Assembly (NCBI RefSeq): GCF_037042905.1
Contig: NC_087255.1
Location: 20,894,001 to 20,958,000, forward strand
Direction of reading: 5' to 3'
Length of the DNA: 64,000 bases
Source: Lytechinus pictus
Lineage: Eukaryota
In this document: in pieces, positions 1 to 64,000 of the stretch
Numbering within the stretch: position 1 is the first letter of the stretch
Layout of the letters: every line of letters starts with the position of its first letter
Notes under the pieces: model-generated
Told to the model about the DNA's origin: nothing
The model's database searches: none
What the model saw: the letters and a program-made list of their open reading frames with translations, nothing else
Position numbers and translations under genes: made by a program

Positions 1-12454: not shown

Positions 12455-15400
12455 ACAAAATTTTAGTTTAGAATAGTGAATATAATTAAGATTTTAAGAG
12501 CATAAATTTTAGTTTGTTTTTAAAGGACAGTAAAGAACGAGCATCTTTAATCTCATCGTTAAGGGAATTCCAAAAACTTGGACCTGTATATAAGTAAGTA
12601 TTTTGTGCGAGATGCGTTCTAAGGAGGGGCAAGTGAAATTCATTTGACTGCCTAGTGGGATAGTTATGGAGGGATTGGTTTTGGGGAAACATAAAATCAA
12701 ATATGCGTGGCAACAAATTATTTTTATATTTATACATGAATTGACCTAATTGAAATGAATATAATTTTTTTATTTTCATGATTTTATGTTCCAGAAACAG
12801 TTGATCTGTATGAGAACGAACTGGTGCATTACATATAATTCGGAGTGTTTTCTTTTGTAAAATTAATATTTTCTCTAATAAAGAATTATGGGTATTACCC
12901 CATGCTAATATTCCATAATTAAGGTAAGGTAAAATCAAAGAGGAGTATAACATGAGTAATGTGACGGAAGGAAAATAGTGTTTTAACTTATTAATTACAC
13001 CAATATTACGAGATAATGTTTTGCTCACATTAAGAACGTGGGGTTTCCAAGAAAGTTTATTATCAACTATAATTCCTAAAAATTTAATTTGGGAAACACA
13101 TTGTAAAGGTGTATCATCAAATATAATGTCAGAAGGTAAAGAATCAATAGAATTACTAAATAACATATATTTGGTTTTATTTAAATTGAGAGATAGTTTA
13201 TTGGCTCGTATCCATTGAGTCAAATTTAGCAATTCCAAATTCATAATCTGAACTAAGGTGTGAGGGTTCTTGTGAGCAAAAAATACATTGGAATCATCTG
13301 CAAAAAGAATAAACGAAAGAATGTCAGATGATCTGTGAAAATCGTTAATGTAAATAATGAATAAAAGAGGCCCTAATATACTACCTTGTGGGACACCACA
13401 ATTAATTTCATGTTGATCAGAGATGTGATTATTTAAATAAACATATTGTTTTCTTTTTTTAAGGTAATTCCTGAACCACTCCAAGGCAATTCCACGTATT
13501 CCATAATGAGAAAGCTTGTAAAGTAAAATGTCGTGGTTAATAGTGTCAAATGCCTTGGAGAAGTCCAGGAATATACCAATTAGATGCGAATGATCATCCA
13601 AAGAATGGGCTACTTTATGCACAAAATTTAAAAGAGCGTGGATAGTGCTATGTTTTTGTCTAAAACCAAATTGAAAGTTAGTAAATATATCATTGACTTT
13701 AAGAAATTTAGTTGTTCTAACAAAAATTAATCTCTCTAAAACCTTAGAAAGAGAAGAGAGTAAAGATATGGGACGGTAATTACCAGCATCAAGCTCGTCT
13801 CCCTTTTTAAATAAGGGAATAACTTTCGCAATTTTCATTTGTTTAGGAAAAATACCACTCAAAATAGATTTATTTAATATATGTGTCAAGGGCTCAACAA
13901 TAGACGATATGGTACCTTTTAATATAAAATTACTTATGTCATCATGACCAGCACTGTGTTTATTATTCAAGGAGGAAACAATATCGGTCACTTCATAAAT
14001 AGTAGTCGGATAGAAGAAAATGGAATTGGCATTAGGTTGTCCCAAGAATTTAGAAAAATGCTTATTAGATTGTGGAATTTTTTGTGCCAAATTTTCCCCT
14101 ATGGTAGAAAAGTATGAATTTAAAACATTGGCGATTTCTATGGGATCTTCAATATTCCGATTATTAAATCTTATTTTAGTAATATTTGATTTCTTTTTTG
14201 AAATATTCAAGGCTTGCTTAATAACTTAATAAGGAGTTATGCCCTATTCTGATTCTAGTATATGGAAAAAAATTTAACAATTATTTTTTTTAAATGAAGA
14301 AATAAGTTATCAGCATCATGGTTATGCCTGGGCCTACATGTTATTTTTGTCTCACCTGCATAGCAGAGTGAGACTATAGGCGCCGCTTTTCCGACGGCGA
14401 CGGCGGCGGCGTCAACACCAAATCTTAACCTGAGGTTAAGTTTTTGAAATGACAGCATAACTTAGAAAGTATATGGACCTAGTTCATGAAACTTGGCCAT
14501 AAGGTTAATCAAGTATTACTGAACATCCTGCCTGAGTTTCATGTCACATGACCAAGGTCAAAGGTCATTTAGGGTCAATGAACTTAGACCATGTTGGGGG
14601 AATCAACATCAAAATCTTAACCGAAGGTTAAGTTTTTGAAATGTCATCATAACTTAGAAAATATATGGACCTAGTTCATGAAACTTATACATAAGGTTAA
14701 TCAAGTATCACTGAACATCCTGCATGAGTTTCACATCACATGACCAAGGTCAAAGGTCATTTAGGGTCAATGAACTTTGGCCGAATTGGGGGTATCTGTT
14801 GAATTACCATCATAACTTTGAAAGTTTATGGATCTGATTCATGAAACTTGGACATAATAGTAATCAAGTATTACTGAACATCCTGTGCAAGTTTCAGGTC
14901 ACATGATCAAGGTCAAAGGTCATTTAGGGTCAATGAACTTTGGCCAAATTGGGGTATTTGTTGAATTACAGCCATAAATTTGAAAGTGTGTTGGTCTAGT
15001 TCATAAAACTTGGACATAATAGTAATCAAGTATCACTGAACATCCTGTGCGAGTTTCAGGTCACATGATCAAGGTCAAAGGTCATGTAAGGTCAAAGAAC
15101 TTTGGCCACGTTGGGGGTATTTGTTGAATTGCCATCATATCTCTATAAGTGTATTGGTCTAGTTCATAAAACGTGGAAATAAGAGTAACCAAGTATCACT
15201 GAACATCTTGTGCGAGTTATAGTAGTTTTCAAAATCAGCACTGCTGCTATATTGAATCGCGTGATGCAGGTGAGATGGCCAGAGGCATTCCACTTGTTAA
15301 TATTAATCCCTTCCAAATTATTAGAAAATAAAAGTCATAAAAATTAATGTAGCGGCCTATCAAATTGTTTAATATGACCAAAGCAAGATTAATTGGCCTG

Positions 15401-17362
15401 TATATGCGCTGCCTATTGATATTCCTATATAGGCATTTTTGTTCTCGTTTTGTTAGATTTTTTGTTAATTTAAACTTTAATTCAGTATATTCAAAATATT
15501 TAACTTTTCCATTTGCTTTCGCGCTCATATGCCATCATTTAATTTGTTCCGTTTCTGTGCTGTCACTGTACATGCCCCATAGGTACTTTACGCGCATAGC
15601 AGGCTTCGAAGACCTATCGAGTAATGGCGGCCGGTCTCCGCGTAATCACAGCGATTTGACGAAGTACGCCCTCTAGCGTTATTAGTATATATCTCTATGG
15701 GTTTAACTTAGACCATGGTCTAACTCTGTACCAAAATTATGGGGAGCCAAAAGTGTAAAAAATTTTATTAAGTTGTATGTTTCTTATGTTTACTGTGCTC
15801 TTTCCCGAGACATCCATGGTGAAGACAATCATCTTTTTTATACTTCCTAGACAATTATGAATGATTTGAGAGCCAAATGAGCTGAAATATGATATCTCTA
15901 CTGTTAGTGATTTATGTAACAATTAGCTATCCATACTTACACCACAATTTTAAACCCTAGTTTAAGTTAAACCTGACTTTAGAATACGGGCCTTTGTTTT
16001 AGGGTACGATTAAAGGACAAGTCTACCCAGGAAAATGTTGATTGGAATAAAAAATTTAAAAAATCAACACGTATAACACTGAAATTTTCATCAAAATCAA
16101 ATATAAAAAATAAGAAGTTATGACATTTTGAATTTTTGCTTAATCTTACAGAATCCTGGTCAGTATGCAAATGATTGGACTGATGACATCATCTACTATT
16201 TCTTGTTATGAAATACAAAAGCAAAATTACAGAAATATATTAAAACATCTTTTGTCCAAAATCTATTATTGATACAATGATCACTTAAGTTTCGAACCAG
16301 AAAAAAATTTAAACCCGTTTTGAAGTAGAAGCAGAATAAAAAATGATATATAACCATATATGAATCATTTTTATTTCATTATATAGATGGAGAATATTGG
16401 TAACTTTGTGAAATTTGCAGAGCAATTTGGCGTTCCCAAAGAATCCCTCTTCCAGACAGTGGATCTCTATGAAGAACGAGATGTTGGCATGGTATGTAAA
16501 CAAAGACTCTCATCTTTCTTTACTAAATTAGCAGAAACCAGTTTAATGTGTAATGGGAACGGTCGAAGCGGTTTGGAAGCGATATAAGTGATCTTCCAAA
16601 CCAGTTTGGAGAACCACCTTGCGACGTTGTTTTCAAGACCGCTTTGCCTTGTTAAACTGGTTCTAATTAGCAGTGTAATAAAACAGAATAATCCATTGAT
16701 AGAAATATTAATGCATTTTTGTAGTATAATGTTTTATTAGATGGTTGTTTTAAAGATAATGCCAGTTCAGTTTTAGAAAAAAAATTTGAAATGATTTTTT
16801 ACAGAACCAGACCACGCATGTGTCTGTATGTATGAATCAAATATATGGCAAAGAATTGCCAGAAATTGTGTAATTGCTGAGAAATTTCGCAAAATAGCAT
16901 TAATTTCAAACCATTTAGTGTTGAGTCTTTTTTCCAAGCAATAATAATACACTGTCCCACATGTGCTTGTCTGTGTTGGCGATCTTAAGTGTGATCGTTT
17001 TTCAGCTTAGATTTCATGATTTCACAAAGTTCCGTTTGTGTAAGATCAATGATGATATAGTGACAATAAACCTTGCTTTTACAGAATTTCTGATGAAATC
17101 ATGTGTTTACTGCGACTACTTTCATTCATCTTAAATATTTTGTTTTGATGATCAGGTGGTGATGTGTCTGGATCGACTGGGCGGAGTCGCTAGAAAGAAA
17201 GGGTACCCCATCCAGTGGGGAATCGCTGTCGCCGATCCCAACAAGAGAGAATTCACCAAGGAACAGTTGGAGGCAGGCAAGAATATCATTGGTCTCCAGG
17301 CCGGCACCAACAAGGGAGCCAACCAATCAGGAATCAGCTTCGGCAGCCAAAGAAAAATGTGA
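7713..17362 (+). CDS. Calponin/transgelin/myophilin-family actin-binding protein (CH domain plus one C-terminal calponin repeat); 5'-partial
   Basis: Exons 7713-7852, 8355-8433, 16387-16491 and 17156-17362 have AG/GT ends and matching phases (2,0,0). They splice to KAAKYPTDIEIGARKWVEQVVGE...ESLKSGVVLCKLINKL...KKINTSAMAFMQMENIGNFVKFAEQFGVPKESLFQTVDLYEERDVGMVVMCLDRLG...REFTKEQLEAGKNIIGLQAGTNKGANQSGISFGSQRKM*. LKSGVVLCKLIN, MENIGNF, LFQTVDLYE and IGLQAGTNKGANQSG are hallmark family motifs. The start-codon exon was not found in the window. Confidence 0.92.
7860..8290. repeat. (GGT/GAT)n trinucleotide repeat spanning an assembly gap (N run 7946-8277)
   Basis: GGTGAT repeats run into the N block from the left, and ATGATAATG follows it. 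Confidence 0.85.
8626..8730 (-). mobile_element. 3' fragment of a SINE/LINE
   Basis: The minus strand reads AAGCCGGGGTAATAATAATAGCAGGGCCCGCTGGGAGAACAGTTTTCGGAACTGAAGTGGCTAC followed by (TTA)n; homologous to 29613-29720 and 1797-1865. Confidence 0.7.
9398..9965. mobile_element. MITE with CCCGGG termini (CACTA/EnSpm-like), nested in the P-like element
   Basis: TIR of about 45 bp, CCCGGGGGGCCACTTCCATTGACGAGTGGATACCATGCGCGACCA, and its inverse ending at 9965. 2-bp TSD AT. Internal ACCCTAAACACGTA and ACCCTTAACAAGTATT repeats. Confidence 0.8.
11628..14230 (-). mobile_element. 5'-truncated non-LTR retrotransposon (CR1/L2/Jockey-group-like LINE)
   Basis: Uninterrupted RT ORF followed by an 850-bp 3' UTR. 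The UTR holds a (CA/TA) microsatellite, a stem-loop (GAGGGGTCCAC...GTGGATCCCTC, 11850-11893), and ends on the minus strand in AATAAA plus a (TTGAA)n tail (11628-11660). No endonuclease domain or ORF1. Confidence 0.9.
12486..14210 (-). CDS. Reverse transcriptase domain of LINE ORF2 (574 aa, N-terminally truncated)
   Basis: Non-LTR RT motifs: KVIPLFKKG, NYRPISLLS, QFGFR, FLDFSKAFDTINH, GVPQGSILGPLLF, FADD, KFLGIIVD. No stops in frame. Confidence 0.92.
   Translation of the reverse strand: MNISKKKSNITKIRFNNRNIEDPIEIANVLNSYFSTIGENLAQKIPQSNKHFSKFLGQPNANSIFFYPTTIYEVTDIVSSLNNKHSAGHDDISNFILKGTISSIVEPLTHILNKSILSGIFPKQMKIAKVIPLFKKGDELDAGNYRPISLLSSLSKVLERLIFVRTTKFLKVNDIFTNFQFGFRQKHSTIHALLNFVHKVAHSLDDHSHLIGIFLDFSKAFDTINHDILLYKLSHYGIRGIALEWFRNYLKKRKQYVYLNNHISDQHEINCGVPQGSILGPLLFIIYINDFHRSSDILSFILFADDSNVFFAHKNPHTLVQIMNLELLNLTQWIRANKLSLNLNKTKYMLFSNSIDSLPSDIIFDDTPLQCVSQIKFLGIIVDNKLSWKPHVLNVSKTLSRNIGVINKLKHYFPSVTLLMLYSSLILPYLNYGILAWGNTHNSLLEKILILQKKTLRIICNAPVRSHTDQLFLEHKIMKIKKLYSFQLGQFMYKYKNNLLPRIFDFMFPQNQSLHNYPTRQSNEFHLPLLRTHLAQNTYLYTGPSFWNSLNDEIKDARSLLSFKNKLKFMLLKS
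14345..15298 (+). mobile_element. Helentron-associated non-autonomous element (HINE/DINE-like) with an internal tandem array of about 163-bp units
   Basis: T-rich insertion site; 5' subTIR TCTCACCTGCA with an adjacent inverted partner GCAGAGTGAGAC; (GACGGC/GGC)n microsatellite. About 4.7 tandem units start at 14457, 14648, 14811, 14973 and 15136, the four complete ones containing AAGGTCAAAGGTCA. 3' subTIR TGCAGGTGAGA and terminal CTTGTT. Confidence 0.75.
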
Positions 17363-20300
17363 ACCAATCAGGAATCGGCTTCGGCAGCCAAAGGAGATTG
17401 TGACCGATTCCGAGACGTACGCACTTGTTAAAGACATTGCTAGTGTCGATTAGGCATTTCCTGTATTAAAGGAGACGGTCGTCTGCATAGAGCTGGAAAG
17501 ACGTTGATATTTGGGCAAAGATATGTGGTCTGAACTCGTGGAAGTTGTCAATCATGACCCTTGCTGTAAGACTAATAGATGGACTGTCTTGTATATGTAT
17601 TATATCCCACCTGGATGTCCTCACAAAACAACAATTTTGATTTACTTATTTTCTCACACTCCACAAAAGCATACCTCTTGAGCAAATGAAAACATAATGA
17701 CAAAATTTACTTTTATGTATTACGAAGAAATAAAGCAATGTGAAATATTAGGAATCTATTCTAAAGCATAGTTTGTAAACATAGGTTCCCAGAGTATCCA
17801 ACACAATGTCCGACTCTACAAAATTACATTCATTCCAAAAGTCACCTCTTCAGTTGATAATATTTCAAACTGCTTTTGATATTTATTTCAAAAAATGTTT
17901 TGGATACCTCTAGTATTTTGGCCTGTTTGATTTTTTGTATTAAAATATGATGCATATATTGTAAGAGTCTTATGGACTTCATCTTCAAAGAGACTTCCAC
18001 TTGTAAAGTAAGAGGCTATATGCAAACACAAACATCATTACTCTTATTGATGCTACTTTCTTGTTCTATCATTATGGAGGGGGGTGGGACTTGTCCAGCT
18101 CTGATTCTGGGATCATTATTGTAAATATATTATTATCATGATTGTAATATTGTGGCCTGATTGAACTTTGAATAATGAGATGACTTGATGATATTTTATT
18201 GGAAGCTAGTAATAATTTAGTCTGAAATTAATTTATTATGAGAGAGTTACTGGCAAGGTGCCGGATATGTATCGTGAAATTTCTAACGGACTAAACTGAA
18301 TAGAAAAAAAATTGTACCATTCTTCACATACAACCAATAAACCTTTTTGATGTGCCATTACATTCAAATTTGATTTTTTTTTCCATGAAATCTCGTTCTG
18401 ACATTTCCATGCCGACACATTCCCATAATCCTCTATTCCAAATGTGATAAAAGTGAGATTTGAATTGTACAGCTGTAAATAAATGTGATGAATTCCGTGG
18501 TACATATAAAATTCCTTTACACTTTGCTTTTAACCTTCACCATATAGCGCACATTGAAAACGCATGCTGACTTGTTCAATGAAACATTATATATGTAGTG
18601 TAGATTGTATAGGATAGTATGAACTATATTTATGTTTGTCATTCCAGATATTCCATCTCCAACTCAGTTTTTATACATGTGTGTAGCTTTATACAACATA
18701 TTTGTGTGGTTTGCCCAACACTATAGTTCATAATAATAGCAACAATTCTATGTTTACTTTGGCATTATTACTATCTACGCATTAATATTTTCAACAGAAA
18801 GATTTATATTTCATTTCAAAGTGATGTGCACATCACAAAACAAATCTTAACATTATTGTTTTTTAATATTTATTGCACATTAGTTTTAGAGGCTGATGGC
18901 AAAACAAGGTAACATACAGAGATAATAACAGTATTATGCATAAATCAAAATTTTACATTCTGTGTGATTGCATCTCAACTAAGGCTTCAAAAGTCTACCA
19001 ATTTTAAAAGAGTACCAAAATGTCTGTAATTAATTTGGCATGTGAATTACGCAGTAATAATAGAATGTTTTGTCTTCCGTTCAATTATTTGTGATAGATA
19101 TATATTTATGCTAATTTTATTTCCATGTAGGTGCTATTTAGTAAACTTGCTGAATTAAATGATTTGTCAAAAGCACAGAAATCAGTCTCTGTTGGTGTGA
19201 TATTATATAGCTCTGTCTTTTTCTTTCTCCCCCCCTCTCTCTCTCTCTCTCTCTCTCCCTCTCTGATTCTCTTCCTCTCTTTCTGTAGCTTTCACACTCT
19301 ATCTTATCCCCTCTTTTTTTTTGTCTCTCTCCCTTTCCCTCTCTATCTCTCTCAACAAATTCTATCTCTTCTTTTATCACTTGCGTTCATTTTCGCACTT
19401 ATATTGATTCCAATTTTCACATTATGTATGTTAAAATGAAAATATACAGTGATGCCATCTAAAAATAGTGTCTATATGTAAACTTACCTCAAACACAGCA
19501 GATTTCCTGACTAGCTCAAATTAACATTGTTTTACTAAAATATCCACTTACTGAATTTCCTGAAGTAGGAATCATGTACTTCCAATTCTGTCCAAATATC
19601 ACATCTAAAATGTAATGGATACTTTTTCAATTGGATAATGTAAAAAGGTAAAAAAATATATATATGAATATCAATTTACATATATTGCATTTTGTACTGG
19701 TATTCACAAATGGTATCTTGCATAATATAAAAATATGATGCAGGGCATTTCTGGTACTAGCAAAACTCTGAAACACTCAATAAAACTGGATATCATTCAC
19801 ATACAAGGAAAGTAAGAATAGTATACACAAAAATGGATAGAAAATATTTGAAAAATAAGATGATGGAAGGAAAATCCATCGTTTTTTTTTTTTTTGGGGG
19901 GGGGGCATTTCAGGCAAATTTTATGGATAAAGGAAAAGATGTATTTAAAGAAGTGAACGGAATTTGAAAAAGTTAACATAATGTGAGTGAAATGGTGGAT
20001 AAGTCTACAAACCGAGGAGTATAATAGAGAGTAGAATGATACAAGGGAGGGGGAGGGGGGCATCAAATGTGTTTTTTTTTAGAATGGAAGAGAAAAATTG
20101 CCAGGGGTGTAAGGAGGGGTACTTCTGATACCATGATGGTTATATCGTGGAAACATTGAAAAGAGGGGTGTACAATGATGGAATGTGTGATAATTTTAGA
20201 AGAAAAGGGGTTCTTTGGAGATGAAAGGGGAAATGGGTTTTAATAGAGGGAATCTTTCGAAAAACATGTCTGCATGTCCATAAGCAGGAATTCATAAAAG

Positions 20301-20918
20301 GGGTTTAATAAAATTTTGTAGAATATTTGTAGCCTGTAGGTGAGGGAGTGAAGTGACCGAACTGATGACAAAGATGTTTTTCATATTTGTTTTTAAATCA
20401 AAACTGGGGGATTTAGTGAGTATCCGATACTATGTGAAAATTTTAAAAATAATAGGTCTCAAATTTTGTGGACAAGCCTCCCCCCCCCCCCCTCCCTTGC
20501 GTACGACCTGTCTTTTGTTTCGTGTGTCCCTGTATTCTGCTCTGTACCATCGTCTACTTGCTTGTCAATCCATCATGAACCATGGCATAAAGTGCTTTGG
20601 CGCCGTCTGTGACAATAAACCATACAGTATTGAGAAACTGGGCGTTGCGCACTGAACTAGAAATATGTATTTCTAGTTCAGTGGCGTTGCGGCGTGCGGC
20701 TGTAATTAATTCTTTACAATGCAATCTTGCAATGATCTTCCATAGATGAAATTTCTGACTCTGCATGGTTTTGATAAGAAAAAACAATGAATATTTCGAA
20801 GGGGGGATCTTATGATCACATAGCTCTCTATTTTAAACTTCAGTATTTTTTTTGTAAATTTTTACTTCTTCGTCATGTTCATAAACATCTGCTGTTGGAG
20901 TTTTATTTTAAAGTTTAT

Positions 20919-21140
20919 GGCCCGTATTCTGAAGTCGGGTTTAACTTAAACTCAGATTTAAAGTTGTGGTTTAATTATGGCCAGCCAAATGTTACATCAT
21001 TAATAACGGTATAGAGATATCATATTTCAGCTCATTTGGCCCCCAATTGGCTCTGAAATCATTCATAATTGTCCATGAAGTATAAATAGATGATTGTCTT
21101 CACCATCGATGAATCGGGAAAAAGCACAGTAAACATATAA
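20919..21140. mobile_element. Harbinger-like MITE family, right-truncated copy
   Basis: Starts GGCCCGTATTCTGAAGTCGGGTTTAACTTAAACTC; body homologous to 3539-3740 and shows the uninterrupted GCACAGTAAACAT site. Confidence 0.75.
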
Positions 21141-22436
21141 CATGGTCAACCCCCCCCCCCCCCTCGATCCCCTTTCAAAACAGTTTCGCGGCTCTGCAGT
21201 AGCTTGCCAATAGTTTATACCTAAAAACACTTATCGGGGACGAACATTTTTTGTCACGCAAAAACGGGGGGGGGGGGGTATCATCATCATTTCGGAAGTA
21301 CTTTCCCCTCACAAATTTTCCGACACAAAAGATATATTGGTCATTCATATTCCGAGCACTCTTCACTCTTTTTTTTTTCCTGACCATGCTGACAGGCCAA
21401 ACAGGAAAAGTTACCAAAATTGCTTGCCCCTTATCTATCCCCATCAATTGCCCCAAAGGTAATTATTGCCATGGTTTTGATTGACATTTTGATTGACATA
21501 TTAACTTTTTTCCCCGTAATTCAACATCCTCAAAATAACGGCATGGTGAAAATGGCATCGAACAATTATAACATTCACAAATTTTACTCAGAAAAGGGAA
21601 AAGTCGTGCAACCTAAATAGCTTCTACCATTCTAAGCAAATAAATATAAATGTAAAAGTGATAAAAGAGCGGAACAATAAAACCATATTAAGGTAGGATA
21701 ATAGAGGAATGACGGGGAGAACAAATACATTGGGAAGAAAATTGTTATTGCTATCGAGTTTTGTCATTAAATAAATAATGATAATAATAATAGTGACTAT
21801 AATACAGTTCCACCTTTCATCGCTCATATGGCGCTTCAAGAAAGCAAATGCATATTTAAAAAAAAATAATCACGATAATTGAAATAGAATCATTGATATT
21901 GAAATTCTCTTAAGCACAATGCACTATTAAATTTCTTATGAGACAGGAACAAAACAAAACAGTTTTAAAAATATTTGAAAGTTAATATTGGATAGGTAGG
22001 CCTATTAATTTCAGAATTGGGCCTATATCACTGAACTTTGTCATTTTGTCCTCGAGGTGGTTAAATATTATTCTCACTCTTTACAGGGTATGGACTAGAT
22101 TTGGATTGGGGAAAAGAGGCAGTATGAAAAGATAGTTTTAAAATTAATACAAAACTATAGGGGCGGGTTGTCAAGTGTAGATGTTATACAGGCCTAACTC
22201 TGTTACCAGTATTCTCAAATCTCATGTTGTCTCCATAACAAAACAAAAAAAAACTTCCCTATTCCAACCAGTGTGATATTTGCAAGCTACATATTCATTT
22301 AAGCTGGTCCAAACCCGGAATCTCAGAAAGTCCATCATATTGTCTGATTTGATTAAATTGCAGAATACAATTTTTCTTTACTTCGGAAAGTTTGACATTA
22401 GGCCTATTTCTTGTTTCTTTCCAGTTCACATGACGG

Positions 22437-22602
22437 ACACTCAAAACTGTCACCGAGTAAAGTTTTTACCCAATATTGGATAGAAAGGGAACGTGCATGT
22501 TTGCTCGGTATTTTTTTAACCCCATATTGGGCTATTTCACTTTTTACCCATGCATGTTCCCATTTTACCCAATATTGGGTAAACCTTTTTTTAGTTAGAG
22601 TG
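22437..22602. mobile_element. Degenerate MITE with CACTC...GAGTG ends
   Basis: Three ACCC(A/C)ATATTGG motifs; ends CACTCAAAACT / AGTTAGAGTG. Confidence 0.5.
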
Positions 22603-22859
22603 GAATGAGAAACTATATAGGCTATCACTGGTTGGATTAGGTAGACACTATGAAAATTGAAAAAATAATCAGCCTAATTAATTTCAATGGAAGAATAGAT
22701 TAACTTTAGCTTTTAATTATAAATTATCATTTTTTAACGATATTATCAAATTTAACCCCACCCTCGAATCCATCGCTGATGATTCTGTTCCGATGAGAAT
22801 TCGCAACCGACGACGTTTCCAATTAATCCATGCCAGCGCGCGCCAGTGCAGACCGTACT

Positions 22860-22964
22860 ATACCCAGTGCAGTGCATAGCAACAGCGAGACAGGTGCATA
22901 GCAACAACGCATCAATACGCGCTTGGCTGTGGGACACCTTTGCTGCTGTAAATTTTTAACCACG
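22860..22964 (+). promoter_or_regulatory. Probable CFAP57 promoter and non-coding first exon with two RFX X-box-like half-sites
   Basis: CpG-rich patch with GTGCATAGCAAC twice (22872-22883, 22894-22905). A strong donor ACG|GTAAGT lies at 22964/22965, and a matching acceptor (polypyrimidine tract, TACAG) at 25945, 46 nt before the ATG. Confidence 0.65.
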
Positions 22965-23944
22965 GTAAGTAATAAAATTCATACCTTACTTTGGCCTAAA
23001 ATTTAGAATTTTGTGTTGAAATATAGGTGGAAAGTCATTTTTCTCACATTGAATGTGTTATTATGTCTAATATGGTGTGTTATGTGACACAGTGGCATGT
23101 GGAATATGACGTGATCTTGGTCGTTCTTTCAATGTTCAGTCCCACACGCATTCTTTCGTGTTTGTTGATTAATGCTTAAGCTGCTGCTTGCTGTTCGCAC
23201 TCATTTATCAGGTTTCTGTTTTGGGAAGCTAACTTAACTATTTTCAGATCAAATTATCATTGTGAATATTAAAAGCATTATTTTTCAGGTTTTTTTAGTA
23301 GAGTATCCCACACGTATTAATTCACCGCCGAATCCAAAATGGCGAATGCAAATGGCGCACGCCCGTGCGCAATTATTGCGTTCGCACTATTTTCATCAAG
23401 ACCTGAAAAAAATCAGACAGTTTAATGAAGTGGTTGATGAGATAGAAAAATCTTGCAGTCTCCCTATTCAAAAGAACAAAAAAGTCAAAATTAAAATAAA
23501 CGAACAAAAACTTTGACAAACTTGATGTCAAACATCCCCAGCCGAGCTCATTAGCTGCCATTAAATTTGCTAAAATGCTAGACCAAGTAATATTTTAGTA
23601 AAGTTTCTTGTGTTTATTGTTAAAATTCAACTGCAAAAAAGCTATTATTGTTGTCAATTTATAACTGAAAAAAAAACCCTAACGTTAGCCATCAGTGGAC
23701 AGGATTCGTGCCTTTATTTTTAAATTTTATTAGACAATATTGCAGTGTAGCATAATAACTGTTAGTGTTAGCTTTTACCTGATAGTATACCTTGAACAAC
23801 TCACCCATGTAACTTGTTAGAAGTTATTTACCCCTGCAGCACTCAATATTCATTTCTAGGTAGGATTTTTGCCAATTTGAGGATTGCAAAAGAATATTCG
23901 CTTATAAAATACAGCCCACTCTTCTTCTTTTTTCATGCTAATGG

Positions 23945-37900: not shown

Positions 37901-38740
37901 TGAGACCATTCAGGATAAGGTAGGTCTTATGTGCAGAGTTTTAAATATTGAGTTACTGGTCATGCAGGTTATATCATAGATGTATTAAATTTGTCTAGTT
38001 GATTCCACCACACACTTATGATTAGCCTATAAACAGAATTTGGAATAAAATATTAAAGAGAAAATTAACCAGATTCCAAAGTTCTGCATTGTCATGTGAA
38101 TACTTTCATGAAAAGTAATTGCTATTCCATTCCTTTTCATAGGTATATAACAGCGAGTTCAATTAAAAAATTCATGACTCCATAGTAATGAATAATTAGC
38201 TATACTTTCAGCAAATCTGGAAATTACTGCGATTTGAAGGCTTGGAATTGTTTTAAACTTTGATACTGTACCTCAAATAGCATCATTATGCTTTATATTT
38301 TTACTTCAAATTACAGTTATATACATGCATTTTTCATGGTAACCATGAAACTGGAGATGTGTTAAGGTTACAGTTGCGATTACCACTCTTCAAACCATTG
38401 ACCCGCTTTTCACCAACTCTCTGACCACCCCTTAAATTTTTACAGGAGAAGCGCATCTACGACCTCAAGAAGAAGAACCAGGAGCTGGAGAAGTTCAAGT
38501 TTGTCCTGGACTACAAGATCAAGGAGCTGAAGAAGCAGATCGAGCCGAGGGAGAACGACATCAAGGACATGAAGGAGCAGATCCAGGAGATGGAGAGCGA
38601 GCTGGAGCGCTTCCACAAGCAGAACACCCAGCTGGAGCTCAACATCACCGAGCTGAGGCAGAAACTCAAGGCTACAGAGAAGGAGATGCTAATGGAGAGA
38701 CAGAAGGTAAGTGTGAGGAGGAGGAGGAAGATGATGATGG

Positions 38741-38771
<31 letters not shown>

Positions 38772-41170
38772 GAGGATGAGGATGATGATGGTGTTGGTGG
38801 TGGTAGTGAAGTTGATTGATGTAGGGAGCTCTTGCATCTTCGGGGCTGCCTACCAACCCAACTTTGTATTATGTTTCATTGTATTGCTGTTTTTTAAAGT
38901 GGTTGAATCAATAAAGGTAATAGAATAAATGATTACTATGACAATGGTGAAGACAATGATGGCAATGATGAATGATGTTGCTGTGATAATGAAGATGATA
39001 ATAGTGATGATGATTGGAAATGATGCTCAGGATATGCTAAAACTTACCAAATACCAATTTGAAATTCATACTCACTTAATAAGGGCAAATGTAGATATAC
39101 AGAGCCTTGCTTAACTAGCAATTCGAAAAATACCAATTTGATATTTATACTCGGTTAATTAGGACAAATGCAGATACCATACAAAGCCATATTTATCTTG
39201 CTAAATGTACTTTCAGAAGTGCTAATAACCCAATCTTTCTATTCTTCAGGTACGAGACATGGATGCCATCAGCAGGCGATTCAAGACAGATCTTCATAAC
39301 TGCGTTGGCTTTGTTCAGGAACCTAAGAAACTCAAGGAGAGCATCAAGGCCCTCTACCAGAAACATGTCCAAGATGATACAGTGAGTAGAACGTTATTTC
39401 TCGGTCTCGCTTTCAAAAAGAAAATTGATTGATTGACTTATCCATTGATTGATTCATTCATTTGCTTGGGTTTTTTAATTAATTCATTCATTCATTCAAT
39501 GAATCAATCAATCATTCATTCAGACCATAATTTATTTGTGTCAAGTATACATTTTCATTAGTCAGTCCCAAATTATTGATTTACTCAACACTTTTTCAAG
39601 ACAGGGCGAAGGTACTAAATTGGTGTAACCAATTAATTTGAATTGGCTTGTTTATTGTATCAAGTGATAATTGATGCTCTCCCAACTCTATCAAAGACAG
39701 GGTCCAGGTACTAACTTTGTGTGATCAACTGATATCTGGAATTTATAATTTGCATTTAGTGCTGATGTTCTATGCATTTGATCTCTGTACATACTTTGAT
39801 TAAGGGTCAATCATGTTCTGTGTACATACTATGCTTGAAATACAATGTATCAGAAATATGATTTTGTATAAATTCAATGTATCAGAAATATGATTTTGTA
39901 TAAATATACTACTATTGTCTTTACTTTTATAATGTAGATACTCATAAGACTCATACCATTGTTTTGATTCATCATTATCTTGGTTTTTTTTCACAAAAAT
40001 TCTTTATTTCAGGTGGAGTCTGCCAGTGTAGATGCAGATATCCAGAGGGAGTATAGCCGACAGAGGAAACATCTAGAGCAGAGCGTGGCATCACTTCGTA
40101 AGAAACTAACCAAGGATACAGAGATCCATAGAGCAGATAATGTCAGAATCATGCAGGTAAGTCAGATTATTCCTTTATTAAATCTCCACAATATTAATAA
40201 TATGTATTTTTGAAAAAAAAAAAATTGTTTTATTTGTTCAGACTTACTTACTATGTACACACAACGTGAATGAGAAGTGAATAGAATTTTGCTTGAAATT
40301 GTGAAAAGCGATATGTGTAGTGTAGTAATAAATTAATCATTCCGAATTGATTGACCGTGAGTTAATATATTCATTTGCCAAGAATGAATAGATTAGTTAT
40401 TAATCATATTAATAGGCATTTATAAAGTGAGTGCCATCTGTGTGGAAATAATGTATTCCATGATGTTTAAAGAAAAATAGAGAGAATAAGAGAGTTTAAT
40501 TTCTAGGTTCAGAATTTCAGGGAATTATATGTAAAAATGTACAATATAAGTTTAAAATATGCTTTTATTTTATATTTAAACTAATATTAATTGGAGACAT
40601 TAAGAAGTTTTATGAAAACACATGTTAGGTTTAGAGTTTGGACAACTTTTTCATTTGATGGTGCTCTTGTTACATTATCATTTTCACAAAAGTTATTTTA
40701 AAGTGATGTATGACATAGGTTCCTTATACAAGATCGTTAATGGATTTGCTGGTCATGTATAATTGTCGTAAAGTAGAAAACATTTTGTTTTCAATGAAGT
40801 TTTGTGGGATATGATACAACTTTGTGTAATTCCTTTTTTTTTTAACCAACAGGAAAATGTTTCACTGATCAAAGAGATCAATGATTTGAGGAGAGAACTA
40901 AAGATCGCTCGTACCCAGGTCCATGACCTCGAGGCCGCCCTCGGTATCAAGAAAAACAAGACCCCCACCCAAGATCTAACCTCCATCCCCAATGGATCTG
41001 TCTCCTCCGGCCTTGCCTCGAGAGAGGGCCGCAACGAGGAGAATGTTAAGATCATCGAGATGCAGCGAGAAGAGATCCGCAAGCTGAGGACGGCACTTAT
41101 GGACGCCGAACAGTTTGCAACGCAAAGACCGCCGTCGGGTGCAAGGCTTCCTCCCGTGCTCGCGCAATAA
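25992..41170 (+). CDS. CFAP57: Cilia- and flagella-associated protein 57 (WDR65): N-terminal WD40 repeats plus long C-terminal coiled coil, 1217 aa
   Basis: 18 coding exons: 25992-26462, 27060-27316, 27888-28059, 28722-28874, 29194-29333, 29888-30053, 30777-30890, 31738-31950, 33193-33366, 34341-34505, 35135-35384, 36170-36360, 36725-36898, 37761-37919, 38446-38706, 39250-39381, 40013-40156, 40853-41170. All introns are GT-AG and in phase, totalling 3654 nt. Recognised motifs: [140 protein letters not shown]. Confidence 0.95.
29613..29720 (+). mobile_element. 3' fragment of a SINE/LINE
   Basis: AAGCCGGGTAATAATA...GCAGGGCCCGCTGGTAGAAGAGTTTTTGGAACTGAAGTGGCTACCCTGGGTAAA...(TTA)n. Confidence 0.7.
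30399..30480. repeat. Hairpin with 35-bp arms plus a third arm copy at about 30134-30163
   Basis: TTGAAATACGATTTCCAGCTTTCACCCAGTAAATA, 12-nt loop, TATTTACTGGGTGAAAGCCAGAAATTGTATTTCAA. Confidence 0.85.
31056..31510. mobile_element. Fold-back MITE with imperfect TIRs of about 160 bp, in a CFAP57 intron
   Basis: AGTCATTTGGC...TTTCAAAAAGAAAATCACAT...ATCTGCTCTTTAATTTGATA is mirrored by TATCAAATTAAAGAGCAGAT...ATGTGATTTTCTTTTTGAAA...GCCAAGTGACT. Confidence 0.8.
32728..33165 (-). mobile_element. Same interspersed element, copy 2, in a CFAP57 intron
   Basis: Reverse complement of 3739-4204; both copies give the spurious peptide [15 protein letters not shown]. Internal palindrome TGGTGCGAGATTT...AAATCTCGCACCA at 33105-33135. 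Confidence 0.8.
33425..33950 (+). repeat. 45-bp minisatellite, about 11.5 copies, in a CFAP57 intron
   Basis: Unit approximately GGAAGAAACTGTCTAAAATTATTTCTAATAGGAAACTGAATCTAT. Confidence 0.9.
38715..39020. repeat. (GAT/GAG/GGT)n low-complexity repeat in a CFAP57 intron
   Basis: Directly visible after the donor at 38707. Confidence 0.85.
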
Positions 41171-41539
41171 TTCATGCCACTTGTATGTACAGAAGAGTAT
41201 ATTTCAGACTTTATCATATGTTCCTCAGAATATTTTTGAGGTGTGAAGTGCTAGTTTTTCACCTAATGAATTTTTAAATGTCACCTGGCTTGCGTATCAG
41301 CTCACGGAGAAAACTTAATCTCTAATCTTAAACACAAAGAAACATTCTTGGCAGTGCTCGCCTTTGGTTAATTACCAAAAGACTATATATCAGCAAAGAG
41401 TTACATTGTGCTTTCAATTTTGCAGACCAATTTTTCATATCACCTTGTCGATTTCTCAAACGACTTTCCAAATCATTCTTCTTTTTTATATTGATCAAGA
41501 AGCCTTCCAAGTTCACGCCATATAGCCTACTTTTATGGA

Positions 41540-41723
41540 CAGTGGCGGATCCAGGAGTTTGAAATAAGAGGGTGGGGGGGAGCAAAAATTTAAACAGAGG
41601 GGCGCAGATGGGAATTTCCTTAGAATTAGATATATTGATATGTATTCTTCATGGGCATTTCTTAAGATATAGAGGGGCATGTACCCCTTGCGCCGCCCCC
41701 CCCCCCCACTGAATCCGCCACTG
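41540..41723. mobile_element. Short MITE with CAGTGGCGGAT termini
   Basis: TIR CAGTGGCGGAT / ATCCGCCACTG with subterminal G and C runs. Degenerate relatives at about 2753-2912 and 6014-6242. Confidence 0.7.
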
Positions 41724-44700
41724 GAATTCTATATCACACCTTGAAACAGAATGCAACCATCTGTGCCTGAATGTATCGTTAAGATGACAGTTCGCACTGC
41801 AGTTCACACATTAGCACAATTTTCACCTTGATGTTGTCCATGCAGACAAGATTATTGTTGTCGCCTTCAAGGAAGGAATTAAAGACAGGTGTCAAGGACA
41901 CAATGATGCATTGTCTTTGCCAACGCTTCATAACCTTTTGATTTGTTTTGAAAGGGTTGCGTCTCGTGAAATGAGTCACTAAACCAACCATGCAAAAGCA
42001 GTGTAAATGTTATCAGCAAGTAAGAGTGAAAGTCTATTTCTCAAACTCTATTTGGGGTTCTTATTCTCGGCTTCCAAATAATGAGATTGTTTGCACATTT
42101 TGAAACAGACGTTATGACTAGTCAGTGGGTTGGTTAAAAGCTGAATTCACAATAGAAATGATATGCGTGTATACCATGTCCTCAGCCAATTTGCCGAGAC
42201 CTATATGTGTGTGTGTGTTTATTGGGGTGTTTCTATATGTAACTTGATTCTTCTGAGAGAATTAATTGTGTGGAGCAGATATTCGAATGGGAGTTCCAAT
42301 CAAAAAGAAACAATCGTCAAAACCCTTACATTAAATGTGACTACGCTCGTGTAATTGCAGTGAGTTTAACGGGGACCTGTAAGGATTCTTTCCTTAAAAT
42401 ACCTTGTAGACTGTGAAAGGTAACTGGACTGGAGCCGGGGTAATGATATCCAGATCCTATGGATGTGCATTGAGACTTATTCATATGATAATGTGATATA
42501 TGCTGTACAAGAAATATCTATTATTATTATGTAAGTCAATAATTGTCATTAAATTGAGTCCATAGGACTAGGTATTTGCTAAAGCGATCATTGTTATCGG
42601 TTGCAGCATCGGCTGTAAGGCGAGGAGCATCTTTAAACCTTGAGCAACCCATGCCCTTTGCCCCATTCAGTGTAGGTTCCAGTCGGGGTCTCAAGAACTC
42701 GTAAGTTGATCCTCAAGGTATGCGGGTATCGCTTCATAGGCAGGGCTGCCTCCTACAAGCTTGACCCCACTGAGCTGTTCCTTCAAATGAATGCCTTACA
42801 GCATTGATGCCTTGACTGATAGATTAGGACAAGTTTTGAAACTTTAGGACAAGTTTTGAAACTTTAATGGCTTCCAAAAGGAGTGAAAGTGATTGCAAAT
42901 TCACTCAAAATGATACCTGTCTTTCAAACTGCCTTATTTGTAAATTTTATTTCCACCTTGGATAGAAATTGATGGATTATGAAGTAAGATGAATTGTCTT
43001 TAAAGACATGTAAAGAAACCCCCCCCCCTCTCTCTCTCTCTCTCTCTTATGAAGTTATTATTTTTTTTTCAAGACTAGCCAAATATGTTTGGGGTATGTT
43101 TTTTCCCCAAGCTTTTTCCTCATTTCTGAAAAGTGTTTGGGCTCGAGACAAAACTTGTTTAGGGGTCATATTCTGGCGACAACTTGTTTAGGGGCAAAAA
43201 TGTGTAAATGAAGCCTGCAAAAAACTTGTTTAGGGGGCTATTTGCACACAGAGAAAAACTTGTTTAGGGGGTGTTTGGAAATAATTTGGTAATGCATGTG
43301 TACAACAATGCATTTGGCTGCCCCCCCCCCCCCCCCCCCGGATTATTTCCTTGCACTTCTTGGCCCGTATTCTAATGTGCTGTTTAAATTAGGCCATGGT
43401 TATCCATAGTTATAAACCACAACAGTTGACAAGATTTTAGATTCAACCCAAGTTAAGATGGACCCTAGAATTTAAGGTTAGTTTTTTAACTTTAAGTCCA
43501 TGCCAATGAAGAAAGAGAGAGAGAGGGATTGGGGGAGTAAGGAAGGAACTCAAATAAACTCCTCTTCAGAAAGAAAGTCATTGGACTTGCGACATGCAAT
43601 GTTGTTTGGCTTGAGAACTTACAAGTAATTGCGTAACCGGTCATGTGACTCTCATATGATCTAAAACGGATTTGAAAGAAACTGAACATATCAACACTGC
43701 ACTGAGGGCGGCAACGAAGGGCACTGCACTGTTGCCAGCTTTGTTGTGTGCTTTGCATTGAGCTTTTCATGATGTTGCAGGATCAGAAGTTGGGAACAAA
43801 ACAATGGATCCCCAAATTAATTATGAGCCTGGCCGTGAGTCATGCCCAGCAAAGTTGCTAATTGATAACTTCCTTTCTATGTGGTTAGAAATGGCAAGTC
43901 TGTTACTCACTTGTATCATGAAAAGAAAGGAGGTAGAGGCTGAGAGAGGGAGGGAGAAGGAGAGAGAGAGGGGGGGGTATAGAGAGAAAGGGAACACAAC
44001 AGTTTTTCATCAAGACCTCAGCATGAGAGAATGTGAAACTAAGTACATTGCATTCCAAAAATATTCTTGTCCATGTCGGCTTGTCATCCAGATAACTTTT
44101 CCTGAATGAAATCTGCACTGAAACTATTTCATTCAGTTATTATCCGTGGTATGCATGTACACCAATCATCACCACTCTCATCTATCCAAATGTACACACT
44201 TCAATGTTTAGGGAGAGAGGGGCGGGGCATCTCTGCATTTTTGTGTGTATGGCTCTTAATAGCTAGCTCACCACTGCACATTACTTTTGAATGGGTCTAT
44301 TTACTGTTATGTACTCATGGAATGATTTTACTAGACTCATTACAGTAATGCTCTTTTCTTGAGATTTTTTACAAAATTTAACATATATATACAAGTGATA
44401 CATCTGTTGCATTATATTTGCAAGAGGATGGAAAAATGCAGTGCCAATAGCATGTTTTATGTTTAGCACTGGATGTGAGATCAAATTAATGATTGATATG
44501 TTCACATGGACATTTTTTGTGACTTAATTCTTTAAGATTTCTTCGAGTAGATGAATCCCTGAAGCTGTTACTATGTAACGCAAACATCCACTTGAAAATT
44601 GAGTATGTTAAGTTCCCATGCATGTATAATGTGAGCTCTGTGATTAATATTAATTGTGTGAATGTATACATTTATTCAACATGGGTATGTTCACATTGAA

Positions 44701-45789
44701 AAAAAATTATATGACAACTTAATATCGTGAGATATACAAAATTGTCAAAGGTATTGAAATTCTGGAGTTATGACAGACATGTATTCAAGAACAACCTACT
44801 TAAGCCTTGGCTTCGTTAGATTACCATCTCCCACGAATAATGAGCTTTGGCTCACTTTCCAAGCCAAAATGGGGCACGAGGCATTCCTCCGCCTCTTCCA
44901 TATGGAGATCATGATGATGATTCTGAGAGCATTGGAATGATCTGGGTTACATACATTAATGTGCAAGGAAATGTGGCATGTTAAGGGAAAGCAGGACATT
45001 CCTTTGTTTTGAGTCATACCTGGGCTTCCTGCCTGAAGTGTGAGTCAAGTTTGAAGGCAGGAGCAAAGTTAGGAGAGGGTCTAGGGTTCATCACCCCTTC
45101 CCAACCCCCGGCTCAACCTTTATCATTTTCTTACGGTTTACTCTTAAAAGAGTGACTCTCCATTGAATGATGATTTTTCTCTATTATTTTACCTTTCCCT
45201 TTTCCCAAACCATTTTGCCACAAAAAGTACATTGATCTGTAATTATGCTGTATTACTGTAGGGTGCTTAGAGATTTCTGATGAAAAGTGTTAAGCGCTAT
45301 ATAAGCAAGTATAATTATTACTCCTCCCTCCAAATCTCAAACTATGTGCTGATTTTAATGCAGGGTGACAGTTAGGTCTATTTTGCATTAAAGCATTGAT
45401 CTTCATCACCAGGCCCTTGGATAGGATGTAGATCTATTGGTCATATAGTTGCTCACATTGTAAGAGATGTATGTACACCCCTGCTTCTTTGGCAGTCTGA
45501 GTAAACCAATCTAGCATCTTATCTTAGCTATCCCCATGTGGATATGACTCTACTCTAAATGTAGATCATTTTATATGTGCTAGAGAAAGGTGGTGGTGAT
45601 CGAAAGGGGGGGGGGGGGTGAGGGGGTAAGCTTAGACAGAAAGGAATGTGTCAATGAGAGTCAGTCAGTCAAGGTCTAAGCAAGCCCTTTGTTCAAGGAC
45701 ATCCACACGATATAACAGCCATGGGGGCAGGGGGGTATCAAGAAATAATCTATTCCGAGGGTCACTATCCTTACTACCCCTGCAGGTTT

Positions 45790-45915
45790 AGCTCGAGCTG
45801 CCTTCCAGCGCTCAGTGCATATTCAAGGGATTAATCCTGCTGGGTACCCATTCACCTCACCCGGGTTGAGTGCAGCACAACGTGGGTGAATTTCTTGCAG
45901 ATAGGAAATCACACT
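45790..45915 (-). mobile_element. SINE family B-related internal fragment
   Basis: GGTACCCATTCACCTCACCCGGGTTGAGTGCAGCACA matches the inverse of the family B core. Confidence 0.65.
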
Positions 45916-46617
45916 ACCCCAAATATCCACAAGACTGGCTAAATTTCTAATCAATTCCAATCGAAGTGACCCTGTCTTGTGAATATACATCATGCCTGTA
46001 CTCAACATGGGGGGAAGGGGGTTAGGGGTAAAGAAATGGAATGTAGTATAATACAGCAATGAATCCCCAATCAAGGTCTAGGTCTAGGCAAGCCTATGAA
46101 TGGAAGGAATTCCAACCAGCCATGGTACTTTCAGACTAGAGCAAACTCGCGTAAACGACAGTATAAGAAAATCATCATAGTTTGCTGAAGGACATACAAA
46201 CATCTTCTTTTAGAGAATGAGCGCCATTTAGCTGACCAAATGTGTTTACATATGATATGCCAAATCCATTTACATTGTATCTGTTTAATATTGGTGCCTG
46301 TCACTTTATTCTTTGCCAATTGTTTGTATTGGGATCCCAATAATTCTTACAACATTCTCCTCAACCATATTCGCAAATAATCTTGTATAGACCTGGGGTT
46401 GATAACATCTAATATCAATTTTAAGTCAGACAAAGTCAATTCTGTGACATATAGATTGGTCCATGGATTGCATATGTTGTAATGAATTTCAGCTTTTTTG
46501 TAAATCACTCCCATCATACCATACAGAAACAACTAAAATCAATTTTAAGTCAGATGAAAACAATTTTTTAAAGTTTTATTGGTCCATTGTTAAAATCAAT
46601 TTTAGCTGTTATATTGT

Positions 46618-46885
46618 GGAGCGTTGTGGCCCATTGGATTAGTCTTCGGACTTTGAAACAGAGGGTTGTGGGTTCGAATCCCAGCCATGGTGTAATTTCC
46701 TTCGGCAAAAAACTGATCCACAATGTGCTGCACTCAACCCAGGTGAGGTAAATGGGTACCGGTAGGAAGTAATTCCTTAAAAAGCTGTGTGCGCTATGAA
46801 CGCCTAGCTTAGCCGGGTAATATAGGAGCGCCTTGAGCACCTAACAAGGTGGATATGTGCGCAATATAAATACCCTATATTATAT
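46618..46885 (+). mobile_element. tRNA-derived SINE (family B), full length
   Basis: A box TGGCCCATTGG and B box GGTTCGAATCCC (46671-46682), core GTGCTGCACTCAACCCAGGTGAGGTAAATGGGTACC, AT-rich tail. Confidence 0.85.
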
Positions 46886-49800
46886 ATTGTATCACTCCTT
46901 AGTCCTTACATACATACATAATACATATTTGTCTGTGATACTCTGGTACAAGGCTGTCTGATAGCATGAATACATGCCGGGTGGACTGAAGTCGGATGAG
47001 TCTTGAATGTCACATGCAGTGGAGTGGAAGTTAGTGGAAGATGATGCGCTGAGTGGATGCATCGAGTCGTACAACAATCAAATAGAAAGGGGTTCCGCAT
47101 GCTTGATGTATGGTCGCAGGGAAATGGAATCAATGTGTAGCCCGGCCCGTAGGCTGGGATTTTCTTAGCTTCTGTAAGCATGCATGACCTAGGTCGATAG
47201 ACAATCATATATAGTGATGCTTAAAGGTATCGGTTACACTCTCATTTACTGACACCAGTGAAAATTGAACAGAGGGCTTGAAATTGGTTAAAATCAACCA
47301 TTCTGCATCATATAATGTCTTTTCTATGTAAGGGCCAGATTTAGGCTTTGGTTGATAAATGTATTTTCCTACAATGTTTATATAAATGGACTCTTCTGCT
47401 GATGTAAAAGAAACAACTATTGGTGAATTCTGTTTGAAAAGTGTCTTTTATCTGATTTGTACCTTGATTGAATAAATAGAAAAATAAACGTCAGACAACT
47501 TTTATGCAAACTTGAATCAATATATTATATCTTTATATATCTTTATATATTTACACTGCATGTTTGTTCAGCCTTGGTAAAAACTGTTTTCTTCCATTCT
47601 GCCTTCTTTATCTATGTACTATACACAACATAGGTATATTTGGATGTACCAGTACTTTCAATTTCATGAATATTCATATGATCCGTCCAAACAGATGATG
47701 TAACATATTCATTTATATGCATTCCGAATGTTCAATGTTTTCAATAAAGTAGTTATTGCTGTTTGTTGTCATGGGGCTATTTTCATACTGTAATCCAAAT
47801 TTATACGATTTATCCATTGCAAAGTGCCTGGATAGAAATTTGTTAAATTAAAATTCTATTCATCCATGTCAAATCGCTGTAATTTGATTGAATATAAACA
47901 GCTATGACTGCATGAGAAACATGATACTAAGAGGACGAGCATTACTGGATTGCGCACTAAATTTCATGTGCGCGTCAGCACAAAGTATGACTCTAAGTCA
48001 CACTTAACTCTTTGTGAAAACACCCCCCCCCCCTGGTTTGAAGTCAATTATGAATCAGTGAATTTGTATTTATTATGAAAGTTGCCTCTTAGAGACAAGA
48101 ACTGCTTTCTTGTTATAGAAATTATACTTCTACATATTTCACGTAATGGCCTTCCATGAAATTGAAACATCTTTTTTTCAATGATATCACCTTGTCAATC
48201 TTATAAAACCTTGATCCAAATCATTAATGATTTATAACAATGTATTGTATACCGGTTATTTTACACAATAGAGCTATTGGTCTGCCCGCCAATATGTATT
48301 AATACCATCAAGGCCGATATAAGCCAGGGGCATGATGAATAGTGTTCAAGAAGGATTTTGGCTAGCTTTGTTGTAATAATGAGGTATTAAAGTGTATTAG
48401 TGTAATATATATATACTTGGTCATGCGGGATCATGTATTGTATAAAAAAAATGTATTATATGTAATATATATGCAATACACTGTAATGTAATATAGACTA
48501 ATAGTATTGCGTCCATCCGCCATTATTGTAATTACTCAAAGGAGTGGATATTTCTTTACTTGTTTCTTCTGTTTAATAATAATGAATTTCTCTTTAAATT
48601 AGTTATTGTGAAAGAGAAACATTCATATTATATACAACTGTAGTTTAGTGTTAGCATATCATTACTATTAAACTCATTTATTGATAGCTTGAATGAATAA
48701 ATTGTTTATTCAGGAATGATTTATATTTAAAGAAGAAAAAATACACACAGTTGCTTAAATTAAAACAACCTTTTTTTCCAATTACCAGCTGTTGGTGAAA
48801 ATCTTCATTCGTTAGGATGCGTCACCGAAAGGGGGTCTGGTGAAATTATGAGGACATGTTGGGAATTAAACAGGGACGTATTTGGATTAAATGTGGCCCC
48901 AATATCTGCCCTCTACCTAATCTTAATCTGTAGGATAGCTAATCTAGATCCATGCTGACTGATTAGGGTGTAGCCCTAATTGAGCTTTCTCTAAGCTCTC
49001 CTAAATATCCATGTACATAATATCATAACTCAATTTAATATTCCATTCCATTTGATTTTGTTTGTATTTTCTATGAGCATATATGTATTTTCTTATTATA
49101 TGCATGTGTAATTGTACATAATGAAGAATAAATTTATTTGTTGTTTAAACTATAAATACATCTGGCTAAGATTTACTTTTGTTCTGTTGCCCTTGTGTTG
49201 TAGAATTATATAGGAGTTAGATAAAATCACACTGCAGGAATATCACAACACAAGGTCACAAATTTGGTGAAAAAGAAATATTTGGGTTTGGTGATGCAAA
49301 TAATCAAGTATAAATTTCTGTGATACATAAACATATGGCACAGAAGGACATTGGTCAAATGCAAATTTATATTGTCATGGTATTCTTTCCAAACATGTGG
49401 AATTTCAACAACCTCTGTCATCTGCAGTCCATTGACATAAACTTGTATTACATTCAACAAGAATTATTCTGAAAAATAACATAAAAACAATTTTCAAACA
49501 ATCATGAAATTCAACATCACTTTCTTTGACAGATTTCTCTTTCCAGTGAGTTTTATTCCACCTCTTCAAATCAGGGTCCCCGTCTTACAAATCCATCAGT
49601 GTCATAATTTTTTATACAGGAAATTTGCAAAATGTCCTTTGTAAACAAAGGAGAACACACCAAATTGTCAAGAAATAAATGAATTTATGAATATATATTC
49701 ATATCTAGAATTTTTTTTAACAAACATGCATTTTATATGTTGACTTTGCTGGCTTTCCATAGTTTGATCTGATCAATCGCAACTCTTTGTAAGGTTGGCA

Positions 49801-50023
49801 CCAGAGCTTCCAGTACAATTCTTGGATGACATAACAATTATTCACAGATGAAAATTATATATGCACATTGTATGATGTGATCATATTGAGAAACTTATAA
49901 AATATATAAACATCTGCAACCCAAAGAGTTTTTCTTAAAGGAAATTAAAACTCTGGAAACACTCCCAATCCTCTTTCCAAAACATTGCTTTTCAGAATAT
50001 AATTTCATTGAACGTTTCTCTAA

Positions 50024-50082
50024 TCTAAGACTTGCCCCCTGCATAATGTAAGACTTACATTATGCAGGGGGCAAGTCTTAGA
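50024..50082. repeat. Perfect 59-bp palindrome (29-bp arms, 1-nt spacer)
   Basis: TCTAAGACTTGCCCCCTGCATAATGTAAG-A-CTTACATTATGCAGGGGGCAAGTCTTAGA. Confidence 0.95.
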
Positions 50083-50329
50083 AGGGATTGTGATTGATCA
50101 AATGAATCTCAACCCTAATCAATCCTCATTATGGCAGGCCAGTGATGTCATCACCAAGAATGGATACACCCTTTTGGAACCATGTCCTTTGGTTATTACA
50201 TTGTATTTTGGCATATAAGAGTGATCCTTCTCAGTGGCCAACAAAGAATTATGGTGCTGTCGCCTTTCCATAGTTATGATTAATTCAATCAGTCATACTT
50301 TTCAGATATCCCTGGCCCCATAATTAAAT

Positions 50330-50550
50330 AAATAATATAGGATTTGTATAGCGCACATGTCCACCTTGCTAGGTGCTCAAGGCGCTCCTGTATTACCCCG
50401 GCTAAGCTAGTCTACCTATTCTGGTGCGCACAGCTTTTTGAGGAATTACTTCCTGCCGGTACCCATTTACCTCACCTGGGTCGAGTGCAGCACAATGTGG
50501 ATAAATTTCTTGCTGAAGGAAAACATGCCATGGTTAGGATTCGAACCCAC
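50330..50550 (-). mobile_element. SINE family B, copy lacking the A box
   Basis: Reverse complement of about 46667-46880, including the B box and core. The shared spurious peptide RNYFLPVPIYLTWVECST appears in the ORF track for both copies. Confidence 0.85.
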
Positions 50551-52089
50551 AAATGTATTTAATTTTTTTTTTTTATTAAATGTATTTTATTCACCGTATC
50601 GATTGCAATTCAAAACTGGAATTAACAAATTAATTACAAACAAATCGACAGATGACATTAAGAATCATTCATCAATTTCACATTTGTTATTCTTTTTATT
50701 TCAATACAACATAATTAAAATTTGCACGTACAGTATTAAGAATCTCTTTTGCATAACTAAATCATTTCCTTGTTTGTCACAAACGGTTTATATTTCCCTC
50801 CACAATATATCATTCATTTTGTTAGATTACTAGAAAAGGGATGTTTTTCATTCTCATACATTATAAAAACAATTCAATATCAACCAGACAGACATTGAGA
50901 CTTTAGTAGTCTCTTTTTTCAGTCCTTTATAAGATAAAAATCATACATATAGCTAAGTTTTTGTAAAATACAAATTCAGATGCATTCATAGATTGGGCCA
51001 ATGCACAATGGTCCCGAACAAATTGAAAAGATGTATTTTACATGAAAGTGATCATTGTAGAAAATTAAAAAGGCATCTGTTCATTCTAAACTTTTACTAC
51101 ACTTTATAGTCACATTGATTATATGCTAGCAAAGAGGCTATTTCTTTCAGCATTTACCAATTTACCCTCTATATGAAACAGTAAAAAATTCAGTACTGCC
51201 GTAAGCCTGGCGTTAATTATCTAAAATATTTGTGTTTTGTGACATAAATCACATGTTTACTATGTAAAATTTGAGTATTTTCCTGCAATAGAGTCTCGAA
51301 TGGAAAACCAAAATACATTAACTCTCGGAATCATTTTATAATCATTGAAGTCAATGCTTAAAACTGAAGCCAATGCGTAAAAAGTTTACCTTGTATATTT
51401 AGTCAATAATCCATAGAGAAATCTAATTCTTCATATTTCAGCACACAAAGATCAACATACTCTTTTCGTTCTACATCTGCTCCTTCCTATCTCATTCCTA
51501 AAAATCCAGAAAATAGGCCGACTTCAATTCTTTACAATCCCTCCCCCCCCCCCCAGACTTTTGAACAAACTCCCAACATCTCTGTATCTCTTCTCTGGAC
51601 CTCTTTTTTAAAAAAAAATCTTAAAAAACATTCGTATAACAAAATCATAACTTGCCTTCTGCCATTAACAGCGCTTTGTATCCTCTGGAAAAAGTGCTAT
51701 ATAAAATAAATCCAATCATTATTTGCAGTAATTTTAGATCCAAGTCTGCATAGATAGACTACATGAACTTCCTCAACTCGCCTTGCATTCATACATTTGT
51801 CAAAAGGAATAAAGACATGGCGTATTTTATTGTGATATGTCACTGAGTCACTACACCTCTATTATTCTTTTCTCTCCGAAATCGAACTTATTTTGATAGT
51901 AGATCTTCTGACGTCAAAATGGCAGTTCAAAAAAGCAAATTGCGTGCAATTTCATTCATGTAGAATTGGCAGCTCTGATATTTTCCATTTTTTCATTCAA
52001 AATTTCTTTGTACCTCTTGACAGACATCTTCAGAGTAAAAAAAAATGTTTGAGCATTCTGTTATTTGAAAGGATTTGGTTGCTTCCTGC

Positions 52090-52365
52090 TTAGCAAAAAA
52101 CACATTTAAAAATGACATAATTTCATTCTTCTTTATCATACATTCTGTTATTCAACATGTTTTGATAATTTCTTCCATTTTAGCAAAAAATACTCAACAT
52201 AATTTCATTTTACATCATCATACATTCCTTCATTTAAGAGGTTTTGAAAATCTTAGCAGAAACACATTCAACATACATAATTTCATTTTTTGATAATACA
52301 TTCTGTTATTAAGCATGTTTTGATAATTTCTTCAATTTTTGGCAAAATATACATTTAACATACAT
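52090..52365. repeat. Degenerate tandem repeat, unit about 75-90 bp, about 3.3 copies
   Basis: Recurrent TTAGCAAAAAA...ACATAATTTCATT...ATACATTCTGTTATT...CATGTTTTGATAATTTCTTC. Confidence 0.7.
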
Positions 52366-55104
52366 GTAGATTTCACTTTTTTCTACACTGCAATCAGTAA
52401 TCTTTTCTCAATCAAAACTTCTTTTCAGATTCTTTTAAGATAATGGTAATCTACAGTTTCTTGGATATTTGCAACTAACTTCCACAAGATAATAGTCTAA
52501 TAGGACGTAGAAATAAACTCGCAATCAGTTGATCAAAAAGCAATCACAGGTCTTTTAATTGATTGCAAATTTATAATTGATTGCTGGTCTGCTTTATGTA
52601 TCAACAAATATAAATTGATTTGCTTTAATCTAAAGTGATCTATCACTTTAGTGAATAATTTTGCAAATGAAATTTGCAATTTATTTACTCCTGACAACTA
52701 ATTTCATGGAAAATCATCAAAAATTAAAACTAAACCTAGGCTAAACCCCAACTTATAACCCCAGCATTTGATTTCATCTTAGAGTTTGTTTTCTACAAGC
52801 TTTGATTTTTATCCCTTTATATTTATTCTGAATTATCATACAAAATTAGATCACAGCCCAAAAGCCAATGCAAAATGTTCAGAAAAATAAACTTTTAAAC
52901 AAATGTTGCAGGAGTAAATATCAGGTTACCATGACGATTGTTTTTCAGTTTGCAAATCTTACCTGATATGTGAGAACGATTTTTCTTGTGAATTAAAAAA
53001 GAGAACTGAAGATTACACCTTCAAAAAATATCCTCTCATAATGTATCCTCACTCACAATACAGACACACAGCCTTAAAAAACCATTTCACACAATACTCA
53101 TCATGCCTCACCAAACAAAAAGCAGACATATTGTTTAGAATTATCCTTGATTTCATTCTATTATATATATCCTTATTTATATCTCCTTCATCATTTTAAT
53201 CTGGTGTGGTGTTGAAAATGTTGCACAACAGATTAAGAAATACGGAAGCAATGCACGTTTGCCACAATTTTTTTTATAGAAATAAAGGGATTTGGGGATA
53301 TTGCAAAATATCATCTATGAATACTGGCTTTAATGCAATATCTTAACAATCACTGTACATGTAAGAGCATTCACTTTAATACAGTATGTCCTATATATTA
53401 TGACATGTAGATACAAGGGCCAGTCTTTTAAAAACAGGTACAAAACCATAGAATATGCAGATTTTTTTTTACTGGACTTCTCTTTTAGTGCCATTTCCCT
53501 AAAAGCACACATTTAATTGGATTTGTCTTAGTGTACACAATGAACTAAGCAATAATTATGTACAAAAATATGCACATTCTATGGTTTGTACCATAGTACA
53601 ATTGAAACCTCTTTTGAGAAAACCGGCCAGGAAGTCTCATCTCAATTTATGAAATAGCATGGAAATTATCCAAAATTCCCAATGCATATTTTTTCATTTT
53701 CCAATTGACCACAATCTCACACTTCTCACATGATTTCTAGCTATGTATTCACTTTTACATTTTCATTGCTTTTTAACAAATGATTACAATGATATAACAA
53801 ACGATCTTATTTTTCAAATAAAAGCACAAAACTTTATTATGTCAACTGACCTCACTGTTTCAATAAAACATAATACAATCTTTTGTACAATAAATACTTT
53901 TATATACAGACATGTACTCAGTTGTTTTAAAACTTTCACTAAACTTTACAACATATCATATGATTTTAAGGAATTAGAAATATGTATGGGTCTATTAGTA
54001 GGCCTATGACTTAAAAAAATAAAAATATTTCTTTTAACTCATTATGATCATTTCTCATTTATGAACATACAATATACAACCCCAACAAAGAAAATTTAAT
54101 AAAAAGCCTTGGAAATAACTTCTTGATTCTTTTGAAAATGAAAGTGAAATTGAAATTTGCAATAACAGAAACTAAGAAAAAAAGAATTGAATTGAATATA
54201 TTTATAGACAGCCAGTTTAAGGCTGAAATAACACTACATATTTTGGCAGCTTGTACATATATTTTGATTCGATCCCAAACATCTGACTATCACAGTTAAG
54301 GAGTGTTATTGTCATAGATTTTCACAATGATGCCAAGTTTTCCTATTCACTAATTCTAATGCTCTAGAATTTTTTTATTTTCAATTTTTGTTAGATCATC
54401 AAGGACACCGTACAATTTCTTGTTACTTTGTTCATTACAAAGGAAAGAAAAGTCTCCACTGAAGTCACAGACAATAAAATGGTGATTCACTGACACATGT
54501 ATAAAGAACTCGGGCAGGATATCATTTTGTCTTTATAAAAATAGTTCAACAAAAAAAAAATGAAAGAATTTCAGACTTTTTGAAAGTAACACAATAAATA
54601 CCAATATACACCTCTGTACTATATCAAACAGAAATATTAAATATACCCTTTAATAAAGTGATTAGCAATCAACTCTATGTATATAATCGTAATGTTATAA
54701 AATTAATGATGCATAATATGTTAGCTTGCTTCCTTTAAAATTGCATATGTTTGAGAAATCTGGCATAAATCCACATGATATTTTTTCTGCTGTACAGTGT
54801 ACATGAAGGACACCACCAGATTCTTCTTCGTGTGTAAGCAGATCTAGACGATACAGTTTGCTCGTAGATTTGTTGGTCTTCATAATCCTGGTGGCAGACA
54901 TAGATACATCCTCCTAGCTTTCATTTCATTCAAGCTCATTTCACCACACCTTGCTCAGAGAGGCCCTCCCACATATCCTTGTAGTCATTCATTCCATTCA
55001 GAGACACCATACCATGTCTCTTGCAATGACGAGTTTGATGGCATCGTGATGAGGGATAAACCCTGATGCAAAGAGGCCTCACAAACATTCCAGGGAACAA
55101 CTCA

Positions 55105-58100
55105 TCATGACGACGACGCTGGGAGGCAGTCGGCCAGGATTTCCTTGGTGGTGCTCGGTAGATGGTCGGGAAATACAATGTCAAAGGTGATGAGGAGGTC
55201 GCCACGGCGACTGGGCTGTTTGGGGTACGGGAGTCCCTCGCCCGTCACCCGCTTCCTGGAGTTGGGCTTGATGACTTCTTTGCAGGGGACTGTTATTGTT
55301 CGTCCTTCGATGGTCGGTACTTTCAAGCTGGTCCCTACCAGGGCCTGGAAAATGAAAGAAGAAAAATGCACAAAAAATACAGAAGATTAAAAATTATGTA
55401 AAAAAAGGAAAGATAAGAGTTTTCTTCATCTGAATGAGAGTAAGTTAGGTAGATATACAGGGTGGGAAATATTGTTTATTTGTTATGGGCTATTTCTTTC
55501 AATTTAAGGGCTACTTTTTAGGGGCGACAAGCAAATTATGCAGTAAATCCAAATATCATTATTCTGCCATAGTTAGAATATTGATTTCTAAATAATCTTG
55601 AATATTTTTTGTGATAGATCTTGGGGCGACTCTAAATAGAATGATTGCCCCAAAGCATGCATTTTTTAGGAATATTACGAGTGATTTGAGCTCTCATGAG
55701 TGCGAAATTGCCCATTGCCCTCATGTATTTCTTATCTAAGATACACATGTACATATAAGAATTCTGGTTGTAACTTGAAGATTATTTTATCACTTTGTCA
55801 ATTTGACATGTTTTTAAATCTGTGTCCCGTTGCATAAAAACTGCCATTATGGGATATGAATACTAAATTACCATGGTAACAGGGATACGCAGCCAATCCA
55901 AATTCCAAATTATGTTTCCCAATTCCATGGTAAATTTCCATAATGTCAAAGATAGGAAAGTTTTCATAAGACTAAAGGCACTAGGGAACAAACACACTGC
56001 AACCCATTTATAGTAGAATCACTGAGTACCATATCAAATCAAATACATACAGAGACAAATATGGCAGAAGAAAAGTGAAATGTTTTTTTTCTATCCAATA
56101 ACAGATGGATAAAATCATAACAATTGCTTGCCAAATACTCTGCAAGTTTACAGACATGTATATATTCAAAATGTGGGTGACTAATGGAGATCCCTGATTG
56201 TAAATTCTTAACATTTTGAGAATCCAGAAAGCCAACATGTCTGCTTGCTGAGCTCATCACCAGGCTTACGACTGTCCCCTTTGCTAATCAAAACACAGGG
56301 GATATCACGCACATAGCGGTCTTGTTATTGAATTGTCTGATTTTTCCAGGACGGCCCTCATGCCTCATTACAGAAGTTAACTTATCATTCTTTATAATGG
56401 CTCTTCAGTGATAACCAAGCACAGCTTTCCAAGTAATGAGCATGGTGATTCAGTCAGTGACCCCGTTTTCCCCCTATCATATCCCACAATGCATTCTGCG
56501 GACTTGGCCTGATGAGGCCTGTATTCATTGACATGTAGGTTAAGGTCACGGTTTAAATCGCCTGCAGGAGGTACAAACTGCTGCAGTTTTTACACATTAA
56601 CGTCAAAGATTAAGAACTGGGCTTTATGAGCCAAGTTGATGAAGAGGCGGGCAAGCGGCGCCGCGGCGGCACGGGGGCAGCTAAGTTGATGATGCTACGG
56701 GGTGTCCCACATGACAGCGACCTATAAATACCATGTGACCCCCTGACTGTGACAAATACCAAAGTAGGCCAAGTGTTTGTGAGATGTTAGCTATGAGGCA
56801 GAGAGAGTGGAATGTCTGGCAGCAAGCTCCGCTCGACATTGATGTAGAAACTCAACCAGGAGCAAGCGGCGGCACTAAGTCTGACATCAAAGTCAGTCTC
56901 ATGCAATGAAATATATACTGGTATCGTAATAGGCTTATTTATTATTACAAGTCTTAATCTAAATCTGAAATCTGAACTTAATACAGAAGCAGTGCAAAGG
57001 ATGATGAATGCACTTGTCTATTGTTTAATGATATGGATTCAGCCATCATGAATGGAATTGTTTAGAATGCCAAGATATCCAAGACCATGCAACTACCAAT
57101 CAGGCGTTGTAATAATATGCATTAAATTACTATGCATGTACCATGTACATGAAAGCATTGACCCTCCTCGGTTGCCTGATCTATCAGCAAACTTTATTCA
57201 AGGAAGAGAGAAAATGATTTGATAATCCCCTAATGAACACCAAAAGAATGCATAGCTACCCCACAATGTGAACTGGTGGCTGTTTCATAAAGAAAAATGT
57301 GACTTAGAGTCACGCTAAAATTTCAGTTGCGTACAGTGAATGCACCCCCGCATTGGTCAGATCATGCGCAAAAAAACACGCACTACCGCATAGCCATCAA
57401 TCAGGTTACACGTTTAAGTAACATGTACATATGTACGCACTGACATGAAGCATGGGGCATTGCAAGAAACTTGCGATCAATTACAAGTCTATTTTTAGTC
57501 CCCACATCAATCATATGTCTTGCGATTAATTGTGAATTTGTGATTGATTGTTGATTTGCTTCTTATGTACAACAAGAGTGTTATCCGCCGCTAGATCATT
57601 CTGCTATGGTCCTAGAACACAAATTGTGTTTACTAGGAATAGCGACATCAGCAGTCGCAAGAAATACAAGATGCCCAGCAGGTGATGGGTTCGTTGTTTT
57701 GATTTTGACTCATCAGCTACTAACACTCAGAGGTCATGCTGTTGTGTATCATGTTTTTTTCTGAACGATACCTTTAACCAACATCGGGACAGGGAGTGAC
57801 TGAAGGTACAACTGAACAAGATTTAAAAAGATCATGCCCTTCTGCTTTTGGGAAAATGTACATCTATCCTTGGTACTTAAGTAATCATAGTCATAATTAC
57901 TGCTTTCCAAATTTGATGAATTTTCCTTTTTCTCAACAAAAAGCTAAGCTTATGCTTAAAGGAATGTTTCTAGTTCTAGTACAGAGTAAAAAAATGATAA
58001 GGTCTAGGACTTCTGTTCACATACATGTACATGTAGCATAAAGCTAACACTCAATGCATGCAGTATCTCTCATTTATCAACTAGAATTGGAATCATGCCC

Positions 58101-60642
58101 TGTGCATTTATGGCAGAAAAATCGTGGCCATTAATTTCATTTGTCAGAAATGAATCAATGTATCTGTATACTAAGAATTAGTCAGCCAATCTAATGTGCA
58201 TAGTAACTTAATCAATTAAACTTGAACTTAAAATTGAAAGACCACCAAAACATGAGTAAAATTAAGCCCCCCCCCCCCCCCCCCCGAAAATAGCTGCATC
58301 AACCAAATCAGAAATCAGACACAAAATAATAATCAATAACAGTTTTATATAAAAATTGCCACGACTTTTTTGAGGAACAGAGATACCGGTAAGCAAACAT
58401 AAAAATGAAGAACTTATAAATTTGTTTCTTGTTTTCATTGGATTTTGGTAACCCTTTCCAAAGATGTCTCCAACCTATTCAAATACCTTTTTTAAGAGAT
58501 CTGTACCTTGAAAACTTAATCCAGATGTAATTCCTTTAGAAAATATATATTTAAAATATATTTTCAAAGTGTATTCTAATGCACATGTAGGGTGACCTGG
58601 GACTACATAAAATATGTAATATGCTAGTCCCAGGTCACGCTTCACTATTAAAGAAGTCTAAAATAAAATAAAATAAAGATGAAAATTCTTGGTGACTATA
58701 ACAACTCACTGATTTATCTACATGTAACTTCAAAAAACAATATTTGGGTCAAAGTCAAACACAACTTTAGGAGAAAGAAAAAACCTAGATTGATCAGTGA
58801 AAATTAGAAAATCAGACAAGGAATAACTAAATAAGTTTCATTTGTTAGGAAATGAGATCATTTAGACTATGTAAATTTCAAATTGGCGATTTAGTGAGTG
58901 GATTGTGATTTTATTGTGGTATAAGGACAACTTTTGCATTGTTCATACATACATGTAGATCTGCTAAACTGTCAAGAATTATCGGCTTTCTCCAAAGCCT
59001 AAAGCACTGTTATCTTTAAAGTGGTAATCAAAACAGCATGTTGTTTTATGTCATCATAAAGAATTTTCCTTTTTATATGACTTTTCAGTTATTTTTTAAT
59101 CAGGAAAAATTAGTTGTCAGTTACCTTAATGATAGTACATGTACCATACGTCACAATCATATTCTATGCAGCCAATTTGAAATCTCCAGTAACATTACAA
59201 TACTCAAACCTTTCTTAAAAAATTTTAAGTTCACTCTTTTTTTTATTGTCTGATTTTGATTAATCTGCCTCCACAGTTTGTCTGGCCCTGGATAGGGATT
59301 CCCCTATAATATTTTTTTTTATAGAATCAAACCTACATGTATGGTCAGTTCCCCCATGTCTGCGCGGTCTCCCAAGTCTGCGCACCCGCGTATCTGCGCG
59401 ATTCTAGTAGAAGAAGATACGCAACGAGCACGAACTTTACACATGCAATACATAGACAGGTATTCATAAAAAAATCCGACTCAAAATGGTGAAAAAATAA
59501 TGAATTCAGGGCATTTCATGTGACGGCCTCAAAATACAGCCTTTCTCATCAAAATCTCAGAATCGTGTGCAAAGTGAATGAGTGCGCAGACATGGGGTAC
59601 CATTTTTTTTTTCAATCTGAAAATGACTGCCCCAAGGTTTTTTCAAGAAAATCCTATATTCTCTTTCATTTTTTAATGAGAAATTTGGTATACTTACTCT
59701 CAATAATATAAGGAACATTATTATCCAAAAGATTTTGTGAAATAAGAAGAAATTCATGTTAAATCTTAACTCAAATTGTTAGGTGCGCAGACTTAGGGCC
59801 CACCATCATACATTAAAGCTTGTTAAGATACTTACATCTCTCAGTGGAATTCTTGCTTTGTAGACTAAATTACTCCCATCTCTGTTGAAAACTGAATGTG
59901 GTATGTCTTTGAGGGTGAACACAATATCTGCAGGAGTTTTCTTTGGACCTTGGTCTCCTTCTTTGGGAAATGTGATTTTGGTGCCTTCCTTCCATCCAGG
60001 TTTCACATTGATTTCAAGGATTTTGTCCTCAGTCCTCGTCGTTCGGCCATCTTCATTCAACACTCGACGGTTGATTTTCATTTTCTTTGTGCACCCACGG
60101 AAGATGTCCTCGAGTGTGACCCTTAGGTCATGGTGTACTGGTGGGTCTTGGCGCTTCCTTTGACTGTTGCTTCGCTGTTGGTGGACTCCCGGGAACCCAC
60201 CAAATCCAAAGTCGTCGTCAACGTCCATCGCTTCGGGTTGGCCACCGGCGAAGTTAAAACGAGTGTTCTGCTGGCCGCCCATGCCACCAACATTAAAAAA
60301 CATTTCAAATGGGTTGCTATTTCCAAAGAAGCTTGTGAAGGTTGCGTTTGGATCGCCATGGAATGACCAAGAGTAGTTCTCTCCTTGTTCTCCTTGCGGG
60401 GCACCTGCACCTCCCTTCAGTCCTTCCTCTCCATATTTATCATAAATTTTCTTCTTTTTCTTGTCACTTAAAACTTCATAAGCTTCTGCTATTTCTTTGA
60501 ACTTTTCTTCTGCTCCTTTGCTTTTATTCTTGTCCGGATGATACTTCAGTGCCATCTTCCGATAGCCTTTCTTGATTTCATCATCGGAGGCATCCTTGGA
60601 TACCCCGAGCACCTTGTAATAATCTTTCCCCATCTTGGTCAT
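55105..60642 (-). CDS. DNAJB: DnaJ/Hsp40 class II co-chaperone, DNAJB1/4/5-like (348 aa from the first ATG; 345 aa from MGKDYY at 60633)
   Basis: Exon 1 is 60642-59836 (donor GTAAGT on the minus strand) and exon 2 is 55344-55105 (acceptor TTCCAG), phase 0. The protein has a J domain with HPD ([10 protein letters not shown]...[10 protein letters not shown]...[16 protein letters not shown]), a G/F-rich linker, and C-terminal domains ([49 protein letters not shown]). No zinc finger. The exact paralog cannot be assigned. Confidence 0.95.
59340..59806. mobile_element. MITE in the DnaJ intron
   Basis: Repeated GTCTGCGC motifs at the left end are mirrored by GTGCGCAGAC at about 59582 and 59783; ends ATGGT / ACCAT. 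Confidence 0.55.
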
Positions 60643-61109
60643 AGGTGACGGCTATCTTTGTCTCCTCAACCAGGTATGAAATATTCTTCACCTTCACAAA
60701 GGTAACAAGGAAGCTGTTCGTCCTTAAAATGGCTCCTCTTTAATAAAAAATCTTGAACAGCTGGGAGAACAGGTAGACAATGATTATTGCAAAGTCCTGT
60801 TCGAACGAAACGTTGATCTCAATACCAAATCCAATTCAAAAATCCAACTTTCCAAGACAAGTTCGTCGAAGACGTTGATCGATGTTGCTCAAAATAAGAG
60901 AGAAACAATGTTCTTCACACGTTAGTGTTTGGTAGACAAACCTCGAGATTTTATTACTAGACTGCTCAATCGTTTTACTTGGACTTAAGCAAGCTCTTGA
61001 CGACATTAACGAAAAATTTCTGATTCTTTCGCTTTTCAACCAGCTCATTGACTATCTCCGCAGCTGCGCCGCATAAAGATGATGATGATCCGGCCATGCC
61101 AGAGATAGA

Positions 61110-61175
61110 CCGGCGACGTCACGTAATCCCGTACGAACTCGAATGTACACGAATATTCTCGAAGCCGCTCGAAGC
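61110..61175. promoter_or_regulatory. Heat-shock element array and CRE/ATF-like site upstream of the DnaJ gene
   Basis: In-phase pentamers at 61140-61174 read cGAAt gTACa cGAAt aTTCt cGAAg cCGCt cGAAg, with a perfect 3-unit HSE at 61150-61164. GACGTCA lies at 61115-61121. The patch is CpG-rich and about 500 bp upstream of the ATG. Confidence 0.8.
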
Positions 61176-61358
61176 ATTTGCGATGTAAACAAGGCAAAGA
61201 GGGCGCGCGCGCGCAAACCAGGCTTGAACACTTGCGTATAAGTCGCCAATTTTGGCTATTTGGTTTTTACCCCCTTGAGTTATACACAGGGCTGTCAACA
61301 TTTGGCGTGTTAGTGAGCAACAAGGCTTGTTTCCCGCCACACCGGTTGGGGGGGGGGG

Positions 61359-61391
61359 CATAGAGATATATACTTATAATACATCTCTATG
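61359..61391. mobile_element. 33-bp remnant made only of the two termini of the CATAGAGAT P-like element (probable excision footprint)
   Basis: CATAGAGATATATACT + TATA + ATACATCTCTATG, flanked by G11 and G9 runs that are compatible with a G8 TSD. Confidence 0.7.
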
Positions 61392-62658
61392 GGGGGGGGG
61401 CACCTATTTTCGCCATCCAGAAAACATTGAACAGTGGGAACAGCTCCGGCATTTCAGGCAAATACTACGTTTTGACAATGTTTCCAGTAACTTTTTGCCC
61501 TGTTAGCTGCCGTAAAGCATTAATCGCCCCAGACATCCAGTTATCTTAACCAACTTGAACATGTAAACAAAAATACAACAAATCTCAATACCAAATCCAA
61601 TTCACTAAATCCAATTTTAAATATCCAATTAACGAAAAAAAAAACCTAAGTATGGTATTTGACAGCTACAATTTGTTTTTAATCTTTTAATTTTTTTTTT
61701 AAAGAGAATACTTTCATAATGATTTCGTATACAAATTCACATTTAGGATACAAGCTCGAATATATCCCATATCGTAGTATAATTAATTTTTTTTAAACAA
61801 AATACCTAACAGTTAATAAGTTTCAGAACAGCATTTGAGTGAATAAAAGGAGACTTACCTCCCAAACTTTTATTTCTCACATAGTCAAGCTCACATTGCT
61901 AAATGAAAAAAAAAGTTTACAAAAGTGATAGGCCCTATAGTGCTTTATAGAGAGGATATACCCCTCCCCACCGTTTAATCGTTACCCCCCCCCCCTAAAA
62001 AAAAAAAAAAAAAAAACACGCTAGGGGTCATTATGCCTATAGGTATGATAGTTCGGCATAATCCAACCATGATTGGCCTATAAAATATTGAAAATAAGTT
62101 ACTGATTTGGAAAGGGGTGTAAAATTATAAATAAAGAAGAAATTAAGGACGATACGAAGAAAACCGAAAAATAGGCCTAGATATATATTTATCACTACAA
62201 TCAGCCAAAAATCCCTTATACCCATGTAATTATTATTCATTTATTTCTGTTTTCTTTAGACAGGGTGGTCTCTTCTGTACATAAAAAAACTGATTTTCGA
62301 GAGAGCCCTGTATATTAAACAATCATATACAATGGTGAACAATTACAGAATTAATAAAAAAAAAAACTACATGCAATATAAAAGAAATGAATTTCAAAAG
62401 CATACATATTAAATTAACAATACATAATAGATACATTGAGCGATCGAAATGTAACAGTACAATCATAATATCATTATAATTAAATAATTATCATTATCCA
62501 ACGAGAAGTCGATAACAGTACAGCTAGTAGACAGTAACTCAGATCTACGCATAGATACTGGATACCAAGGATTCATGTACTGGTATATTAAGTCAGTGTG
62601 AAAAGGCCCCGCTCTATTTATAAACACTGAGTAAATTATGCATGCTACGAGTACACAC

Positions 62659-62720
62659 GAGAAGCTTCTCAAACTAGAAGCTTCTCCGCTTTTACCGAAG
62701 CTGGCGCTTGTGCTATAAAA
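62659..62720 (+). promoter_or_regulatory. Hsp70 core promoter: two nGAAnnTTCn heat-shock elements and a TATA box
   Basis: AGAAGCTTCTC at 62660-62670 and 62676-62686; TATAAAA at 62714-62720, about 240 bp upstream of the ATG. Confidence 0.85.
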
Positions 62721-62956
62721 TCAGACTCCTCGCTTGGAGAGTTTCAATTTCAAAACTCGACACCCCGGGCTCGACACCTCAGAGTGCGCACAGAAGATCA
62801 GAGACAGACAGATCATCTCGAATCCTCAAGTTTTTCTTTCTGGATCGTCATTTGCGTTTCAACTGGAGAAACTTTTGAGAAAAGATCGAAGCTTTATTCA
62901 TTTCTACGAACGAATCATCCTTTTCAGGAATCCCTTGTAAACAATTTTTATTTAAC

Positions 62957-64000
62957 ATGGCACCAAGAAAAGCACCAGCGATTGGAATTGATTTGGGTAC
63001 CACTTATTCTTGTGTTGGAGTATTTCAGAATGGAAAGGTGGAGATCATTGCTAACGATCAAGGAAATCGGACCACACCCAGCTATGTCGCCTTCACAGAT
63101 ACAGAAAGATTGATTGGAGATGCAGCTAAGAATCAAGTGGCAATGTAAGTAAATTTTCTGTCTTTGTAATCATACCTTATTGCTTCATTACAATCTAAAG
63201 AGTTTACATGTAAAAGGGACTAAATCCACCTTTTCTCATTCTTCATAAATCTTTTTTTTATTTCTTCAAAATCTATGTTTCATTTCAGGAATTTCTTACA
63301 CTATGATTAAGAGTCATCAATATATGAAACAAAAATGCAATTAAAGATCCCGCAGATATCTTTTATTTTAGGTGATTCTTTATATATTTATCATTTTTAT
63401 GGGCCTTTTTGCATCATGAAAAGCTAACTTCACGTTGTTGCTATATCAGATATATATAATTTTTTGGAGTTGCACTACAGTCAGTTTGATCGATGCACAT
63501 GGTGATGTTTATTTAAACATGCAAAAAACAAATGCCGAATGATAAAAATGGATTTAGTCCCTTTTGCGTGTTAGCTCTTCATAGAATACCGGGTAATGCA
63601 TGTTTCTTGTTATAATTTGATCATAAAATTCAATTGAGGTTTATAAATGGCGACCTTCGATTCAGCCGTCAGCGGCTATCACGGTGACATGTCTCTTGAA
63701 TTCATTTTTTATCACTGACTTAGTAATTCATTCAAACTGAACTTCATATAATCGTCATTACTTTTGCAATATAGTCAAAGTATGTTTTGAACGCAGAATA
63801 TAAGTTAAAACTCAAAATACATGTAAATATCAAAGTGTTGCGGGCCCCCGGGGGCCACTTACATTTTGTGTGAAGTTTAACATTGTTACAGTAATCAAAT
63901 CTTCAATGAGTTTAATCATAAAGAAAACGTTTTTATGTTTGACTACGATTACAAATTAATGAAGTCTGCACAATCTTTTCTCATTATTACAGGAATCCTA
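62957..64000 (+). CDS. hsp70: Cytosolic Hsp70-family chaperone, 5' part (continues beyond the window)
   Basis: Exon 62957-63144 encodes [62 protein letters not shown], including the Hsp70 signature IDLGTTYS. A phase-2 intron 63145-63992 (GTAAGT...TTACAG) splits the ATG codon, and the exon from 63993 restores ...VAMNP. No signal or transit peptide. Confidence 0.96.
63197..63582. mobile_element. MITE in Hsp70 intron 1
   Basis: AAGAGTTTACATGTAAAAGGGACTAAATCCA is mirrored by TGGATTTAGTCCCTTTTGCGTGTTAGCTCTT. Confidence 0.7.

Follow-up and report, generated by a model that had tools for sequence, protein, structure and literature searches.

Two genes of Lytechinus pictus, a DNAJB-type J-protein (Hsp40) gene and an Hsp70 gene, lie head-to-head in the window (the whole 64 kb stretch of DNA analysed here), and HSEs are present close to both. 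The first-pass annotation took the pair to be a co-regulated chaperone/co-chaperone module, and the question raised by this locus is whether the two genes form one regulatory unit or are two heat-shock genes that became adjacent. The part of that claim concerning physical linkage and proximal HSEs at both genes stood up to analysis, but the part concerning a single regulatory unit did not. The arrangement is probably best explained as two independent HSF-type heat-shock genes, each with its own HSEs, that a lineage-specific event among camarodont urchins brought together.

Structure of the linked J-protein and Hsp70 genes

Analysis of the locus revealed DNAJB (minus strand) and Hsp70 (plus strand) as divergent neighbours. 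The Hsp70 start codon is ATG 62957 and lies 2315 bp from the DNAJB start codon if the latter is ATG 60642, or 2324 bp if it is ATG 60633, in agreement with the earlier estimate of about 2.3 kb. The RefSeq DNAJB model starts at ATG 60642 (protein MTKMGKDYY...), and ATG 60633 was the choice of the earlier reader. The gene order in L. pictus is DNAJB(-), Hsp70(+), LINE and TECR(+), and no known RNA families were identified by Rfam in 60600-63000.

The first exon of DNAJB (59836-61055, minus strand) shows continuous RNA coverage with no joints and carries Pfam DnaJ and DnaJ_C domains. Its coding part (59836-60642) comprises the J domain with HPD, the G/F region and CTD I, and its 5'UTR of about 410 nt is unspliced, with the 5' end near 61050-61060; read depth falls to zero past L044 ~1400 and seven reads end in adapter near 61053. 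The intron of about 4.5 kb (55345-59835, minus strand) has its donor, GAT/gtaagt, at 59836/59835, and at this boundary RNA contigs and reads have loose ends (L044 135) running on into exon-2 sequence. The last coding exon (55105-55344, minus strand; acceptor ttccag/GCC) encodes 79 aa, the end of DnaJ_C, followed by a TGA stop. The J domain (PF00226, 4e-29) occupies residues 7-68 with HPD present as KYHPDKN, the DnaJ_C domain (PF01556) was detected in exon 1 (2.3e-24) and exon 2 (2.4e-12), and a Gly/Phe-rich linker is visible in the translation. The CXXCXGXG zinc finger that marks class A was not found in this protein, for which Pfam gives DnaJ and DnaJ_C only. At 100% identity, the best protein match is the L. 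pictus RefSeq entry 'dnaJ homolog subfamily B member 4-like'; the vertebrate DNAJB1/4/5 proteins listed are 57-63% identical. The J domain, linker, DnaJ_C, lack of a zinc finger and protein matches confirm the assignment of the gene to the DNAJB1/4/5 type.

Exon 1 of Hsp70 (62745-63144, plus strand) contains a 5'UTR of about 210 nt and, from ATG 62957, 62 codons plus 2 nt; it matches Pfam HSP70 (5.6e-25) and ends at the donor AT/gtaagt. Its start at 62745 is placed from the TATA box, and the RNA-derived contig begins at 62758 and covers 62758-62996. The sole intron, of 848 bp (63145-63992, plus strand), has gt...ag borders and zero depth in run X1, where both exons are covered. Exon 2 starts at 63993 (63993-64000 in the window, plus strand) and runs past the window to window-equivalent position 65712 (L007:94-1812). 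The gene is thus compact with one intron; the C3 Hsc70-like genes of the same genome have many exons. It encodes an intact 635-aa ORF with all Hsp70 hallmarks, a full NBD and SBD, no organelle signal and the C-terminus GGPTVDEMD, and its best protein match is the RefSeq L. pictus 'heat shock 70 kDa protein IV-like' (99% identity). The C-terminal EEVD was not found in this protein, whose tail is DEMD; related camarodont Hsp70 copies end in EEMD, DEMD or EEVD, and the DEMD tail is a variant of the EEVD motif, not a loss of it. The ORF, the protein match, the HSEs with a TATA box and the single intron argue for a cytosolic inducible-type Hsp70. In the protein tree the linked Hsp70 groups with the Psammechinus 635-aa Hsp70 and falls outside the clade of other Lytechinus/S. 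purpuratus copies, which marks it as an old paralog of camarodonts.

Promoter elements, spacer and transcription

Seven in-phase HSE pentamers were identified at 61140-61174, some 75-120 bp ahead of the DNAJB 5' end as mapped by reads. Their cores are GAA, TAC, GAA, TTC, GAA, CGC and GAA, that is, five perfect and two degenerate units with 18/21 core letters, and a perfect GAAnnTTCnnGAA lies inside the array at 61151. This is the only array of at least five units within the 64 kb window, and when the whole window was shuffled 300 times with dinucleotides preserved, just 3 of the shuffles reached 18/21; the array is as the first-pass annotation described it. A weak TATA-like motif, CTTTATG (61072-61078, minus strand), is located some 20-25 bp before the 5' end of DNAJB and is not conserved in S. 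purpuratus. L. variegatus, S. purpuratus and Diadema have a comparable HSE array, 450-590 bp ahead of their DNAJB start codon. Since Diadema has the array without an Hsp70 within 10 kb, the DNAJB array predates the linkage to Hsp70.

On the Hsp70 side, sequence and repeat searches revealed a tandem 16-bp duplication that yields two AGAAGCTTCT palindromes, at 62660 and 62676, together with an in-phase GAA at 62697 (62654-62700 in all). A TATAAAA box (62714-62720, plus strand) follows and is conserved in L. variegatus. The two HSEs and TATA box claimed for this gene were recovered. Alignment showed the HSE set to be identical in L. variegatus and partly retained in S. purpuratus, and a conserved block upstream of the HSEs (62593-62615, plus strand; GTCAGTGTGAAAAGG...) is common to the linked copy of S. 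purpuratus. A GAAnnTTC pair within 30 bp arises somewhere in 21% of shuffled windows; the pair at Hsp70 carries weight because it is directly upstream of the TATA box and conserved in L. variegatus. HSF binding and heat inducibility of both genes are predicted from these motifs.

Comparison of L. pictus with L. variegatus revealed conservation of only two promoter-proximal blocks, 59813-61311 (92%) and 62561-63030 (85%). The AT-rich spacer between them (61312-62560) is non-conserved and untranscribed (RNA depth about 0); blastn against L. variegatus gave no match over it except at 61412-61476. It holds a dispersed repeat of about 260 bp (62224-62486) with at least 40 genomic copies, and also G-run/C-run inverted repeats. 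The 5' ends of DNAJB (about 61055) and Hsp70 (about 62745-62758) are about 1.7 kb apart with no read coverage between them. A bidirectional promoter, taken as one promoter region with starts less than about 1 kb apart, was not found here; each gene has its own TATA and HSE set.

Depths of DNAJB and Hsp70 were 401:505 in run X1 and 144:16 in X4; in X20/X21 DNAJB stood at about 10-24 and Hsp70 at 0-1.5. From run to run the ratio of the two varied between about 0.8 and more than 10. The contrast between the low Hsp70 depth in X20/X21 and X4 and the high depth in X1 bears only indirectly on heat induction of this gene. Expression of the two genes is uncoupled in the runs sampled, DNAJB being on with Hsp70 nearly silent in X20/X21 and high in X1. 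The contig depth of both genes is higher in X1 than in X4 (study P1), which fits co-induction, and enhancer sharing across 1.6 kb would be compatible with the sequence. These points, together with HSEs at both genes and an intact, expressed Hsp70 in L. pictus, would favour a selected chaperone/co-chaperone module, in which each HSE cluster serves both promoters, by way of an HSF-bound domain common to them or of shared enhancers, induction is matched and the linkage is kept for that reason. We regard such a module as unlikely in view of the distance between the 5' ends, the uncoupled expression, the unconserved, repeat-bearing spacer, the greater age of the DNAJB HSEs and the presence of further inducible Hsp70 copies that lie on a different chromosome (C15, C8) and are not linked to a DNAJB gene.

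The near silence of Hsp70 in X20/X21 and its low level in X4 may also be read as those of a specialised (tissue- or stage-specific) or slowly decaying copy, with relic HSEs and an X1 level that reflects sample type and not stress. The low HSE count (two dimers and one gapped unit), a terminal branch of 0.082 compared with 0.001-0.053 in Lytechinus/Psammechinus relatives and the broken orthologs of two relatives would be in keeping with this. The proposal nevertheless appears rather improbable, for the full-length ORF retains every hallmark, the TATA and HSE layout is kept base-for-base in L. variegatus, and silence without stress is the expected behaviour of an inducible gene.

Distribution of the gene pair among animals

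The head-to-head position and orientation of DNAJB and Hsp70 were found in three camarodonts, L. pictus, L. variegatus and S. purpuratus, with a spacing of about 2.3-2.7 kb. Retention of position, orientation and spacing since the Lytechinus/Strongylocentrotus split could indicate some constraint, and counts in favour of a selected module. In S. purpuratus the arrangement is present on a chromosome scaffold and on a second scaffold, and its Hsp70 is degraded: the ORF stops after residue ~386 or residues 184-335 are deleted, the conserved GTTYS loop has become GTANS and the branch length is 0.29. Orthology of this copy is accepted here from the position, orientation and promoter blocks that it shares with that of L. 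pictus, and not from its protein tree (long branch, NBD only). The L. variegatus assembly has, where the body of Hsp70 should be, DNAJB exon 1 and intron duplicated in inverted orientation, a disruption that may be an assembly artefact.

This suspicious inverted duplication is what might lead one to take the adjacency itself for an assembly artefact. Such an artefact is highly implausible, as the independently assembled genomes of three species and both S. purpuratus scaffolds show the adjacency, the RefSeq protein accessions of L. pictus DNAJB and Hsp70 are consecutive, and RNA contigs match both genes at the locus.

The microsynteny survey proposed in the first-pass annotation gave a divided result: the linked position was recovered in L. 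variegatus and S. purpuratus, but no Hsp70 was found within 10 kb of the DNAJB ortholog in seven other taxa, namely Diadema, Asterias (sea star), Amphiura (brittle star), Anneissia (crinoid), Ptychodera (acorn worm), Branchiostoma (amphioxus) and Argopecten (scallop). The pairing is accordingly not general in animals, in line with the first-pass remark that no such general arrangement was known. A synteny block with both partners intact across related lineages was not found, Hsp70 being disrupted in the L. variegatus assembly and decayed in S. purpuratus, and the decay in S. purpuratus argues against selection for keeping the pair. In Ptychodera, TECR and DNAJB form a head-to-head pair about 430 bp apart; TECR likewise lies divergent on the upstream side of the L. 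pictus J-protein gene, which supports DNAJB1 orthology. Human DNAJB1 and TECR are neighbours as well. The L. pictus locus differs from that of Ptychodera in that Hsp70 intervenes in Lytechinus, and in L. pictus a LINE too.

Full-text searching of the literature turned up no description of Hsp40 and Hsp70 genes paired head-to-head, either in sea urchins or in other animals. A Nematostella preprint was rejected as a precedent, 'head-to-head' there denoting the orientation of HSE subunits and not gene order, and a Plasmodium Hsp70-x/Hsp40 pair was not taken up as an example, since the paper examined does not describe one.

Origin of the arrangement and comparison with known systems

Two independent heat-shock genes would have come together as follows. 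An inducible-type Hsp70 paralog with its own TATA and HSE promoter would have entered the older divergent TECR-DNAJB1 interval, where DNAJB1 would have retained its older proximal HSE array; any heat co-induction would then arise from HSF at the proximal HSEs of each gene and not from a shared bidirectional promoter. We infer a lineage-specific insertion from the decay of the Hsp70 copy in another urchin and from its absence at the site in the remaining animals surveyed; whether Hsp70 was inserted here or lost elsewhere is judged from few outgroups and from flanks of 10 kb. The arrangement is an ordinary, mildly interesting and lineage-specific one, and our analysis suggests that the linkage is incidental.

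In animals, HSPD1 and HSPE1 (Hsp60/Hsp10) share one short bidirectional promoter, in an arrangement that is widely conserved. The sea urchin pair resembles them as head-to-head chaperone and co-chaperone genes, but about 1.7 kb separates its 5' ends and each gene has a TATA and HSE set to itself. Among the taxa checked, only camarodont urchins have the pairing, and one of its partners is dispensable. The bacterial dnaK-dnaJ operon, a single transcript from one strand, likewise links Hsp70 and J-protein genes under one stress regulator; the sea urchin genes differ in lying on opposite strands, having separate transcripts and being of independent origin. Binding of Hsp70 to class B J-proteins is established, and the L. 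pictus pair might be imagined as a functional unit in which the HSE clusters cooperate over 1.6 kb in a shared HSF-bound chromatin domain, matching a DEMD-tailed Hsp70 with a tail-reading class B J-protein as a convergent eukaryotic analogue of dnaK-dnaJ. This proposal is speculative, and we give it little probability.

To our knowledge, linkage of chaperone and co-chaperone genes is rare in animals. The locus offers a natural experiment, as its Hsp70 partner is whole in L. pictus, has decayed in S. purpuratus and is missing beside DNAJB in Diadema, and it cautions that adjacency of two genes with a common regulator need not mean function. L. pictus is a species used for transgenesis, and its intact 2.3 kb divergent Hsp40/Hsp70 control region would suit as a natural test bed for cross-regulation of neighbouring HSF targets.

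A further likeness is to divergent heat-shock pairs such as Drosophila Hsp70Aa/Ab at 87A, which has separate HSE promoters; head-to-head order, about 2 kb between start codons and a proximal HSE cluster for each gene are common to these pairs and the locus described here. The L. pictus genome contains an Hsp70-Hsp70 pair on C15, in which 2.1 kb separates the ATGs and each side has HSE arrays. Unlike the members of Hsp70-Hsp70 pairs, DNAJB and Hsp70 come from different families and are not duplicates of one gene, and no DNA similarity was found between the DNAJB-Hsp70 spacer and the C15 spacer. An 86%-identical Hsp70 is also present on two ENA contigs with short upstream flanks.

Gene models and heat-shock elements of the pair

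Analysis of the window revealed a head-to-head pair of genes, DNAJB (encoding a class-B J-protein) on the minus strand and Hsp70 on the plus strand. Gene models confirmed the start codons that the first-pass annotation had reported as diverging about 2.3 kb apart, and the pair is real with both identities right (Pfam for DNAJB; RefSeq Lytechinus pictus matches of 100% and 99% identity for the two proteins). The first coding exon of DNAJB (59836-60642, or from the ATG at 60633) is separated by a 4.5-kb intron from the last coding exon (55105-55344). The product is 348 amino acids long, or 345 if the second ATG is used; DnaJ and DnaJ_C were the only Pfam domains detected, and the HPD motif and G/F region are both visible in the translation. 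Hsp70 consists of exon 1 (ATG at 62957, end at 63144), a single intron of 848 bp and exon 2, which starts at 63993 and extends outside the window as far as window-equivalent 65712; the Hsp70 product of 635 amino acids ends in GGPTVDEMD.

The seven-pentamer array of heat-shock elements (HSEs) noted near DNAJB is present at 61140-61174. The pentamers are in phase and alternate as an HSE should (cores GAA, TAC, GAA, TTC, GAA, CGC, GAA; 18 of 21 core letters), with a perfect GAAnnTTCnnGAA at 61151. It is the sole array of at least five units in the 64-kb window, and when the 64 kb was shuffled 300 times with dinucleotides preserved, just three shuffles matched its seven-unit score. RNA coverage of DNAJB exon 1, from two contig sets (X1 and X4) and two raw-read runs (X20 and X21) placed on window 59701-65700, is unbroken from the splice donor to about 61050-61060 and shows no joints, so the 5'UTR of about 410 nt is unspliced. 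Depth is zero beyond that point, and seven X21 reads entering adapter near 61053 mark the 5' end, which places the array at about -85 to -120. A weak TATA-like CTTTATG lies about -20 to -25 from this end.

Raw reads over the 5'UTR (window 60700-61050) carry 5-6 differences per read against the reference and an 8-bp deletion appears in the contigs at L044 1143 (L044 being window 59701-65700), indicating that this 5'UTR varies strongly from one individual or haplotype to another. The DNAJB core promoter is bracketed by a 36-nt direct repeat (83% identity, copies 766 bp apart), with one copy within the 5'UTR (60816-60851) and the other upstream of the array (61582-61617).

On the Hsp70 side, the two HSEs and TATA box described earlier were likewise found. 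A tandem 16-bp duplication accounts for the two palindromes, AGAAGCTTCT, at positions 62660 and 62676; an additional in-phase GAA is at 62697 and TATAAAA at 62714-62720. Since 21% of shuffled windows contain at least one pair of GAAnnTTC-type dimers no more than 30 bp apart, the motif count alone is weak evidence; these HSEs gain weight from their location immediately 5' of the TATA box and because L. variegatus conserves them base for base. An X1 contig starts at 62758, about 40 bp past the TATA box, and in X1 both Hsp70 exons are covered while intron bins are empty.

Spacer and expression of the two genes

RNA coverage is essentially nil between about 61060 and 62750 in the two contig sets and two read runs. 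DNAJB and Hsp70 are separate transcription units whose 5' ends lie about 1.7 kb from each other. Their expression is uncoupled in the sampled runs: X20/X21 depth is 10-24 for DNAJB and 0-1.5 for Hsp70, and contig depth is 144 and 16 in X4 and 401 and 505 in X1, respectively. The higher values in X1 than in X4 for both genes, within the same study, are compatible with joint induction, contig depth being a poor measure. Alignment with L. variegatus yielded two blocks, 59813-61311 (92%) and 62561-63030 (85%); the intervening 1.25 kb is unaligned save for 65 bp. The first-pass annotation had proposed a linked, HSF1-co-regulated chaperone/co-chaperone module. Linkage and HSEs on both genes stand; shared regulation is weakened by the separate promoters, unconserved spacer and uncoupled expression.

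The spacer is AT-rich, contains an element of about 260 bp (62224-62486) with at least 40 genomic copies and G-run/C-run inverted repeats, and gave no Rfam family matches. A short palindrome flanked by G-runs (CATAGAGAT...ATCTCTATG) lies at 61348-61400 and a complementary C-run followed by poly-A about 600 bp away at 61977-62020; these paired runs could mark the two termini of a small element of the foldback or MITE-like kind.

Conservation of the pairing in other taxa

L. variegatus shares the head-to-head layout of L. pictus for DNAJB and for the promoter and exon 1 of Hsp70. Most of the Hsp70 body is swapped for an inverted duplicate covering about 4 kb of the adjacent DNAJB gene, namely its exon 1 and intron (L043:10072-15583; GCA_018143015.1, CM031025.1), followed by the last 126 Hsp70 codons only. 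The RefSeq product at this locus is a 223-aa chimera named 'dnaJ homolog subfamily B member 1-like', and no 635-aa-type Hsp70 was annotated among the L. variegatus hits; the disruption is either a true rearrangement or a misassembly. Exon 1 of this Hsp70 also carries an insertion of about 770 bp.

The S. purpuratus DNAJB1 ortholog (P0241) falls in the cluster of the window protein. On a 39.8-Mb scaffold and a 364-kb scaffold alike, an Hsp70 exon 1 lies 2.7 kb upstream of it in head-to-head orientation. Both linked copies are decayed: in one the ORF stops after about residue 386 and the substrate-binding part consists of frameshifted fragments; the other is without residues 184-335 and is annotated at 186 aa. 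Invariant positions are altered, with GTTYS reading GTANS, and the copy sits on a long branch (0.29). Orthology with the L. pictus copy is supported by common promoter blocks, GTCAGTGTGAAAAGG... and the stretch between the second HSE and the TATA box. S. purpuratus can dispense with the Hsp70 partner, and L. variegatus apparently can too.

Beyond these two species, in which the pairing exists with a disrupted or decayed Hsp70, neither gene calls nor tblastn detected Hsp70 within 10 kb of the DNAJB ortholog in the seven taxa surveyed (Diadema antillarum, Asterias amurensis, Amphiura filiformis, Anneissia japonica, Ptychodera flava, a Branchiostoma hybrid and Argopecten irradians). Upstream of DNAJB, L. 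variegatus, S. purpuratus and Diadema each have an HSE array at a comparable distance; its presence in Diadema indicates that HSF control of DNAJB predates the linkage and is independent of it. A selected, cross-regulating module, already weakened by the promoter, spacer and expression results, loses further ground to these older HSEs and the dispensable partner, and we consider it unlikely. DNAJB and Hsp70 are probably independent genes of the HSF type that a lineage-specific insertion brought together. No paper on a DNAJB-Hsp70 head-to-head arrangement was found, and the arrangement is therefore unreported, both genes being already annotated; the pair belongs with known divergent heat-shock gene pairs.

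Origin of the linked Hsp70

About 430 bp separates TECR from DNAJB in Ptychodera, where the two genes are divergent neighbours (L050:1-11576); the L. pictus order is DNAJB(-), Hsp70(+), a LINE-type ORF and TECR(+) (L008:259-9950). TECR-DNAJB1 adjacency is an old deuterostome microsynteny and supports DNAJB1 orthology. In Asterias, TECR is convergent on the opposite side of DNAJB. The ORF between Hsp70 and TECR (994 aa, open; L007:3572-6556, window-equivalent 67472-70456) was judged from its translation to be a non-LTR retrotransposon (endonuclease/reverse-transcriptase); the L. variegatus alignment omits L007 2343-7033, so this insertion appears L. pictus-specific.

In the protein tree a 635-aa Hsp70 from Psammechinus miliaris pairs with the window Hsp70 (support 98/94), and the two lie outside the clade of the Lytechinus C15 pair and all S. 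purpuratus 'IV' copies. By this placement the window gene is an old paralog within the camarodonts rather than a recent Lytechinus duplicate. The other inducible-type L. pictus Hsp70 genes, a head-to-head Hsp70-Hsp70 pair on chromosome C15 and two copies on C8, have no DNAJB neighbour. Under the simplest reading, an Hsp70 copy bringing its promoter along would have been inserted into the TECR-DNAJB1 interval in a camarodont ancestor; L. pictus would have kept it intact, and in S. purpuratus it would have decayed.

The C15 genes (G000:C15:21281001-21291000) have ATGs at 3877(-) and 6002(+) of that locus, 2.1 kb apart, with HSE arrays for each; they are 88-90% identical to the window copy and have orthologs in L. 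variegatus, and their spacer and the one in the window show no similarity at the DNA level. At the C-terminus (L007:1780-1812, window-equivalent about 65680-65712), camarodont inducible copies (P0125-P0134) carry (E/D)EMD, not canonical EEVD: DEMD in the window copy, EEMD in Psammechinus and DEMD or EEMD in S. purpuratus. Some paralogs, and all the listed echinoderm copies that are more distant, retain EEVD or close variants. Because class-B J-proteins and TPR co-chaperones dock on the EEVD tail, the V-to-M change may be of consequence.

Follow-up and report, generated by a model that had tools for sequence, protein, structure and literature searches.

A 33-nt insert in the DnaJ/Hsp40 upstream region of Lytechinus pictus was found to carry, in inverted orientation, the two tips of a TIR element of which a full-length copy lies in the same 64,000-nt stretch of DNA (the window), and is very probably an excision footprint of that element family. 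That the footprint was left by an enzyme cutting ~17 nt inside each end is well supported, as judged from the sequences of three relics, and to the whole account, P-like excision of a family member leaving this relic, a probability of about 70% was assigned.

The insert proper (CATAGAGATATATACT-TATA-ATACATCTCTATG) occupies 61359–61391 in the context ...CACCGGTT-G11-CATAGAGATATATACT-TATA-ATACATCTCTATG-G9-CACCT..., and the span of 61348–61400 assigned to it by the initial annotation holds this insert together with the G runs on its two sides. Its composition was as described there, 16 nt of one element end, 4 nt of filler and 13 nt of the other end, and alignment bore out that the two TIRs differ at position 10 (right end A, left end G) and that the relic has one of each. 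In both arms the element tips face outward and border directly on the flanks, and a member of the parent family is present at 9037–15699, as in footprints generally. The left arm shares a common prefix of 16 nt with the right element end and of 9 nt with the left end, and the right arm one of 13 nt with the left end. The exact 13-mer CATAGAGATRTAT gave four matches in 64 kb, namely both ends of the element and both arms of the relic, and together with the exact identity of the arms this shows that the pattern did not arise by chance. In an alternative 16+17 parse, TATA falls inside a 17-nt right arm with 2 mismatches, and when joins of n + n nucleotides of the two tips were modeled on the relic, the best n was 17, with n = 16 and n = 18 only slightly worse. 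The surroundings of the relic are single-copy within the window. Since the flanks are G homopolymers, compatible with every TSD length from 0 to 9 bp, the length of the TSD is not readable at this site.

Table 1. Positions in the window of the relic, the full-length element, the neighboring heat-shock genes and a second footprint-like object.
Feature	Position	Strand	Remarks
TSD of element, left copy	9029–9036	+	GGTTTAAC, exact 8 bp
TIR element, full-length, non-autonomous, same family as relic	9037–15699	+	begins CATAGAGATGTATACTAAT...; other end, inverted, CATAGAGATATATACTAAT...
Nested MITE	9398–9965	+	CCC-G(n)-CACTT termini, 7-bp TSD ATAATAA; inside element
Nested LINE reverse-transcriptase ORF	12486–14210	-	RVT_1, E = 7e-38; only long ORF of element, not its own gene
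TSD of element, right copy	15700–15707	+	GGTTTAAC, exact 8 bp
Second footprint-like object	20642–20691	+	8-bp TSD GCGTTGCG on both sides of 34-nt (17+17) palindrome CACTGAACTAGAAATAT/GTATTTCTAGTTCAGTG
DnaJ/Hsp40 first coding exon	59806–60642	-	ATG at 60642; DnaJ match at 59809–60651; database homologs
Heat-shock element (HSE) trimer	61151–61163	.	GAATATTCTCGAA; upstream of DnaJ
Relic left flank, G11 run	61348–61358	+	last 8 G (61351–61358), putative left copy of G8 TSD
Relic left arm	61359–61374	+	16 nt, CATAGAGATATATACT; right (A-type) tip of element 9037–15699
Relic junction filler	61375–61378	+	TATA, 4 nt, between arms
Relic right arm	61379–61391	-	13 nt; left (G-type) tip of element, inverted; reads CATAGAGATGTAT
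Relic right flank, G9 run	61392–61400	+	61392–61399, putative right copy of G8 TSD
Hsp70 first coding exon	62957–63145	+	HSP70 Pfam, E = 1.6e-24

The full-length copy lies in an intron and has TIRs of ~33 nt (30/33 identical) that start with CATAGAG, with weaker subterminal inverted similarity extending to ~110 nt. The tip of the family reads CATAGAGAT... Besides the nested LINE and MITE, the element holds microsatellite-like DNA and tandem repeats of 162–192 nt, of which ~4 units at 14412–15218, next to the LINE, could be either the LINE 5' region or subterminal repeats of the element. The nested MITE belongs to a family with CCC-G(6-13)-CACTT... termini, seen with 7-bp TSDs ATAATAA here and TTCCTGA in a L. 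variegatus copy (locus L001, 7984–8561). The initial annotation had suggested looking for a THAP9/P-type transposase ORF between the same TIRs; none was present in 9037–15699, where only the RVT_1 of the nested LINE was recovered, and none elsewhere in the window. Searches against Pfam gave no match for the ten further open segments of the element and no transposase among 28 more open segments across the rest of the window; a 129-aa open segment at 10879–11265, considered as a transposase candidate, was dismissed as AT-rich hydrophobic noise. With no transposase in the element, its superfamily is therefore not readable from protein. A scan of metagenome, viral and prokaryote collections with a 24-nt TIR query produced no matches and hence no further full-length copy.

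Both genes flanking the relic were confirmed as heat-shock genes, the best database match of the DnaJ at this locus being named for Lytechinus pictus. The site had been placed between the Hsp40 and Hsp70 promoters, which holds as far as the two genes are concerned; the relic itself lies in the DnaJ upstream region, 717 bp from the DnaJ/Hsp40 ATG, ~200 bp beyond (distal to) the DnaJ HSE at 61151, and ~1.6 kb from the Hsp70 ATG. Transcript contigs at DnaJ end at ~60941–61101. The effect of the insertion on the heat-shock locus is probably small, consisting of a 33-nt palindrome and longer G runs at that distance from the HSE. The suggestion that the element had targeted a promoter or heat-shock region was not upheld: it concerns a single case, the full-length copy and a second relic from a metagenome (L007, below) are intronic, and further relics occur in contigs from runs that are probably RNA. 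Several further features of the locus were recorded. The DnaJ upstream region has a 37-nt direct repeat (92% identical) on either side, at 60816–60851 and 61582–61618; compared with the window, RNA contigs from two samples lack 8 nt at 60843; and the stretch 62233–62287 is short and multi-copy in 4/4 runs, with many contigs having unrelated flanks, and is probably a fragment of another repeat. The window, with 35% GC, contains 18 G or C homopolymer runs of 9–19 nt (e.g. 9945–9962, 43321–43339, 58267–58285). Their flanks are unrelated, so that the runs do not form one repeat family, and the idea that they might offer paralogous empty sites was thereby ruled out. Derivation of the relic G runs from the CCC-G(n) MITE family was also ruled out, since L. 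variegatus shares the flanking CACC... without that MITE at this point.

For comparison with the sister species, the L. variegatus locus (L001) was obtained via the DnaJ homolog P0004; intergenic DNA of the two species aligns at ~92%. The relic insert is absent at the orthologous site, which reads CACCGG[GCTTCATTTCG]GTTGGGGGAAACACCCATTTT (also written TTGGGGGAAACACCC), so that either it is confined to the L. pictus side or L. variegatus has lost it. An insert-free site in another species, which the initial annotation had called for, was thus found, though as G5AAA and not as a clean G12. A G8 duplication would require G12, and the alignment is blurred by nearby indels; with G5AAA in the sister species and homopolymeric flanks in L. 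pictus, the 8-bp TSD noted at the relic was not substantiated. L. variegatus has a 578-bp MITE of its own (L001 7984–8561) ~55 bp upstream of the relic site, of the same family as the MITE at 9398–9965. Elsewhere in this locus, at L001 10848–11642, Hsp70 exon-1 sequence runs into a copy of the DnaJ C-terminal exon in reverse orientation, the whole being annotated as the 223-aa P0004; this reflects an inverted partial duplication or else an error of assembly. At L001 18756–18812, direct repeats of 8 bp (TAAACAAC) enclose a 57-nt insert whose ends are inverted over 9 nt (ACAGTTTAA...TTAAACTGT); it could be a very small MITE or be due to chance.

The window was also scanned blind for inserts of 12–120 nt with perfect inverted ends of >= 8 nt, recording the longest flanking direct repeat. 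Only 2 of 271 candidates had a direct repeat of >= 6 bp, namely the relic (33 nt) and a 34-nt palindrome at 20650–20683, and ten shuffled windows yielded no candidates of this kind. The second object (20642–20691 with its TSDs) belongs to a TIR family different from that of the relic and to the same size class; its parent TIR was not found within the window. These two window objects (33 and 34 nt) constitute the only unbiased sample of relic sizes.

Further relics were sought in sequencing data. Contigs of four public runs were compared with 60500–62300; by coverage pattern, two samples and one more diverged sample are probably L. pictus, and the DNA run is probably L. variegatus. In all four runs, contigs from other loci match only 61359–61391/3, with homology stopping exactly at the tips and units of 30–36 nt. 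One unit (X1, record 2) is 3 nt shorter than the relic with 0 substitutions, and its junction is therefore different; its flanks read ...TAG GGCCAGCC (unit) GGCCAGCC ACAG, a clean 8-bp TSD. Two contigs of X2 carry 33-nt units with 2–3 substitutions and flanks that suggest xCACACCA, X5 record 23 is 2 nt longer than the relic, and X17, the DNA run of probable L. variegatus origin, contains at least 14 such contigs with a summed depth ~14 times that of unique flanks. The run copies thus show multiplicity, different flanks, 8-bp TSDs and differing junctions; their size range is narrow partly because they were selected by >= 88% likeness to the query. None of the contigs in the four runs joins the relic to its own flanks, because contigs break at G runs.

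In JGI metagenomes the two-armed pattern, searched with a gap of <= 14 nt, gave 6 matches, of which L007 is the only true relic. It reads GGAGACTC-CATAGAGATGTATTATAGGTACCTATACATCTCTATG-GGAGACTC at 480–532, a perfect 17+17 palindrome plus a TAT slip between exact 8-bp TSDs, has a related TIR (CATAGAGATGTATAGGT) and lies inside an intron of a HECT ubiquitin-ligase gene; the splitting of the HECT-ligase exons by introns identifies L007 as animal DNA. The other 5 matches (L002–L006) were rejected as bacterial-type hairpins with stems extending beyond the motif or as lacking a TSD. That the pattern also picks up such hairpins is what can be said for regarding the relic as a chance AT-rich palindrome or hairpin in a G run, unrelated to transposition. 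Against this stand exact matches of 16 nt and 13 nt to the two different ends of an element that the window itself contains, with no further exact match of the 13-mer there, the lack of TSD-flanked objects in shuffled sequence, and the absence of the insert in the sister species, and the chance reading is effectively refuted by the uniqueness of the 13-mer, the identity of the arms and the blind scan with its shuffles. Two expectations of the initial annotation were borne out by this material: further short relics with 8-bp TSDs exist at other loci (TSD GGCCAGCC and, for the related TIR of L007, GGAGACTC), and no arm is longer than 17 nt in the relic, in L007 or in the unrelated relic at 20642–20691.

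The occurrence of near-identical units at many loci, in two species and with 8-bp TSDs could also be explained if the 33-nt unit were itself a mobile micro-element (an ultra-short MITE) transposed as is, no full-length element ever having been at the site. Near-identity is, however, expected in any case, because 29–33 of the 33 nt are TIR tips, and junction lengths vary (30, 33, 35–36 nt) while the arms are constant, as expected of independent repair events. In addition, unrelated families yield the same size class, and, since P transposase binds at internal positions adjoining the TIR (PMC7776569), a unit of 33 nt would by analogy be expected to lack the cis sites for mobilization. We consider a micro-element improbable.

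The relic is better accounted for by excision. A member of the CATAGAGAT... family (~33-nt TIRs, 8-bp TSD) would have entered a G run, ~700 bp ahead of the DnaJ/Hsp40 start codon, in germ cells of the L. pictus lineage and would later have been excised from there. In the proposed mechanism, transposase would cleave the transferred strand right at the tip of the element and the opposite strand ~17 nt into each TIR, and because of this internal cut the donor flanks would keep ~17-nt 3' overhangs of TIR sequence. During end joining the overhangs would then have been shortened to 16 nt and 13 nt, with 4 nt added or templated, giving TSD-16-TATA-13-TSD; alternatively, 16+17 nt may have been joined from a slightly different parent element. 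The footprint reading is well supported because the architecture is the same as that of sequenced Drosophila P excision junctions.

Aborted gap repair could in principle produce a similar object. The relic would then be an extreme internal-deletion derivative, in which, following excision or a break within an inserted element, a few nucleotides were copied inward off the sister copy and the nascent ends were joined; no long stagger would be required, and a hAT-like or other 8-bp-TSD transposon could serve as the source. Most of the products recovered in Drosophila do arise when synthesis stops short and the ends are then joined (PMC2895639), a 4-nt filler is present in the relic, and Pfam gave no transposase in the element from which to assign a superfamily. 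Such repair would nevertheless give arms of any length, usually much longer, whereas both relic arms are <= 17 nt, the relic of another family at 20650 has arms of exactly 17+17, and those of L007 are 17+17 with a 3-nt slip; no two-ended derivatives of the family of intermediate size were seen in the window. A hAT-like source is further disfavored by the CATAG start, which is off the usual hAT terminal consensus, and by the four readable TSDs, which have G and not T at position 2. This origin is accordingly held to be unlikely, if less so than the micro-element.

For the excision reading, the assignment of the enzyme is by analogy: since excision would work as it does for Drosophila P, the enzyme was most likely a P/THAP9-superfamily transposase, which we regard as a good inference and a probable one. 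The initial annotation had claimed a P-family transposase with Drosophila-like cleavage. The second part is favored by a two-ended remnant of one family with arms of <= 17 nt that match published Drosophila P junctions, while membership in the P family is a probable reading, no transposase having been found in element or window. For several other, rarer superfamilies with 8-bp TSDs we know of no account of the cleavage chemistry, and a non-P enzyme with a long stagger is possible.

In mechanistic terms P transposition is most unusual for its long stagger, and to our knowledge a stagger of ~17 nt has so far been mapped or measured only for the Drosophila P transposase. Natural scars of ~2x17 nt in a deuterostome suggest that the stagger is old and conserved, and we lean towards the view that ~17-nt staggered donor cleavage is an ancestral P/THAP9-type property also at work in echinoderms. 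If so, sea-urchin genomes would hold a countable record of excision in the form of 2x17-nt scars, and the CATAGAGAT... family may well be the first in this genome with a scar tied to a full-length element. This tie, to a full-length TIR element that belongs to the family and has an 8-bp TSD, offers a direct route to the responsible transposase, and once identified that transposase could possibly provide a new active P-type tool for echinoderms.

Among known transposon systems, Mutator and Transib-type excision is not known to leave TIR tips. In hAT excision it is the flanks that form hairpins, and the junctions show altered TSDs and are not known to keep TIR tips; the relic is like hAT footprints in its association with an 8-bp TSD and with cut-and-paste excision, and unlike them in that 13–17 nt of each tip are kept, where a hAT footprint has no TIR nucleotides. 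The CATAG terminus of the family and the G at TSD position 2 likewise lie outside the hAT consensus. Tc1/mariner footprints (TA-CATG-TA type) share with the relic a countable excision record and transposon-end nucleotides between TSD copies, but consist of 2–3 nt per end at a TA, compared with ~16–17 nt per end and an 8-bp TSD here. P-superfamily transposases are marked by a THAP domain at the N-terminus together with an RNase H-like catalytic domain of P type that is interrupted by a GTP-binding insertion (Pfam Tnp_P_element and related).

Several traits of the present family resemble those of P-type elements. The TIR of ~33 nt with its CATAGAG start and subterminal inverted similarity is a resemblance and not proof; an 8-bp TSD occurs at the element (GGTTTAAC), at another relic (GGCCAGCC) and at L007 (GGAGACTC), the G runs of the relic being only compatible with one; and retained ends of ~17 nt are indicated by the sequences of the relic (16+13 or 16+17), the object at 20650 (17+17) and L007 (17+17, plus 3). 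TIR starts for comparison are CATGATG in Drosophila P (PMC2895639) and CATACC in Pdre2 (PMC10983969). THAP and Tnp_P_element proteins are encoded by echinoderms including L. variegatus (PMC13228809), and 1360 and Galileo are relatives with 7-bp TSDs (PMC3698922). Zebrafish Pdre2, with terminus CATACC... and an 8-bp TSD (PMC10983969), is, with zfTHAP9, alike in being a deuterostome P-like system with an 8-bp TSD, a CATAC... terminus (CATAG... here) and internally deleted non-autonomous copies (PMC10983969, PMC7776569). It differs in its 13-bp TIRs, against ~33 nt here, where the relics imply a cut ~17 nt inside; in the literature surveyed, no statement on the Pdre2 cleavage stagger was found.

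Drosophila P transposase cleaves the 3' strand at the element tip and the opposite strand 17 nt into the 31-bp TIR, gives 8-bp TSDs and favors promoters (PMC7776569). On the donor ends there remain 3' overhangs of 17 nt that are not complementary to each other, and junctions consist of TSD, <= 17 nt, microhomology or templated insertion, <= 17 nt, and TSD, as in acccagacCATGATGAAATAACATA and TATGTTATTTCATCATGacccagac (PMC2895639 Table 2); templated junction insertions are typical of end joining at P breaks (PMC2895639). P targets are GC-rich and weakly palindromic, with core GTCCGGAC (PMC2577343), and most of the five TSDs collected here (GGTTTAAC, G8, GGCCAGCC, GGAGACTC and, from the other family, GCGTTGCG) start with G and end with C, although they are too few for a conclusion. 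The two systems differ in the echinoderm host, in a TIR unrelated beyond CAT, in that no transposase was found here, and in that the relics are natural and fixed whereas the Drosophila junctions were recovered experimentally; they agree in the architecture of the footprint including filler, in the 8-bp TSD, in TIRs of ~31–33 nt starting with CAT, and perhaps in targets of the G...C type.
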